Notes under the pieces: generated by a model
The model's database searches: none
What the model saw: the letters and a program-made list of their open reading frames with translations, nothing else
What the model was told of the DNA's origin: nothing
Made by a program: the position numbers and the translations under genes
In this document: positions 1 through 64,000 of the stretch, piece after piece
How the letters are laid out: each line of letters starts with the position of its first letter
How positions within the stretch are numbered: the first letter of the stretch is position 1
Assembly: GCA_021734165.1 (NCBI GenBank)
Contig: JAIPJL010000005.1
Span: forward strand, 130-64,129
Direction: 5' to 3'
Length of the DNA stretch: 64,000 nucleotides
Origin: a bacterium
Lineage (GTDB): Bacteria; Electryoneota; AABM5-125-24; Hatepunaeales; Hatepunaeaceae

Positions 1-2
1 CT

Positions 3-371
3 GAAAACAGGAAATGGCTTAGAGAAGTGGAAGATATGGAGAAAGATATTGCTGAAAAAAGTAATGATCTTGAAGAGCTTAGCCTAATTCTTAGTAGTGA
101 TCAGAAAAAACAATTAGAGAACGATCTAATTGAAGCACGTAAATCCTTGCAGCGTTTCAGACATGAAACATGGTACGATGAAAATAGTCAATATGTGAAG
201 TATCGAAAAGAAATAATGGAACCAATTGATTCAAGAGTGAACGATGCTATCTGGAAAGTTGCTGAACGCGAGGAATTAGATATGGTTTTTGATACTATAT
301 CAGGTAATATAGTTTATGTAAAACCGGAATTTGATATTACCGATAAAGTATTGGAAGAATTGCAGGAGTAA
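3..371 (+). CDS. skp: OmpH/Skp outer-membrane chaperone, 5'-partial
   Basis: Frame open from the window start; coiled coil ending in LDMVFD...IVYV...DITDKVL; directly upstream of lpxD. Confidence 0.85.
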   Translation, partial: ENRKWLREVEDMEKDIAEKSNDLEELSLILSSDQKKQLENDLIEARKSLQRFRHETWYDENSQYVKYRKEIMEPIDSRVNDAIWKVAEREELDMVFDTISGNIVYVKPEFDITDKVLEELQE

Positions 372-415
372 ATTTTTTGTGGGAACTGAGAAATCAGTAA
401 AAACGGAGATTTTTT

Positions 416-1465
416 GTGAACGCTGAATCAATTACTACCGGAGACTTGGCTGAACGATTATCTTGTGATATCGAGGGTGATCAATTTCTCATGCTTAAAG
501 GCATTGCCACAATTGAAGAAGCCGAGCCTGATCAACTGACATTTCTTGCAAATCCCCGCTACAGGAAACAACTTACCTCATGCAGAGCAGGCGCTATTAT
601 TATCTCTTCCGATATGGAAGCATCTCCTGACATAGTTAAAATAATATCTAAAGAACCTTATAAAGATTTTCGGCGTGCGCTGGAAATTTTTTATCCTGTT
701 GTTGATGCGGATATTCCTGCTGGAATAAATCCTGGCACTCAAATTCATAAAACTGCCATAGTTGGTGGAAATGCAAGAATAGGCGCTTTTGTTGGAATTT
801 CAGCCGGAGTTACCATCGGTGAAAATTGTACTATATACAACGGCGCTTATATAGGGCAAAATGTTGAAATAGGTTCCGGTTGTATTATTGGTTTTAATGC
901 TGTTATTCGTAGTGATATTCAACTTGGCAATCGAGTCACAATTGGTGACGGTACAATAGTAGGTTTTGACGGATTTGGTTATACACCTGATCAGGGAGAA
1001 TATTTTAAAATCCCTCAGGTTGGGACTGTTGTAATCGAAGATGATGTCGAAATTGGCGCTAATTGCTGTATTGATAGAGCTTCAATAGGTGTAACGCGTA
1101 TCGGACGAGGTAGCAAACTGGATAATCTTATTCAGGTAGCTCACGGTGTTAAAATCGGAACAAATACTGTCATCGCCGCTCAAACCGGAATATCCGGCTC
1201 GACGACTATAGGATCGGGTGTAATTATGGGTGGACAGGTTGGAGTTGCCGGACATATAAAAGTCGGTGATGGAATGATAGTGGGCGCTCAGTCTGGCGTG
1301 ACAAAATCAGTTGACATCAAAGGAGTTATATCCGGCTATCCGGCAAGACAGCATTCAGTATCACTTAGAAGAGATGCAAGTATCAGTCAGATTACGAAAC
1401 TTATGAAAAGGATTAGTGAACTTGAAGCTAAAGTTGAAGGTTTATTAATGGAATTGGAGGAATAA
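416..1465 (+). CDS. lpxD: UDP-3-O-acylglucosamine N-acyltransferase
   Basis: Hexapeptide repeats, DGFGY, KIPQVGTVVIEDDVEIGAN, KLDNLIQVAH. Confidence 0.96.
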   Translation: MNAESITTGDLAERLSCDIEGDQFLMLKGIATIEEAEPDQLTFLANPRYRKQLTSCRAGAIIISSDMEASPDIVKIISKEPYKDFRRALEIFYPVVDADIPAGINPGTQIHKTAIVGGNARIGAFVGISAGVTIGENCTIYNGAYIGQNVEIGSGCIIGFNAVIRSDIQLGNRVTIGDGTIVGFDGFGYTPDQGEYFKIPQVGTVVIEDDVEIGANCCIDRASIGVTRIGRGSKLDNLIQVAHGVKIGTNTVIAAQTGISGSTTIGSGVIMGGQVGVAGHIKVGDGMIVGAQSGVTKSVDIKGVISGYPARQHSVSLRRDASISQITKLMKRISELEAKVEGLLMELEE

Positions 1466-1475
1466 TTTAAAACTG

Positions 1476-2048
1476 ATGGAAAAACTTAAACAGCGAATAA
1501 TTGATGAACAGGGTCTTGAGCGTACACTTGCCAGATTGGCACATGAAATCCTTGAAGCAAATCCTGGCACTGAGGGTTTGGCGCTAATTGGCATACGAAC
1601 GCGTGGTGTTCCGCTTGCTGAACGCTTGGCGAAGCTCATTTCCACAATCGAGAACAGTGCAGATGTTCCGGTTGGCGTGCTTGATATTACGCTATATCGT
1701 GACGATTATTTAACTGCACGAAAGACTCCGCGTGTACAGGCGACAGAAATTCCGTTTGATATTTATAATCGAAACGTAGTGCTCATTGATGATGTGTTAT
1801 TTACGGGACGTACAATCAGAGCTGCAATCGACGCAATCCTTGATTATGGACGACCAGCGCGTATTAAACTGGCGGTACTGATTGATCGTGGTCATCGCGA
1901 AATGCCTATCCAAGGTGATTTTATTGGGCGAAGACTTGTGACTTTGCCTGGTGAGGAGGTCAGAGTCAGATTACGCGAAGTTGATGGCAAGGATGAAGTT
2001 GTACTCGTTGAAATGCAGGCTGAATCTTCATATGAGGAAGATAGATGA
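1476..2048 (+). CDS. pyrR: Pyrimidine regulator / uracil phosphoribosyltransferase PyrR
   Basis: GIRTRG, LDITLYRDD, DDVLFTGRT, DRGHRE motifs. Confidence 0.96.
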   Translation: MEKLKQRIIDEQGLERTLARLAHEILEANPGTEGLALIGIRTRGVPLAERLAKLISTIENSADVPVGVLDITLYRDDYLTARKTPRVQATEIPFDIYNRNVVLIDDVLFTGRTIRAAIDAILDYGRPARIKLAVLIDRGHREMPIQGDFIGRRLVTLPGEEVRVRLREVDGKDEVVLVEMQAESSYEEDR

Positions 2049-2980
2049 ACAAAATTCGCTTTAATCATCTGCTTGGCTTAGAAGGACTGAGCAGCGAGGT
2101 TATTACGGAAATTCTTGATTCGGCTGAAGCATTTCTGAAAGTTCTGAGCAGACCTATTCCGAGAGTACCATCATTAAGAGGTGTGACAGTAGCAAATCTG
2201 TTTTTCGAGTCTTCAACCAGGACGCGTATTTCATTTGAACTGGCAGAGAAAAGGCTTTCCGCTGATGTTGTCAACTTCACTGCAAGTTCATCAAGTATGA
2301 ACAAAGGTGAGACAATACTTGACACAGCAAGAAATATTGAAGCAATGAAAGTCGATGTTGTTGTTATAAGACACTTTGCTCAAGGATCACCACATTTTCT
2401 TGCTGACAGAGTGAATGCAGCAGTTATTAATGCCGGTGACGGTTCTCACGAACACCCGACTCAGGCATTACTTGATATTATGACAATAAGACGCAAGACG
2501 GGAGATTTGAAAGGCTTAAAAGTACTCATTCTTGGAGATATAGCACACAGCAGAGTTGCTCGCTCAAATATCTATGGTCTTCTTACGATGGGTGTGAATG
2601 TAAAAATATGCGGTCCATCAACATTAATACCTCGCGAGATTGAGAGTATGGGTATCGAGGTAACGCATGATCTCGAAGAGGGACTTGACTGGTGTGATGT
2701 TGTCAATGTATTACGCATTCAGCTTGAACGACAGAATGAGGGTTTAATTCCGTCGCTTCGTGAGTATCAGCGCTCATTTGGATTAACCAGAAACCACCTT
2801 GAGCGAGTTGGCGGTGAGAAGATAATAATGCATCCGGGACCGATGAATAGAGGCGTCGAAATTGATTCCGATGTCGCTGACGGACCAGGTTCGGTAATAC
2901 TTAGTCAGGTTACTCATGGTGTGGCGGTCAGAATGGCGGTTTTATACTTAATTTCAGGTCGGGAGCAGTCAATTGAATAA
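2045..2980 (+). CDS. pyrB: Aspartate carbamoyltransferase catalytic subunit
   Basis: FFESSTRT, HEHPTQALLD, HPGPMNRG. Confidence 0.97.
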   Translation: MNKIRFNHLLGLEGLSSEVITEILDSAEAFLKVLSRPIPRVPSLRGVTVANLFFESSTRTRISFELAEKRLSADVVNFTASSSSMNKGETILDTARNIEAMKVDVVVIRHFAQGSPHFLADRVNAAVINAGDGSHEHPTQALLDIMTIRRKTGDLKGLKVLILGDIAHSRVARSNIYGLLTMGVNVKICGPSTLIPREIESMGIEVTHDLEEGLDWCDVVNVLRIQLERQNEGLIPSLREYQRSFGLTRNHLERVGGEKIIMHPGPMNRGVEIDSDVADGPGSVILSQVTHGVAVRMAVLYLISGREQSIE

Positions 2981-4313
2981 AATAAATACACAGACACAGC
3001 CACAGCCTCCAAAAGGCTGGCGTTCCTATTCCAGCGATAAGTTAGCGCTTCGTAATGTTTTGTTGATAGATCCGGCTCAGAATCTTAAGAAACGAGCGGA
3101 TTTGATTATCGAAAACGGAATCATTCAGCAGATTGGTGAGATTACGGATGGTTGGGATGGGGAAATAATTGATGGAAGCAAACTGATTGCCTGTCCGGGT
3201 CTTTTCGATATGCACGTGCACCTGAGGGAACCTGGATATGAGCATAAAGAAACCATTTACAGTGGTTGTCATGCTGCAGCATCAGGTGGTTTCACTGGCG
3301 TAGCGCCTATGCCAAATACTGATCCGGCAATAGACAACCCTGGACTCGTGAATATATTACGTGAGAAAGCTGTGGGATTTCCGGTAGAAGTTCATCCCAT
3401 TGCAGCAATTACTCTCGGCAGAAAGGGTAAGAATCTATCTGAGATCGGTGAGTTAGTCGATACGGGGGTAATGGTTTTCTCAGACGATGGTTCACCTATA
3501 GTGATTGCGGATCTTATGCGTCGGGCGCTTGAATATACTAATATGTTCGGAGCGACTATAAGTGAGCATAGCGAAGATGCTTCCTTAACCATGGGTGGAG
3601 TCATGCATGAAGGCGCAGTTTCAACAAGGTTAGGGCTGCCTGGCTGGCCTGGAATTGGTGAAGAGATTGCCATTGACCGCAATGTTCGTCTTGCTGAATT
3701 TACTGGCGGAAAGCTCCACATTGCCCACATTTCAACCGCTGCGTCATTGGAAATAATCAGGCGCGCTAAAAAGAATGGAATCAATGTAACAGCAGAAGTG
3801 ACGCCTCATCATTTAACTCTAGATTGTAGTCTGCTTGATGGTTTCGATAGTAATTACAAGGTTAATCCACCTCTTCGCACTAAAGAAGATGTTATTGCTC
3901 TTCAGGAAGGTTTGGCGGATGGTTCAATCGATGTTATTGCGACCGATCATGCTCCGCACGCGCCTGATGAGAAAGAAGTTGAATTTATCAAGGCTCCCTT
4001 TGGCATGATCGGACTTGAGACAGCTCTTGGAATTATTCACTCAAAACTTGTATTAACCGGAAAGCTCACCATCGAAAGAATGATCGAAGCAATGACTTCC
4101 GCGCCAAGAAAAGTGATGGGATTAAGTGATGTGAGTATTAAAGCTGGCGAGACAGCTAATCTGACATTATTCAATCCTGATGAAAAATGGCGAGTGGATA
4201 GAGATTTGTTTAATTCCAAATCAAAAAATACTCCTTTCCATGGCATGGAATTAACCGGAAGAGCAGTCGGAGTGATCAATCGTGGATTGGTTTGGATTAA
4301 AGATGAGAAGTAA
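2973..4313 (+). CDS. pyrC: Dihydroorotase
   Basis: DMHVHLREPG, KVNPPLR, ATDHAPH. Confidence 0.96.
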   Translation: MNKINTQTQPQPPKGWRSYSSDKLALRNVLLIDPAQNLKKRADLIIENGIIQQIGEITDGWDGEIIDGSKLIACPGLFDMHVHLREPGYEHKETIYSGCHAAASGGFTGVAPMPNTDPAIDNPGLVNILREKAVGFPVEVHPIAAITLGRKGKNLSEIGELVDTGVMVFSDDGSPIVIADLMRRALEYTNMFGATISEHSEDASLTMGGVMHEGAVSTRLGLPGWPGIGEEIAIDRNVRLAEFTGGKLHIAHISTAASLEIIRRAKKNGINVTAEVTPHHLTLDCSLLDGFDSNYKVNPPLRTKEDVIALQEGLADGSIDVIATDHAPHAPDEKEVEFIKAPFGMIGLETALGIIHSKLVLTGKLTIERMIEAMTSAPRKVMGLSDVSIKAGETANLTLFNPDEKWRVDRDLFNSKSKNTPFHGMELTGRAVGVINRGLVWIKDEK

Positions 4314-4343
4314 GTTATGAGTTACGAGTAGCGAGTTACGAGT
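4314..4343. repeat. Degenerate heptamer tandem repeat (GTTACGA-like x4)
   Basis: gttatga gttacga gtagcga gttacga gt. Confidence 0.8.
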
Positions 4344-4353
4344 GATGGGATTT

Positions 4354-4430
4354 GAGCACCGCAGAGGTGTGTTCTCACCCAGCGGAAGAAACTCTACTAC
4401 AATGCAGGATGAGGACATCCTGCACCACTC
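4354..4430. repeat. REP-like palindrome pair (GAGTG-tail, AGGA/TCCT-loop family)
   Basis: Perfect hairpin tgcaggatg-agga-catcctgca at 4403-4424 plus ccactc tail; degenerate partner from 4354; relatives at 30225 and 49957. Confidence 0.7.
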
Positions 4431-4499
4431 TCAATGTCAACCAGATCTGTCCCTGCGTAGGCAGGGGAATGCTTGTCCTACTGTTAAATTAGATTTGGA

Positions 4500-6317
4500 A
4501 TGATTAAGAAGAACATACGAAACTTCTGTATAATTGCACATATAGATCATGGAAAATCAACACTTGCTGACCGACTGCTTGAGGCTACTGGTCTAATTGC
4601 GTCTATAGGTGAAAGAACTCAGTTCCTTGATGATATGGATCTTGAGCGTGAGCGCGGGATTACGATTAAAGCGCATGCCATAACTATGAATCATAAAGCA
4701 GCGGATGGGATTGAGTATGTACTAAATCTTATTGATACTCCCGGACATGTTGATTTTAGCTATGAAGTATCTCGTTCACTTGCTGCATGTGAAGGGGCTA
4801 TATTGCTTGTGGATGCTTCTCAGGGTGTTGAAGCGCAGACAATCGCTAACGTATATCTTGCTTTAGAGAATGATCTGACAATTATTCCGGCAATCAACAA
4901 GATTGATCTTGTCTCTGCGCAGCCCGATTTAGTACAACAGCAAATTATGGATTTAATTGGCTGTGAAGCAGATGAAGTCCTAAGAATCAGCGCCAGGCAG
5001 GGAATAGGGATCGATCAGGTTATAAATGCAGTAATAGATTTGATACCTCCACCAAAACCATATTCAGACAAATTTTCAAGCATTGAAGATGAACCACTCC
5101 AGGCATTAATATTTGATTCAATTTTTGATAATTACCGCGGGGCTATTCCCTATATAAAAGTTGTTAGTGGTGTATTAAAACCCGATCAGATGATATTTTT
5201 TCATTCAACCCGAAAAAAATATCAGGTTGATGAAGTAGGATTGCTGAGGCTTAAAAGAGAACCTCAAAAACAACTTGCAGCAGGTGAAGTTGGCTATATA
5301 ATTCCGGGTTGTAAAGAGGTTGGAGAAACGCGCGTTGGCGATACAATCGGAGATGTTGAAAATCCATTACCCAAACCACTTTCTGGTTATCGTGAACCAA
5401 AACCGATGGTTTATGCAGGATTGTATCCAACTGACGCCGACGAATATGAAGATTTCCAGAATGCTCTCGCGAAGCTGAAGCTTAATGATGCATCGCTTCA
5501 GTATGAACCGGAAACTTCAGGCGCTTTGGGATTTGGATTCCGATGTGGTTTCCTCGGCTTGTTACATTTGGAGATCGTGCAGGAACGCCTTGAGCGAGAA
5601 TACAATCTTGATCTGGTCTCAACCGTACCGAATGTTAAATATAGGATCGCATGCACTGATGACCAAATTCTGTATGTGGATAATCCTGTTCATTTACCAT
5701 CACCAATGGCAATAAAAGAGGTTGAAGAACCAATTGTCAAGGCGCAGATTGTGACGCCGCCGGAATTTATCGGCGCCATAATGCAGCTTTCGATGGAGCG
5801 TCGTGGAATATACGAGAATACGGAATATCTAGACCCACAGCGCGCGGTACTCCATTTCAAGATGCCCTTAGCAGAAATTATTTATGATTTTTATGACAGA
5901 TTAAAGTCCATGTCAAGGGGTTATGCATCGTTCGATTATGAACATACAGGCTGGGCTGTTACCAAAATGGTTCGTCTTGATATACTCTTAAATGGTGAGT
6001 TAATTGATGCGTTGTCGGTAATTGTACATGAGGATAAAGCCTATGCCTGGGGTCGTAGGGTTGTCGATAAGCTGGCTCAGATAATTCCCCGCCAGATGTT
6101 CGAGGTGGCAATTCAAGCGGCAATCAGTTCCCGGATTATTGCAAGAGCGACGGTCAGAGCACTCAGAAAGAACGTTCTTGCAAAGTGTTATGGTGGTGAT
6201 ATTACCCGCAAGCGAAAACTGCTTGAGAAGCAGAAAGAGGGTAAGAAACGAATGAAGATGTTAGGACACGTGGAAGTGCCACAGGAAGCGTTTATGGCTA
6301 TACTGAAGTCGGATTAA
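4500..6317 (+). CDS. lepA: Elongation factor 4 (LepA)
   Basis: [48 protein letters not shown]. Confidence 0.98.
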
Positions 6318-6575
6318 TAAAGATATTAGGTGCAATAGGAGCGCTGTTTCGTCCACACGTGACAGGAAACGAAGCCTATTCCTCAATACTTGGGAACATT
6401 TCCTTATGATTGACACTTTAACTGATAACTTAACTTAAATTTCTCAAAGCAGGTAAAATCCAAATTTCACAAAATAGGATTTAAAACGGAATCTACAAAT
6501 AATAACAATCAAAAACCAGCGCCCCGAACATCATTTTATACATGTCTGAAGACATATCGCAAACGGTTATGGCTG

Positions 6576-7382
6576 TTGAGAAATAAAAACGGTTCAGGGG
6601 CGAGTTTAGTGCTTGCAATCTGGCTTGGAATTCTGTTCATTCCTGAAATGCTTTTAAGAGTATTTTTTCATCAGGAAGATAAACCGAAAAATGCTACTCG
6701 CGAATGGATAGAATTGATAGTCAGCATTGTTATTGTTGTGTTCTTTATTCGATTGACGGTTGTCGAAGCGTTCAGAATACCGACCGGCAGTATGGAAGAC
6801 ACCTTATTAGTCGGGGATTTTCTACTTGTAAACAAATTCGTTTATGGGGTGAGATCGCCGGACTGGGTAGGTATCCCCTTTACAAAAGCCGGATTTTTCA
6901 TCCCTAATTTTCGTTTGCCAAGTATCAAGGAACCAAAGCAGAATGATGTTGTTGTATTCAGATATCCTCTTGATCCACACCTTTCATATATAAAAAGATG
7001 TGTTGCGACTGAAGGACAGACAGTTGAGATTCGAGATAAACAGGTTTTTGTTGATGGGATTCCTTTCGAGAATCCTCCTCGATCTAAGTTCGTAAGCGAA
7101 ATCACCTATCCTAAAACTTACGTTGAAAGAGCTATTGTGCCTCGAAATATTCAAATGCGTAATCGCGATAATTTTGGCCCAATAACTGTTCCCAAAGGTC
7201 ATTTATTCGTTATGGGTGATAATCGCGATAATTCTGCTGACAGCCGCTATTGGGGATTCCTGTCACGTGATTTGATAATCGGTAAAGCGCTGATTATATA
7301 TTTTTCATGGGATCATCTATCCGCTTGGTTTAAATTAAATGAAAAGATTCGCTGGGGAAGAATCGGAAACCTCATACGATAG
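6576..7382 (+). CDS. lepB: Signal peptidase I (start uncertain)
   Basis: IPTGSMEDTL, YIKRC, GDNRDNSADSRYWG; follows lepA. Confidence 0.94.
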   Translation: MRNKNGSGASLVLAIWLGILFIPEMLLRVFFHQEDKPKNATREWIELIVSIVIVVFFIRLTVVEAFRIPTGSMEDTLLVGDFLLVNKFVYGVRSPDWVGIPFTKAGFFIPNFRLPSIKEPKQNDVVVFRYPLDPHLSYIKRCVATEGQTVEIRDKQVFVDGIPFENPPRSKFVSEITYPKTYVERAIVPRNIQMRNRDNFGPITVPKGHLFVMGDNRDNSADSRYWGFLSRDLIIGKALIIYFSWDHLSAWFKLNEKIRWGRIGNLIR

Positions 7383-7459
7383 CTTAGTGCAACCTTACTA
7401 AAAATGCCATCCGAGTTGCAATTTAAGATCACTTGCATTAAATTTACAATTTCCCGTAA

Positions 7460-9478
<2,019 letters not shown>

Positions 9479-9529
9479 ATCAAAGTTTACGATTTTTTAA
9501 ATTTAGTAAAATTTTTCAGGACATTTTTA

Positions 9530-10093
9530 ATGGCAACAACGGCGGATATCAAAAACGGCTTAGTAATACAGCTTGACAATCAACTGGTTACTGTGGTAGA
9601 ATTTCTTCATGTAAAACCCGGTAAGGGCGGAGCTTTTGTACGTACAAAACTGAAGAATGTCATAACTGGTCGCGTGATTGACAGGACGTTCAGATCCGGA
9701 GAGAAACTGGATATGGTCAGGCTTGAAGATAGAAATATGCAATTTCTCTATAAAGAGGGTGAGGAATATATATTTATGGATCAGGAAACCTTCGATCAGA
9801 TACCTATTTCAGGTGATTTGGCTGAAGATGCTGCTCCATTTATGAAAGAGGGTGAAATTGTAAGAGTTTCTATGCATGACGGTAAACCTATTATAATTGA
9901 ACTGCCTAATTTCATTAATTTTGAAATTGTAGAATGTGAACCGGGTATGAAGGGTGATACCGTTTCTAATGTAACAAAACCTGCTACGCTTGAGACTGGA
10001 GCTATCGTTCAGGTGCCGTTATTTATCGAAGAAGGTGAGTTAATCCGGGTTGATACCAGAACCGGAACTTATCTTGAAAGAGCCAAAGATTAA
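9530..10093 (+). CDS. efp: Elongation factor P
   Basis: HVKPGKGGAFVR, KPATLETG, VPLFI. Confidence 0.97.
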   Translation: MATTADIKNGLVIQLDNQLVTVVEFLHVKPGKGGAFVRTKLKNVITGRVIDRTFRSGEKLDMVRLEDRNMQFLYKEGEEYIFMDQETFDQIPISGDLAEDAAPFMKEGEIVRVSMHDGKPIIIELPNFINFEIVECEPGMKGDTVSNVTKPATLETGAIVQVPLFIEEGELIRVDTRTGTYLERAKD

Positions 10094-10106
10094 GCTGGGG
10101 TGAAGG

Positions 10107-10592
10107 ATGAAAATAGCGGAAATTCGCCGACTGGTAAAGCTTGTTGAAACAAGCGAAATTACGGAGATCGAGATCGAGGAAGAGGGCTCTCGCATTAAGA
10201 TTGTAAAACAGCAGGCAATGAGCTATCAACAGCCTGTACAGACTGTTTTCCCAGCAGGTTTTTCTGGACAGGCATCACCTGCTGTTAATATAGGAGATCA
10301 GAATACCGCATTGTTGAATGCTTGTAAAAGCGCAGAGATTGCTTCTGATAACCTTACTAAAGTAATCTCACCAATGGTCGGCACTTTCTACCGCGCTCCA
10401 TCACCTGAAGCCCCTTCTTATGTTAATATCGGAGATCATGTTAATATTGGGCAGGTATTATGTATCATAGAAGCCATGAAGTTAATGAACGAGATCGAAG
10501 CTGAAGTGTCCGGTAAGATAGTAAAAATTCCGGTTGAAAATGCTTCGCCGGTTGAATTTGGACAGACGATCTTTGAAATTGAACCTGATTAA
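10107..10592 (+). CDS. accB: Biotin carboxyl carrier protein
   Basis: SPMVGTFY, EAMKLMNE biotinylation motif. Confidence 0.96.
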   Translation: MKIAEIRRLVKLVETSEITEIEIEEEGSRIKIVKQQAMSYQQPVQTVFPAGFSGQASPAVNIGDQNTALLNACKSAEIASDNLTKVISPMVGTFYRAPSPEAPSYVNIGDHVNIGQVLCIIEAMKLMNEIEAEVSGKIVKIPVENASPVEFGQTIFEIEPD

Positions 10593-11926
10593 TGTTTAAA
10601 AGGATTTTAATAGCAAATAGAGGCGAGATTGCACTACGCGTGATTCGAGCATGTCGTGAAATGGGCATAAATAGTGTAGCAGTTTATAGTCAAGCTGATA
10701 AAGATGCACTTCATGTTAAATTTGCTGATGAAGCAGTATGTATCGGTCCACCAAGAAGTTCTGATAGTTATCTTAATATTCCTCGCATCATAAGCGCAGC
10801 GGAGATTACCAGCGCGGACGCGATTCATCCTGGTTATGGATTCCTGGCAGAGAATGCGCAGTTTGCCGAGATGTGCATTGATTCCGGAATTGCCTTTATA
10901 GGACCTGATCCGGATACTATCGTGCGGATGGGTGATAAAGCCCTTGCCAGGAAAACCGTTGCGGATGCCGGAGTATCAATATTACCCGGTAGCGCCGGTA
11001 TTATTAAAGACGAGAATGAGGCAGTTGAACAAGCTGAGTTAGTTGGCTATCCGGTAATCTTGAAAGCCACAGCGGGAGGCGGCGGTAAAGGAATGAGGGT
11101 AGTTCATTCATCCACTGATTTATCCCGCAGCTTTACTATGGCAAGCGTAGAAGCTGAGATGGCGTTTGGAAACGGTGGTATATATCTTGAACGCTACTTG
11201 GAACATCCACGTCATATTGAAATACAAGTAATGGGATATGAGGATGGTAGTATTATTAGCTACGGCGAACGTGACTGTTCTATTCAACGCAGACATCAGA
11301 AACTTCTCGAAGAGAGTCCGTCACCGGCAGTGACGCCAGAATTGAGAAAGACACTGCGTGAAGCTGCTACAAATGTCGCAAGAGCTGTTAAATATATTGG
11401 CGCCGGTACTATAGAATTTCTTGTCGAAGGTGGTGAATTCTTCTTTATGGAAATGAATACCCGCATACAGGTTGAACATCCGGTCAGTGAGATGGTTTCT
11501 CAAGTTGATCTCTTAAAAGAACAGATTCGGGCTTCTGCAGGTGAAAAACCAGGTAATTTAAATCCTCGTCTCGAGGGTCACGCAATAGAATGCAGGATTA
11601 ACGCTGAGGATCCGGAAAGAGGCTTCATGCCTTCACCTGGTAAAATAACTGCTTTTCATGTACCGGGAGGGATGGGTATTAGAGTTGATACTCATGCTTA
11701 TGCAGGTTATATTATACCTCCATACTATGATTCTTTAATTGCTAAATTAATTGCCTTTGGCGCTGACAGACAGGAAGCATTGATGAGGATGCGACGTGCC
11801 TTAGATGAATTTATTATTGAAGGAGTTTCAACGACAATTTCGCTTCAGGAAAAGATATTAAGGGATTCTCAATTTGCAGATGGTAATTTTGACACAACCT
11901 TCATGGAGCATTTTTTAAATAAATAA
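10592..11926 (+). CDS. accC: Biotin carboxylase
   Basis: ANRGEIA, HPGYGFLAEN, GGGGKG, EMNTRIQVEH. Confidence 0.97.
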   Translation: MFKRILIANRGEIALRVIRACREMGINSVAVYSQADKDALHVKFADEAVCIGPPRSSDSYLNIPRIISAAEITSADAIHPGYGFLAENAQFAEMCIDSGIAFIGPDPDTIVRMGDKALARKTVADAGVSILPGSAGIIKDENEAVEQAELVGYPVILKATAGGGGKGMRVVHSSTDLSRSFTMASVEAEMAFGNGGIYLERYLEHPRHIEIQVMGYEDGSIISYGERDCSIQRRHQKLLEESPSPAVTPELRKTLREAATNVARAVKYIGAGTIEFLVEGGEFFFMEMNTRIQVEHPVSEMVSQVDLLKEQIRASAGEKPGNLNPRLEGHAIECRINAEDPERGFMPSPGKITAFHVPGGMGIRVDTHAYAGYIIPPYYDSLIAKLIAFGADRQEALMRMRRALDEFIIEGVSTTISLQEKILRDSQFADGNFDTTFMEHFLNK

Positions 11927-12038
11927 AATTTAATTTTTGCAGGTTTGTTTCACACAAATTTGGTTTGCATAAACCAAAAAAGAAATTAAGTACTCACAAT
12001 CGATTTTATGAGTACAAACAACATTTTGAGGAGGAGAA

Positions 12039-12431
12039 ATGAATACACCAAATGATTTGAAGTACACCAAAGATCATGAATGGGTTAAAATAGAGGGCGA
12101 CGAAGCAATAATTGGTATTACTGACTATGCGCAAGGTGAATTAGGTGATATAGTCTTCATTGATCTGCCGGAAATTGGGATGCATCTTACGCAGTTCACG
12201 GCTTTTGGAGTCATTGAAGCTGTTAAAGCTGCTGCTGATATGTATGCTCCGATATCGGGTGAGATCTCATCTGTAAATGGACTGTTAGATGATTCACCTG
12301 AACTCATCAATAAAAGTCCTTATGAAGACGGATGGATTGTTAAAGTAAAAGCTTTCGATATCGAGGAAGTAGAAACGCTTATGAGTGCAGAAGAATATCG
12401 AAAACTGATTGAAGTGGAAAGCGGGGACTGA
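12039..12431 (+). CDS. gcvH: Glycine cleavage system H protein
   Basis: KDHEW, GITDYAQ, lipoyl EAVKAA, NKSPYEDGW. Confidence 0.95.
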   Translation: MNTPNDLKYTKDHEWVKIEGDEAIIGITDYAQGELGDIVFIDLPEIGMHLTQFTAFGVIEAVKAAADMYAPISGEISSVNGLLDDSPELINKSPYEDGWIVKVKAFDIEEVETLMSAEEYRKLIEVESGD

Positions 12432-12437
12432 AACAAC

Positions 12438-13781
12438 TTGGATTTTACTTCACAAAGCGTCAAAGATCAAGATCGGATTCTTCAGGCTGTAGGCGAATCT
12501 TCTGTTGAAGCTTTAATTAATAGAGTACTTCCTGAACGGTTTCAGTTGAAGGAACCTCTCAATCTTCAACGAGGATTTTCGGAGTACAGACTTTTAAAAG
12601 AATTTAAGGAATTCGCTGCCGGTAATGAACCTTCCGGAGATGGGCTTTGTTTCCTCGGTGGTGGCGCTTATGATCATTACATTCCTGCGGCAGTCGATCA
12701 CATAATAAGCCGACCGGAATTTTATACTGCCTACACTCCATATCAAGCTGAAGTATCACAGGGTACTTTACAGACGATCTATGAGTTCCAGACCATGATC
12801 TGCAGGCTTATGGGAATGGATGCTGCGAATGCTTCGCATTACGATGGCGCATCTGCCCTTGCTGAAGCAGTACTGCTTGCGGTGCGGCAAAAGAAACACC
12901 GGAAGGTTGTAATCCCGCAAGGACTTAATCCGCTTTATCGAAGAGTCCTGAAGACCTATTGTGAACCAACGGGTATAGAGATTATCGATTTAAAGGCGGA
13001 TGAAGGCAGGATTGATCTGAAATCGCTTTCCGAACAGATCGTTGATTCTGCTGCATTAGTCATTCAGCAGCCAAACTTCTACGGACTGCTCGAACCCGCG
13101 CGAATTGCTGCTGAGGTTGCTCACGAAGCGGGGGTGCTTGTGATCTCTTCAACATATCCTACAACACTGGCGTTGCTTGAACCGCCGGGAGAGTGGGGCG
13201 TTGACATTGCAACTGCAGAAGGTCAACCTCTGGGGATTCCTTTATCTCTTGGTGGCCCCTACGTGGGATTGTTTGCAGTTAAGAAAAAGCTTATCCGGCA
13301 GCTTCCGGGCAGGCTTGTAGCAAGAACAAAGGATCGCGACAGCAGCGATGGTTTTGTATTAACCCTTCAGACCAGAGAACAGCACATCCGTCGCGAGAAA
13401 GCGACTTCTAATATTTGCACGAATCAGGCTCTCGTAGCGCTTTGTGCGCTGGTTTATCTTAGTTTGGTTGGCGCAAAAGGGCTTAAACGCTCTGCTGAAA
13501 ATTCATACCGCTCCGCTCATTATCTCGCAGACAAACTCACCGAAATAAAAGGTGTACGCCTGCATTTCAAGGGTGAGTTTTTCAACGAATTCGTCATTGA
13601 TCTTCCGATTGCCGTAGATAGAGTACAAACCGCTCTGGCAGATAGACATATCTTTGCCGGACCCGTACTGGGATGTTGGGATGAAAATATGAAGAACAGC
13701 ATGTTGGTTGCGGTTACTGAGAAGCGAAGTAAAGAAGAACTTGATAGTTTTGTTGATTCGATAAAAGAGATTTTAACGTGA
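12438..13781 (+). CDS. gcvPA: Glycine dehydrogenase subunit 1
   Basis: YTAYTPYQAEVSQG, TREQHIRREKATSNICTNQ; length of the A subunit only. Confidence 0.94.
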   Translation: MDFTSQSVKDQDRILQAVGESSVEALINRVLPERFQLKEPLNLQRGFSEYRLLKEFKEFAAGNEPSGDGLCFLGGGAYDHYIPAAVDHIISRPEFYTAYTPYQAEVSQGTLQTIYEFQTMICRLMGMDAANASHYDGASALAEAVLLAVRQKKHRKVVIPQGLNPLYRRVLKTYCEPTGIEIIDLKADEGRIDLKSLSEQIVDSAALVIQQPNFYGLLEPARIAAEVAHEAGVLVISSTYPTTLALLEPPGEWGVDIATAEGQPLGIPLSLGGPYVGLFAVKKKLIRQLPGRLVARTKDRDSSDGFVLTLQTREQHIRREKATSNICTNQALVALCALVYLSLVGAKGLKRSAENSYRSAHYLADKLTEIKGVRLHFKGEFFNEFVIDLPIAVDRVQTALADRHIFAGPVLGCWDENMKNSMLVAVTEKRSKEELDSFVDSIKEILT

Positions 13782-13792
13782 AATAAATTAAT

Positions 13793-13817
13793 GGGCATTA
13801 AGTAAAATGCCCTTTTT
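13793..13817 (+). terminator. Probable intrinsic terminator after gcvPA
   Basis: gggcatt-aagtaa-aatgccc followed by ttttt. Confidence 0.65.
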
Positions 13818-13841
13818 CGGTCACAACTTAAGGAGACCGTT

Positions 13842-14651
13842 ATGCCGATGTATTTAATATTTGTGATTGTAGTTGTTGTTTTTATCCTTGGCAGCGCAGT
13901 TCGTATCTTGAATGAGTATGAGCGCGGTGTGATTTTCCGGCTTGGAAGAGTTATCGACACCAAAGGTCCAGGATTAATATTACTGATCCCCATCATCGAT
14001 AAAATGGTGAAGGTCAGTCTTCGTCTTGAAACCAGGGATGTACCCCCACAGGATATAATCACCAAGGACAATGTATCAGTAGAAGTAAACGCCGTAATCT
14101 ATTACCGCGTTATGGATCCTCAAAAGGCTGTTATCGCCGTTGAGAATTACGTATTTGCTACACTTCAATTTGCCCAGACAACCTTAAGAAGTGTTCTGGG
14201 TCAGGTTGAACTTGACGACCTGCTCGCTTCTCGAGATAAGATCAATACCCAGTTGCAAGAAATCATTGATAGACACACAGATCCCTGGGGTATTAAGGTT
14301 GCCAGCGTGGAGATCAAACACGTCGATTTACCACAGGAGATGAGACGCGCCTGGGCGAAACAATCTGAAGCGGAACGTGAACGTCGCGCTAAGATCACAC
14401 ACGCTGAAGGTGAGTATCAGGCTTCTATTCAACTGGCACAAGCTGCGAGAGTTATTGCAGGAGATCCCATTGCCTTACAGCTTCGTTATCTCCAGACATT
14501 AAACGAGGTCGCCGCTGAGAACAACTCAACCCTGATCTTCCCAATACCGATTGATCTGTTTACTCCTTTTGTAAAGTTAGCTGAGAAGTTAACCGATAAG
14601 GACGGGAAGGAAACTTCTCTTAAGCTGCCTGAGAAACCGGATCAGGTTTGA
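13842..14651 (+). CDS. SPFH/stomatin (slipin) family membrane protein
   Basis: N-terminal [32 protein letters not shown]. Confidence 0.92.
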
Positions 14652-14668
14652 CTGAGAATGAACAAAAT

Positions 14669-14694
14669 AGCCCGTTCGGATTACTGAACGGGCT
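14669..14694. terminator. Hairpin, possible terminator
   Basis: agcccgttc...gaacgggct; weak U tract on + strand. Confidence 0.4.
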
Positions 14695-14715
14695 TACTCA
14701 TTACAGTGTAATCTT

Positions 14716-15429
14716 ATGAGACTTGCTAAATATCTTGCATCTGCCGGGATTGCTTCTCGTCGTGCTGCTGAGAAGTTGATCTCTGCTAGGATGGTGAGAG
14801 TAAACAACAGAATTATAACCGATCCGGCTTTCGATGTTGACGATCATGATAAAGTCGAGTATAACGGTAGTATTGTCAGGCTGATAAGCAATTCTGAAAT
14901 GACATATCTGGCGTTGCACAAACCGGTAAATGTACTTTCAACCATGTCACCGGGTAAAGAGGATGGAGCTTGCCTTGCCGACCTGATTCCCGATATTGGC
15001 AGACTTTATCCTGTCGGCAGACTCGATTTCAACAGCAGTGGATTGATGCTTTTAACCAATGACGGAGATCTGACCCATCTTTTGACCCATCCCGGTCACC
15101 AAGTTGCTAAAGAATACATCATAAAGCTGAACCGCCCACTCACGGAGAAGGATTACAATAATCTTCAAAAAGGCGTAAATATTGAAGGCAGAAAGGTTGA
15201 AATAGATGCCTTAAAACCTCATTCCGGTGGGAAACTTTCAATAACGATTCATGAAGGTCGCAAGCGTATAATCAGAGTACTTTTTAATAAGCTGAATTAC
15301 AAAGTAATCGAGCTTAAGAGAGTCAGGATCGGATCGCTATCTATCGGTAAACTTGCTATCGGTAAATGGCGCAAGTTGTCTAAAGCCGAGGTTCAGTTAC
15401 TGAAAGAATCTGTAAAAAAGGGCAGTTGA
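14716..15429 (+). CDS. RsuA/RluB-family rRNA pseudouridine synthase
   Basis: N-terminal S4 domain (RLAKYLA..SRR), catalytic VGRLD, EGRKR. Confidence 0.92.
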   Translation: MRLAKYLASAGIASRRAAEKLISARMVRVNNRIITDPAFDVDDHDKVEYNGSIVRLISNSEMTYLALHKPVNVLSTMSPGKEDGACLADLIPDIGRLYPVGRLDFNSSGLMLLTNDGDLTHLLTHPGHQVAKEYIIKLNRPLTEKDYNNLQKGVNIEGRKVEIDALKPHSGGKLSITIHEGRKRIIRVLFNKLNYKVIELKRVRIGSLSIGKLAIGKWRKLSKAEVQLLKESVKKGS

Positions 15430-15430
15430 T

Positions 15431-16030
15431 TTGGACGTCATGCTTAATTTCATCGTTGTTATTGACACACATCTGATGTATTTCCTTAATGACACTATCA
15501 GGAATCCCGTTTTCAATTTGATCATGCCGATATTTGATTACGACGAAATATGGCGAATTCCATTGATCGCTGCCTGGCTCGGCGTGATGATCTTCGGCAA
15601 ACGGCGGGTGCGGATTGTCGGACTTGGGGCTTTAGTATTAATAATAATGACAGATCCGATTTCAGCGGCAGTACTTAAACCCCTGTTTGAACGCATCAGA
15701 CCCTGTAATGTGCTTCCCGGAATAAACATGTGGCATGAAGGCGCCTGGATAGTAATTCCTGATCCGATACTACAGATTTACAAGAACTCACCGTCACTGC
15801 CTTCGTCACACGCAACCAACACCGCCGCCCAGGGACTCTGGTGGGGGTGGGCATATCCGAAAGCTAAGTGGTACTGCTATGGGACGGCTGTTGTTATCGG
15901 CTACTCAAGGTTATACGACGGTGTCCATTGGCCAGGCGATGTGCTGTTCGGCTGGATAATAGGGGGGATGTGCTTTCTGCTTGTCTGGTATATGAGCAAA
16001 AGGTTAATTCCGGAGATTAGACCGTCATAG
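15431..16030 (+). CDS. PAP2-family membrane phosphatase
   Basis: KPLFERIRP, PSSH, SRLYDGVHWPGD. Confidence 0.9.
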   Translation: MDVMLNFIVVIDTHLMYFLNDTIRNPVFNLIMPIFDYDEIWRIPLIAAWLGVMIFGKRRVRIVGLGALVLIIMTDPISAAVLKPLFERIRPCNVLPGINMWHEGAWIVIPDPILQIYKNSPSLPSSHATNTAAQGLWWGWAYPKAKWYCYGTAVVIGYSRLYDGVHWPGDVLFGWIIGGMCFLLVWYMSKRLIPEIRPS

Positions 16031-16396
16031 TGTCATTCCAGTGAAAGCCGGAATCCAGAACAAAAGTCATGACTCGCGGCAGTTTTCGGGAAAGAATCCG
16101 GGCACTCAAAATTATCGTCACATCGTCACAGAATCGGCGGAAAGCCTTATCCAGTATGGGTTAGAGGGTGTGACGGAAATGTGACGGAAAGTGATCGAAG
16201 TGACTAACCACAGAGACACAGAAGCACAGAGATTCTTCAAGTATATTGGATTATAATTATAAGTTAGAAAGTATTATTCACAGCAGATGCAGCGGATTAA
16301 GCAGATAGAATCCAGAATCAAAAATCAGGAATCACCAATCACATTAATCTGCGCAATCTGCGGAAAAAAATCGTAATTCTCAAGTCGCAATTCGTA
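16031..16396. repeat. Stack of several short repeat families
   Basis: GTCATTCC..GGAATCC hairpin (16031-16058), CGTCACA/TGTGACG inverted set (16116-16187), ACCACAGAG half-unit (16206-16232), GCAGAT/ATCTGC inverted set (16281-16363) enclosing AATC heptamers (16308-16342), TCGTAAT-like heptamers (16371-16396). Confidence 0.7.
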
Positions 16397-16486
16397 TTTA
16401 GTTGTTGCATCAATCAAAACTGCTGTTTAGATTTGAAAGAGTATATTATCTATAATCCTATGCTTTATTAAAATCTGGAGGGGAAA

Positions 16487-16681
16487 ATGGCTCGCTGCAC
16501 AAGAACAACCAATCTCGAAGTCCATCACAAAAACCGGGCGGGAGGAAACAGCCTCGGCAACGCTCAGGTACTATGTCATAAATGTCATTCTATGACAAGC
16601 TCATTCGGCGCCACTGGCGCTTCACCACCCGATTTCTCAGAAACAACCAAATATCTAACGCTAAGTAATGCCGGAAATTGA
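16487..16681 (+). CDS. Small HNH endonuclease-like protein, probably truncated
   Basis: RBS ggagg; LEVHH...N..GNAQVLCHKCH motif; ends abruptly at ...SNAGN. Confidence 0.6.
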   Translation: MARCTRTTNLEVHHKNRAGGNSLGNAQVLCHKCHSMTSSFGATGASPPDFSETTKYLTLSNAGN

Positions 16682-16745
16682 GGAGAATAAGCAAAAGCCA
16701 AGATCACTATAGTCTGGATTTAGCGTTTCATATATAGTGAGCTCT

Positions 16746-16773
16746 TTGAATTACACAAAAATAGTGTTATAAT
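16746..16773 (+). promoter_or_regulatory. Sigma70-type promoter for the methylase-nuclease pair
   Basis: TTGAAT-16 bp-TATAAT with extended TG at 16765-16766. Confidence 0.55.
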
Positions 16774-16852
16774 ATAACTTGCAAAGTTTATTGAACAAAG
16801 TTGTAATGTATTCAAAAACATCAACTTACACAGCAGTTTGGAGGTCGGTTTA

Positions 16853-19800
16853 ATGAAAGCAACCATTGATACTGCTGACCTCCTGCTTCAGAGCGCCTAT
16901 AAGGATTTGGGCTTTGAAGATGGAGTTCTTCTTGAAGCTACTGAAAAGCCCACGTCATCATCCGAATCAGCGTGGGTGGACAAAGGCGATTGGTTAACAC
17001 TAGCCAAGACCATCGACGCGGAAAAGATATTCTTCGTAGAGAATAATCCGGTTATTATATTTGCAAAACGGGAAGAAACCGGATCCGCAGTTTGGCGAGA
17101 AGTCTTCAACCTTGCCTGGTGTATGGCACGCCCTCCGATTCTATTTCTTGCCCAACCCGGCTTACTCTCAGTTCTTGATCTCACTCACTCACCAGCGAGT
17201 CAACATGATGACACCACGACTCGTGAAAAACGCCTCCTTGCTTCAGTAACGCGAGCTACTGATGTGCAGATCAGCCTGCAGAAGTACCATCGTTATCAAA
17301 TTGAATCTGGAAAGATATTCGAGGATGAGAACCGATTCGCTTTTAATGATCGTGCTGATCGTGCCCTAATTCGTGATTTAAAACTGGTCAGAGAAGCGCT
17401 GGTTAAAAAAAACCTTCCGATTGAACATGTTCACTCGTTGATAGGTAGGTCGATCTTTATCAGGTATCTTGAAGATAGAGGTGTAATAACGAGTGATTAT
17501 TATCAAAAGGTTGCTGATCAAAATAAATCATGGACTGGATTAGTTAACGAAGCAATAAAAAACGCAAATAATACAGACAATAAAAAGTCAATTTATGTAC
17601 ATACTCTTTCAAATAAGGAATTTATATATACTCTATATAAACAGCTTCATATCGACTTTAATGGTGATATGTTTCCATTAGATACAAATGAGGAGAATAA
17701 AGTTACAGAAGATCATTTGAGATTATTGCAGAGTTTACTCGTAGGAAAAATTCCACAAGAAACATCAGGACAATCACAACTGTTTTTCTTCGCATACGAT
17801 TTTAAAATAATACCGATCGAACTTATTAGCAGTATCTATGAAGAATTCTATAGTCTTGAAAAAGGAAAATCTTCGAATCAAGGTAGCTTCTACACACCCG
17901 CAGCTCTTGTTGAATACGTAGTTTCGCAGACAATTACAGAAGAGATATTAGATAAAAAACCTCGTATATTAGATCCTGCATGTGGATCCGGTATTTTTCT
18001 GGTTGAGTCTTTCCGTCGAATAGTTCGGCATTTGGTTCGTAAAAACGAAGGTCAGAGATTATCAGCAGACCAGTTACGAAATATTCTAAAAGAACAAATC
18101 ACTGGGATTGAGATCAATCCTGAAGCCGTTCGCGTTGCTGCTTTTAGTCTTTATCTTGCGTTATTGCATTACCAGCGTCCATCAGATATTCTTAAAAGTC
18201 CAAAATTACCGAATCTAACCTATAAATCAGAAAATAAATTTGCCAGTTCAAATCACCATTTTGATATACTCCTACCATTTAATGCGTTTGAGCTTGAGAA
18301 AAATATTTCTAATCCAAATGTTATTAAACGATTTGCATCAGGTTCATTCGATATAATAGTCGGTAATCCACCATGGGGTGGTTCTAGAGGTAAGGACACA
18401 CAAACTGTTATTGAGATTAAAAAAGCGACGGAATGGTGTGAAAAAATCAATAGATCTGTTGGAAATTGTGAATTGTCACAGGCATTTATCCACCTATCAA
18501 ATGATTTCCTACGTGAAGGGGGTCGAATTGGATTACTTGTATCGACAGCAGTTTTCTTTAATCGTAATGATAAAAGTCTTGAGTTCAGGCATCAGTGGTT
18601 AAAAGAAACGAGTTTATCGCAGGTAGTAAATTTTGCTGCCGTTAGAGATGTTTTTTTTAGTAAAGGCAGAGAAGCAAAAGCAATCGCACCGTTTGCCTCT
18701 GTCGTTTTTGATAAAATACCTCCTCAGAGAAACAAACGATTCCAGTATTGGTCTGCTAAGAAAACAGCTTTTATCGGTGGTACACAGTCCGTACTTCTTA
18801 GTCTGCCGGATCTAAAAACACTTCGACAGGAATCTGTACTGCATGATGATGAATTATGGAAAATATACTGGTGGGGTGGTCACCATGATGAAGCTCTAAT
18901 ACATGCGCTACGATTAGAAACTTCTCTACAGGGACAGTTGAATAATGGGAATAAATTAGATTCTGTCATTGGTCTGGGGTTCTCAGAAGCATCGAAGGAT
19001 AAGCCAAGTGAATGGTTGTGTAATTATTCAGAACTGCCAAAATCAGCGTTTGAAAGATATGGTACACTCAAGAGGGATAAATTCATCGATCCACCTTCTG
19101 ATGGTGTAGAGCGTGACAGAAATCCTGAACCTCCTAACAGAAATCCTAAACGATCTAAACTTCCTATTTTATATGAAGGATTACGTCTGCTCATTAGACG
19201 TGGAATTCAGCAAAAAAATCGTGCTGATGGTAAATTGATAGCGCGATTGGAATCCGATTCTTTTTGTTTTAGGAATTTCATATATGGGGTTCCTATTAAT
19301 GATGATATGCAATCAAATGCAAAAGTTCTCCTTGGTATTATATGGTCGTCATTGATTCGCTATTATCTATGGATGACATCTGGGTCCTGGGTAGGGTGGC
19401 ATTATGAATTGCGAAAATCAGATATTCTAAATTTACCAATACGATTACCTGCTGACAGAAAGGTGAGACAACGAATTGAAGAAATTGTGGACAAGTTGAG
19501 AAACCTGAATCAAAAGAATCTTCTTAATCAGAAAGATGTTATTCCTGAAAACAGTTTATATGTAAAGCAACTTGAAACAAAATTGGATGAAACGATATTT
19601 GATTTATATGAGCTTACATTTGATGAACGTGATCTCGTAAATGATATGTGTTCTTTAGGTATTGATTTGTTTTATCATGGTAGAGAAAGCGATGCCGTAA
19701 AGCCTGTGATTATCGATTTAGATAACATCAATCTTGGTAGAATTAATGATCTTTCAATTGATAGGGAGCAATCTGGAATATCTGGTTATCTAAGATCATT

Positions 19801-20179
19801 TCTTGATATCTGGAACCGCGAGCTTGAACCAAATGGAGAATTTCGCTGGAGAGTCCTTCTACCTTCAGAAAGGCAAACCTTATTGGCTATTATTTTTGAA
19901 ACTGAAGATAGAAAAGATCCTTTACCTGATCCGATTGAAAGTAATGATGTTAAGTTAAATGAGATACTATCACGATTGAATGATACTACAAGAGTCAAAA
20001 TAAGTCGAAGAATTTATATTGATGGATTGGTAAGAACTGTATCCGAAAATGATATTATTATTATTAAAAGAAATGAACGCAGACTTTGGACAAGAACAGC
20101 AGCTCGTGAAGATGCTGAGGCAACACTCCTTCAAGCAATAAATAGACAGAATTTGGCGATTGCGAGGCAAAAGTCTTGA
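16853..20179 (+). CDS. Large N6-adenine DNA methyltransferase/specificity protein (Type IIG-like architecture)
   Basis: GSFYTP, LDPACGSGIF (motif I), IVGNPPW (motif IV), TaqI-C-like TRD region; ATG 16853 preferred because GGAGGT lies at 16840-16845. Confidence 0.85.
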   Translation: MKATIDTADLLLQSAYKDLGFEDGVLLEATEKPTSSSESAWVDKGDWLTLAKTIDAEKIFFVENNPVIIFAKREETGSAVWREVFNLAWCMARPPILFLAQPGLLSVLDLTHSPASQHDDTTTREKRLLASVTRATDVQISLQKYHRYQIESGKIFEDENRFAFNDRADRALIRDLKLVREALVKKNLPIEHVHSLIGRSIFIRYLEDRGVITSDYYQKVADQNKSWTGLVNEAIKNANNTDNKKSIYVHTLSNKEFIYTLYKQLHIDFNGDMFPLDTNEENKVTEDHLRLLQSLLVGKIPQETSGQSQLFFFAYDFKIIPIELISSIYEEFYSLEKGKSSNQGSFYTPAALVEYVVSQTITEEILDKKPRILDPACGSGIFLVESFRRIVRHLVRKNEGQRLSADQLRNILKEQITGIEINPEAVRVAAFSLYLALLHYQRPSDILKSPKLPNLTYKSENKFASSNHHFDILLPFNAFELEKNISNPNVIKRFASGSFDIIVGNPPWGGSRGKDTQTVIEIKKATEWCEKINRSVGNCELSQAFIHLSNDFLREGGRIGLLVSTAVFFNRNDKSLEFRHQWLKETSLSQVVNFAAVRDVFFSKGREAKAIAPFASVVFDKIPPQRNKRFQYWSAKKTAFIGGTQSVLLSLPDLKTLRQESVLHDDELWKIYWWGGHHDEALIHALRLETSLQGQLNNGNKLDSVIGLGFSEASKDKPSEWLCNYSELPKSAFERYGTLKRDKFIDPPSDGVERDRNPEPPNRNPKRSKLPILYEGLRLLIRRGIQQKNRADGKLIARLESDSFCFRNFIYGVPINDDMQSNAKVLLGIIWSSLIRYYLWMTSGSWVGWHYELRKSDILNLPIRLPADRKVRQRIEEIVDKLRNLNQKNLLNQKDVIPENSLYVKQLETKLDETIFDLYELTFDERDLVNDMCSLGIDLFYHGRESDAVKPVIIDLDNINLGRINDLSIDREQSGISGYLRSFLDIWNRELEPNGEFRWRVLLPSERQTLLAIIFETEDRKDPLPDPIESNDVKLNEILSRLNDTTRVKISRRIYIDGLVRTVSENDIIIIKRNERRLWTRTAAREDAEATLLQAINRQNLAIARQKS

Positions 20180-20856
20180 GCCGTCCAAACCTGTACTATC
20201 TCGCAACTTGGGAAAATCATGTTGAGAGAGTACTTGAAATATTTAACGTTGCCTTGGTTCAGCTTGCAAGTGAATCTACACTACCGTTACCTGAAGACAA
20301 TATTAATCGAAAATTGCTTTTTTATGCAAGAAAAGCAAATTATCAGCTTATTCGCTTAGGTAGAGGGACTTCCTCGAATATTATGTATGAAGCAAGTAAT
20401 CAACCTGCTGAAACAGATAAAGAGCGAGCAAAACGTGAATCAAAACGTCCCGATTTTCAATGTGGGTTTGTTGATCATCTGCAGGAAAAAGATTTATTTT
20501 TTTTGATTGAATGTAAACGTCTCGGAAATCCCCCGTCTCCAACTTGGATATTGAATAGCAATTACATAAATAATGGTGTACAGCGATTTATTAATCCAGA
20601 ATGGGGTTATGGTGCTGGAGTTTCAACAAGTGCCATGATTGGATATATACAATCCATGACTCACGATGAAATTTTTACTGAAGTCAATGCTTACGGAGTT
20701 GAGTCAGGTTTTCCGGAAATAACATATAATGAAAATAATTGGCAAGAAAACGGTGTGAGTAAATTAGAACAAACACTTAATCGTCGCATTGAACCAAGTC
20801 CTTTTTTGCTTCATCATCTTTGGGTTGATCTACGCATTGCGTATTTGCAGAGGTAA
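20176..20856 (+). CDS. Putative PD-(D/E)xK nuclease coupled to the methylase
   Basis: RPDF (D93) ... IECKRL (E112, K114); TTG start overlaps the methylase TGA. Confidence 0.6.
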   Translation: MSRPNLYYLATWENHVERVLEIFNVALVQLASESTLPLPEDNINRKLLFYARKANYQLIRLGRGTSSNIMYEASNQPAETDKERAKRESKRPDFQCGFVDHLQEKDLFFLIECKRLGNPPSPTWILNSNYINNGVQRFINPEWGYGAGVSTSAMIGYIQSMTHDEIFTEVNAYGVESGFPEITYNENNWQENGVSKLEQTLNRRIEPSPFLLHHLWVDLRIAYLQR

Positions 20857-20985
20857 TGGATTATAATCCTGGCTGAGCTGACAGACTAACGCTTTGTTTA
20901 GCGCGCAGACTAACGCATCGCTTATTGGTGGGCACTCCCGGGCTGCAAAACTTTCAAGCAAACAGCCAGCGCTTCAATTGTGTGT

Positions 20986-21051
20986 GTTCAACCCTTTCAG
21001 GGTTGTCAGATAGACAGAATTTGAATCCGCTAGCTGACGCTGACGGCTATT
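20986..21051. repeat. REP-like element with CAACCCT-TTC-AGGGTTG hairpin
   Basis: Perfect hairpin 20989-21005, then a degenerate hairpin ending ggctatt next to the MITE-like element. Confidence 0.55.
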
Positions 21052-21199
21052 TATAGCATTTCTTGAAAGTCTTGCATTATTTGAGTTCCTGGCAGATTTC
21101 AAGTGAAGCTTGCGAAACGTAATCTGCCAGGTTACGCTTCGCTTGAAACCTGGCAGTAACTCCCATGATTTTTACGCATTACTTTTGGGAAATGGTATA
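21052..21199. mobile_element. MITE-like element, TA-bounded, with internal palindrome
   Basis: Imperfect 24-bp TIR (tatagcatttcttgaaagtcttgc vs rc tataccatttcccaaaagtaatgc, 18/24); internal 27-bp inverted repeat spanning 21083-21162 (23/27). Confidence 0.55.
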
Positions 21200-21290
21200 T
21201 TAGCAGCTCAAGTATAAATTATATGAATAGTTTCAATTCTTAATATTCTTAATCGTCTGAAAATAAGGAATTCGAATTCATAGTTCAATA

Positions 21291-23660
21291 TCAAAGTTGC
21301 ACAGTATCGTTTTCGCGCAATAACAGATTTCTGAAAACTACGTCCCAACCTGTATGTAGAATAGCTCTCAGGCGAGATTCATTCCTCATGCTTTGATATT
21401 TCAATGGATCTTCATCTATCATCTTGCCAAAATCGAGTACTTTTTTTACCCAAACTCTAAGATTCAGCGCTGGAAGCACATAACCCGTAACATCATTCTC
21501 TATTATATCCTGCGGTCCACCTTGATCACTTACAATAGCAGGTAATTCACAACATTGAGCTTCAAGAACAACCATACCGAATGTGTCGGTAACACTGGGG
21601 AAAATCAGTACGTCTCCCTGTGAATAAATCAGCGGTAATTTGTCATACGAAACCATACCCAGAAATTGCACCCTTGGATACTTGGAATGCATGCTCTTCA
21701 TCTCAGCAAGATATGGACCATCACCGGCAATAATAAGATTAATATCTTCTCGCTCTTTTAATAATTCGCAATAAACCTCTGATAAGAATTCCAGATTTTT
21801 ATCCTTTGATACCCTGCCTACATAGAGCAGGTTTAAACCATGTTCCAGATTAAGACGCATACCATTTAGTTGTTCAGGTGACTGATAGTGAAACAGATCA
21901 GAATCGATCTGTCTTGGCAGGTCTCTCATCTTTGATGGCTCCAGACCCCTCTCCGAAAGTATTTTCTTATATGATCTGGTGGGAACTCTGATTAAGTCCA
22001 TCTGTTTGTAAAACCAGTTGACAAATCCTTCAACAAAGTTTGATAGGCTTTCATTTCCATCTATTTCATTAATTTCTTTTGTGAAATCGGTATGATATAT
22101 GCCGGTTGTCGGTATGTTTAACATTTTCGCTGCCATTAGTCCGAACAATCCGACTGGGCCGGGAGTGGAAATAAAAACTTCCTCCGGTTCAAAATGGTGT
22201 AAATCACGTAGTGATTTTAGAATAGAAGGAATTTTAACAGTATAATCACTGTAATATGGCAGTTTAAAGTCGTAAACTGTCGGAAGATTGATAATATTTG
22301 GTGGTAATTCATCACTGAATTCCTTATCCAAAAGTGACGTAACAAGTCTTATATCGACGTTATGCGCAAAGAACTGCCATCCCAATTGTTTTAAAGTCAC
22401 AGATACACCGTTCATATCATTCAACGTGTCCGTAAACCAAAGAATCCGTTTTGGTTTTTTGATCGGAAGCTCCATTCTTATCTTTTCAATAAGCTCACGA
22501 TTATTGTTCATGTGCATTAGACTCGAAAAAAATGGTACTATAATGAAGAATCCCGGTAAAGCAGCGGAAATGCTTCTGATAGCATTGACTATATCACCTT
22601 TTGAAAGATTCCCTTCGATAGACGAGATAAGGTCATGAAAAATTTCATCAACTATCTCAGCAATTTTGTCATATAAAAGGTCTAAGTTCCTGATGATCGA
22701 AAAATCTTCTCTGCGTCTTATTTGTTCTGTCAGTTCAGCTATTTTGCTTTTATATCCCTTGGATGTGTTGGTTTTTGAATATATTCTACTAAGACGATCT
22801 AAAAGTGATATATGGTATTCTCCAAAAACAAGTTCACTGACATCTGACATGGGAAATGATTTAAGGATAGAATCACTCTGATTCTGAGAATAATCATATG
22901 CAATCTTATAAATTGCAAATACCAGCGATTGAAAATCATTATGCCGTCCTTTAGCATATCCTCTGCGATTCCTGATATGCATCAGGAAATCATCCGGATC
23001 GTTGGCTGAAGCTAACGTGTAAGTCTCACCAATGTATATGCCGGCATGATCGTCTGAACCACCAGTAAATCCCTTAACCCATGAATTTGCTCTTTGAGGT
23101 TGAATTAGGTACTTGTCTTTAAGATCGTTGAACTTTTCTGCAGTCATGTATTTCAGGTATTGATACCAGGTTAAATTACTTGTAATAGTACGTCCACCAT
23201 TAATCGATTCAAAAACATCAAAAAGCAGAATCAGTTTATGTAAGTGCTCAATAGTAAGTTTTCCATTTATAATATATGTAGCATGAGCTACAGAATGAGC
23301 AAGATTCTCTTGAACCAGATAATCACGAAGTTCGTAAATATCTTTTCTAATGATTTGTATATCATCAAACTGTGAAGGATTTAATCCATAAATTAAAATG
23401 TGTACTTTGCATCCGTCCTCCGGAAAATAAGAAGTTGATTCTACACCTGTGAATGCATCGGGATATTTCTGTGCAAGCAGTGCGGATCCTTCAATATTAT
23501 TATGATCAGTTATTGTAACAAAAGACATACCACGTTTTTTGGCTGTATCATAAATATATTCAGGCTCTGAATATGATTCAGCAGCACCCAACTTTTGAAG
23601 AAACCATTCGGATGGTCTTTCTGAATATTTAGAATGTAAATGAAGATCTACTTTTGCCAT
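21291..23660 (-). CDS. PHP-domain / GT4 glycosyltransferase fusion
   Basis: DLHLHS, ITDH, GGSDDH (PHP); YVGRVSKDKN, DTFGMVVLEA (GT-B/GT4). Confidence 0.88.
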   Translation of the reverse strand: MAKVDLHLHSKYSERPSEWFLQKLGAAESYSEPEYIYDTAKKRGMSFVTITDHNNIEGSALLAQKYPDAFTGVESTSYFPEDGCKVHILIYGLNPSQFDDIQIIRKDIYELRDYLVQENLAHSVAHATYIINGKLTIEHLHKLILLFDVFESINGGRTITSNLTWYQYLKYMTAEKFNDLKDKYLIQPQRANSWVKGFTGGSDDHAGIYIGETYTLASANDPDDFLMHIRNRRGYAKGRHNDFQSLVFAIYKIAYDYSQNQSDSILKSFPMSDVSELVFGEYHISLLDRLSRIYSKTNTSKGYKSKIAELTEQIRRREDFSIIRNLDLLYDKIAEIVDEIFHDLISSIEGNLSKGDIVNAIRSISAALPGFFIIVPFFSSLMHMNNNRELIEKIRMELPIKKPKRILWFTDTLNDMNGVSVTLKQLGWQFFAHNVDIRLVTSLLDKEFSDELPPNIINLPTVYDFKLPYYSDYTVKIPSILKSLRDLHHFEPEEVFISTPGPVGLFGLMAAKMLNIPTTGIYHTDFTKEINEIDGNESLSNFVEGFVNWFYKQMDLIRVPTRSYKKILSERGLEPSKMRDLPRQIDSDLFHYQSPEQLNGMRLNLEHGLNLLYVGRVSKDKNLEFLSEVYCELLKEREDINLIIAGDGPYLAEMKSMHSKYPRVQFLGMVSYDKLPLIYSQGDVLIFPSVTDTFGMVVLEAQCCELPAIVSDQGGPQDIIENDVTGYVLPALNLRVWVKKVLDFGKMIDEDPLKYQSMRNESRLRAILHTGWDVVFRNLLLRENDTVQL

Positions 23661-23696
23661 GTTTAAGACCGGTATAAAATTTCAAGATTAACTTTT

Positions 23697-23731
23697 AAAA
23701 AGAGACTGCACTGAAAAGTGCAGTCTCTTTT
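23697..23731 (-). terminator. Intrinsic terminator, probably bidirectional
   Basis: Perfect 12-bp stem agagactgcact-gaaa-agtgcagtctct flanked by A and T runs. Confidence 0.8.
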
Positions 23732-23754
23732 ATCTAAAACAGTAGTTAAAATAC

Positions 23755-26580
23755 CTACTTGATTAGCGCTGCCTTTGTAATCATCACAGTATTACCCGCT
23801 TTCAACTGGAACAGGTAAATACCGGCAGGCTGGTTTTGTGCATCCCAACTAATGTGATGCTGTCCTGCTTTGAAATCACCCTGGTTAAGCTGCTCAACCA
23901 AACGTCCGTTCATGTCAAACACATTCAAAACGATCTCTGACTGCTCAGGAATATCGAAAGCAATGCTGACCGTCGGATTGAAAGGATTTGGATAAACTGA
24001 GCTGATGCGGTATTCGTTTGGAACGGGTGCATCCAGCTCAGGAGCGCTCATCTCATGGGTTCCTGGTCTTGTCCAACCGATAAGCCAGTTGTAATCAGGT
24101 CCGACAGCTCCGACAAAGTTAACTGCGTCGAAGAATTCATTGTCTGGAACTTCAGCAAAGCCATAAAGAGCCGGTGAATTGCCTGCTGGGCTGAAATTAG
24201 GCATATCATGCCTGATAGGATCGAATAAACGCGGATCCACAAATCGATTGTGCTGGTTCAGTTCAGTTATGAATTCGGAAGTTGTGAAAACATAATTATT
24301 TTCATCGTCTTCATCTGTTTCGCCAGTTTGAGCTGTTTCAACGTTGTGGTAGAAAATACTATTGTCAACTACCAGGTTACCGTTCAGATGTCCGCCTGTC
24401 CAGGCGTTGTTGAAGGTAGCTTCATGGTCGATGTCGATGCCGCAATCGCCAAAGTTCATAACGATGGCGTTCTTGATCTCAGCGCCAGTACCTTCACGAA
24501 GCAGCATGCCTATATCACTCTCAGCGCCATCTCTGTCACCAACTATAGTTACGTTATAAACCTTCGGATTGGAACGCGGTGTAGCGTCGTTTTCTTCACC
24601 GTTGTTATCGCATTCAAATCCCTGGTCAGCATCGTCACCATATTGCTGCGCTACCCAGAACTGTCCCATACCGTGCCAGCCGTCAGTCCAGTCGAATGAA
24701 TCATCAGCAGCGCCTGTGATGTATATATGCTTTGCATTAACAGTACCACCAAAGAACTCGATACCGTCATCCTTGTTCATGTGAACCTGGATGTAGTCAA
24801 TAATTGTGGCGTCACCAACACCCTGCAGAGCCAGACCGTTCAGTTCGTTATCGGGTGAAATTTCCCTGCCTGCGAATTCGATACGGCAATAGCGCATACA
24901 ACCGCTGTCATCGTGAGGATTATTACCGCCATAAGGACCGGTGTCACCTTCACCCTCAGCTTCTGCTCCTGTATTCAGAGGAGCGCCTCCGTTGATAATG
25001 ACGCCGCCCCAGTCTGCACGATCCTGTTCACCATCGATCTGGTCGGATGTAAACACTATCGGGAAATAAGGTGAACCGTTAGCATTGATCTTGGAACCAC
25101 GCGCTATAACCAGCATACCGTCGGTAGCCTGCTCACCGTAAATAGTTGTTCCCGGTTCAATTGTCAGCGTTATATGATGATTTGCGTCGCCGACAAATAC
25201 GCCACCGCGTAAAAGATATTCATTATCTGCTGTGAGTGTCATATCTTCCTGAATTACACCCTCAAGTACTGCAAATCCCGGTTCAGTATTTTCCGGTTCA
25301 CAGCTACGTGTCCAACCTTCCAGCCAATTGTTATCGGGACCGACTCCACCGACGAAATTGACCTGCTCGAAGAAATCATTGTCCGGAGGTTGAGTGTAGC
25401 CTTTTAATGCAGGAGCGCCGCCACGGGGTGTGAAATCAGGCTCGACCTTGTTGTAAGGATCTCTCAATTGAGGATCAAAACAACGATTGTGCATGTTGTA
25501 CATTGTAAGGAACTCACCTGTCGTGAATGCATAGTTAGCTTCATCATCTTCATCGGTTTCACCTGTCTGGAATGGTTCCTTGTTATCGTACACAATGGCG
25601 TGATTAACAACAAGGTTGCCATTCAGGGAATTGTTTGTCCAGGCATTGTTGAAAGTTGCCTCATGATCAAGGTCGATACCACAGTCACCAAATCCCATTA
25701 TGATAGCGTTTTGAATCGTTGCGCCAGTACCTTCACGCAGCAACATACCGATATCGCTCTCAGAACCAAAGCGATCACCTACTAACGTGACATTATATAT
25801 CTGAGGATTTGAACGCGGAGTAGCATCGTTCTCTTCAGCGTTGTTGTCAGCTTCGATACCTTGATCAGCATCGTCACCATATTGTTGCGCAACCCAGAAC
25901 TGACCCATTCCTTGCCAGCCGTCCGTCCAGTCAAATGAATCATCCGCTGCTCCCGTAATGTAGATGTATTTTGCATTAACTGTACCTCCAAAGAACTCGA
26001 TACCGTCATCTTTGTTCATGTGAACTTGTAAGTACTCTATGACGGTGCCGTCGCCAACACCCTGCAGAGCCAATCCGTTGAGTTCATTGTCGGGTGAGAT
26101 TTCTCTGCCGGCAAATTCGATACGGCAATAACGCATAGTACCGCTGTTGTCGTGCGGATCGTCACCGCCGTAAGTTCCTGTGTCACCCTCACCTTCGGCT
26201 TGTCCATTACCTCCGATATTCAAAGGCGCGAGTCCATTGATAATGACTCCGCCCCAGTCAGCTCGATCCTGTTCGCCTTCCTCCTGGTCAGAAGTAAAAA
26301 CGATGGGAGCGTCCGCTGTACCTTCAGCCATGATCCTGGAATATTGAGCGATGACCAACATACCGTCGGTAGCTTGTTCACCGTAAACATGTGTTCCGGG
26401 TTCAATCGTCAGAATTGTCTCATTTTCACCATTACCGATAAAGACACCGCCTCGCAGCAGGTATTCGTTATCAGGAGTAAGAGTCATATCATCTGTTATT
26501 GTACCCTGAAGTGTAATAAGCTCACATAATCCGGCATTTACCGAAATCAGGAGCATTAAAATTACTAAAAATTGTTTCAC
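23755..26580 (-). CDS. Secreted acidic protein with two tandem beta-helix-like modules and a T9SS type A-like tail
   Basis: Signal peptide; duplicated YCRIEFAGREISPDNELNGLALQGVG / DDGIEFFGGTVN; tail YPNPFNP...GIY...K. Confidence 0.8.
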   Translation of the reverse strand: MKQFLVILMLLISVNAGLCELITLQGTITDDMTLTPDNEYLLRGGVFIGNGENETILTIEPGTHVYGEQATDGMLVIAQYSRIMAEGTADAPIVFTSDQEEGEQDRADWGGVIINGLAPLNIGGNGQAEGEGDTGTYGGDDPHDNSGTMRYCRIEFAGREISPDNELNGLALQGVGDGTVIEYLQVHMNKDDGIEFFGGTVNAKYIYITGAADDSFDWTDGWQGMGQFWVAQQYGDDADQGIEADNNAEENDATPRSNPQIYNVTLVGDRFGSESDIGMLLREGTGATIQNAIIMGFGDCGIDLDHEATFNNAWTNNSLNGNLVVNHAIVYDNKEPFQTGETDEDDEANYAFTTGEFLTMYNMHNRCFDPQLRDPYNKVEPDFTPRGGAPALKGYTQPPDNDFFEQVNFVGGVGPDNNWLEGWTRSCEPENTEPGFAVLEGVIQEDMTLTADNEYLLRGGVFVGDANHHITLTIEPGTTIYGEQATDGMLVIARGSKINANGSPYFPIVFTSDQIDGEQDRADWGGVIINGGAPLNTGAEAEGEGDTGPYGGNNPHDDSGCMRYCRIEFAGREISPDNELNGLALQGVGDATIIDYIQVHMNKDDGIEFFGGTVNAKHIYITGAADDSFDWTDGWHGMGQFWVAQQYGDDADQGFECDNNGEENDATPRSNPKVYNVTIVGDRDGAESDIGMLLREGTGAEIKNAIVMNFGDCGIDIDHEATFNNAWTGGHLNGNLVVDNSIFYHNVETAQTGETDEDDENNYVFTTSEFITELNQHNRFVDPRLFDPIRHDMPNFSPAGNSPALYGFAEVPDNEFFDAVNFVGAVGPDYNWLIGWTRPGTHEMSAPELDAPVPNEYRISSVYPNPFNPTVSIAFDIPEQSEIVLNVFDMNGRLVEQLNQGDFKAGQHHISWDAQNQPAGIYLFQLKAGNTVMITKAALIK

Positions 26581-26613
26581 TGTATCCTCCTTAGTGGATA
26601 GTTTTTTTTTATG

Positions 26614-29388
26614 TTAATTAATGTAAGTTAAACCTATTGAAAATGTCGATCCCAAGCGGTATTTCTGTGTGTAATCATCACCTTGTTGAAATTTGACTTC
26701 AGGATCAAGAATATTTTTCCATGCAAACTTTGTTTTTAGTTTCTTACTGATTGGTTGTTGAATAACAAAATCCAGATCCGGATGTGGCAGCTCGTAAACA
26801 TCAGGCAGAGTATTTGCCCCAACCTCATCAATACGCTTGCCAAAGACATGGTATAAAATATCAGCTTGAGTCTTGGTGGTTGGATGCTGGAAATTTATTC
26901 CGAAATTAAACAGATAGGGAGACTGACCATGCAGGGGTCTCCTGTCTAATGTTTGAACCCCTTTTGTATCTGAAGTGTCGATGATGATATCCGATTGCAG
27001 AAGAGTCAGATTTGTGGATATTCCCCAATATGACAATCCTGGATGAATATCACCAAGTCTTTGCCTTAATTCCAGTTCAACACCATAATTTTCTGCGCCA
27101 CTGGCATTCTGCCAGGTCTGCCGATTTTGAGCAGTTCCTTCTACAATGGTTTCAATCGGATTAATGAAGTTTTTGAAAAATACACTTACCGCAACTAAAT
27201 TAACCTTTGAGTAACCATACTTCAATTCATATCTAAGGTCGAAGTTTTGAATTATAGCCCGTTTAAGATAGGGATTACCTTTTACCGAGTGACCACCGAT
27301 AATGTCTGTGAACTCGAAAGGTGAAAGTTCTCTGTAATCAGGTCTTGATACTGTTTGACTTGCAGCAAACCTGAGATTCCGATTTTCATCAAATGAATAG
27401 ATCAGGTTCATAGCCGGCATTAGATCTTCCGACTTGTATGAAGTTGTTGAATCAACATCAGGCTGGCTGATATGACCTGTTTTAAGAGTAACTTCTGATT
27501 TTTCAAGACGGACACCACCAATAAAACGCAACTTGGATGTGATTTGATAGTCTGTCATCAGGAAAGCGCCCCATAATGATTGATCAGCATTATACCAATC
27601 TGTCGGTCGGGTTGATTCCCATAAAAAGAAAGCGTCTTTATGGATATTATCAGGATTGAAAAGTTCTTCCGGCGTTTGGGTAAAATCGAAATTTGCCGCG
27701 GTCATATCGCGTGTGTCACGACCAAATTGAAATTTACGTGAATTGAATTCTCTATGTTTTTCAAGAACTAAAGCGCCTGATTTTAATTTTATTCTGTCAG
27801 TTAACGGGTAGGTAAAATCAATATCGTAATTCCATGAATCATCATTTAACTCGCTGAAGAAATGTGACCCACTTTGATTTTCATCTGCAAATACATAAAC
27901 AGAGTCATCTCTTGCTTTTTCGTACTGTACTTCGCGAGTGTCGGGTTCTTCTCTATAGCCATGAGAATAGGTTACACGCCACTGTGTAATCGTGTTTCCG
28001 AGATTATACAATAAATGCTGTCCTGATAATTGATAAGTTGATATAGTTTGTGCGACCATTCTCAGCCTGGTGTCAATAACATCTTTATCTCTGTCACGAT
28101 TGGTACCTTCAAACCTGCGAAGTTCGTCTTGGAAGTCACGATTCAGCAGAATATTAAGGTTTAGTTTTGTAAAGGGGGATAGTTCCAGCTTGAAAGCTGA
28201 TAAACCACCGAGTTCGATTGCCTGATCATATTTGTAGAATGTGTAATTGTGCATTAATCCCATTACACCTTCAGAAACACTTTTATAAATTCGTCGTTCG
28301 TTTTCTTCATAAGCGCTTGCATTTTTATAAAGCGCTGATAAAAGATATTCAAACTTCTTGCCAAACATCTGCGTGGAGTTGGCATAAGACATTGCGAGGT
28401 CACCTGTTGGAAGTGGATCTTTTCTTTCGCCGCTCCATATATTTGAAAACATCTCCGCATATCGTTCCATTTCTTCCGGTGAAAAACCGGTTGTATCAAA
28501 TCGGCTGTCTTCATACAGTTTTTCTATTTGCCTGATCTCATCCGGCATTTGGCGTGTGCCATCATCAAATCCCAGAAAATCATATTTGCCACCTCTATAA
28601 TCCATAAAGCTTTGTCTGCCGAGAAGTATGTTATATCCTAACGAGCCGGAGATTTTGAATTCTTTTTGTTTGAGGAATTCCCAGGTATTCATGTCAACCA
28701 CTCCACCGCCAAATTCACCATTCTGATCCGGCAGGAATGATTTATTTACAGTGACTTTGCTCATCATTGATGAAGGAAAAAGATCAAGAGAGACGCCGCT
28801 TTGGTTTGGTTTCGTTCCTGAAACCTGTGAATTGTTAAGTGTTACCTTTGAATATCGAAGACCCAGACCACGAATAATAGGATCTCCGCCGACGGTTGAA
28901 ACGCCGGTTGTTCTTCTCACCACAGCAGCGATGTCGGGATCCGGCAGTCTTTTCATCTGTTCACCAGAAAGAGCGTCCGTAATCGATGCTGATTGAAATC
29001 TGTCTGTAAGTTCACGCTCAATCGAACCTTTCTTTGCGATACCGACTACTTTCGCATCTTCAAGTAAAACTACCGAGCCTGTCATCTCAATATTGAATTC
29101 AAGTTCATCATCAAGATTGACGATGATGTCATCGTAAACGAAATTCTTGTATCCTATACATGAAGAGCGAAGAGTATATACTCCAGGCTCTAAATTTGTA
29201 ATTATATATTTGCCGTTAATATCGGTTGAAGCGCCAAGACTGGTTTCTTCAAGAACCACATTAACGCTTACAAGCGGTTCATTAGTCTTTGCATCAGTCA
29301 CAAAACCTGATATTACTGCTGTTTGTCCAATTCTGCAGAGAAAACCAACTGCAAGAAGAACACTCATATATTTTATTTTTAATCCCAC
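26614..29388 (-). CDS. TonB-dependent receptor with N-terminal carboxypeptidase-regulatory-like domain
   Basis: ISGFVTDAKTNEPL, plug IRGLGLRY, SRPDYRELSPF, GNPYLK, beta-barrel C terminus. Confidence 0.92.
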   Translation of the reverse strand: MGLKIKYMSVLLAVGFLCRIGQTAVISGFVTDAKTNEPLVSVNVVLEETSLGASTDINGKYIITNLEPGVYTLRSSCIGYKNFVYDDIIVNLDDELEFNIEMTGSVVLLEDAKVVGIAKKGSIERELTDRFQSASITDALSGEQMKRLPDPDIAAVVRRTTGVSTVGGDPIIRGLGLRYSKVTLNNSQVSGTKPNQSGVSLDLFPSSMMSKVTVNKSFLPDQNGEFGGGVVDMNTWEFLKQKEFKISGSLGYNILLGRQSFMDYRGGKYDFLGFDDGTRQMPDEIRQIEKLYEDSRFDTTGFSPEEMERYAEMFSNIWSGERKDPLPTGDLAMSYANSTQMFGKKFEYLLSALYKNASAYEENERRIYKSVSEGVMGLMHNYTFYKYDQAIELGGLSAFKLELSPFTKLNLNILLNRDFQDELRRFEGTNRDRDKDVIDTRLRMVAQTISTYQLSGQHLLYNLGNTITQWRVTYSHGYREEPDTREVQYEKARDDSVYVFADENQSGSHFFSELNDDSWNYDIDFTYPLTDRIKLKSGALVLEKHREFNSRKFQFGRDTRDMTAANFDFTQTPEELFNPDNIHKDAFFLWESTRPTDWYNADQSLWGAFLMTDYQITSKLRFIGGVRLEKSEVTLKTGHISQPDVDSTTSYKSEDLMPAMNLIYSFDENRNLRFAASQTVSRPDYRELSPFEFTDIIGGHSVKGNPYLKRAIIQNFDLRYELKYGYSKVNLVAVSVFFKNFINPIETIVEGTAQNRQTWQNASGAENYGVELELRQRLGDIHPGLSYWGISTNLTLLQSDIIIDTSDTKGVQTLDRRPLHGQSPYLFNFGINFQHPTTKTQADILYHVFGKRIDEVGANTLPDVYELPHPDLDFVIQQPISKKLKTKFAWKNILDPEVKFQQGDDYTQKYRLGSTFSIGLTYIN

Positions 29389-29450
29389 TTTGTATCCTAC
29401 TAAGTTATTAACCTGAAGTCTAAAATTCTGACTTTCTTTACTTTCAGGCG

Positions 29451-29506
29451 TAAACTTATACAGAGTATGTTAGGGAATTATTAAGAGAATGTTAGAAAAG
29501 TGTTAA
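29451..29506 (-). promoter_or_regulatory. Four 11-bp-period YTAAYA repeats (Pho-box/OmpR-type operator) plus a -10-like element
   Basis: + strand tgttag 29468, tattaa 29479, tgttag 29490, tgttaa 29501; - strand TATAAGTTTA at 29460-29451. Confidence 0.7.
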
Positions 29507-29556
29507 AGGTGAAAAACTCTAAAAAAGAGGAGAAATAAAAGTGGGGTCTTTAACTT

Positions 29557-29584
29557 GTCGGGCTTGAGGACAAGCCCGACTATG
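29557..29584. repeat. REP-like hairpin with AGGA loop, may also terminate the OsmC-family gene
   Basis: Perfect gtcgggcttg-agga-caagcccgac; resembles the GTAGCCCGGCTTG..CAAGCCGGG units at 51-53 kb. Confidence 0.7.
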
Positions 29585-29607
29585 GTATTAGTAAAAGCTT
29601 CAATTAC

Positions 29608-30030
29608 TTATTCAATTACTTCACATTCCCAAGACAGTTTCACCGGATTTCTTAGCATTGCGGATATTGCGCAGTATTTATCCTGTGATAAAGTAATAGC
29701 TCTTTCTAATTCCTTTACGGTAATACCTTCTCCTTTGGCTCTGTATTTTAAGTTAATCTCTTCATAAATCTGCGGGTGTTCCTGTCTTTTGTAACCATCG
29801 ACGACAACCTCGAATTTCTCCGGTTCCAGTTTGCGCTTGCGCAGGATAAACACCACGTCCATTCCAGTACAGCCTGCTAAGGTCTGAAGCAGCAATTCCA
29901 TGGGTTTTGGTCCGGCAGCAGGTATATCGTCTCGGCGCGAATCTATTTCGGTTTTATATCCTTTATCGTTAGTACCTGTAAAGTGCATTCCTTTATTAAA
30001 GGTTACTTTCCCTCCAACATGAATCTTCAT
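29608..30030 (-). CDS. OsmC/Ohr-family (YhfA-like) protein
   Basis: PMELLL..LAGCTGMDV, KYCAISAML. Confidence 0.9.
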   Translation of the reverse strand: MKIHVGGKVTFNKGMHFTGTNDKGYKTEIDSRRDDIPAAGPKPMELLLQTLAGCTGMDVVFILRKRKLEPEKFEVVVDGYKRQEHPQIYEEINLKYRAKGEGITVKELERAITLSQDKYCAISAMLRNPVKLSWECEVIE

Positions 30031-30082
30031 AACTACTCCTATTTTGGATGTATTATTTCCTTTTTATCCATCACGTATGGAT

Positions 30083-30224
30083 GATATCTTTGAAATATTC
30101 GGTAAACAGACCTGTCATTCCTGCGCAGGCAGGAATCTTACAAACTTAGGTCTTTAATAAATAATCAATTATAGATTCCGGCTTTCGCCGGAATGACACT
30201 CTATCGAAAGCTTTCAAAGGTTTC
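30083..30224. mobile_element. Degenerate MITE-like element carrying a GTCATTCC/GGAATGAC palindrome pair
   Basis: gatatctttgaaa ... tttcaaaggtttc ends; internal tgtcattcctgcgcaggcaggaatct ... agattccggctttcgccggaatgaca (30113-30198). Confidence 0.5.
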
Positions 30225-30362
30225 GAGGACACGTGACAGCACTCTTAACGCTTGATTAGTGTATTATACGAATATAAATTCAGAAAACAAGTAAAACTCT
30301 TGGACAAACTGACAATTTGCTTATCTTACTGTATTAGAGAAATTTGAGATAAGATTTTTGCA

Positions 30363-31499
30363 TTGAAAAACACCACATTTCAAATAACGGCAAGAGATAA
30401 TAGCTGCGCAGCACGAACCGGATTGATCCAAACCTCTCATGGAAACATTGAGACTCCAGCGTTTATTCCGGTTGCCACGCTTGGTGATGTTAAAACGCTG
30501 ACGCCGGATAATTTGCGCGACGCCGGTTCCCAAGTGGTTCTGGGCAATACTTATCATCTTATGCAGTTACCCGGTTTGGACGTGTTGGAAGCGTGTGGCG
30601 GACTCGCTCGATTCATGGCGTGGGATGCTCCAACTGTGACTGATTCAGGTGGTTTCCAGGTTTTCTCTCTGTCCAATACAAGAACTCTTAGCGAAGAAGG
30701 CGTCAGTTTCAGATCAATCTATGATGGAGCGCTGCTTAACTTAACTCCTGAATCGGCTTGTTTAATACAGCGAACCATAGGCGCTGATTTTATTTATGCG
30801 CTTGATGAGTGTCCTCCGTATCCATCTACACATGAAGATGCAGCTCGCGCAGTTGCTCTTACAAGTCGGTGGGCAAAGCGATTTCTGAAAACCTGGCAGG
30901 ATTCGGAAAATCAGGATAATGCTTTTCAGGCGGCTGTTCTTATTGTGCAGGGCGGAATTTATGATGACCTCAGAAAGCAGTCTGTTGAAGAATTAGCGGA
31001 GCTTAATCCTCCGGCTTTCGCAATCGGTGGGCTTTCGGTTGGAGAACCTCAGGCTGAAATGGTTGAAATTACTAAGAAATGCTGTGAATGGCTGCCGGAT
31101 GAAAAATCGCGCCATTTGATGGGAGTTGGGACGCCAAGTGATCTCCTGATGTGTATCGAAGCTGGAGTTGATCTTTTCGATTGTGTGATGCCGACCAGGA
31201 ACGGGCGAAATGGGCAGGCTTTTACTTCGCATGGGATAGTCAATATTCGTAATGCAAAGCATAAAGCAGATCAGACAGCGCTTGATTCTGAGTGTAACTG
31301 CGCGACATGCAGGAAATTTAGCCGCGCCTATTTGCATCATCTTTTTGCAACCGGTGAATTGCTTGGAATGCACCTGTTAAGCCTGCATAATATTACTTAC
31401 TATCATTATCTGATGCGATCAGCAAGAGAAGCTATTGGAAAATCAGATTTTATTCACTGGAAATCAAACATCGAAACAACCTGGAGCGAGAGAGCTTGA
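30363..31499 (+). CDS. tgt: tRNA-guanine transglycosylase
   Basis: TDSGGFQV, QGG, IGGLSVGE, DLFDCVMPTRNGRNG, CxCxxC. Confidence 0.96.
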   Translation: MKNTTFQITARDNSCAARTGLIQTSHGNIETPAFIPVATLGDVKTLTPDNLRDAGSQVVLGNTYHLMQLPGLDVLEACGGLARFMAWDAPTVTDSGGFQVFSLSNTRTLSEEGVSFRSIYDGALLNLTPESACLIQRTIGADFIYALDECPPYPSTHEDAARAVALTSRWAKRFLKTWQDSENQDNAFQAAVLIVQGGIYDDLRKQSVEELAELNPPAFAIGGLSVGEPQAEMVEITKKCCEWLPDEKSRHLMGVGTPSDLLMCIEAGVDLFDCVMPTRNGRNGQAFTSHGIVNIRNAKHKADQTALDSECNCATCRKFSRAYLHHLFATGELLGMHLLSLHNITYYHYLMRSAREAIGKSDFIHWKSNIETTWSERA

Positions 31500-31567
31500 C
31501 AATTGTTATCATATAAGAGTATTTTAAAGTAACTGCGGGTAAAGAACTTGATTGATGTGGAGTTGAC

Positions 31568-33100
31568 ATGACACAGAGGAATTTTTTATTTATTATCATA
31601 CTAACGCTATCTGCGCTTCTGATGTTTTATGCTTGCGAATCACCAAGCGATGTAAGAGATAATATACCTACTAATGTTATTTTAGCGATTGATGATGATT
31701 CTGCTGCAACAAGAGACACGGTATTACGCGTGGCTATTCATGCAGAAAATACTGATCGGATGCAGGTTGGTTTTGATTCAATGCTTGTTGCTGTTGAATG
31801 GGAAGATTTTGATACTATAAAGGTTCTTCACGCACCACACGAAGAAGGATTAATCTATGTTTTTGGCAGATTTGCTACCGCCGGAGGAGGAACTTCCGGC
31901 GTCCTGAGAGATAGTATAGAATTGGATTTCACTTCTGAGATTATCGGTCTGAATATGGTTTCAGAAAGCGATACCATATACGCCGGTGATTTTGCCAGAT
32001 TTACTATGCAAACGGGTGAGAAGGGAACAGCGTACTTTTCAATAACATCTGTCGGATTGCATTTTGATTTTATTCATCTTGGTGGAGGGATGTTCACCCG
32101 TTCAATAGAGATTCCTTCAGGTTTGAATTACGATAGTGTGCTCGTTACAGGTTATTTCACTGATGAAGTTGGGAATGTGGCAATTCCCAAAGAGATGGAT
32201 AGACTTGTGACAATACGCGGTCCTAGACTCGATCTAACTGTTGTTTCCGAATATAATTTGAGTAATGTTATCGGCAAAGATATCTGGTATAACGCCGGAT
32301 ATTGTTTTGTCTGTGATACACATTCTGTAGCTCTTGTGGATGTATCCGATCCGGTTCAACCTGATTATAAACGCAGTATTCAGAGTGGTCAATGGAGTTC
32401 CGGATTCGATGGTAATGATAGATTGTTATTCATACCCTATCATTCAGGATTAGCAGTTATGGCAATAACTGAACCGGAACAAGCAGATATTATTAAAACA
32501 ATACATGTTAATGACGCCGGTAGAGACGTTGTTATAAGCGAAAGTCATGCTTATATGGCATGCCTTCTACAGGGTTTAAAAATTTTCGAATTGCATGAAG
32601 ATTATATTCCAAATTTAGTAGGCGAGCTTTGTATTGAAGGCTATGGTGAATTTATTGATCTTAATGAAGAAATCGTATTTGTCGTTGGATGGACATGGGG
32701 ATTTGCTATTGATGTGAGTAGTCCCAGTGAACCGAAGTTACTTTCGCGATTTGATCTTTATGGTGAACCCGAAGATATTATATACTATAATGATCATCTT
32801 TTTGTCGCAACGAGACATAACGGAATAATTGTGTTTGACGTTAGTGATCCGTGTAATCCAACACAGATATCTGAACATTCTGAACTTAATGAAGTTTGTT
32901 CATTTGCTCTGGCGCCACCTTTTCTCTATGTTGGAGGAAATGGAAACGTCAGGATTATGAACGTAACCGATCCTGTCAATTTTAATGAGATAGCAAGAAT
33001 TGATGGATTAGGAAAAGTACTTGGTCAATTCGTGTACGAGGATTATTTGTACATTTCGCAACCATCAAAACTTGTAATAATAAAGCTGTTTTCACAGTAA
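31568..33100 (+). CDS. Lipoprotein with C-terminal LVIVD-type repeats
   Basis: Lipobox-like FYAC; repeated VDVSDP / IDVSSP / FDVSDP / MNVTDP. Confidence 0.75.
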   Translation: MTQRNFLFIIILTLSALLMFYACESPSDVRDNIPTNVILAIDDDSAATRDTVLRVAIHAENTDRMQVGFDSMLVAVEWEDFDTIKVLHAPHEEGLIYVFGRFATAGGGTSGVLRDSIELDFTSEIIGLNMVSESDTIYAGDFARFTMQTGEKGTAYFSITSVGLHFDFIHLGGGMFTRSIEIPSGLNYDSVLVTGYFTDEVGNVAIPKEMDRLVTIRGPRLDLTVVSEYNLSNVIGKDIWYNAGYCFVCDTHSVALVDVSDPVQPDYKRSIQSGQWSSGFDGNDRLLFIPYHSGLAVMAITEPEQADIIKTIHVNDAGRDVVISESHAYMACLLQGLKIFELHEDYIPNLVGELCIEGYGEFIDLNEEIVFVVGWTWGFAIDVSSPSEPKLLSRFDLYGEPEDIIYYNDHLFVATRHNGIIVFDVSDPCNPTQISEHSELNEVCSFALAPPFLYVGGNGNVRIMNVTDPVNFNEIARIDGLGKVLGQFVYEDYLYISQPSKLVIIKLFSQ

Positions 33101-33114
33101 ATTTTAGAGGTAAA

Positions 33115-33447
33115 ATGTTGTTTCATTTCTTAGCGATGGCGCCTGCCGGTGGTGGAGGCGGACAAGGTGGTGGGGGATTGACTGCCCTGTTACCGATGGT
33201 TTTAATATTTCTGGTTTTCTATTTTCTAATTCTAAGACCACAGTCTAAGAAACAGAAAGCTCATCAACAAATGCTTAATGAGATGGTCAAAGGTGATAAA
33301 GTTGTCACTACCGGTGGTATCCACGGTACTATAATTAAAGTCAACGAGACTGATAAGACTTTACTCATTAAAGTTAATGATGATGTTAAACTGACTGTTG
33401 ATATTGGTGCAATAGCAAGAAAAAATGTAGGCGCTGCAAAAACATAG
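33115..33447 (+). CDS. yajC: Preprotein translocase subunit YajC
   Basis: FYFLILRPQ, GDKVVTTGGIHG. Confidence 0.95.
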   Translation: MLFHFLAMAPAGGGGGQGGGGLTALLPMVLIFLVFYFLILRPQSKKQKAHQQMLNEMVKGDKVVTTGGIHGTIIKVNETDKTLLIKVNDDVKLTVDIGAIARKNVGAAKT

Positions 33448-33455
33448 GTGATAAC

Positions 33456-34379
33456 TTGCGTGTCGTTTTTATGGGGACTCCTGAATTTGCCGTTAATACA
33501 CTTGAGGCGTTAATTAATAGCAGACATGAGGTTTTAGTTGTAGTAACAGGAGTTGATAAACCGGCTGGTCGCTCATTGAAAATCAAAGAGTCGGCCGTGA
33601 AGATTTGCGCAAAGAAGTATAATCTGTCAATATTACAGCCTCCTAATCTTAAGGCATTATCGTTTGAGCGTTCTCTTGCAAAATTCAAACCCGATATTGG
33701 CGTCGTAGTAGCTTTTCGCATTCTTCCGGAAAGCGTTATAAACATATCTCGTTTAGGCTGCGTAAATTTACATCCATCGCTTTTACCTGCTCTGCGCGGA
33801 GCAGCTCCGATAAATTGGGCGCTTATTAATGGTTTTACCGAAACCGGCGTTACTGTATTTCAGATTCGACGAGAGGTTGATTCGGGTGGAATTCTGTTGC
33901 AGGAAAAAACCGGAATCTCCGAGGATGATAATGCAGGAACTTTGTCTGATCTACTTTCAAAGAGAGGAGCGGATTTAATTGTTCAAGCGCTTGATGGGAT
34001 TGAAGACGGATCAATTAAACCTTTTGCACAATCAGGAGAAGTTACAAAAGCGCCGCGTATCGATAACGAACTCAGGAAAATTAACTGGCATTGGTCAGCA
34101 GTTCGTGTTCATAATCTTGTTCGTGGACTAACACCTTATCCAGGCGCTTTAACAATACTTAATAAAAAGATAATTAAAGTATCTAAAACGAATCCGGCAT
34201 TAGATATATGTTCAGGTAAACCTGGTGAAATCAGGATAACTAATAAAGGTGAGTTTTTCGTATCAACCTCTGAAGGTTGTCTAAGGATAATTGAACTTCA
34301 ACTTGAAGGTAAGAAACGGATGTCTGCATCGGAGTTTTTAAGAGGACATCAGATACAATCAGGAACAATGTTAGGATGA
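33456..34379 (+). CDS. fmt: Methionyl-tRNA formyltransferase
   Basis: VFMGTPEFA, NLHPSLLP..RGAAPI. Confidence 0.96.
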   Translation: MRVVFMGTPEFAVNTLEALINSRHEVLVVVTGVDKPAGRSLKIKESAVKICAKKYNLSILQPPNLKALSFERSLAKFKPDIGVVVAFRILPESVINISRLGCVNLHPSLLPALRGAAPINWALINGFTETGVTVFQIRREVDSGGILLQEKTGISEDDNAGTLSDLLSKRGADLIVQALDGIEDGSIKPFAQSGEVTKAPRIDNELRKINWHWSAVRVHNLVRGLTPYPGALTILNKKIIKVSKTNPALDICSGKPGEIRITNKGEFFVSTSEGCLRIIELQLEGKKRMSASEFLRGHQIQSGTMLG

Positions 34380-34426
34380 GATCGTTTTTGATTAATACAA
34401 AGTAAAACAAACAATATGATAATACA

Positions 34427-35116
34427 ATGATTTATCCATTTTTTGATCCGACTTTTATACTGCTCATTCCTGCGATGATAATCGCATTTTGGGCACAAAA
34501 TAAAGTAAAAAGTACTTATGCAAAGTACAGCCGGGTAAGATCTGCCAGTGGTATGACAGGCGCTGAAGTTGCTAAGCGTATCCTTTCGCTTCAGGGCATT
34601 AATGATATAGAAGTCGAACCAGTAAAGGGCGAGCTTACAGATCATTATGATCCGCGAACGCGCAAGGTTCGTCTTTCGGAAGGGATTTACAACAGCAGTT
34701 CGGTTGCAGCGTTAGGGATAGCTGCTCACGAAGTAGGACATGCTGCTCAGCATTCAGAAGGTTACACCGCATTAAAATTACGTCACGCTTTGTTGAGGCC
34801 TGCCAATCTCGGTTCGACACTTGCGATGCCGATTTTCTTAATTGGGTTTATATTTTCCAGTTTCAAACCTCTGATGGATGTCGGTATAATCCTCTTTATG
34901 GCAGCGCTTGCATTTCAGTTAATTACACTTCCTGTTGAATTTAATGCTTCCAGCCGGGCGATGGCTAACTTGCGCAGTACGGGCATCCTTGTTGACAGCG
35001 AAGCTGATCAAGCGCAGAAAGTCCTGAATGCCGCTGCCTGGACTTATGTTGCCGCTGCTACGATGATGTTATCTCATCTAATCAGACTGTTGATCCTGCG
35101 TGGTGCACGGGATTAA
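34427..35116 (+). CDS. Membrane zinc metallopeptidase (YugP-like)
   Basis: LTDHYDP, AHEVGHA, TLPVEFNAS, AAAWTYVA. Confidence 0.9.
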   Translation: MIYPFFDPTFILLIPAMIIAFWAQNKVKSTYAKYSRVRSASGMTGAEVAKRILSLQGINDIEVEPVKGELTDHYDPRTRKVRLSEGIYNSSSVAALGIAAHEVGHAAQHSEGYTALKLRHALLRPANLGSTLAMPIFLIGFIFSSFKPLMDVGIILFMAALAFQLITLPVEFNASSRAMANLRSTGILVDSEADQAQKVLNAAAWTYVAAATMMLSHLIRLLILRGARD

Positions 35117-35120
35117 TCAC

Positions 35121-36443
35121 ATGGTTGAACCTCGTAGAGCAGCAGTTGAATTATATGAAAAATGGCTGAATCATAAATTTAGAATAGACAAAGCTGTTAG
35201 AAGTGAACTGAACAGATACTGCTGGGATGAGCGGGACAAAGCTTTATATTATGAACTCATTTATGGCACGATAAGGCACAAACTTTGGCTGGAATGGATA
35301 TTTCGTTATCTAAGTTTCAGAGAATTTAAACCCAATAATCTTATTATTTCAGCAGTTACCATCTGTCTTTATCAAATATTTTTTCTGGATCGTATCCCGG
35401 AATATGCTGCAGTTAATTCCGCAGTAAATATAGTCAGGAGACGTATTGGATTAAGTGAAAGTAGATGGATTAATGCCATTCTGAGAAGAGCATGTAGGGA
35501 ACACCAAGAGTTACTTATCCTTGAACCGGATTTGGATGATGAGTACAAGCGAATTGCTCTGAAATATTCGTTTCCGGAATGGATGATCAAACGCTGGAAA
35601 AATCGATTCTCGTCTGATCAGTTAAGGAATTTCCTTAAGTGGAATAATCGGAGACCGGATACGTATCTTAGAATAAATCATTTTCGTACTAATCCTGAAG
35701 AAATTAGTGAAATATTTATTGCAACTGGAAGTGAGTTCGAAGCATCTCCTATTAATAATGATTTTATTATTCTCAAGAAAACTTCAAATCTCAACTTAAT
35801 GAAAGTCATCGAGGATGGATTTATAAGTGTTCAGGATGTTTCTCAGGGTTTGGTAGCGCCTCTTGTAAATCCTCAACCGGGTGAGCTTATACTTGATCTT
35901 TGTGCAGCGCCAGGTGGGAAAACCGGACACATAGCTGAACTTTGCAATGAATGTAAAATCATTTCTACTGACAAATCGGAAATGCGATTAAACCTTATTA
36001 ACGAAAATGTCAACAGATGTGGATATACTAATGTTGAGGTTCTGTCTTATAATGATGTAATAAATGGAAAGAAGAAGTTTGACGCAGTCTTAGTAGATGC
36101 GCCTTGTACCGGTACTGGAGTGATGTCTCGAAGACCGGATATCAGGTGGCGGAAGAATGCTGATGATGCAGTTAAAATGGCAAAGGTTCAAATCGAACTT
36201 CTTAAACTTGCTGATAGTATGTTACAACCAAAAGGCAGGATCATATATAGCACCTGCTCAATTGAAAAAGAAGAGAACGAAGGTGTTGTAGAAAAATTTC
36301 TTGCTGATAAATCTAATTACGAACTAAATGATAGTTCAAGATTCATAGATAAAAAATTAGTCAACGAAAAAGGATATGTTAGTCTTCTCGGAATGGAAAT
36401 TAACGGTGACGGTGTATTTGCAGCGAGGTTGGAGCGGAATTGA
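35121..36443 (+). CDS. rsmB: 16S rRNA m5C967 methyltransferase
   Basis: NusB-like N terminus, DLCAAPGGKT, DAPCTGTG, YSTCS; ATG 35121 preferred over the overlapping start at 35100. Confidence 0.92.
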   Translation: MVEPRRAAVELYEKWLNHKFRIDKAVRSELNRYCWDERDKALYYELIYGTIRHKLWLEWIFRYLSFREFKPNNLIISAVTICLYQIFFLDRIPEYAAVNSAVNIVRRRIGLSESRWINAILRRACREHQELLILEPDLDDEYKRIALKYSFPEWMIKRWKNRFSSDQLRNFLKWNNRRPDTYLRINHFRTNPEEISEIFIATGSEFEASPINNDFIILKKTSNLNLMKVIEDGFISVQDVSQGLVAPLVNPQPGELILDLCAAPGGKTGHIAELCNECKIISTDKSEMRLNLINENVNRCGYTNVEVLSYNDVINGKKKFDAVLVDAPCTGTGVMSRRPDIRWRKNADDAVKMAKVQIELLKLADSMLQPKGRIIYSTCSIEKEENEGVVEKFLADKSNYELNDSSRFIDKKLVNEKGYVSLLGMEINGDGVFAARLERN

Positions 36444-37243
36444 CTGAGGCTGAACCTGAAAAGGCATTGACCGACAACGGGAAAAACAAATCCTGGCAGA
36501 ATCGTCTTGAGCTTATCAGCGGACTTCTTGTAGCAACAATTACTGTGATATGGCTGATGTTTTTTATTGATCGGGCATTAATGCCGTTAATAGCGCTTGC
36601 AGGTGTTGAACGTACCGTACCAAATCTTCGCTATATGGATGTTAATGAAGCAGATAGTCTTTGCGAAGCGCTTGGTGTGGAGATAGTCCACAGCAGATAT
36701 CGAGTAGATGATAAGCAACCATCCGGCACTATACTTGATCAATTTCCTGTAGCCGGAAGTATCGTTAAACCTGGTCGCAGAATTGAAGTAATAGTAAGCG
36801 AGCAGGATTTATCTGTTAACTGTCCGAATGTTGTGGGAATGTCTCCGCGAGAAGCATCTTTGAAAGCAGCTTCCTTTGGGCTGAAGGTCGATGAAGCAAA
36901 TATTAGATATTGCCATTCATCAAACAGTCCGGAAGGTGTTGTTGTTGCGCAGAATCCTAAAGTGGATGAGGAATTAGTTAAAGGAACTGAACTGATTTTA
37001 ACCGTCAGTCTTGGTAAAATACCAGATAGAATAATAGCCCCGGATCTTAAAGGGAGGAATATAAATGATATTAGATTGGTATTAACTAAGTCAAGGTTGA
37101 GATTAGGTAAAGTTACCCATTTCCCGGATAGTTCTGTTCCACAGGGCACGATTCTTTCACAGGATCCACCAGCCGGGACTGCGATGGAAGCAGGCGATTT
37201 GATTTCGATTCGTTCTGCGGTGAAACCAAGATCGTCACCATGA
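36440..37243 (+). CDS. Membrane-anchored protein with three PASTA domains
   Basis: TM followed by VPNL.., CPNVVG.., APDL.. repeats with GTILxQxP. Confidence 0.88.
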   Translation: MTEAEPEKALTDNGKNKSWQNRLELISGLLVATITVIWLMFFIDRALMPLIALAGVERTVPNLRYMDVNEADSLCEALGVEIVHSRYRVDDKQPSGTILDQFPVAGSIVKPGRRIEVIVSEQDLSVNCPNVVGMSPREASLKAASFGLKVDEANIRYCHSSNSPEGVVVAQNPKVDEELVKGTELILTVSLGKIPDRIIAPDLKGRNINDIRLVLTKSRLRLGKVTHFPDSSVPQGTILSQDPPAGTAMEAGDLISIRSAVKPRSSP

Positions 37244-37281
37244 TTAAACTTCATTAATATTAGAAGCTCTCAGGATTTGTT

Positions 37282-37932
37282 TTGTTAAAGATTGCTCCAA
37301 GTCTTTTATCAGCAGATATGGCGCGCTTGGCTGAGGCTGTAGAATCTATCGCTTCATCTGCAGATTACGTCCATTGCGATGTTATGGATGGGCATTTTGT
37401 GCCAAATTTGACCTTCGGCGCTCCGGTAGTGGGTGCGGTAAAAAAGGTTTCATCGCTTCCGCTTGATGTACATTTGATGATTGAGCATCCGGGCAGATGG
37501 ATTAAAGATTATTTAGATGCAGGTTTGGATAGTGAAGATTTTCTTACGTTTCATGTTGAGGCTGAATTTGATCCTGAAGCTATAATCTCCCGGATCCGCC
37601 AAACGGGTGTTCGACCCGGTATAGCTATAAAACCTAATACTAGTTTCGAGCAGTTTGAGGGTTTGATTGAATTGGTTGATCAAGTGTTGATAATGACCGT
37701 TGAACCCGGATTTGGGGGGCAGAAATTTATGCATGATATGCTTACTAAGGTTAAAATGACACGACAGATGTCGAAGTTAGTTGTGATAGGTATTGATGGT
37801 GGTATTGATAAAAACACAGCGCATCTTGCAGTAGAAGCAGGCGCTGATTTGCTGATAGCAGGGAGCGCTATCTTTGGACACTCGGATCCGCAAAGTGCTA
37901 TAGCTGAAATCAGACGATCCATAGGTGAATGA
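37282..37932 (+). CDS. rpe: Ribulose-phosphate 3-epimerase
   Basis: IAPSLLSAD, HCDVMDGHFVPN, MTVEPGFGGQ, IDGG. Confidence 0.96.
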   Translation: MLKIAPSLLSADMARLAEAVESIASSADYVHCDVMDGHFVPNLTFGAPVVGAVKKVSSLPLDVHLMIEHPGRWIKDYLDAGLDSEDFLTFHVEAEFDPEAIISRIRQTGVRPGIAIKPNTSFEQFEGLIELVDQVLIMTVEPGFGGQKFMHDMLTKVKMTRQMSKLVVIGIDGGIDKNTAHLAVEAGADLLIAGSAIFGHSDPQSAIAEIRRSIGE

Positions 37933-38093
37933 TAGGAAATTTTTCGGATAGACTTTGAAGTAGTTTTCTTTCATTTAAGTGTAGATCAAAGAAATAAACA
38001 AGGAGTCCAACGATTTGACAAACAGTTATTGATTTAACAGGATCAATTTCTTAATATTATAGTTTACAAAATTTTACTCCACGAGGCATCCAG

Positions 38094-40679
38094 TTGCTAA
38101 AATCCAGATGGATGTATATCCTCCCAATTCTGCTGTTTCCGTTAATGGTTGCTGCGGATATGGTTTCCCCGACCGGTAAGAGTTTTCAATTACTGGACGG
38201 TCGAGAACCGGCAAAACCGATACAGGATCGGGGTAGTTGGTCTTGCGGGCATGAAGACCATCGAATCGACCTTGCATCAGGGTGGAATGCTGTAAGGGAT
38301 GATGGAGTTGAGATCGGCGCCGTTAATATGCCGTTCTCGTGGGACGATTGGGACGGTGAATTAATTCTTTCCTCAAAATTCTACGTATCAGACACACTTA
38401 ATAATCAGGTATTCAGGCTTGTAATTATGGGAGGATCCGGGAGCATTACTGCTATGCTAAACGGCGCTCACCTTGATACACGTTTTGGTAACGAACTATC
38501 CTTTCAGTTAGAGATCAATCCAAGGTTACTCAGATTTGGAACCGAGAATGAATTACAGATAATACTGAACAACAATTTCCCGAGGCGTGGGGGAATCCCT
38601 TTAGAAAGCGGCATCTATTCTAATCGGTATTATGGGGGTATCACACAGGATATTTATCTGAAGTATTCACCCATTACTAATATTGAAGATATTGTTGCTT
38701 TATGGGACGTCATTGACAATTATAAAAATGGTTTCCTTAAGGTAGATTTAACACTCCAACATGCAGGTTCTTCACCGGTACTACAAGCTAAAAATAATTT
38801 TGTAGTTGAGTATTTGCTTTTAGGTGGAGATGACAAAGTATTATTCAGGAGTTTGCGGGAGAATGTTAAATTCCCACCTGGTAGAGTGTTGTCATTAACT
38901 GAAAAACTTGATATAAGCCCGGATATTAAATGGAATATTACAAATAAGAATAATCTCTATCGATTAAAGACTCTACTTACAGGAGATAATCTTAGTTATA
39001 GCTCAACAGCTAAATTTGGCGTAAGAACCTGGGAAGTTAACGAAAAGGGATTTCAGCTTAATGGCGAGCAAATTTGGCTTAGATGCGTTAACTATCCTTC
39101 TTTTCAGGCTGAAGATGGTGATTTACTTACTGATGAAAAGTTAGAAGCTGATGTTCTGATGTTGAAAGAGCTTGGCGCTCATGCAGTAAGAATAATGCAA
39201 GGCTCTGCACCCTTATATTTTCTCGATTTATGTGATAGATATGGTTTGTTAGTATTTGAAGAATTGCCTGTATATCAGGTTCCTGATGGATTGTTATCTG
39301 AAGCTGACTTGATTAGATCTGCGACTGAACAGTTTAAAGCGATGATAATGCGGGATAGACGTTTTACTTGTATTGCAGGCTGGGGAATAGGTTCACAAAT
39401 AAATCCCAAGAACAAGGTAAACTCGCAATATTATCAGGAATTAATAAAAATAGCGCGCGAACTTGATGATCGACCTTTGTATGCTTCATTTCGTTTTATG
39501 AATGAGTTTAACGCCGAACCACTTGATTTTGTAATACTTGAGTTGACTCCGGGATCGAAACAGGATATGAAAGCTTCAAGTAAGGCTGTTAAATGTAACA
39601 CACCATTTTTAATAGGCGGAATCAGACAACTCGTATTACCAGGTAATCTCAACGGCTATCTTGATAATGAATCCGAAGCGGGTCAGGCAGATAATATTCT
39701 GAAGAAAATTCGCTGGGCAGAGAATCTTCAAAATTGCACCGGAGTTGTTGTAGGTGACTTTTTTAATTGGAAGGGAGCTTTACCAACAATCGCCGGACCT
39801 TTACACGGTAAGAGTCTGGTTTATACAAGTGGTATAACGAATATAAATCATAAGCCAAATCTTGCATGGCATCATTTAAAAGAGTACTGGACATCAGGGA
39901 ATATCCAACCTTTACCTCCCGGAGAAGCGATGGAGCAGGATGGAGTATTACTTATAATTGCCGGTATCGCATTGATTTTAATATTATTTATTGCAGCGAG
40001 ACAGAATAATATCTTCAGAATTAACCTTGTGCGTACTTTTACTTCTACGAGGGGCTTCTTTCAGGATATTAGTGACCGGCGGTATTTTCAGACCGGTCAT
40101 ACTTTTTTAATAGCTGTACTGATCTCCGGTTCATTAGCGTTAATTATGTCAGGATGGGTTTTTGCCAATCGAAGGTCTTATGCCTTGGATTGGTCGCTTT
40201 CGTATTTACTAAGTAATACTGAACTTCTTACTTGGGCTGGACTAATTGTATGGCATCCTTCACGCAGTATGTTTTTTTTCTGGGGCTTATTGTTTTTCAT
40301 GCTTTGGATAGCGTCTATCAGACTCATGATATTATGTAGTATCCTCGGACGTTCATGTTCATTATCTCAGAGCTTTAGTTATATTAATTGGTCAATGGCT
40401 GGTTTTCTTATAACCATGCCTTTGGCAGTTATTGCCGGTCGTTTATTTACAATTTCGTTAGGATGGTTAATTATAACGGTGATTCTCGTGATTTTACTAT
40501 GGACACATTTAAGATTGATTTCAGTAATAGTTCAGCATACACGAAAAGGAATAGGTAAAGCAGTTGTATTATGGTTTATCGGACCGGTAATTCTCACAAT
40601 TGCTTTGGTTCTATTTCTTGAATATACAAGATACATTTCGGATTATTGGTACTTTTTCAGGGGGAACATACTACCATGA
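38094..40679 (+). CDS. GH2-like exported domain fused to a multi-pass membrane domain
   Basis: GH2-like order (YGGITQDIYL, FGVR, LNGEQI, LDLCDRYGLLVFEE); several hydrophobic segments in the last ~240 aa. Confidence 0.72.
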   Translation: MLKSRWMYILPILLFPLMVAADMVSPTGKSFQLLDGREPAKPIQDRGSWSCGHEDHRIDLASGWNAVRDDGVEIGAVNMPFSWDDWDGELILSSKFYVSDTLNNQVFRLVIMGGSGSITAMLNGAHLDTRFGNELSFQLEINPRLLRFGTENELQIILNNNFPRRGGIPLESGIYSNRYYGGITQDIYLKYSPITNIEDIVALWDVIDNYKNGFLKVDLTLQHAGSSPVLQAKNNFVVEYLLLGGDDKVLFRSLRENVKFPPGRVLSLTEKLDISPDIKWNITNKNNLYRLKTLLTGDNLSYSSTAKFGVRTWEVNEKGFQLNGEQIWLRCVNYPSFQAEDGDLLTDEKLEADVLMLKELGAHAVRIMQGSAPLYFLDLCDRYGLLVFEELPVYQVPDGLLSEADLIRSATEQFKAMIMRDRRFTCIAGWGIGSQINPKNKVNSQYYQELIKIARELDDRPLYASFRFMNEFNAEPLDFVILELTPGSKQDMKASSKAVKCNTPFLIGGIRQLVLPGNLNGYLDNESEAGQADNILKKIRWAENLQNCTGVVVGDFFNWKGALPTIAGPLHGKSLVYTSGITNINHKPNLAWHHLKEYWTSGNIQPLPPGEAMEQDGVLLIIAGIALILILFIAARQNNIFRINLVRTFTSTRGFFQDISDRRYFQTGHTFLIAVLISGSLALIMSGWVFANRRSYALDWSLSYLLSNTELLTWAGLIVWHPSRSMFFFWGLLFFMLWIASIRLMILCSILGRSCSLSQSFSYINWSMAGFLITMPLAVIAGRLFTISLGWLIITVILVILLWTHLRLISVIVQHTRKGIGKAVVLWFIGPVILTIALVLFLEYTRYISDYWYFFRGNILP

Positions 40680-42187
40680 AAGTAGAGCATAAAACAAAAG
40701 ATAAAAATATGAACATTAAAAACGAATCAGGTAAGATATCTGGGTTTGGCTTAACATTTGATGATGTTCTGATTGAACCTCGTAGATCATCAGTGTTACC
40801 ACATCAGGTAAGTTTAAGAACTAAGGTCACTCGAAATATCAGCCTTAATATTCCTTTTCTGAGCGCTGCGATGGATACTGTTACCGAGTCGGAACTGGCA
40901 ATTGCTATTGCGCGTGAGGGTGGTATTGGAGTAATACACAAGAACCTCTCTATCGCTGAACAGGCTGCTCAGGTTAAGAAGGTAAAGAGATCCGAAAGTT
41001 TTATTATTGCTGAGCCGGTAACTTTACCTTATGATAGACCACTATCTCATGCGCTGGATGTAATGTCAAAGTATGGAATTTCTGGAATTCCAATTGTAGA
41101 TGGCGATGTGCTTTGTGGTATCCTGACGCATCGTGATATACGCTTTGCAGATGATACAAGCCTGCCGATCTCTAAATACATGACAAAAATGCCGATTGTG
41201 ACAACTCCGGTTGGGACCACAGTTGATGATGCTAAAGCAATTTTCATTAAACATCACATCGAAAAACTACCGGTAGTTGATGGAAGAGGGCATTTAGTTG
41301 GTTTGATTACAGCAAAGGATATTGAGAAAAAGCGTGACTTTCCCAATGCCTGTATGGATGATCATGGCAGACTTCGAGCAGGCGCTGCTGTGGGAGTTGC
41401 TGCAAATACAATGGAACGAGTGTCAGGTTTGGTTGAGCAGGAAATTGACTTAATAACGGTTGATACGGCACATGGTCATTCTGAAGGTGTACTTAAAACT
41501 GTTGAAAGAATAAAGAGTGATTTTCCTGATGTTCAAATATTAGCAGGTAACATTGCCACTGCACAGGGAGCGCTTGATCTTGTTTCTGCCGGCGCTGATG
41601 GAGTAAAGGTTGGGATTGGAGCAGGGGCTATTTGTACAACCAGGGTTATTGCAGGAATTGGTGTACCTCAGATCACGGCAGTTATGTCCGCTTATGAAGC
41701 GCTTAAAGAAAGTGGAGTACCGATAGTTGCAGACGGAGGCGTCAGGTATTCAGGTGATGCAGCAAAGGCGCTGGCTGCCGGAGCTGATGCGGTTATGCTT
41801 GGTAACCTGCTTGCCGGTGTTGATGAGTCACCAGGCGAGACGGTTCTATGGGAAGGGCGTTCCTATAAAGTATATTACGGTATGGGTTCACTGGAAGCCA
41901 TGAAAAAAGGATCGGCAGATCGCTATTTCCAGGAAGGCGCTGAACCAGGCAAACTGGTTCCGGAAGGAATTGAAGGTCGTGTTCCGTACAAAGGAAAGCT
42001 TACAGATACTGTTTTTCAATTATGCGGAGGAATTAGGGCAGCAATGGGTTATTGTGGTTGTCCTGATTTTGAGAGTTTCAAAAATGAAACGCGCTTCGTG
42101 AAGATTACAGTATCGGGCGTTAAAGAAAGTCATCCACATGATGTAGTAATCACACGCGAAGCGCCTAATTATAATATATCGTTATGA
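40676..42187 (+). CDS. guaB: IMP dehydrogenase
   Basis: LTFDDVL, CBS pair, [16 protein letters not shown]; ATG 40676 overlaps the upstream stop (ATGA). Confidence 0.97.
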
Positions 42188-42466
42188 AACTGATTCTGAA
42201 GATTCAGTTATTGCAAAACGATTTTCAACAGCTTTGTGAAGTCTGGATTTTCGACGTGCTGCAGTGTTGCGATGAATAATGCCTTTAACAACTAACCTGT
42301 CAAACAAAGCGTTAGTCTTTTGAAGGTCGTTATGCGCTGTATCGACATCTGTAGCTTCACGTACTTTACGCATTGCAGTGCGCATTTTCGAGCGATATTG
42401 TCGGTTTCGCAGGTTCGCCTTAAGATTTGTCTTAATGCGTTTCTTTGTTGATTTATGATGTGCCAT
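42182..42466 (-). CDS. rpsT: 30S ribosomal protein S20
   Basis: MAHHKSTKKR...KGIIHRNTAARRKSRL. Confidence 0.96.
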   Translation of the reverse strand: MAHHKSTKKRIKTNLKANLRNRQYRSKMRTAMRKVREATDVDTAHNDLQKTNALFDRLVVKGIIHRNTAARRKSRLHKAVENRFAITESSESVS

Positions 42467-42530
42467 GTCTTTTCCTAAAGATTACAATTTCACAAACACA
42501 CAAGTTAACACAATTTATCATGCTAAGTCA

Positions 42531-44984
42531 ATGTTAAGTAAGAAACATATTATAAACAAGAGATATTATTTTGTAATATTTCTCTTGTTGATAACGCATC
42601 TCTTCAGCAGTTGTGCATATTATAATTATTTCTATAATGCCAAAAAATACTACAATGATGGTGAGAAACAGCGAAAAGAAACGACAGATGACTCAGATAG
42701 AAGAAGCACGCGAGGATCATCTAATTATGACAAATGCATTGAATCTGCCGGTAGGATGTTGGAATACTATCCTGACAACCGCTGGGAGGACGACGCCTTA
42801 CTTCTGTTGGCAAAAGCATATTACAGAACTGAAAATTATCGTAAAGCAATAGGTAAGATTGATGAATTGATAGCAAAATATCCAAAATCAGAGTTTATTC
42901 AGGAGGGAAAGCTATGGAAAGGCATTTCACTTCTAAAGGTTTCACAGCCGGATTCCGGAAGACTTATTTTATCAGAATTATCTGGAGATGATGTACCTGT
43001 TGAGATTCGAGCCCAATCATATCTTGCTCTCGGTGAGTTCTACCATGAAGATGAACGTTGGGAGGAGGCAAGGATTGAATTCAGGAAAGTGCTTGATTCA
43101 GGCGTCAAAGATGAATATCTGAAAGGAATTGCCTGGGTGATGATTGGTGAATGTCTGACAAAACTTGATAAACCTGAAGAAGCTGTCAAATTGTATGAAG
43201 AAATACTTTGTTCTAAACCGAATCGAAGACTTAAACTGGAGGCAACGACTAAAAGAGCATTAGTGCTAATGCGTTTGAACAGGACAGAAGTGGCATTGAA
43301 ATCACTTGAAGAGTTGCTCCATGATGCTGCTTATGTGAATGATTTTCCACAGATCGAAATGATTGTCGCAAGATGTTTGATAGCGCTTCGAAAATATGAA
43401 GATGCTCAAAAAAAGCTTCAGAATCTTATTGATACGGAAAGACGCGGTGAACTTGCCGCTGAGGCAAATTATGAAATGGGTTGGCTTTTATGGGAACAAT
43501 GGCATGATTTTCCGAACGCATACAAATCTTTTGTTGAGGTGAAATCTGCCGATCGCACATCACCTTTCAGTACAGTAGCAGATTCACTTAAAAATGAGAT
43601 GGAGACACTTTACGGATCCTGGCAAAAGCTTATATTTCTTGAGAATCAAATTATTATTGCAGACAGTTCGATAAGTGGTTTAAGGGTAATGGTTGAAGCG
43701 GACACCGTATTCACTGACTCACTAAAACTTGTTACTGAGGCTGATAAGAAAAAGTCAAATCGAAGCAGAGATACAAAACGAAAACGGAAAGATAGAAGAA
43801 AAGAAGAAGAGTTGATAAGCGACAAAGAAGAGATCGCTGAAGGTGATTCCACCGTCGCAGAAGATGAAACAGTTGTCGCAGAATTTGATTCAACATTGCT
43901 TGTTTCTCTGATTTCACAAAGACGCACCGAGCAGATTATTGCTCGTATGGAATTGGCTGGATTTCATTTTTTTCAGAGGAATGATCCGGATAGCGCTGTT
44001 TATTACTATAATATGGTTGCTAATCTTGATACTGTGAATGAGATTTGGGGGAGAGCTGTTGCCGCTTTAGCATTTATTGCCGGGAACAGGGATGATGGTT
44101 TTAAACGAGATTCACTTTATAAACTGTTATATGAGAAGATGCCGGAAACAGACTTCAGTCGTTATGCATCAAAAGCTCTGGGGATGCAGGTTGAAACTCA
44201 AGAGACTGACAGTTTGTATCAGAGATTTATAAAAACTGAGAATTTATGGTGGAAATCAGACAATCAGGTTGAAGCGAGAGATGAATATCTTAGAATTGCA
44301 GAGATTGCTGATTCCGCCAGCGACATCCGTGCTAAAGCGTTGCTTGCCGCTGCATATTTATCCCGCAAGGTTATTAAGGACGATTCGCTTGCGTTAGCGC
44401 TTTATACTACCATTGCTGAAGAATACAAAGACACTGAAGCCGGTAGATTGGCAGCACGCAGAATCGATAAGAATCGTATCAAGCAAAATCAGGACGAGGT
44501 AGTTAAAGGAAATGAGCAGATGGAAATTGATGGCACTGAATCCAATCTTACTGGTGTGGGCGATTTTAGAAGAGATTTTACAATGGATGATGGAATAGAA
44601 GATGACAGAATTTATGAGCCGGACGAGGTTGATGAACTACCAAGATTGCTAACCAATTCAAGAAAACTGCAAGGCTATATTTCACAGTACTATCCTGAGG
44701 AAATCAGTGGCGAGAATATCACGAGTAGGGTGGAGATTAATTTTATTGTACAGCCTTCTTCGGAAATAAGCGAGGTAGAAATTGCATTTATTGATAGACC
44801 GGGGCAGGGTTTTGAGGATGCTGCTTTAGAGGTTATGAAGCATCTGAAATACACTGCTGGGAAAAGAATGGGTAAGAAGGTTCGTATTCGCATGAAACAA
44901 GTGTTGATTTTTGAGGAGGAGGAAGAAGGAGCTGGCGAGATCGATAAGTTCGATAAACCGGAAATGTGGAAAAATGGTAAATAA
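42531..44984 (+). CDS. TPR-repeat lipoprotein (SprE/PorW-like N terminus) with C-terminal TonB_C-like domain
   Basis: Lipobox LFSSC-AYYNYFYNA, multiple TPRs, then EVDELP...YPEE...VEINFIV...GFEDAALEV; start uncertain (42465 or 42531). Confidence 0.7.
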   Translation: MLSKKHIINKRYYFVIFLLLITHLFSSCAYYNYFYNAKKYYNDGEKQRKETTDDSDRRSTRGSSNYDKCIESAGRMLEYYPDNRWEDDALLLLAKAYYRTENYRKAIGKIDELIAKYPKSEFIQEGKLWKGISLLKVSQPDSGRLILSELSGDDVPVEIRAQSYLALGEFYHEDERWEEARIEFRKVLDSGVKDEYLKGIAWVMIGECLTKLDKPEEAVKLYEEILCSKPNRRLKLEATTKRALVLMRLNRTEVALKSLEELLHDAAYVNDFPQIEMIVARCLIALRKYEDAQKKLQNLIDTERRGELAAEANYEMGWLLWEQWHDFPNAYKSFVEVKSADRTSPFSTVADSLKNEMETLYGSWQKLIFLENQIIIADSSISGLRVMVEADTVFTDSLKLVTEADKKKSNRSRDTKRKRKDRRKEEELISDKEEIAEGDSTVAEDETVVAEFDSTLLVSLISQRRTEQIIARMELAGFHFFQRNDPDSAVYYYNMVANLDTVNEIWGRAVAALAFIAGNRDDGFKRDSLYKLLYEKMPETDFSRYASKALGMQVETQETDSLYQRFIKTENLWWKSDNQVEARDEYLRIAEIADSASDIRAKALLAAAYLSRKVIKDDSLALALYTTIAEEYKDTEAGRLAARRIDKNRIKQNQDEVVKGNEQMEIDGTESNLTGVGDFRRDFTMDDGIEDDRIYEPDEVDELPRLLTNSRKLQGYISQYYPEEISGENITSRVEINFIVQPSSEISEVEIAFIDRPGQGFEDAALEVMKHLKYTAGKRMGKKVRIRMKQVLIFEEEEEGAGEIDKFDKPEMWKNGK

Positions 44985-45783
44985 GATTAAAATGTCAATA
45001 ATAGAAAAAGGAATAATAACCGACATTAAACAAATATCCGGAGATATATGGGATATGACGGTTGCAGCTTCACAAATCGCTAGAAACTCAAAACCCGGTC
45101 AGTTTGTTCATGTAAAGGTTAACAATGGCTTCAAACCTTTCTTAAGAAGACCTTTAAGCATTGGTCCTGTCAACGGTGATACTCTTAGGCTGATCTTTCT
45201 GGTTAAAGGTGGAGGAACACAGATTCTGGCTAAGAAAAATGTTGGTGAAGAGATTGATATGATAGGACCACTTGGCAGCGCTTTTAGAATGCCGAAAAAG
45301 GATGAATTCCCGATATTTATGGCTGGTGGAATTGGCATAGTTCCACTTCTTTTTCTTGATGATTGTTTGACAAACGATATACAACGATTGTTTCTATTAG
45401 GGCTTCGATCCAGATCATTTTCTACTGTATCCGACGATGAGCTTAATAAACGCAGTATATATGTATCCAGTGATGATGGCAGCATTGGTTTTAAAGGAAA
45501 CGTAATTGAGCTTCTTACCGAACAACTTGATAATAATAAACTCATTAACCCTATTATTTACAGTTGTGGTCCGGGAATTATGTTAGCCAAGTTAAAGGAG
45601 TTTTGCGAGATGCGTCAAATTCCTGCTTATGTGTCGCTTGAGGTTCCAATGGGGTGTGGTGTAGGCGCTTGCCAGAGCTGCGCTGTTCCGAAAGCTGATG
45701 GGGATGGTTATTACTTGGTTTGCCAGGATGGACCTGTTTTCGATGCTTCACTGGTTAATTTGAATCATGGGGAATTACCATGA
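44974..45783 (+). CDS. pyrK: Dihydroorotate dehydrogenase electron-transfer subunit
   Basis: LRRPLS, AGGIG, CGP, MGCGVGACQSC...CQDGPVF. Confidence 0.92.
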   Translation: MVNKIKMSIIEKGIITDIKQISGDIWDMTVAASQIARNSKPGQFVHVKVNNGFKPFLRRPLSIGPVNGDTLRLIFLVKGGGTQILAKKNVGEEIDMIGPLGSAFRMPKKDEFPIFMAGGIGIVPLLFLDDCLTNDIQRLFLLGLRSRSFSTVSDDELNKRSIYVSSDDGSIGFKGNVIELLTEQLDNNKLINPIIYSCGPGIMLAKLKEFCEMRQIPAYVSLEVPMGCGVGACQSCAVPKADGDGYYLVCQDGPVFDASLVNLNHGELP

Positions 45784-46697
45784 TAGTAAACGCAAACGTC
45801 AGGATGGGGGATATCGAGCTTAGAACACCACTTTTAACCGGATCCGGCACTTTTGGCTATGGCAGCGAATTTGAGGATTTGACGGATTATTCAGCGCTTG
45901 GTGGTATTGTCACCAAGTCTCTGTCTTTTGAGCCGAGAGCCGGGAATCCACCACCGCGAATATGTGAAACATCTTCAGGTGGTATAATCAATTCAATTGG
46001 ACTGGCGAATGTGGGCATTGAAGAGTTTTTAGGTAGTAAAGTCAATGAACTTCCACTTGATAAAACTGAGGTATTCCTAAGTGTTGTAGGTGATTCTGTT
46101 GAAGATTTTACGAAGGTTGTTGAGAGATTAGAAGACGTAGAAAGAATCGCTGGTTATGAACTGAATGTCTCATGTCCAAATGTTAAACGAGGTGGTTTAA
46201 GCCTAGGAGGAGACAGGGAGGCAGTAACTGCAATTGTCAGAGAAGTAAGGGCTTTAACGAAGCGTTTTATATCGGTTAAGTTGACTCCGCATTATACATT
46301 GATTGCTCCCGTTGCGCAGGCGGCAGTTGATGCCGGAGCTGATGCTTTGACGCTGATAAACACTTTGGTTGGTATGGAGATTAATGCTGAAACACGCAAA
46401 CCGCTGTTGGGGAATATCACAGGTGGCTACAGCGGACCTCCGTTGAAACCTGTCGCCCTGGCAAAGGTCTGGCAGGCAGCTCAGGTGGTCGATGTGCCGA
46501 TTTGGGCATCAGGCGGTATCGTAAACGGTATTGATGCAATTGAGTTTCTGCTTACGGGCGCTACTGCATTACAGGTTGGTTCCGTTCTATTTGCTGATCC
46601 TAAGGCACCGACTCGCATATTAAATGAGATGATTCAGTATTGTGAACGGCATAACGTTGATAGTTTCACAGACCTGATCGGAGGACTAAGAACTTGA
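45780..46697 (+). CDS. pyrD: Dihydroorotate dehydrogenase (family 1B)
   Basis: GSGTFG, NSIGLAN, ELNVSCPN, VKLTP, INT. Confidence 0.95.
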   Translation: MIVNANVRMGDIELRTPLLTGSGTFGYGSEFEDLTDYSALGGIVTKSLSFEPRAGNPPPRICETSSGGIINSIGLANVGIEEFLGSKVNELPLDKTEVFLSVVGDSVEDFTKVVERLEDVERIAGYELNVSCPNVKRGGLSLGGDREAVTAIVREVRALTKRFISVKLTPHYTLIAPVAQAAVDAGADALTLINTLVGMEINAETRKPLLGNITGGYSGPPLKPVALAKVWQAAQVVDVPIWASGGIVNGIDAIEFLLTGATALQVGSVLFADPKAPTRILNEMIQYCERHNVDSFTDLIGGLRT

Positions 46698-47155
46698 ACT
46701 ATTACATTAAGTATGTCGTGTATCTTATTATTACTGCATTAATAACATTTACATTTCAATCCTGTACTCCAGCTCCGCGCTTTCGAGATAAACCTGTAAA
46801 AAGAGGACATTATAAAAAGCCATCGAAATCTCCTAAGCAGTTCAAAGTTGGACAGATTCTAACCGGTGAAGCTTCTTGGTACGGACCAAAATTCAACGGT
46901 AGAAAAACTGCAAACGGCGAAGTATTTGATATGAATGGCAAGACTGCTGCACATAAAGAATTACCCTTCGATACTTGGGTCGAAGTTACAAATCTCGCTA
47001 ATGGCAAGAAAGTGAATGTACGAATCAATGACAGAGGTCCTTTTGTAAAGAAACGGATCCTCGATTTATCGAAGGGAGCAGCCGTGGAAATCGGTCTGGA
47101 TAAAATGGGTGTGACCAAGGTTGAAATACGAATAATATCGCTGGGAGATAAATGA
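46694..47155 (+). CDS. rlpA: RlpA-family lytic transglycosylase lipoprotein
   Basis: Lipobox FQSC; GEASWYG, TANGE, AAHKELPF, INDRGPF, LDLS. Confidence 0.9.
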   Translation: MNYYIKYVVYLIITALITFTFQSCTPAPRFRDKPVKRGHYKKPSKSPKQFKVGQILTGEASWYGPKFNGRKTANGEVFDMNGKTAAHKELPFDTWVEVTNLANGKKVNVRINDRGPFVKKRILDLSKGAAVEIGLDKMGVTKVEIRIISLGDK

Positions 47156-47988
47156 AAAAGGGTGGATTAGGTTCCAGATTGCTTGTTGCTGCATGGGGGA
47201 TACCGCTGCTGCTGGGATTAACCTGGCTGGGAGGATGGTGGACTGCGCTGTTGATTGGCTGTATTTCAACAATGGCTTTGATTGAGTATTATTCGATGCA
47301 GAAGGAGTTAGGCAGGGCACCAACAAAATGGATTGGGATAATTACAGGACTGGCAATAATTTTTGTCTGGAAAATCGATATTACGAAGTTTGATATTATA
47401 TATTTCCATTGGGTATTGATAGTGGCTTGTCTGATCTTAATGGTTTTTATGATGATGCGTGGAAGAAGTCATCTTGATTTCTCATCAACATTAAGCGGTT
47501 TGATTTATATCCCTTTACTGGCAGGCAGTTTCATCGCTGTCAGGGACTGGAATACAGGTTCAATTGAGAACGAGGGCAGGTGGCTGGCGTATGGAATTTG
47601 GGGAGCGATTTGGATTTGTGATACCGCAGCTTATTTTGGTGGTAAAGCGCTGGGAAAGCATAAGCTAGCTCCTACCATCAGTCCCAATAAAACTGTCGAG
47701 GGTTTTCTTTTTGGATTTGCAGGATCCGTTATATTCAGCCTTGCCTGGTGGAAGGTAGGTTTGATAGAGTTGGATGTCAGCATAATACTGGCAATTGCTG
47801 CAGGATTGTTCGGACAGGTGGGAGATCTTGCCGAATCCGCGTTGAAGCGAGAAGCAAAGGTTAAAGATTCGAGCGCGCTGTTGCCCGGGCATGGCGGTAT
47901 TCTTGATCGCTTTGACAGTCTGCTGTTTACAGCGCCGGTGGTGGCTATGTACCTGGTTGTAAGGCCTGAAGTTTTGTATTATTTGTAG
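47152..47988 (+). CDS. cdsA: Phosphatidate cytidylyltransferase
   Basis: DTAAY, SPNKTVEG, GDLAES..KR..KDS..PGHGGILDRFD. Confidence 0.95.
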   Translation: MKKGGLGSRLLVAAWGIPLLLGLTWLGGWWTALLIGCISTMALIEYYSMQKELGRAPTKWIGIITGLAIIFVWKIDITKFDIIYFHWVLIVACLILMVFMMMRGRSHLDFSSTLSGLIYIPLLAGSFIAVRDWNTGSIENEGRWLAYGIWGAIWICDTAAYFGGKALGKHKLAPTISPNKTVEGFLFGFAGSVIFSLAWWKVGLIELDVSIILAIAAGLFGQVGDLAESALKREAKVKDSSALLPGHGGILDRFDSLLFTAPVVAMYLVVRPEVLYYL

Positions 47989-47992
47989 AGTG

Positions 47993-48060
47993 AAGCGTGT
48001 CTTACAGCCTGAAGGCTGAACTCTGAACTTTTGAGCTGGAGTAACGAAGCTTGCTTCGTT
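47993..48060. repeat. Half copy of the GTTCAGAG..CAGCCTTCAGGCTG repeat plus a second hairpin
   Basis: rc of 47993-48028 matches 57896-57931; aacgaagc-tt-gcttcgtt at 48043-48060. Confidence 0.7.
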
Positions 48061-48104
48061 GATTTTCGATAAAACAACAATTCAAAATAAATAAAGCAAA
48101 AACA

Positions 48105-48926
48105 ATGTTTAAAATTCCAATCGAGGAACTTACAAAGAAAGCCTATAATATCCGTAAGAACCTGATCGAGCTGATGTATCGCTCAGGATCAGGGCATCTG
48201 GATACTTCGCTAAGTCTGGTGGAGATATGGATTTCTACTGTATATTCCGATTTTTTCAAGTTTGATCCAAATAACGGAGCTTGGGAGGAAAGAGACCGTA
48301 TTTTCCTCTCCGAAGGACATGCCTGCCCGCTTCAGTACTGCGTTAATGCAGAGCTTGGTTATTATCCGATTGATGACCTGTTTAACACGTTCAGACAACC
48401 GGAAAGCCCGTTCCAGGGTCACACCAAGCGCAGTTTGAAACATGGCTTCGAGAATTCCAACGGAAGTCTCAGCATCGGTTTATGGCATGCTTATGGTCAT
48501 GCGCTGGCAACGGATCGCTATGTGTTCTGCGTTGCCGGTGATGGTGAATTCCAGGAGCCTTCCAGCCAGAGTCTGCTGTTTGCTCCGTTCAACATGAAAC
48601 CGGCGCCTAATTTTACTCTGCTGTTGAACTACAACCGACTCGCCCAGGATAATATGGTCGATCTGGGTCCGATTGCCGATGTGGCTGCGTTGTATAACTG
48701 GCAGGTGTTACAGGTTGACGGGCACAGTTTCCAGGCGCTCGGTGAGGCTTTCCAGCAGGCAATTAAAGACACGGAACGTCCTTCCTTTATCGTTTGTAAT
48801 ACTACCAAAGGCAAGGGCGGGGCTATTGAATTTGCCGGGAAGCTCGGTCATCATGGTGTTCCTCCTAAGGGTGAAGAGGAATACAAAGCATATCTTGCGG
48901 GTCTTGAAGCAGGGAGGCAGAAATAA
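48105..48926 (+). CDS. Transketolase, N-terminal (TPP-binding) subunit
   Basis: GSGH, RDRIFLSEGH, GDGE..E, VDGH, TTKGKG. Confidence 0.88.
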   Translation: MFKIPIEELTKKAYNIRKNLIELMYRSGSGHLDTSLSLVEIWISTVYSDFFKFDPNNGAWEERDRIFLSEGHACPLQYCVNAELGYYPIDDLFNTFRQPESPFQGHTKRSLKHGFENSNGSLSIGLWHAYGHALATDRYVFCVAGDGEFQEPSSQSLLFAPFNMKPAPNFTLLLNYNRLAQDNMVDLGPIADVAALYNWQVLQVDGHSFQALGEAFQQAIKDTERPSFIVCNTTKGKGGAIEFAGKLGHHGVPPKGEEEYKAYLAGLEAGRQK

Positions 48927-48928
48927 TT

Positions 48929-49861
48929 ATGGAAACTTACGGAAACGAATCACTGCGCGAGGCTTTTGGAAAAGCTTTAATTGATGCCGGTAAAATCTGG
49001 AATAACCTTGTTGTACTCGACGCCGGTACGAAGAATTCCACCTACAGTCAGAAATTTCAGGAAGTATTCCCTGACAGGTTTTACACGCCCGGTATTAACG
49101 AACCCGGAATGGTCGGAGCAGCAACCGGAATGGCTATGGCTGGCAAGCGGGTAGTTGCCTGTGATATGTCGGTATTTTTGCATCATGCCTACGCTCAGAT
49201 AAGAGCTGCCGCGAGGCAGGGAAGTGACATGCACATGATTATAGCAGCCACTCATACAGGCGTAGCCGTTGGTCCTGATGGTGGATCTGCCCATGATCTG
49301 ACAGATCTGGCGAGGATGAGATTAGTAGCTGGGTTTAATGTCATTACTCCGTGGGATGGTCGTCAGATAAGAAGCGTTCTTCAGGTAATACTTGAAGAGA
49401 AGGGACTGTACTATGTCAGGCTCAACCGCCCTAAAGTACCCCTGTTTTTACCCGAACCGGCTCCCTTTGAACTCGGAAAAGCATACAAACTTTCTGAGGG
49501 CGAACGGGTCACTATTATCGCCGTCGGTGACAAGGTCTATAACGCACTTATCGCGTCGGAGGAATTGGGTAAAGGTTTCGCTGATGTGATTGGAGTATCC
49601 ACTCTTGAGCCGTTAGATTCAGACACTATTATTGCTTCAGCGAAAAAGACCGGTAAAGTAATAACTGTAGAAGATCACTTATACATTGGTGGTTTATTTG
49701 AAGCAGTGGCTGGAGTGTTAGTGCAGCATCATCCAACACCGATGCGTCGCATTGCCCTTGACAGGATTTTCACCACATCCGGTGATCCTGATGAACTGGC
49801 TGAGATTTACGGTGTGAACACAGCAGCGATTGTCAGGATGTGTAAGGAGTTTGTGGGATAG
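48929..49861 (+). CDS. Transketolase, C-terminal subunit
   Basis: GINEPGMVG.A.G, GPDGGSAH, ITVEDH. Confidence 0.88.
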   Translation: METYGNESLREAFGKALIDAGKIWNNLVVLDAGTKNSTYSQKFQEVFPDRFYTPGINEPGMVGAATGMAMAGKRVVACDMSVFLHHAYAQIRAAARQGSDMHMIIAATHTGVAVGPDGGSAHDLTDLARMRLVAGFNVITPWDGRQIRSVLQVILEEKGLYYVRLNRPKVPLFLPEPAPFELGKAYKLSEGERVTIIAVGDKVYNALIASEELGKGFADVIGVSTLEPLDSDTIIASAKKTGKVITVEDHLYIGGLFEAVAGVLVQHHPTPMRRIALDRIFTTSGDPDELAEIYGVNTAAIVRMCKEFVG

Positions 49862-49884
49862 GATATAAAGAATGTGATAGTCAC

Positions 49885-49984
49885 GTAGGGGCCGATTTAT
49901 CGAGCCCATTGGAAGATGGGGCTCAGCAAGCTGGCCCCTACGCGTAAGGTTATTTAGAGTGCTGTCAGGCATCCTCGCCTGACA
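49885..49984. repeat. GTAG-type REP pair plus a TCCT-loop hairpin
   Basis: gtaggggcc...ggcccctac (49885-49941); gagtgctgtcaggc-atcctc-gcctgaca (49957-49984). Confidence 0.72.
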
Positions 49985-50018
49985 CGTTAGTCCTTTAAAA
50001 TATCGTGAAAAGGCGACC

Positions 50019-50996
50019 ATGCCCAACCTACTTGAAGTAAGAGACCTGTGTACGTATTTTCACTCCGACGACGGCGTTGCCAAAGCCGTTGACGGGGTGT
50101 CGTTCAACGTTGAAGCCGGAAAGACGCTCGGAATTGTCGGTGAGTCCGGCTGCGGGAAGACCGTGAGCTGCCTCAGCGTTTTGCGGTTGATACAGATTCC
50201 ACCGGGTGAGATCGCAAGCGGTGAAGTCATTTTCAACGGCGTCGATCTGCTGAAGCTGCCAGAAAGCGAAATGCGTCACATCCGCGGTAACGATATAGCC
50301 ATGATCTTCCAGGAACCGATGACGTCGCTCAATCCGGTGTTTACCTGCGGAGATCAGGTGGTCGAAGCCGTCATGCTTCACCAGGATGCATCCTCAGATG
50401 ACGCCCGTGAAAAGGCGCTTGAGATGTTCAAACTGGTTGGCATTCCCGATCCTGAGCGGCGGCTTGACGAGTACCCGCATCAGCTCTCTGGAGGACTCCG
50501 GCAGCGGGTGATGATTGCAATGGCTTTGTCATGTCATCCCAAGCTGCTGATCTGCGACGAACCGACGACCGCGCTGGACGTCACCATACAGGCGCAGATA
50601 CTGGAGTTGCTGAAAGACCTACAGAAGCGACTTGGCATGGCGATTATCATGATCACGCATGACCTGGGTGTGGTGGCTGAAACCTGCGACAGGGTGGTGG
50701 TTATGTACGCCGGCAAGGTCGCTGAAACGGGTGACGCAAGCTCGATCTTCCACCGACCGCAGCATCCGTATTCGATTGGACTGCAGCACGCCATTCCCAA
50801 GATGGGCGTCCGCAAAGAGAAACTGCATCAGATCGAAGGCGTCGTTCCCAATCCGCTTGACTTTCCACCCGGCTGCAAGTTCCATCCCCGCTGCCCGATT
50901 GCGGACGACAGATGCAAGACTGAAGAACCTGTCCTTAAAGGACACAGCGGAGGGAATCAGGTTGCCTGCTGGAAGGCGGGAGAGTTTAAGCTTTAG
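50019..50996 (+). CDS. Peptide ABC transporter ATPase (OppD/DppD-like), no partners nearby
   Basis: [24 protein letters not shown]-terminal GCKFHPRC. Confidence 0.92.
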
Positions 50997-51045
50997 GGAA
51001 TTTTGAATTTTGGATTTTGGATGATGAGCAGTACTAACAGTAGGG

Positions 51046-51069
51046 GTGGGGCAGACATTCTTGTCTGCC
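51046..51069. repeat. REP-like hairpin
   Basis: gtgg tail + ggcagaca-ttct-tgtctgcc. Confidence 0.65.
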
Positions 51070-51094
51070 GAATATCAATGCCCGCGTAGTCAAT

Positions 51095-51174
51095 GTAGCC
51101 CGGATTTCCCAAATCCGGGGATCCAGATTTCTTTAATAATCCCGGCTTGCCTTCAAGCCGGGCTACGAAACTAA
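51095..51174 (-). repeat. ~80-bp REPIN-like unit, copy 1 (inverted)
   Basis: rc = ttagtttcgtagcccggcttgaaggcaagccgggattattaaagaaatctggatccccggatttgggaaatccgggctac. Confidence 0.85.
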
Positions 51175-51184
51175 GGAGGACGAA

Positions 51185-52405
51185 ATGACGGAAGAACTAA
51201 AAAATCCTATCACTATCGTTGCAAATAGGGAAATTGCGGAAAATAGCGATGTTCTAGGTCTACTATCGTTAATCCGACCAGAATGGCAAGCGAAGAATCT
51301 CATCCAGCGAGTAATCAACCTACTTCCGGTTGATCCTAGTAGTGCGTGTCAACGCTTATTTAATGCAGCGATTCACGATCTGAAGAAGAAGATACTCGTT
51401 GCAGGAATTGACATTGCTAAGGAAGCGGCGGAAGCAAACAGACTACCACAAGTCAACAGAGCAGAAGATATCGATGATTATAACGTATCTAAAACAATCG
51501 ATTTGGCCTACTATATGGGACTCTTGACAAGGCCTGAATGGCGTAGAATCACTAGAGTATATGACATCAGACGTGACCTTGAACACGAAGACGATGAGTA
51601 TGAGGCAACTATCGAAGACTGTTTCTATATCTTTAAGACATCTATAGAATCTGTGTTGGCTAAAGACCCGGTTGAAGTATTGAGGCTTCTTGACATAAAG
51701 GAAATAGTTGAACAGTCGACTGCAATAACTCTTGATCAAACCCTTAGAGACGAGTACGCTGTCGCTCGAACTGTACGGCAAGTTGAAATTTACAAGTTTC
51801 TTATTTCAACAGCAATTGACAGCAAGCAGCCAGATATTGTACGACAGAACTGTTATATAGCGTTGGGCATCCTGAGTCCCCTGACTAAAGACAACGTGAA
51901 GATCGAGGTTTCTCAAGTATACTCAGACAAAGTCAAAAGAAAGGGTTTAGACACCTTTACAGCGCGTGTTGCGAATACGGCTGGCATTCTTCCTTACTTT
52001 AAAAAGAGCGTTCTCAAGACATACTATTCCAACTTTCTTGCTTATATGAAGAAAGTAGGCTATGATTTCCGCTCCCATGCTAAACATGGGGAATTGTTAC
52101 GAGATTTTAAAGAGTTTGGGGGACTGGATCATTGTCCAAACGATATCATCCCTGACATCGTCGAGTGGCTTGCATTATGCTACATCGGTGAAAAGAGCTT
52201 TGGGCAGTACTCATCGATCCGAAAAGTGTTTTGCTCCAACACAGGAGCACCCCTTGCTAAGGAAATACTTATGGAGTCGAAGTCCCGTATTGGTCCTGTC
52301 TTGCAGCATGTAATTAATTCCAGCAAGATCATTAAAGCTGAATGTAAGTGGCAATATTGTGCCAGACGAGCACAGGATTTACTTGACAATTGCACCGCGG
52401 CTTGA
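51185..52405 (+). CDS. Hypothetical protein with HEPN-like Rx4H motif and helical C terminus
   Basis: Strong RBS aaggagg; IDLAYYMGLL...VYDIRRDLEH (R129-x4-H134). Confidence 0.6.
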   Translation: MTEELKNPITIVANREIAENSDVLGLLSLIRPEWQAKNLIQRVINLLPVDPSSACQRLFNAAIHDLKKKILVAGIDIAKEAAEANRLPQVNRAEDIDDYNVSKTIDLAYYMGLLTRPEWRRITRVYDIRRDLEHEDDEYEATIEDCFYIFKTSIESVLAKDPVEVLRLLDIKEIVEQSTAITLDQTLRDEYAVARTVRQVEIYKFLISTAIDSKQPDIVRQNCYIALGILSPLTKDNVKIEVSQVYSDKVKRKGLDTFTARVANTAGILPYFKKSVLKTYYSNFLAYMKKVGYDFRSHAKHGELLRDFKEFGGLDHCPNDIIPDIVEWLALCYIGEKSFGQYSSIRKVFCSNTGAPLAKEILMESKSRIGPVLQHVINSSKIIKAECKWQYCARRAQDLLDNCTAA

Positions 52406-52428
52406 GCCACAATCCAATAATATAGTGT

Positions 52429-52510
52429 TTAGTATCGTAGCCCGGCTTGCCCTCAAGCCGGGATTAAAATATTGTAATCTGGATTCCAAGATTTGGGAAA
52501 TCCTGGCTAC
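52429..52510 (+). repeat. ~80-bp REPIN-like unit, copy 2
   Basis: ttagtatcgtagcccggcttgccctcaagccgggatt...aatctggattccaagatttgggaaatcctggctac. Confidence 0.85.
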
Positions 52511-52626
52511 TTAACTTATGGTCTCTGAGATGGTTTGTAAAGGAGGGAGAGGCGCCCCGGAGGTTTCAGAGACCAGTAAACAATTTATATAAGTTAAACA
52601 CAAAAGTCAATAAGGGAACTAACAGC

Positions 52627-53127
52627 ATGAAACAATCAATAATCGTAGTACTATTGTTATTAACAGCCATGATTGAAGTAGCAGACGCACAATGGCTTTA
52701 CCAGACAGGCACTGATCCTTTTGACGATTCTGTTACGCACGTTATTTATACAGTGACATTCGATGAAGTTCCCGGGTCGCTGTATGTAAGACGAAAAGGC
52801 TCCATGTTAGAGATATTCATTCTCACGTTATCTACTTATATTGGAACCAACAATTGTGACCTGGTACCTGCAGAGTGGAGGTTCGACAAGAGGGAAAGCA
52901 AATCCCTTTGGTGGTTCCCCTCTACCTGCAAGAAAGGTGCCTTTCTGTATAACGAAGACTACAAGCTCATCTTCTTACAGAACATGAAGGAGTGTAACAC
53001 GCTCATCATAAGATTTACTAAACATGATGGTGGCACGGTAACAATGCGCTTTTCCCTGGCAGGTTTCACAGCAATGTACAATAAGTACATTGGGGAATCT
53101 GTAAAAACCAGCCCTCCATCAGAATGA
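52627..53127 (+). CDS. Small secreted hypothetical protein (weak VasI/TagO-like pattern)
   Basis: Signal peptide ending ADA-Q; WLYQTGTDPFDDS; C-terminal MRFSLAGF. Confidence 0.6.
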   Translation: MKQSIIVVLLLLTAMIEVADAQWLYQTGTDPFDDSVTHVIYTVTFDEVPGSLYVRRKGSMLEIFILTLSTYIGTNNCDLVPAEWRFDKRESKSLWWFPSTCKKGAFLYNEDYKLIFLQNMKECNTLIIRFTKHDGGTVTMRFSLAGFTAMYNKYIGESVKTSPPSE

Positions 53128-53174
53128 TAATTTTGCTGTTTTAACAAGAAGTAAATTTGGGTATAGCAGCTATT

Positions 53175-53254
53175 TTAGTTTCGTAGCCCGGTATGCCCTC
53201 ATGCCGGGATTATGATAGAAATCTGGATACCCGGATTTGGGAAATCCAGACCAC
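53175..53254 (+). repeat. ~80-bp REPIN-like unit, copy 3
   Basis: ttagtttcgtagcccggtatgccctcatgccgggattatgatagaaatctggatacccggatttgggaaatccagaccac. Confidence 0.85.
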
Positions 53255-53476
53255 ATTCTCACCACCGGCTTTCGCTGGTGGCTATTGCACAACGTTCCCG
53301 AGTATAAAAATCTAACTGAACTTGAAAATTACTTGAGATTAGATTCAAGGCAATTTTGGGTAGATCACCATCGAAATGATACAATACATAAGGAGAAATC
53401 ATTGGTTGTTTATTATATTGTGTTAGGTCTTGGGCTTTAGGACGCACTGACAGATAACAATAAAAGAAGAAACCAA

Positions 53477-54388
53477 ATGAAAATACAAACATTTTTCGCA
53501 TCTCTGAGAGCGCCGTTTTTCACTGCGGTGATAATCCCTGTCATACTCGGCAGCGTGCTCGCCTGGCATCATGGTTCGACATTCCACTGGGGGCTCTTTT
53601 TTATCACGCTCTTCGGTGCGATTGCGCTTCATGCGGGAGCTAATACCATCAACGACTACTTTGACCACCTCAGCAATAACGACGCTGTCAACGATGAGTT
53701 CATCCGACCGTTCACGGGTGGCAGCAGGCTGATTCAGAATGGGGATCTGACGCCGAGAGGCATGCTGACGATTTCGATTTCTACCTATATGATCGGCGTC
53801 ATTATCGGGCTGTACCTGACTTATTTAAGAGGCATGACGATATTCTGGATCGGGCTGATCGGAGTGGCTTGCGGGGTGCTGTATGTTGCGCCCGGTATCA
53901 ACCTCGCAAAGCGTGGTTTCGGTGAGTTTGCAATTGCGCTGGCGTTCGGGTTGTGCTGTGTGAGTGGAGCGTATTACGTGCAGGCTCAGACCTTGAGCTT
54001 CGAGGTGATCTTTGCATCGCTGCCGGTAGCTATGCTGATCTTGCTGGTGCTGTTTATAAACCAATTCCCTGATTATAACGCGGACAAGGCGGTGGGAAAA
54101 ACGCACTGGGTGGTCAGGATGGGCAGGAAGAAGGCGTCGGTCAGCTATGCGACGATGATGATTATAACTTATGCTTTGATCATTGCGCTGGCTCTTATTT
54201 ACGGTAAATTCTGGCTGCTGGTCGGGCTGGCAACCGCTCCGATAGCGATCAAAGCGGTGCGGAATGCGCTGGTGAACTACGACGATGTGAAGGAGCTTTT
54301 CCCGTCATGCGCAGGTACGATCATGACTCACATGTTCACGGGGCTGCTGCTGACGTCAGGGTATGTTTTGCAGACGCTGTTAAGCTAA
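53477..54388 (+). CDS. menA: 1,4-dihydroxy-2-naphthoate prenyltransferase (UbiA family)
   Basis: NTINDYFD, FTGGSR, INQFPDYNADKAVGKT, many TMs. Confidence 0.85.
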   Translation: MKIQTFFASLRAPFFTAVIIPVILGSVLAWHHGSTFHWGLFFITLFGAIALHAGANTINDYFDHLSNNDAVNDEFIRPFTGGSRLIQNGDLTPRGMLTISISTYMIGVIIGLYLTYLRGMTIFWIGLIGVACGVLYVAPGINLAKRGFGEFAIALAFGLCCVSGAYYVQAQTLSFEVIFASLPVAMLILLVLFINQFPDYNADKAVGKTHWVVRMGRKKASVSYATMMIITYALIIALALIYGKFWLLVGLATAPIAIKAVRNALVNYDDVKELFPSCAGTIMTHMFTGLLLTSGYVLQTLLS

Positions 54389-54410
54389 TTTCCCAAATCA
54401 AGTTGAAGCT

Positions 54411-54469
54411 AACCACAGAGGCACAAAGACACAAAGAAAAATTCTCTGTGCCTCTGTGTCTCTGTGGTT
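54411..54469. repeat. Inverted ACACAGAG-type repeat element
   Basis: aaccacagaggcacaaagacacaaag ... ctctgtgcctctgtgtctctgtggtt; a left half also occurs at 16206. Confidence 0.8.
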
Positions 54470-54481
54470 TTTGTTTTTAAG

Positions 54482-56926
54482 ATGCCCAATCCCCCTGAAA
54501 TAACACTTGCTGAAGTGCAGTTCGGTGACACTCCGGCGGGAGGTTATACTTACCGTATTCCGGATGAATTGAACATCACATGCGCCGGAATCCGTGTCAG
54601 AGCTCCTTTTGGTATGCAGCGGCGGGTGGGCATACTGACCAGCATCTACAAAGGGCAGGATCGAGCTCACTACCGCAACATTGCCGAACCTATAGACATC
54701 ACACCCCTGATCTCACCTGAGATACTCGAACTTACCAAGTGGATTGCTGAATACTATCTCTGTGAATGGGGGGAGGCATTATCATCAGCCATACCACGCG
54801 GTCTAAAACCGACAGGCAAACGCAAATATATCCTGACCGAGCTTGGATTATCTGAACCCTTCCTATCCGAAGAGACCGGACCAGCAGGACAGCTTTGGCG
54901 TGACCTCCGAAAATCACCGTTGACCTTCGCTCAAATTAACAGACGCTTTCCACGAGGAACCCTTTTAATTGAGAAATTCAAACAGCATGGATGGATTGAG
55001 CAGATAGAAATTGAGGTGCGTCGCTCGGTTCAAAACATGATCACAGAATGGCGCTGGAATGATGAACAGGATTATGCTGATGTATTAGAGAAAATGCCAC
55101 AGCGATCAAAGAAATTAAGGCGCGGTGTCGAGATTCTTAGGGATAATACCGGCAGGATTACCGCCAAAGAACTTAGCGCTATTGAGCCGGGTATGAGCCA
55201 GATCATGACAAATTTGGTGAAGAAAGGCTGGATTTTATCATCTCAGGTTCCCGCGCACATGCTTAGCAGTCTGCAAACCGGAATGGAAGAGACAGCGGTA
55301 AACTCAATTGTTCTTTCAACCGCACAGAAGACTATTGTTGAAAAAATCGAGAAGTCGCTGCAGTCTGGTAAATATCAGTCATTTTTACTACATGGAGTCA
55401 CAGGTTCCGGCAAAACTATCGTATATCTTGAAGCGGTTGCGAAAGCATTGGAACTTGGAGGATCTGCGATAGTGATGGTGCCGGAGATTTCGCTGACGCC
55501 ACAGTTAACCGGACGTTTCAGACGAAAATTCGGATCGGATGTGGTGGTAACGCACAGCGGTCTCTCTGAGGCTGAGAGACGTGAAGCATGGAACCTGGCA
55601 AGAACCGGCAAAGCAAAGGTGATGGTGGGACCTCGTTCGGTGGTGTTTACTCCGCTCGATAATATTAAACTGATCATTGTCGATGAGGAGCACGACGACA
55701 GCTATAAACAGGCGGATCCGGCGCCGAGGTACAACGGCAGGGATGTAGCTCTTTATAGGGGATTCAAATCAGGCGCGACAGTAATTCTCGGATCGGCGAC
55801 GCCTGATATTATAAGTTACAGCAATGCGAGAAGAGATAGATACGAACTGCTCGAATTAAAAGAGCGTCATGGTGAAGGAAACCTGCCGGATGTCTGGGTT
55901 GTCAAATGGAGTCCGAGCGAAAGAGCAGGATGCTTCAGCCCGAAGCTAAAGAAAAGATTAGAGGAAGTCGTTGAGCGCGGTGAGCAGGCTATTCTACTGA
56001 TCAACCGCCGCGGTTTTTCGACGATTATTCGCTGTCCTGAATGCGGAAGTGTTGCCAAATGCCCGAACTGTGACATTACTTTACGCTATCACCGCGACAG
56101 GCAGTTAATAGAATGCCATTATTGCGGGCATAACCAAAAACCGCTTGACACATGTCCAAGTTGTCGAAGCCAGAGACTGATTTACGGAGGTATTGGAACA
56201 CAACGCGTCCAACGGGAGTTAGAATTATATCTGCCGAAGGCGCGTGTGATACGGATGGATCAGGATACTACGCACGGCAAAGGCGCTCATCAGAATATAT
56301 TGGCAGATTTTGCAGTGCATAAGTACGATATACTCCTTGGAACGCAGATGGTTGCCAAGGGGCATGATTTTCCCAACGTAACACTGGTTGGGATACTGCT
56401 CGCTGACATGGAATGGTGGAGATCGGATTTCAGGGCTAATGAACGTGCGTACAGGCTCCTGTCTCAGGCGGCAGGCAGGACGGGACGCGCGGGTGGGGGA
56501 GAGGTTGTTATTCAGGCACTTGAAGCTGAAAATCCTTTGCTGCGCTGGGTTCAGAAGCATGATTATAATGAGTTGTTCAATTCCGAGGTTGATGATCGAA
56601 AAGGTCTGGATTATCCACCTTATAGTAAATTGGTTGCGATATTGCTAAAATCCGAAGATGCTGTTATGGTTGATAAAGCTGCCAATGAGCTTAAAGAAAC
56701 ACTTGATTACAGTCTTGCAGGTTGCAAAATATTAGGACCGGCGCCACCTCAGATTGAACGGCTTGAGAAATTCTATCGACGCAGGTTATTGATTAAAATT
56801 CCCTTGGCAAGTAAAAACTCGGTCAGAACTAAAAACTCTATCAAAGAGATGGTTCAGGAGCTTGAAAAGCAATATCAGAATCGAAAGTTAAGGTTTATAG
56901 TTGACGTTGATCCGGTTGATGTGTAA
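54482..56926 (+). CDS. priA: Primosomal protein N'
   Basis: GVTGSGKT, VPEISLTPQ, DEEH, four CxxC pairs, GTQMVAKGHDFP, DVDP; ATG 54482 chosen because the GTG at 54464 lies in the repeat. Confidence 0.96.
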   Translation: MPNPPEITLAEVQFGDTPAGGYTYRIPDELNITCAGIRVRAPFGMQRRVGILTSIYKGQDRAHYRNIAEPIDITPLISPEILELTKWIAEYYLCEWGEALSSAIPRGLKPTGKRKYILTELGLSEPFLSEETGPAGQLWRDLRKSPLTFAQINRRFPRGTLLIEKFKQHGWIEQIEIEVRRSVQNMITEWRWNDEQDYADVLEKMPQRSKKLRRGVEILRDNTGRITAKELSAIEPGMSQIMTNLVKKGWILSSQVPAHMLSSLQTGMEETAVNSIVLSTAQKTIVEKIEKSLQSGKYQSFLLHGVTGSGKTIVYLEAVAKALELGGSAIVMVPEISLTPQLTGRFRRKFGSDVVVTHSGLSEAERREAWNLARTGKAKVMVGPRSVVFTPLDNIKLIIVDEEHDDSYKQADPAPRYNGRDVALYRGFKSGATVILGSATPDIISYSNARRDRYELLELKERHGEGNLPDVWVVKWSPSERAGCFSPKLKKRLEEVVERGEQAILLINRRGFSTIIRCPECGSVAKCPNCDITLRYHRDRQLIECHYCGHNQKPLDTCPSCRSQRLIYGGIGTQRVQRELELYLPKARVIRMDQDTTHGKGAHQNILADFAVHKYDILLGTQMVAKGHDFPNVTLVGILLADMEWWRSDFRANERAYRLLSQAAGRTGRAGGGEVVIQALEAENPLLRWVQKHDYNELFNSEVDDRKGLDYPPYSKLVAILLKSEDAVMVDKAANELKETLDYSLAGCKILGPAPPQIERLEKFYRRRLLIKIPLASKNSVRTKNSIKEMVQELEKQYQNRKLRFIVDVDPVDV

Positions 56927-57887
56927 ATTAATTAATAAGGATGATTATTTTAGTAAATGCGAAAAAAGACAATTGCGTCTGATTCTTCAAACATTCTTAG
57001 TTTTTCTGCTCTTTATTAGTTCAATAGCAGGCGCTGTTCGTATTAAACCTCAATTCCAATACGATTATATCGGCGCTGATCAGGAGTACATTGACAAGCT
57101 TGATATTGAGTTAAAGCAAAAGCTTAAGTATATTGAAAGCAACCTTGAAACGGAACTTAAAGGATCCGTAAAAGTAATCCTCACGCTTTCTGAGGATGAT
57201 TTTGCAAGGAAGACAAGAGGTGGAGTACCGGGCTGGGCTGGGGGGATTGCTTATCCGCAGCAACAAACCGTAGTACTGAAAACACCTCTTTTCTTCGGGC
57301 AGGGTGTTCCGGTTGAAGTACTCGCTGCGCATGAAGTAACACATGTTCTTATTCATCAGATTATCGGCGATAACTACCTGCCTCGCTGGTTGGAAGAGGG
57401 TTTATGCCAGGTTCTTGCCGGAGAATCAAGAACAGGATCGTTCGGTGCAATGGGACGCGCCGCTGCCGCCAACAGATTAATGGGTCTCCCGCGAGTGGAT
57501 CATGTGCTTGGTTTCTCACGACCTGATGCAAACTTAGCCTATACGGAATCACGCTATGCAACTGCTGCCTTGGTTGACAGATTTGGTTGGCGAGCAATAA
57601 ATGATTTGTTGAGCAGAATTGGTGATGGCACAGAGTTCGAGGAAGCTTTTTTTCTGGCAATCGGTGTTGATTATGAGTTTTGGCAGGTGGAATGGTTAGA
57701 AGACGCTCGCACAAAATACAGTGTCATGGCATTGCTGGAGATGCAGAATTTGATTTGGATTATTATTTTACTCCTGGCAATTCTTGCTATGATTGTTACC
57801 TTTGTTAGACGCAAATTGCAGTTGAGACGATGGACGGAGGAAGAAGAAGATGAGGATGATTACAATGAACCGATTTTTCCGGAATAG
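56901..57887 (+). CDS. Peptidase MA-like metalloprotease with C-terminal TM (true start probably later)
   Basis: AHEVTH...PRWLEEG. Confidence 0.8.
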   Translation: MTLIRLMCKLINKDDYFSKCEKRQLRLILQTFLVFLLFISSIAGAVRIKPQFQYDYIGADQEYIDKLDIELKQKLKYIESNLETELKGSVKVILTLSEDDFARKTRGGVPGWAGGIAYPQQQTVVLKTPLFFGQGVPVEVLAAHEVTHVLIHQIIGDNYLPRWLEEGLCQVLAGESRTGSFGAMGRAAAANRLMGLPRVDHVLGFSRPDANLAYTESRYATAALVDRFGWRAINDLLSRIGDGTEFEEAFFLAIGVDYEFWQVEWLEDARTKYSVMALLEMQNLIWIIILLLAILAMIVTFVRRKLQLRRWTEEEEDEDDYNEPIFPE

Positions 57888-57895
57888 GTTAGATC

Positions 57896-58105
57896 GTTCA
57901 GAGTACAGCCTTCAGGCTGTTGGAACACGCTAAAGAGTCTGTCCGGTAATGCTAAAAGCGCTTGGGGAAGCATCATCCCAGCGAAAGCTGGGATCCAGTA
58001 AACTCTTAATAAATAAATCATTATCTGGATTCCAACTTCCGTTGGAATGATGCGTTGCGAGATTTACGCTATTATTGGACAGACTCTAAAGCGTGAACTC
58101 TGAAC
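57896..58105. repeat. GTTCAGAG...CTCTGAAC REP pair interrupted by a MITE
   Basis: Removing the insert restores gttcagagtacagccttcaggctg..cacgc-taaa-gcgtgaactctgaac. Confidence 0.8.
57935..58086. mobile_element. 152-bp MITE with 16-bp TIR and TAAA target duplication
   Basis: gagtctgtccggtaat / attattggacagactc (14/16); TAAA at 57931-57934 and 58087-58090; internal CATCATCCC..GGAATGATG palindrome pair 57971-58052. Confidence 0.8.
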
Positions 58106-58128
58106 CGGTATTAAGTGAGAAAAAGCAA

Positions 58129-59097
58129 ATGCGATTATTAACAGTACTAACTCTTGTCATTTTTATTTCCGCAGCCGGATTCTGCGCAGGAATTACAAGC
58201 TTTCCTATAACGGTTTCGCTCAACGAAACACGCGCACTTGCCCTCGGAGGAGCTGTGATTACTGAAACAGGTTGGTCACAAGGAGCAATGTTTAATCCAG
58301 CGACTGCTGCTGATGGTGGTCGAAGCTTTAGCGCTTGTTATGCCAACCACCTCGTTGATCAATGGAATGGTGGATTTAATGTATCTTATCCATTATTTGA
58401 AAAATATACCGTTGGCGGGTATCTGACAACTTTCGACCACGGTGAGTTTGACAGAACTAATCTAGATGAGATTCCAACAGAAGAGACATTTGGAGCATCT
58501 GAAAATCTTGCTGCCGTATTTTTTGCTGGTAAGTATAAAGAAAATCTGTCCTATGGTGGTGCATTAAAATTTATATGGGGGGAGATTGATACTGATAAAT
58601 CATCCGGATATGCGGTTGATCTCGGGATTACTTATGATCCCAATTGGGAAAGAGTGAAGTTAGGATTGGCTGTGCGTAATCTTGGAAAACAGATCAGCGC
58701 TTACGGATCGGACACCTATCCTCTTCCAACAGAGACATTAATTGGTTTATCACAAAAACTGAAGTATTTACCATTAACTATAAGTACGGTAATGATACTG
58801 TCACGTGAGGATGAAGGAGACTATAACGGAGATTTTCTACCGGGTTCACCGGGCCTGTCTTTTGGGTTTGGTGGTGAATTTGCTGTTCAGATTAATGTTA
58901 TAAAAGATCCGCTTCAATTAAGATTTGGATATAGAAGCCGAGCTGAAGGCTTACGCGTCGGTTATCATAATGATATGCTTGCAGGCACGAGCTATGGTAT
59001 AGGCATACCTTTGCAAAATTTTAACTTTGATTACACGTTCGTCTTTATGGGGGCTCTCGGCAGCATACATCGTTTTGGTTTGACCGGTAAGTTATAA
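58129..59097 (+). CDS. PorV/PorQ-family outer-membrane barrel
   Basis: Signal peptide; RALALGGA, FNPA, YAVDLG, VRNLG, FDY..F..GALG..HRF; ATG 58129 chosen because the GTG at 58093 lies in the repeat. Confidence 0.8.
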   Translation: MRLLTVLTLVIFISAAGFCAGITSFPITVSLNETRALALGGAVITETGWSQGAMFNPATAADGGRSFSACYANHLVDQWNGGFNVSYPLFEKYTVGGYLTTFDHGEFDRTNLDEIPTEETFGASENLAAVFFAGKYKENLSYGGALKFIWGEIDTDKSSGYAVDLGITYDPNWERVKLGLAVRNLGKQISAYGSDTYPLPTETLIGLSQKLKYLPLTISTVMILSREDEGDYNGDFLPGSPGLSFGFGGEFAVQINVIKDPLQLRFGYRSRAEGLRVGYHNDMLAGTSYGIGIPLQNFNFDYTFVFMGALGSIHRFGLTGKL

Positions 59098-59193
59098 AGT
59101 TGAGTGATCACCTCTGAACGACTTGCATTTTAGAGGTTTACAATATACATTAATCCAACATACCGTATTTCGGTCATAAACTTGGACTTATAA

Positions 59194-59952
59194 ATGAGAT
59201 GCCAACATTGTAGAACTAACGTTACGAAAATACCTATTAACTGGAAATGTCCCAGTTGCGGTGAACAGCTGCCCGAACCAGGCAAGTGGTTTTATTTTAG
59301 TGAGCATCTTATTGAGTATCTCCCTGAAAAAGGTGTGATATTCTGGACTGTCTGGTTTGCTATTATAATGATTCTAACGGGCGTGGCAGAGCTTGTACTC
59401 GGTAGAGGCTATTTGCTTAGTTACTTGGGTGGCAGTTTGTTAATGTCTCTTGTTTTTTTGTTTTTTGGTGGTATGTTGATAGATATGGTAATGAAAATAA
59501 ATCTGCCGATACGCATGCCTTACGGTACTGACTACATTCTTAAAGAACGAGCTGTAATTCGCAATTTCAGGAAAGCAACCAATCTGGCGCTGATAATTGG
59601 CATCATTTATTCTCTTTACTGGTTGAAACCTCGTATATTTTTTCTTTATTTTCCTGCCTATCTCGTTACCATAAGCTGGTTTCTTGTACTTGCTTGGTCG
59701 ATTCTTGGTCTATTCCTTGATCCTCGCATGACTGAAGATGTCCGCTTCCGCTTTTATATGGACAGGCTTGGCATCACAAGCCTTAAACAATACCGAAAAC
59801 TGGGGACGGCGTTTATTGCTGTTCTTGTTCTCATTGCCATTGGTTACCACATACTGATTTCCGTTCCAGGTTTATGGAAAGAGATTAGTAATACAACTTC
59901 TTTTGGCACATTTATAAGATTTATGAAAGAGTACTTTGCTTGGTTGTTTTAG
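59194..59952 (+). CDS. Hypothetical membrane protein with N-terminal Zn ribbon
   Basis: CQHC...CPSC followed by about five hydrophobic segments. Confidence 0.7.
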   Translation: MRCQHCRTNVTKIPINWKCPSCGEQLPEPGKWFYFSEHLIEYLPEKGVIFWTVWFAIIMILTGVAELVLGRGYLLSYLGGSLLMSLVFLFFGGMLIDMVMKINLPIRMPYGTDYILKERAVIRNFRKATNLALIIGIIYSLYWLKPRIFFLYFPAYLVTISWFLVLAWSILGLFLDPRMTEDVRFRFYMDRLGITSLKQYRKLGTAFIAVLVLIAIGYHILISVPGLWKEISNTTSFGTFIRFMKEYFAWLF

Positions 59953-59953
59953 T

Positions 59954-59985
59954 AAGTGTGAAAGTGTGAAAGTATGAAAGTTAAA
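59954..59985. repeat. Degenerate 8-bp tandem repeat
   Basis: aagtgtga aagtgtga aagtatga aagttaaa. Confidence 0.7.
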
Positions 59986-59987
59986 AG

Positions 59988-62777
59988 ATGAAATCAAATT
60001 TAAAAAAGAGATGTATTTGTTTTTTTTTAATTCTTGTATCAATATTTCCCTCGTTTTCTGCCCTCGCGCGACCTCTTACTGAACAGGACATTCCTGTCAC
60101 CCGCAACCTTCTTGGCACACCACTTCCAACCAGATCACAATATCTCGCTGAACACCCATTACGTGATTTAACTGTTCATGGAATCCATAGCATTAATAAT
60201 CGTCGTGATGAAGACGGTACGGTTATCATTGCGGTCAATCACAGATTGTTAAATGAGCATGAAGCGTTATTTGATCAGTTCTCAAATGATATTGCAAACC
60301 AAGGATATGATGTTATTCAACTTGATGTTGAAGGTGGAACGGCAGAGGAATTCAAGGAACTTTTAATCGATGAAGGTGGTGATGATCTTGTTGGCGCCAT
60401 TCTGGCGGGAGAATTGCCACTTGCCTGGTTCGAGCAGTATGAGTATTTCAATGATGAGCAAGAACCCGATTACGATTTCCTAATTGAATATCCGATTGAT
60501 CTATTCTTTATGGATATTGACGGAACATGGCAGGATACGTCACATAATGGAATTTATGACATCCATGAGAATGACAACTGGGAGCCAGATATTTGGCTTG
60601 GCAGGCTGCCTGCCTGGAATCTGAGTCGTATTGATGAAGATGCACTTATCGCTGCATATCTTGAGCGAGTACATGATTATCGAATCGGCAGACTTACACT
60701 ACCACATCGGGGATTAAACTTCATTGATGATGACTGGATGTATTATGCAAATGAATGGGAGAATGATTTACGATACAGCTTTAGAGGAACATTAACAGTT
60801 GCACATGCTGAATCAACAAACGCTGACAATTATACACGAGAGCTTGAAAGCGAAGGTTATGAAATTGTACAGGTTGCCGTTCATTCCACGCCTGATACTC
60901 ATATATTTAAGATTAATAATCATAGCGCTAATGATTATTTCCGCTTTTCCCGCCTACGTGATAATGTGACGCCTAATATCATGTTTTACAACCTTTTTGC
61001 CTGCTCAAATATGAACCTTGGAAGCAACCTTTGCATGGGCGCTCTTTATGCTTTGCGTGGACCCTATGGTCTGGGAGCAGTAGGCTCAGCCAAAACAGGT
61101 TCGATGTTATACTTTGATGATTATTACCAACCACTTGCGGATGGTCTGTGTTTTGGTGACGCTTTTAAACATTGGTTTACAGAGCACGGTCATCAGCCGG
61201 AACGTGAGAATTGGGCGCGTTCCTGGTTTTATGGCATGACATACTTCGGTGATCCTACACTCAAGGTCAAACTTGGCTTGCGCCTGGAAGAGTGCATTAT
61301 ACTTGATGATGAAAATGGCGACAGTGATAATATTGCAGATACAGGCGAGACGGTTGAGTTATGGCTGACTGTTTCAAACAGGAATATCGAATCAATTGAA
61401 AATATACAGATTACCCTAACCAGCGAAGATCCAAATATTGAGATACAGGAAGGTGAAGGGTACATCAACTCGATAAATGGAGGCGGTTCAGAGAATGCGC
61501 AAGATTTTTTCGTTAGTATAAATGATGATTGTCCCGATGGGCATAATGCTGTAATAAATCTGATGATGACGCCCGAAAATGACACGCCTTGGCACGACAG
61601 GATTATCCTTGAAATCAGAAGCCCCGTAATTGAAATAACCAGATTCGATAATGTTGGCGCACACGGTATCTGGACTGGTCCAGGGGAAGAAGGTCAATTA
61701 ATACTTGCCCTGAAAAACATTGGAGGTGATGATTTACAGGAAGGCGGTAATATCGAATTTATTTCAACGAATGCAACTTTTGCTTTTCCAGATGGCGAGC
61801 CTGCGGCACCAGTAATTATAGCAGATAGCAGTGTATGGTATGGCGCTGATGAATATATTCTTTATCGAATTGATGATGATCTCGAACAGGGGGAAGGTGT
61901 TCTGGTCAGGATGAACATCTTCAAAGATGAAGCTCTACTTGGTGAAGGTTTATTATTACTTCCTACATCCAGTGAGTTTAATTTTCAAGATGATTTGAAT
62001 CAGGAACCTGATTGGTTGAGGAGTTATGCTGTAACAAATGGCTACAGCAATGCCTGGCAATGGAAGGATGACGGAGGTGATGGATCAGGCGGACTATGTT
62101 TTACCGGTGAGGACAGTCTTGGTTACCCGGCTCGATCTGATGGCGTATTTGAACTGCCTTTGATGATGTTAAACGATGGAGCGAGGTTGAATATTCATCA
62201 CAGAATGTATGCAGAGCAGGATTTCGATGGTGCTAGAGTAGAGTTAAATACAGGCAACGGTTGGCGTCTGATTGAACCTGATGACGGATATAATGGTATT
62301 GCCGTTGCTAATGGTTCTTTTGAAGGTGGAAGATGCTGGAACGGAACTTTTAACTGGCGTGATGACATTTTTGTAATTAGTGAAAGAAGCGGGAGTATTC
62401 GCTTGCGTTTCAGGTTCGTATCGGATAACGGTATTGAAGATCAGGGCTGGTTTATTAATGCGTTAAACATTACCGGTTCTCCATTTATAGTTAGTGAAAC
62501 AGAAAAACTTCCGGAAATAACGCAATTAATATCGCTTTATCCTAATCCTTTCAATAGTTTTTTACATTTGAAATACAGCCTTGCGGATCCGTCGGAGGTA
62601 ACAATTACTCTATTTGATTTGACAGGTAGAAAAGTTGCTGAAGTGTTTGAAAATAAGTTAGATGCAGGAATCCACGAAGTAGTTTTTCAGGCAATTAATT
62701 TACCTGCCGGAATCTATTTACTGAATTTTAAAACTAAAGAAGGGATTATACAGAAAAAGATTTCACTAATAAAATGA
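59988..62777 (+). CDS. Secreted C25 (gingipain-like) peptidase-domain protein with T9SS type A-like tail
   Basis: Signal peptide; DIWLGRLP, VHS and FACS candidate His/Cys dyad, FGDPTL; YPNPFN...GIY tail. Confidence 0.72.
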   Translation: MKSNLKKRCICFFLILVSIFPSFSALARPLTEQDIPVTRNLLGTPLPTRSQYLAEHPLRDLTVHGIHSINNRRDEDGTVIIAVNHRLLNEHEALFDQFSNDIANQGYDVIQLDVEGGTAEEFKELLIDEGGDDLVGAILAGELPLAWFEQYEYFNDEQEPDYDFLIEYPIDLFFMDIDGTWQDTSHNGIYDIHENDNWEPDIWLGRLPAWNLSRIDEDALIAAYLERVHDYRIGRLTLPHRGLNFIDDDWMYYANEWENDLRYSFRGTLTVAHAESTNADNYTRELESEGYEIVQVAVHSTPDTHIFKINNHSANDYFRFSRLRDNVTPNIMFYNLFACSNMNLGSNLCMGALYALRGPYGLGAVGSAKTGSMLYFDDYYQPLADGLCFGDAFKHWFTEHGHQPERENWARSWFYGMTYFGDPTLKVKLGLRLEECIILDDENGDSDNIADTGETVELWLTVSNRNIESIENIQITLTSEDPNIEIQEGEGYINSINGGGSENAQDFFVSINDDCPDGHNAVINLMMTPENDTPWHDRIILEIRSPVIEITRFDNVGAHGIWTGPGEEGQLILALKNIGGDDLQEGGNIEFISTNATFAFPDGEPAAPVIIADSSVWYGADEYILYRIDDDLEQGEGVLVRMNIFKDEALLGEGLLLLPTSSEFNFQDDLNQEPDWLRSYAVTNGYSNAWQWKDDGGDGSGGLCFTGEDSLGYPARSDGVFELPLMMLNDGARLNIHHRMYAEQDFDGARVELNTGNGWRLIEPDDGYNGIAVANGSFEGGRCWNGTFNWRDDIFVISERSGSIRLRFRFVSDNGIEDQGWFINALNITGSPFIVSETEKLPEITQLISLYPNPFNSFLHLKYSLADPSEVTITLFDLTGRKVAEVFENKLDAGIHEVVFQAINLPAGIYLLNFKTKEGIIQKKISLIK

Positions 62778-62949
62778 TCAAAATTAACAAAGCCAAATAC
62801 ACACAGATAAAGGCTTTCAAGGATGTTTCTGTTTCATTTTACTTGTAAATTTGTTATATTACAACTTAGTTGCAAAATTTGCGACAATTAACAGTTTTTT
62901 GTGTTTTAGAAGTACAAATCGGTTAATGTAAACCACTACAGGGATAAAC

Positions 62950-64000
62950 ATGTCAAGAGCCCTGCCGTTAATTTTCAGCCTGCTTATACTACTTATTAAC
63001 ATAGCTCCCGCTGAAGCCCAGAGTTTTGATGATTATGGACTTTACGAAGTTGATTTCAACTGGATTGAGATCGAAGATATTGGGATTCCACTTGAGGATA
63101 TTGGAGATAACGATTTTCAGGGACCGTTCCCAATCGGATTTCCTTTTCAATATTTTGGACGTACGTATGAGCAATTCTGGATAAGCGCAAACGGCTTCAT
63201 CGGATTTGGACCTACAACTTACTACCGGAGTACTGATAATCATGTACTTCCGCATGAACGAACCCCAAACAATATAATTGCATTATACTGGAAAGACCTT
63301 GATCCTGCCGCGTTCTGGGCTGATGGGGTGATCTATTGGGGAATGCGTGGCGGTAGATTAGTTGTTCAGTTTGAGATGGTCGGGGAACGTAATTTTGAAG
63401 GTACAACACCTGAGAATACAGTTACCATGCAGGTTGTGCTTGAACCTGACGGAGATATAATTTTTCAATATGAGAGATTTGGCGAGGAATTTAACCTTGA
63501 AAGAGGAACTATTGGTGTCGAGAAATATGATGGCAGCGCTGGACTGACCGTTTGGCATAATGGCGAAGGTGATGGCATCGATGAATTAACCAATGAAACT
63601 GCATTTATGATCAGCAGAAGCGGTCCGGGAACGTTTCTTATCTGGGACGCTGGCACAATCACAACTTCAGGCGCCGCTCAGGCTAGAGCCTTGCGTTGGC
63701 TTGGAAATACGGTTGTACAACTAAATTCAGAGCAGAATTTACCTGATGATCTTGAAGGATACAACGGAGTATTCGTAAACCTCGGCAACCATGGCAATCA
63801 CGGTGATAATTATCACCAATTAAGTGCCGGTGAGGGTGAGATACTTGCTGCTTATTTAGAACAAGGCGGTGCTCTCTACATGGAAGGCTCAGACACATGG
63901 TATCGCGACGAAGTTACAAACGTCCATCCTTATTTCAGTATCCAAGGTGTTGCTGATGGCAGGGCGCTTGAACCGCCGGTGATCGGCATTGAAGGCGCTC
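62950..64000 (+). CDS. Secreted protein with NIDO-like domain, 3'-partial (absent from the ORF track)
   Basis: MSRALPLIFSLLILLINIAPAEAQ...GPFPIGFPFQYFGRTYEQFWISANGFIGFG...IALYWKDL; frame appears open to the window end. Confidence 0.75.
   Translation, partial: MSRALPLIFSLLILLINIAPAEAQSFDDYGLYEVDFNWIEIEDIGIPLEDIGDNDFQGPFPIGFPFQYFGRTYEQFWISANGFIGFGPTTYYRSTDNHVLPHERTPNNIIALYWKDLDPAAFWADGVIYWGMRGGRLVVQFEMVGERNFEGTTPENTVTMQVVLEPDGDIIFQYERFGEEFNLERGTIGVEKYDGSAGLTVWHNGEGDGIDELTNETAFMISRSGPGTFLIWDAGTITTSGAAQARALRWLGNTVVQLNSEQNLPDDLEGYNGVFVNLGNHGNHGDNYHQLSAGEGEILAAYLEQGGALYMEGSDTWYRDEVTNVHPYFSIQGVADGRALEPPVIGIEGA

Follow-up and report, generated by a model that had tools for sequence, protein, structure and literature searches.

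Three repeat units around two accessory genes in the oppD-menA interval of an uncultured FCB-group bacterium are doublets of GTAG REPs and belong to a family associated with a RAYT. With a probability of about 0.7, we attribute their arrangement to ordinary REP/BIME colonisation of the new intergenic gaps after insertion of a two-gene islet, with local spread. The units were found in a window of 64,000 nucleotides (contig JAIPJL010000005.1) of a 3.4-Mb draft assembly (GCA_021734165.1). They had been proposed in the initial annotation as sites at which single-gene cassettes recombine or are mobilised; this idea is unsupported, since loci carrying relatives of the first gene were free of units, unit copies neighbour core genes, and the contigs examined showed neither excision nor an empty-site junction.

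Structure and position of the three units

The units lie at 51095..51174 (unit 1, minus strand), 52429..52510 (unit 2, plus strand) and 53175..53254 (unit 3, plus strand), as identified by sequence, repeat search, alignment and folding. Unit 1 precedes gene 1, unit 2 separates gene 1 from gene 2, and unit 3 follows gene 2. These positions, the layout of units and genes, and the inversion of copy 1 relative to copies 2 and 3 agreed with the initial annotation. Each unit consists of a TTAGTWTC tail, a hairpin A (GTAG-CCCGGCTTG-loop-CAAGCCGGG), an A/T-rich linker of ~20 nt, and an inverted hairpin B (CCGGATTTGGGAAATCCGGG-CTAC); unit 1, being inverted, runs as hairpin B, linker, hairpin A and tail. 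The three copies were 80-89% alike in the repeat search and alignment, the mean column identity of the units aligned with their flanks was 80%, and the A and B halves were only ~75% alike (repeat search). A unit profile found related copies on other contigs with E values of 1e-11 to 1e-7, which indicates that the units exceed chance.

The stems are perfect 9-bp G+C-rich helices. Folded as single-stranded DNA, the units gave -13.9 to -21 kcal/mol (z of -3.1 to -6.0 versus shuffles), with unit 1 at -21 kcal/mol and z -6.0. In units 1 and 3 the halves fold as separate hairpins, and unit 2 shows additional pairing between its outer GTAGCC/GGCTAC ends. Two GTAG-footed hairpins had been described for every unit; this held for five of the six hairpins and failed for hairpin B of unit 3, which has GTGG. 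The stem of hairpin A in unit 3 is preserved through a compensatory T-A to A-T swap, hairpin B of unit 2 is degenerate, and the loop of hairpin A in unit 1 is flipped relative to the unit 1 tail.

All three units start 23-98 nt past a stop codon, namely 98 nt past that of oppD (unit 1), 23 nt past that of gene 1 (unit 2) and 47 nt past that of gene 2 (unit 3). As had been pointed out earlier, the unit 1 tail runs into the ribosome-binding site of gene 1 (CTAAGGAGGACGAA-ATG, 51171-51187). The terminator scan of the units gave a single weak site, located in unit 1 on hairpin B. An Rfam scan of 50900-53600 with E values up to 1 found no family, and a sigma-70 promoter scan was no richer in sites than shuffles (6 versus a mean of 5.3), in a host lineage that may use other promoters. 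The occurrence of a copy in each of three consecutive intergenic gaps had P ~0.0015 in a simulation assuming 3000 gaps and 24 loci, a degree of clustering beyond chance.

The REP family and its RAYT

Profiles of the half-units gave 16 A and 15 B matches in the genome, merging into 24 loci on 17 contigs, a low copy number for a REP family. Doublets were recognised six times by profile and once by eye (C129), with the GTAG feet outside in all of them; most copies genome-wide carry GTAG, and the copies are diverged (75-92% identity). All loci except one (23/24) are downstream of a gene 3' end, and 22 of the 24 are outside ORFs of 80 aa or more, the other two being in short, doubtful ORFs. Of the 21 loci beyond the islet, nine neighbour housekeeping genes, which encode FtsX, a sigma-54 regulator, ArgJ, DeaD, RsgA, an S49 peptidase, an antiporter subunit (two loci) and ribonucleotide reductase. 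The last was matched in 15/15 family genomes, and a regulator pair beside another copy (C111) is syntenic in the relative G011.

Gene sets bracketed by REPs, apart from a RAYT fragment, numbered three in this genome, and all look accessory: the oppD-menA islet, a BglII-type restriction-modification pair between two direct A copies (C22), and a single T9SS surface protein gene between two identical B copies (C7). Accessory genes adjoin REPs at C22 and C9. REP copies cluster around accessory genes at three loci, which pure colonisation does not predict. The paired copies at C7 (100% identical) and C104 (92%) are mutual nearest relatives. At the islet, the A half of unit 2 is nearest to the C78 copy (0.92) and not to the local units, and the B half of unit 1 is nearest to the C7 copies (0.94). 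Since the closest matches of the islet units include copies on other contigs, local copying is not demonstrated there.

Within the bacterial family, the REP family was also present in at least three further genera (G012, G015 and G006), giving at least four with this genome. The six regions with REP loci in G012 showed plain intergenic scatter, and no bracketed cargo was seen in them. One G012 doublet is located ~800 bp from an Eco57I-type methylase gene.

A RAYT flanked by matching REPs was found in G012 (G012:C381), where the ORF has GTAGCCCGGCTTCTCCGAAGCCGGGG REPs on both sides. Three Y1_Tnp matches were detected in the genome under study, on contigs C127, C26 and C160, and none on the contig of the window, which bears out the earlier statement that the window holds no RAYT. 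The C160 fragment is 66% identical to the G012:C381 RAYT over 89 aa, is flanked by A-type REPs, and is truncated, without its catalytic C-terminal part and the YIHxNP tyrosine region; the only matching RAYT of this assembly is thus decayed. The G012 REPtron and this truncated orthologue assign the units to a RAYT-associated family of GTAG REP doublets. The RAYT of this family also carries an in-frame REP doublet, at an equal codon position in two genera.

As far as the account in PMC8266576 extends, the system is similar to the E. coli REP/BIME elements with their TnpA-REP (REPtron; Ton-Hoang and colleagues) in its GTAG-footed imperfect palindromes, in two REP types inversely joined by a short linker and placed intergenically after genes, and in a Y1 HUH transposase gene flanked by matching REPs. 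It differs in its hairpin sequences, its perfect 9-bp stems without an AA/GC bulge, its copy number ('about six hundred' REPs in E. coli K12 versus 24 loci here), its uncultured FCB-group host, its broken matching RAYT, and the REP doublet inside the RAYT gene. Judged by the excerpted descriptions of the Pseudomonas REPIN-RAYT system (Bertels and Rainey; PMC3116915, PMC3337134), the inverted-REP doublet as the unit, singlets resembling decayed doublets, several RAYTs each with its own REP type, and a single-copy RAYT flanked by its REPs are shared. The units here differ from those REPINs in having halves only ~75% alike, in forming mostly two hairpins instead of one long hairpin, and in the divergence of their copies. 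The geometry also matches the description of head-to-head heterodimers among GTAG REPs (Di Nocera et al., 2013; PMC3733652), with outside GTAG termini and linkers of 20-100 bp. Those heterodimers likewise follow genes that are co-directional or convergent, and some of them lie within ORFs and are translated; this REP family and its host lineage were not met in the available portion of that paper.

The islet between oppD and menA

The left flank of the islet is a conserved oppD-type ABC transporter ATPase gene (50019..50996, plus strand; Pfam ABC_tran 2.4e-28, oligo_HPY 2.2e-19) with 70-75% DNA identity in family relatives, and the right flank is a conserved UbiA/MenA-type prenyltransferase gene (53477..54388, plus strand; Pfam UbiA 7.1e-33) that adjoins oppD in relatives. 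Two further small hairpin repeats, neither assigned to a strand, are present beside the units. The GGCAGACATTCTTGTCTGCC type (51045..51069) has 15 further copies with 90-100% identity on 13 other contigs of the genome (blastn) and near-identical copies in G006, G036 and others. The CCACCGGCTTTCGCTGGTGG type (53262..53291) folds as a separate hairpin and has 3 further genome copies at 90-92% identity (blastn). The islet is thus adjoined by three different hairpin families.

In all seven relatives that have both genes on one contig (G006, G007, G011, L122, L124, L130 and L132), oppD and menA are adjacent, with a gap of 50-460 bp, and none of these gaps contains the unit or this REP family. In all of them except G006, a gap of 240-460 bp is full of other small hairpin repeats. 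Only short repeat matches and the menA start align between the islet and the relatives' spacers, which are too diverged for insertion breakpoints to be mapped. Genes 1 and 2 were each found in 0/78 other genomes of the phylum, in agreement with the earlier view of the two delimited genes as lineage-specific, and by these comparisons they are accessory genes of recent gain.

Certain insertion sequences are known to target REPs, and rearrangements occur at them. A REP doublet may accordingly have stood in the oppD-menA spacer beforehand, with foreign DNA integrating at or next to it and the other unit copies arising during or after integration; the repeat-rich hotspot in the spacers of six relatives, the three hairpin families at the islet and the accessory genes beside REPs at C22 and C9 would fit. 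We nevertheless regard this course of events as unlikely: the REP family occurs in 0/7 of the relatives' spacers, and breakpoints cannot be placed against spacers so diverged.

Gene 1 (51185..52405, plus strand) encodes a protein of 406 aa whose N-terminal domain is HEPN-like and whose C-terminal domain is built of helical repeats. It has 1370 homologues in other phyla, up to 80% identical, and its nearest relatives belong to those phyla. R129 and H134 (R-x4-H) are invariant in 22/22 aligned homologues, within YDIRxDLEHED. In the structure model (pLDDT 83), residues 30-165 superposed on HEPN domains with Z of 7.2-8.8, a range in which (Z < ~13) the likeness can be a common helical arrangement; the HEPN entries 2hsb, 1wwp, 8oz7, 1jog and 8xdj gave Z of 8.0-8.8 and rmsd of 3.4-3.7 over 108-115 residues. 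The motif and the domain agree with the earlier description of a HEPN-motif gene. A Foldseek search of the model against PDB gave nothing at E 0.001 or better, and neither a match at the thresholds used nor a curated HEPN sequence family was found for gene 1 among Pfam, NCBIfam and PADLOC. The Protein Atlas held only 'hypothetical protein' clusters, with PF27235 on 10% of the members of one. A search of a phage collection gave no match, and four Streptomyces plasmids had matches of 46-47% identity.

The gene 1 homologues often neighbour restriction enzymes and mobile-element genes. When the neighbours of gene 1 relatives were compared over 80 loci, the largest group of similar genes had five members, so that there is no conserved partner gene; a long flanking repeat was present at one locus (L071), and the unit profile gave 0 matches in the 649,107 bases of the 80 loci. 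Gene 1 resembles HEPN defence and toxin proteins (the AbiA HEPN domain, HEPN-MNT toxins, HepS) in the invariant R-x4-H motif and the superposable N-terminal helical domain. It differs in having no sequence-family match and no conserved partner such as an MNT antitoxin, and in its 240-aa helical-repeat C-terminal domain. The family has spread over several phyla as a single gene and is found among restriction and mobile-element genes; gene 1 is therefore a strong candidate as a novel defence gene, and probably serves in defence.

Gene 2 (52627..53127, plus strand) encodes 166 aa with a signal-peptide-like N-terminus (MKQSIIVVLLLLTAMIEVADA) and is predicted to be a small secreted protein. Only two other homologues were found, a weak IalB match was below the cut-off (E 0.0029), and PADLOC and NCBIfam gave no match. 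A structure model built from a 3-row alignment was unusable (pLDDT 43.6).

In the probable source runs, no Logan contig bridges unit 2; contigs end and restart inside its hairpin A (52436-52464), so that the join of genes 1 and 2 comes solely from the original assembly. A 360-letter contig from X3, a sequencing run belonging to a different study, agrees with 52452-52591 apart from 1 difference and diverges inside unit 2, its other 220 letters matching nowhere in 49500-55000; this contig may stem from a branch that a repeat causes in the assembly graph. Over the 3' end of gene 2, X3 has coverage at 94% identity, whereas gene 1 is barely covered.

A relative present in X3, of roughly 87% core-gene identity, is 99% identical over the 140 nt of unit 2 and its downstream flank, as would be expected if the islet had arrived as a block, REP doublets included, from a relative through homologous recombination in the flanking core genes. 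The spread of the REP family over at least four genera of the bacterial family is in line with such an import, as is the G+C content of genes 1 and 2 (42%, equal to the genome mean, versus 56% in oppD and 52% in menA). We hold it to be distinctly unlikely, however, as neither gene occurs in the 78 phylum genomes searched, which leaves no donor in hand, and the nearest relatives of gene 1 are in other phyla.

Probable REP colonisation and the cassette idea

Under colonisation, the reading we prefer, an accessory islet of a HEPN-like gene and a gene for a small secreted protein would have been inserted between oppD and menA, creating new permissive gaps that REP doublets then filled, probably as nearby copies were duplicated over a short range. 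The units are head-to-head heterodimers (BIME- or REPIN-like) of two different inverse hairpins with GTAG feet outside. Elements of this kind are believed to be spread by a RAYT (TnpA-REP) transposase that acts on single-stranded hairpins, and they persist at harmless positions just past genes. Transcribed REPs are predicted, most likely, to form hairpins at the 3' end of the upstream message, which would stabilise it or terminate it in part. The single weak terminator and the richness of the islet in REPs count against colonisation. Recently acquired islands are not known to carry REPs, whereas the islet here is full of them. The Pseudomonas Pf-5 genome paper, in the portion available, describes an analysis of repeat sequences to find recently acquired islands (PMC7416659). 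The BIME definition and TnpA-REP cleavage beside GTAG follow the relevant portion of PMC8266576.

A cassette origin would have a circle of unit and gene recombine with a chromosomal unit, so that direct unit copies come to bracket genes; either the RAYT would cut and transfer strands at the GTAG feet, or host recombination would do the work. Gene 2 does lie between direct repeats, units 2 and 3, the bracketed sets at C22 and C7 have direct or identical copies, both islet genes are lineage-specific, the X3 contig leaves the reference inside unit 2, and TnpA-REP is described as cleaving and rejoining single-stranded REP DNA in vitro (PMC8266576, in part). Against this, relatives of gene 1 occur in 80 loci without units, and the units on either side of gene 1 face opposite ways, an arrangement in which simple recombination would invert the gene and not excise it. 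The unit copies are only 80-89% alike, whereas fresh integration would leave near-identical ones. No unit-to-unit link appeared among the 15 joints listed of 20, from contigs that drop rare variants, and contigs, which cannot show rare forms, gave no excision or empty-site junction. The matching RAYT is truncated in this assembly, a tyrosine recombinase is absent from the contig of the window (Phage_integrase matches only on C4, C92 and C128), and the divergence of the X3 contig may be an assembly-graph effect. A literature search gave no report of a RAYT with passenger or cargo genes.

The layout resembles integron attC cassettes in having a site that folds as a single-stranded hairpin after each co-oriented, promoter-poor gene. 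It differs in that the islet has no integrase, attI or Pc promoter, the units are dispersed genome-wide beside core genes, unit 1 has the opposite orientation, and signs of excision were not found. On this evidence, a cassette origin is very unlikely. We assign the same low standing to the broader notion that REP doublets are portable, integrase-free hairpin sites capturing or swapping single accessory, often defence, genes by means of the family RAYT or recombination between copies. If true, it would explain the bracketed HEPN gene, restriction-modification pair and surface-protein gene together with the divergence of X3 inside unit 2, and REPs would gain a role in gene flow that has long been suspected and, to our knowledge, never shown.

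Read as colonisation, the case is a well-documented REP-RAYT system in an uncultured FCB-group lineage, and it would show how REPs settle in the gaps that newly gained DNA brings, which is useful for annotation. It also warns that these repeats are points at which assemblies of this genome break. Two by-products are perhaps weightier: the gene 1 family, which is very large, highly conserved and without a name, and the in-frame REP doublet of the RAYT.

Architecture of the three REP units

The source genome is a 3.40-Mb draft of 169 contigs (86% complete, 42% G+C). In the window, a gene for an OppD-type ATPase (50019-50996, plus strand) was followed after 98 nt by unit 1 (51095-51174, inverted), and 10 nt further by gene 1 (51185-52405, plus), encoding a 406-aa HEPN-like protein. 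Unit 2 (52429-52510, plus) lay 23 nt past gene 1 and 116 nt before gene 2 (52627-53127, plus; a 166-aa secreted-like protein), which was separated by 47 nt from unit 3 (53175-53254, plus) and, after 222 nt more, a UbiA/MenA-type gene (53477-54388, plus) with priA next. A repeat search recovered the three related units where the initial annotation had placed them, together with their A and B halves.

Aligned with their flanks, the units showed 80% identity per column and shared the order TTAGTWTC tail, GTAG, stem-loop A (9 bp), A/T-rich linker, inverted stem-loop B, and CTAC. Since the inverted B ends in CTAC after a GTAG-led A, the GTAG feet point outwards. Folded as single-stranded DNA, the units were far more stable than shuffled sequences (z of -3.1 to -6.0). 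Two GTAG-footed hairpins per unit, as first described, held in general, but hairpin B of unit 3 had GTGG; that of unit 2 was degenerate. The stem of hairpin A in unit 3 was preserved by a T-A to A-T swap. At 51137-51174, the hairpin A loop of unit 1 was the reverse complement of that in units 2 and 3 with the tail orientation unchanged, which suggests that a palindrome core was turned over. Judged by two published descriptions (PMC3733652, PMC8266576), each unit is a BIME-like, head-to-head heterodimer of GTAG REPs.

The REP family and RAYT transposases

The unit profile found related copies on other contigs (E of 1e-11 to 1e-7). Separate half profiles gave 16 matches for A and 15 for B, which merged into 24 loci. 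Seven of these were A+B doublets, six recognised by profile and one (on contig C129) by eye. All but one of these loci (23/24) were downstream of the 3' end of some gene, the exception being between divergent genes, and 22/24 were outside every ORF of at least 80 aa. The REP family also occurred in three genomes that belong to the same bacterial family but to other genera (G012, G015, and G006), and one G012 doublet was 88% identical to unit 2.

As initially noted, the window contains no REP-associated tyrosine transposase (RAYT) gene; the three Y1_Tnp matches of the genome were on contigs C127, C26, and C160. Those on C127 (89.3 bits) and C26 (88.8 bits; cut-off 80) were intact, and each had, on its two sides, inversely oriented copies of a different hairpin repeat of its own. 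The C160 match covered only profile positions 2-88 of 146 and had A-type REPs with an enlarged loop on both sides; its frame enters a REP copy after KRRMNY and is without the C-terminal YIHxNP tyrosine region. Because a distinct hairpin repeat type surrounds each of the three loci, the genome has three separate REPtrons, RAYT genes flanked by their own REPs. The flanking repeats were at 1282-1390 and 1889-1948 of fetched locus L001 (C127), 1242-1270 and 1815-1873 of L002, and 1205-1290 and 1786-1839 of L003 (C160).

A RAYT flanked by the same REPs was found in G012, where contig C381 carried a 251-aa open frame with HSHII and YIHFNP and GTAGCCCGGCTTCTCCGAAGCCGGGG REPs on both sides; the truncated C160 fragment shared 66% identity with this frame across 89 residues. 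The gene on C381 is the matching transposase of the unit REP family, with a remnant in the 86%-complete source assembly, and it supports the proposed GTAG REP/RAYT assignment.

In these two genera, an in-frame REP doublet followed KRRMNY at the same position (L209:1362-1500 for the C381 gene; L003:1400-1500 for C160). The G012 frame stays open through the doublet; the C160 gene ends soon after it, without the catalytic tyrosine region. G012 and G015 each had seven RAYT profile matches, two of those in G012 being halves of one gene. Adjoining the intact C127 RAYT was a 287-aa gene (L001:1962-2825, minus strand) with no NCBIfam match, in which an R-x4-H stretch (RSRIVHG) was seen by eye; this neighbour of a REPtron could be HEPN-like as well.

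Accessory status of genes 1 and 2

The oppD-menA distance was 50-460 bp in all three GTDB relatives (G006, G007, and G011) and all four metagenome contigs (L122, L124, L130, and L132) that held the two genes together on a contig. No copy was detected with the A, B, or unit profile in any of these seven gaps, which were full of other small hairpin repeats and too diverged from the source spacer for breakpoint placement. Protein searches of 78 further genomes from the phylum (56-100% complete) found neither gene 1 nor gene 2, in support of their description as accessory, lineage-specific genes.

Gene 1 had no match in Pfam, NCBIfam, or PADLOC, and 1,370 homologues at E of 0.001 or better. Those 70-80% identical were in records labelled Geobacter, Pelotomaculum, Thermodesulfobacteriota, and Pirellulales, and more distant ones were spread over many phyla and also occurred among Methanophagales archaea. 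The 22 aligned family members shared an invariant YDIRxDLEHED including R129 and H134. The AlphaFold model (pLDDT 83.3) gave no Foldseek match; with a wider structural aligner, residues 30-165 could be placed on HEPN domains (AF_0298, TTHB-type proteins, the AbiA HEPN domain, and HEPN toxins) with Z of 8.0-8.8, which for helical proteins is suggestive only, and the remainder matched helical repeats. The HEPN label is thus reasonable. No neighbour was conserved across 80 loci of gene 1 relatives, the biggest cluster of similar neighbours having five members; among 70 neighbours scanned, several were Mrr/HNH/NucS/REase-ARP nucleases, recombinases, relaxases, integrases, or AAA ATPases. Gene 1 is therefore a self-contained, often transferred gene that probably encodes a defence nuclease. 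On a metagenome-assembled Rhodobacterales contig (L040, match 4001-5179), a homologue lay alone between the ribosomal protein genes rplW and rplB, a striking case of one gene inserted within a core operon.

Gene 2 starts with a signal-peptide-like segment. Only two other homologues were found, its match to IalB was weak and below threshold, and its structure model was unusable.

The cassette proposal and the likely role of the units

The units had been proposed to delimit REP-mediated gene cassettes. Three consecutive intergenic gaps of the islet each held a REP copy; in a simulation of 24 loci among 3,000 gaps (an assumed number), a run of three filled gaps arose with P = 0.0015 and at least three adjacent pairs with P = 0.00075. 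Elsewhere, two identical B copies surrounded one T9SS gene on contig C7, and two direct A copies surrounded a methylase and BglII-like endonuclease pair on C22. The nearest relative of a copy tended to be its neighbour (C7 pair 100%, C104 pair 92% identical), a kinship that would fit short-range copying; the three islet units were not an exclusive clade. The C7 hairpins (158-272 and 3790-3901), identical over 53 nt, flank a 1,011-aa T9SS gene; both copies lacked hairpin A and had tandem 8-mers of the A tail (GTTTCGTR) abutting the linker, as if the hairpin had been excised next to GTAG. The C22 pair (4335-6161; L103:1336-3162) adjoins a conserved deaD, and in relatives the methylase was on other contigs than deaD.

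Assembled (Logan) contigs of four sequencing runs were compared with 49500-55000. In run X3, from another study, a 360-letter contig matched 52452-52591 with one difference, and its remaining 220 letters matched nowhere in this region; coverage showed 94% identity at the gene 2 3' end and approximately 87% in core genes, with gene 1 hardly covered. This contig could be a real breakpoint within unit 2 in a relative, or an assembly-graph path through the repeat. Contigs of the two probable source runs (X1 and X2) had no differences from the window and broke and resumed within hairpin A of unit 2 (52436-52464), so the gene 1-gene 2 adjacency is not independently bridged. None of the 15 joints listed, out of 20, linked two units.

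Other results went against cassettes. Across 649,107 bases from the 80 loci with gene 1 homologues, neither the unit profile nor the word GTAGCCCGG matched, so the units do not accompany the gene; L071 was the only locus whose homologue was flanked at both ends by a long repeat. Pfam naming of 33 proteins beside REP loci gave a mixture: of the 21 loci not in the islet, 9 had housekeeping neighbours (FtsX, a sigma-54 regulator, ArgJ, DeaD, RsgA, an S49 peptidase, an antiporter subunit at two loci, and ribonucleotide reductase, the last matched in 15/15 family genomes). Five loci adjoined restriction-modification, transposase, or RAYT genes, and several more T9SS-tailed surface proteins; the many T9SS sorting domains among these neighbours are consistent with an FCB-group host. 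The two regulator genes flanking the C111 doublet were adjacent in G011 too. A different repeat of approximately 100-140 nt on C111 (34548-34687; L098:49-188) had copies 86-95% identical on 17 other contigs, several at contig ends, and many in G002, G004, G012, and G014; this repeat probably causes assembly breaks.

Unit 1 is indeed inverted relative to units 2 and 3, so that the units around gene 1 are mutually inverted. Since the doublet feet are symmetric, any gene between two doublets mimics a RAYT between REPs, and the inversion has no special meaning. No integrase-type recombinase was on the window's contig, and full-text literature searches on RAYTs and on REP-flanked islands yielded no account of cargo mobilised between REPs. 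The evidence confirms the three units and supports both their assignment to a REP/RAYT system and the classing of the two genes as accessory; it does not support a cassette mechanism.

The units lie 23-98 nt past stop codons. Their predicted RNA hairpins were stable (z of -2.4 to -4.8), with one more hairpin contributed by the unit 3 flank; a simple terminator scan flagged only hairpin B of unit 1. Position and predicted stability would be consistent with the 3'-end roles given for REPs in published work. The units are a new example of a previously known type of element, the GTAG REP/BIME with its RAYT.
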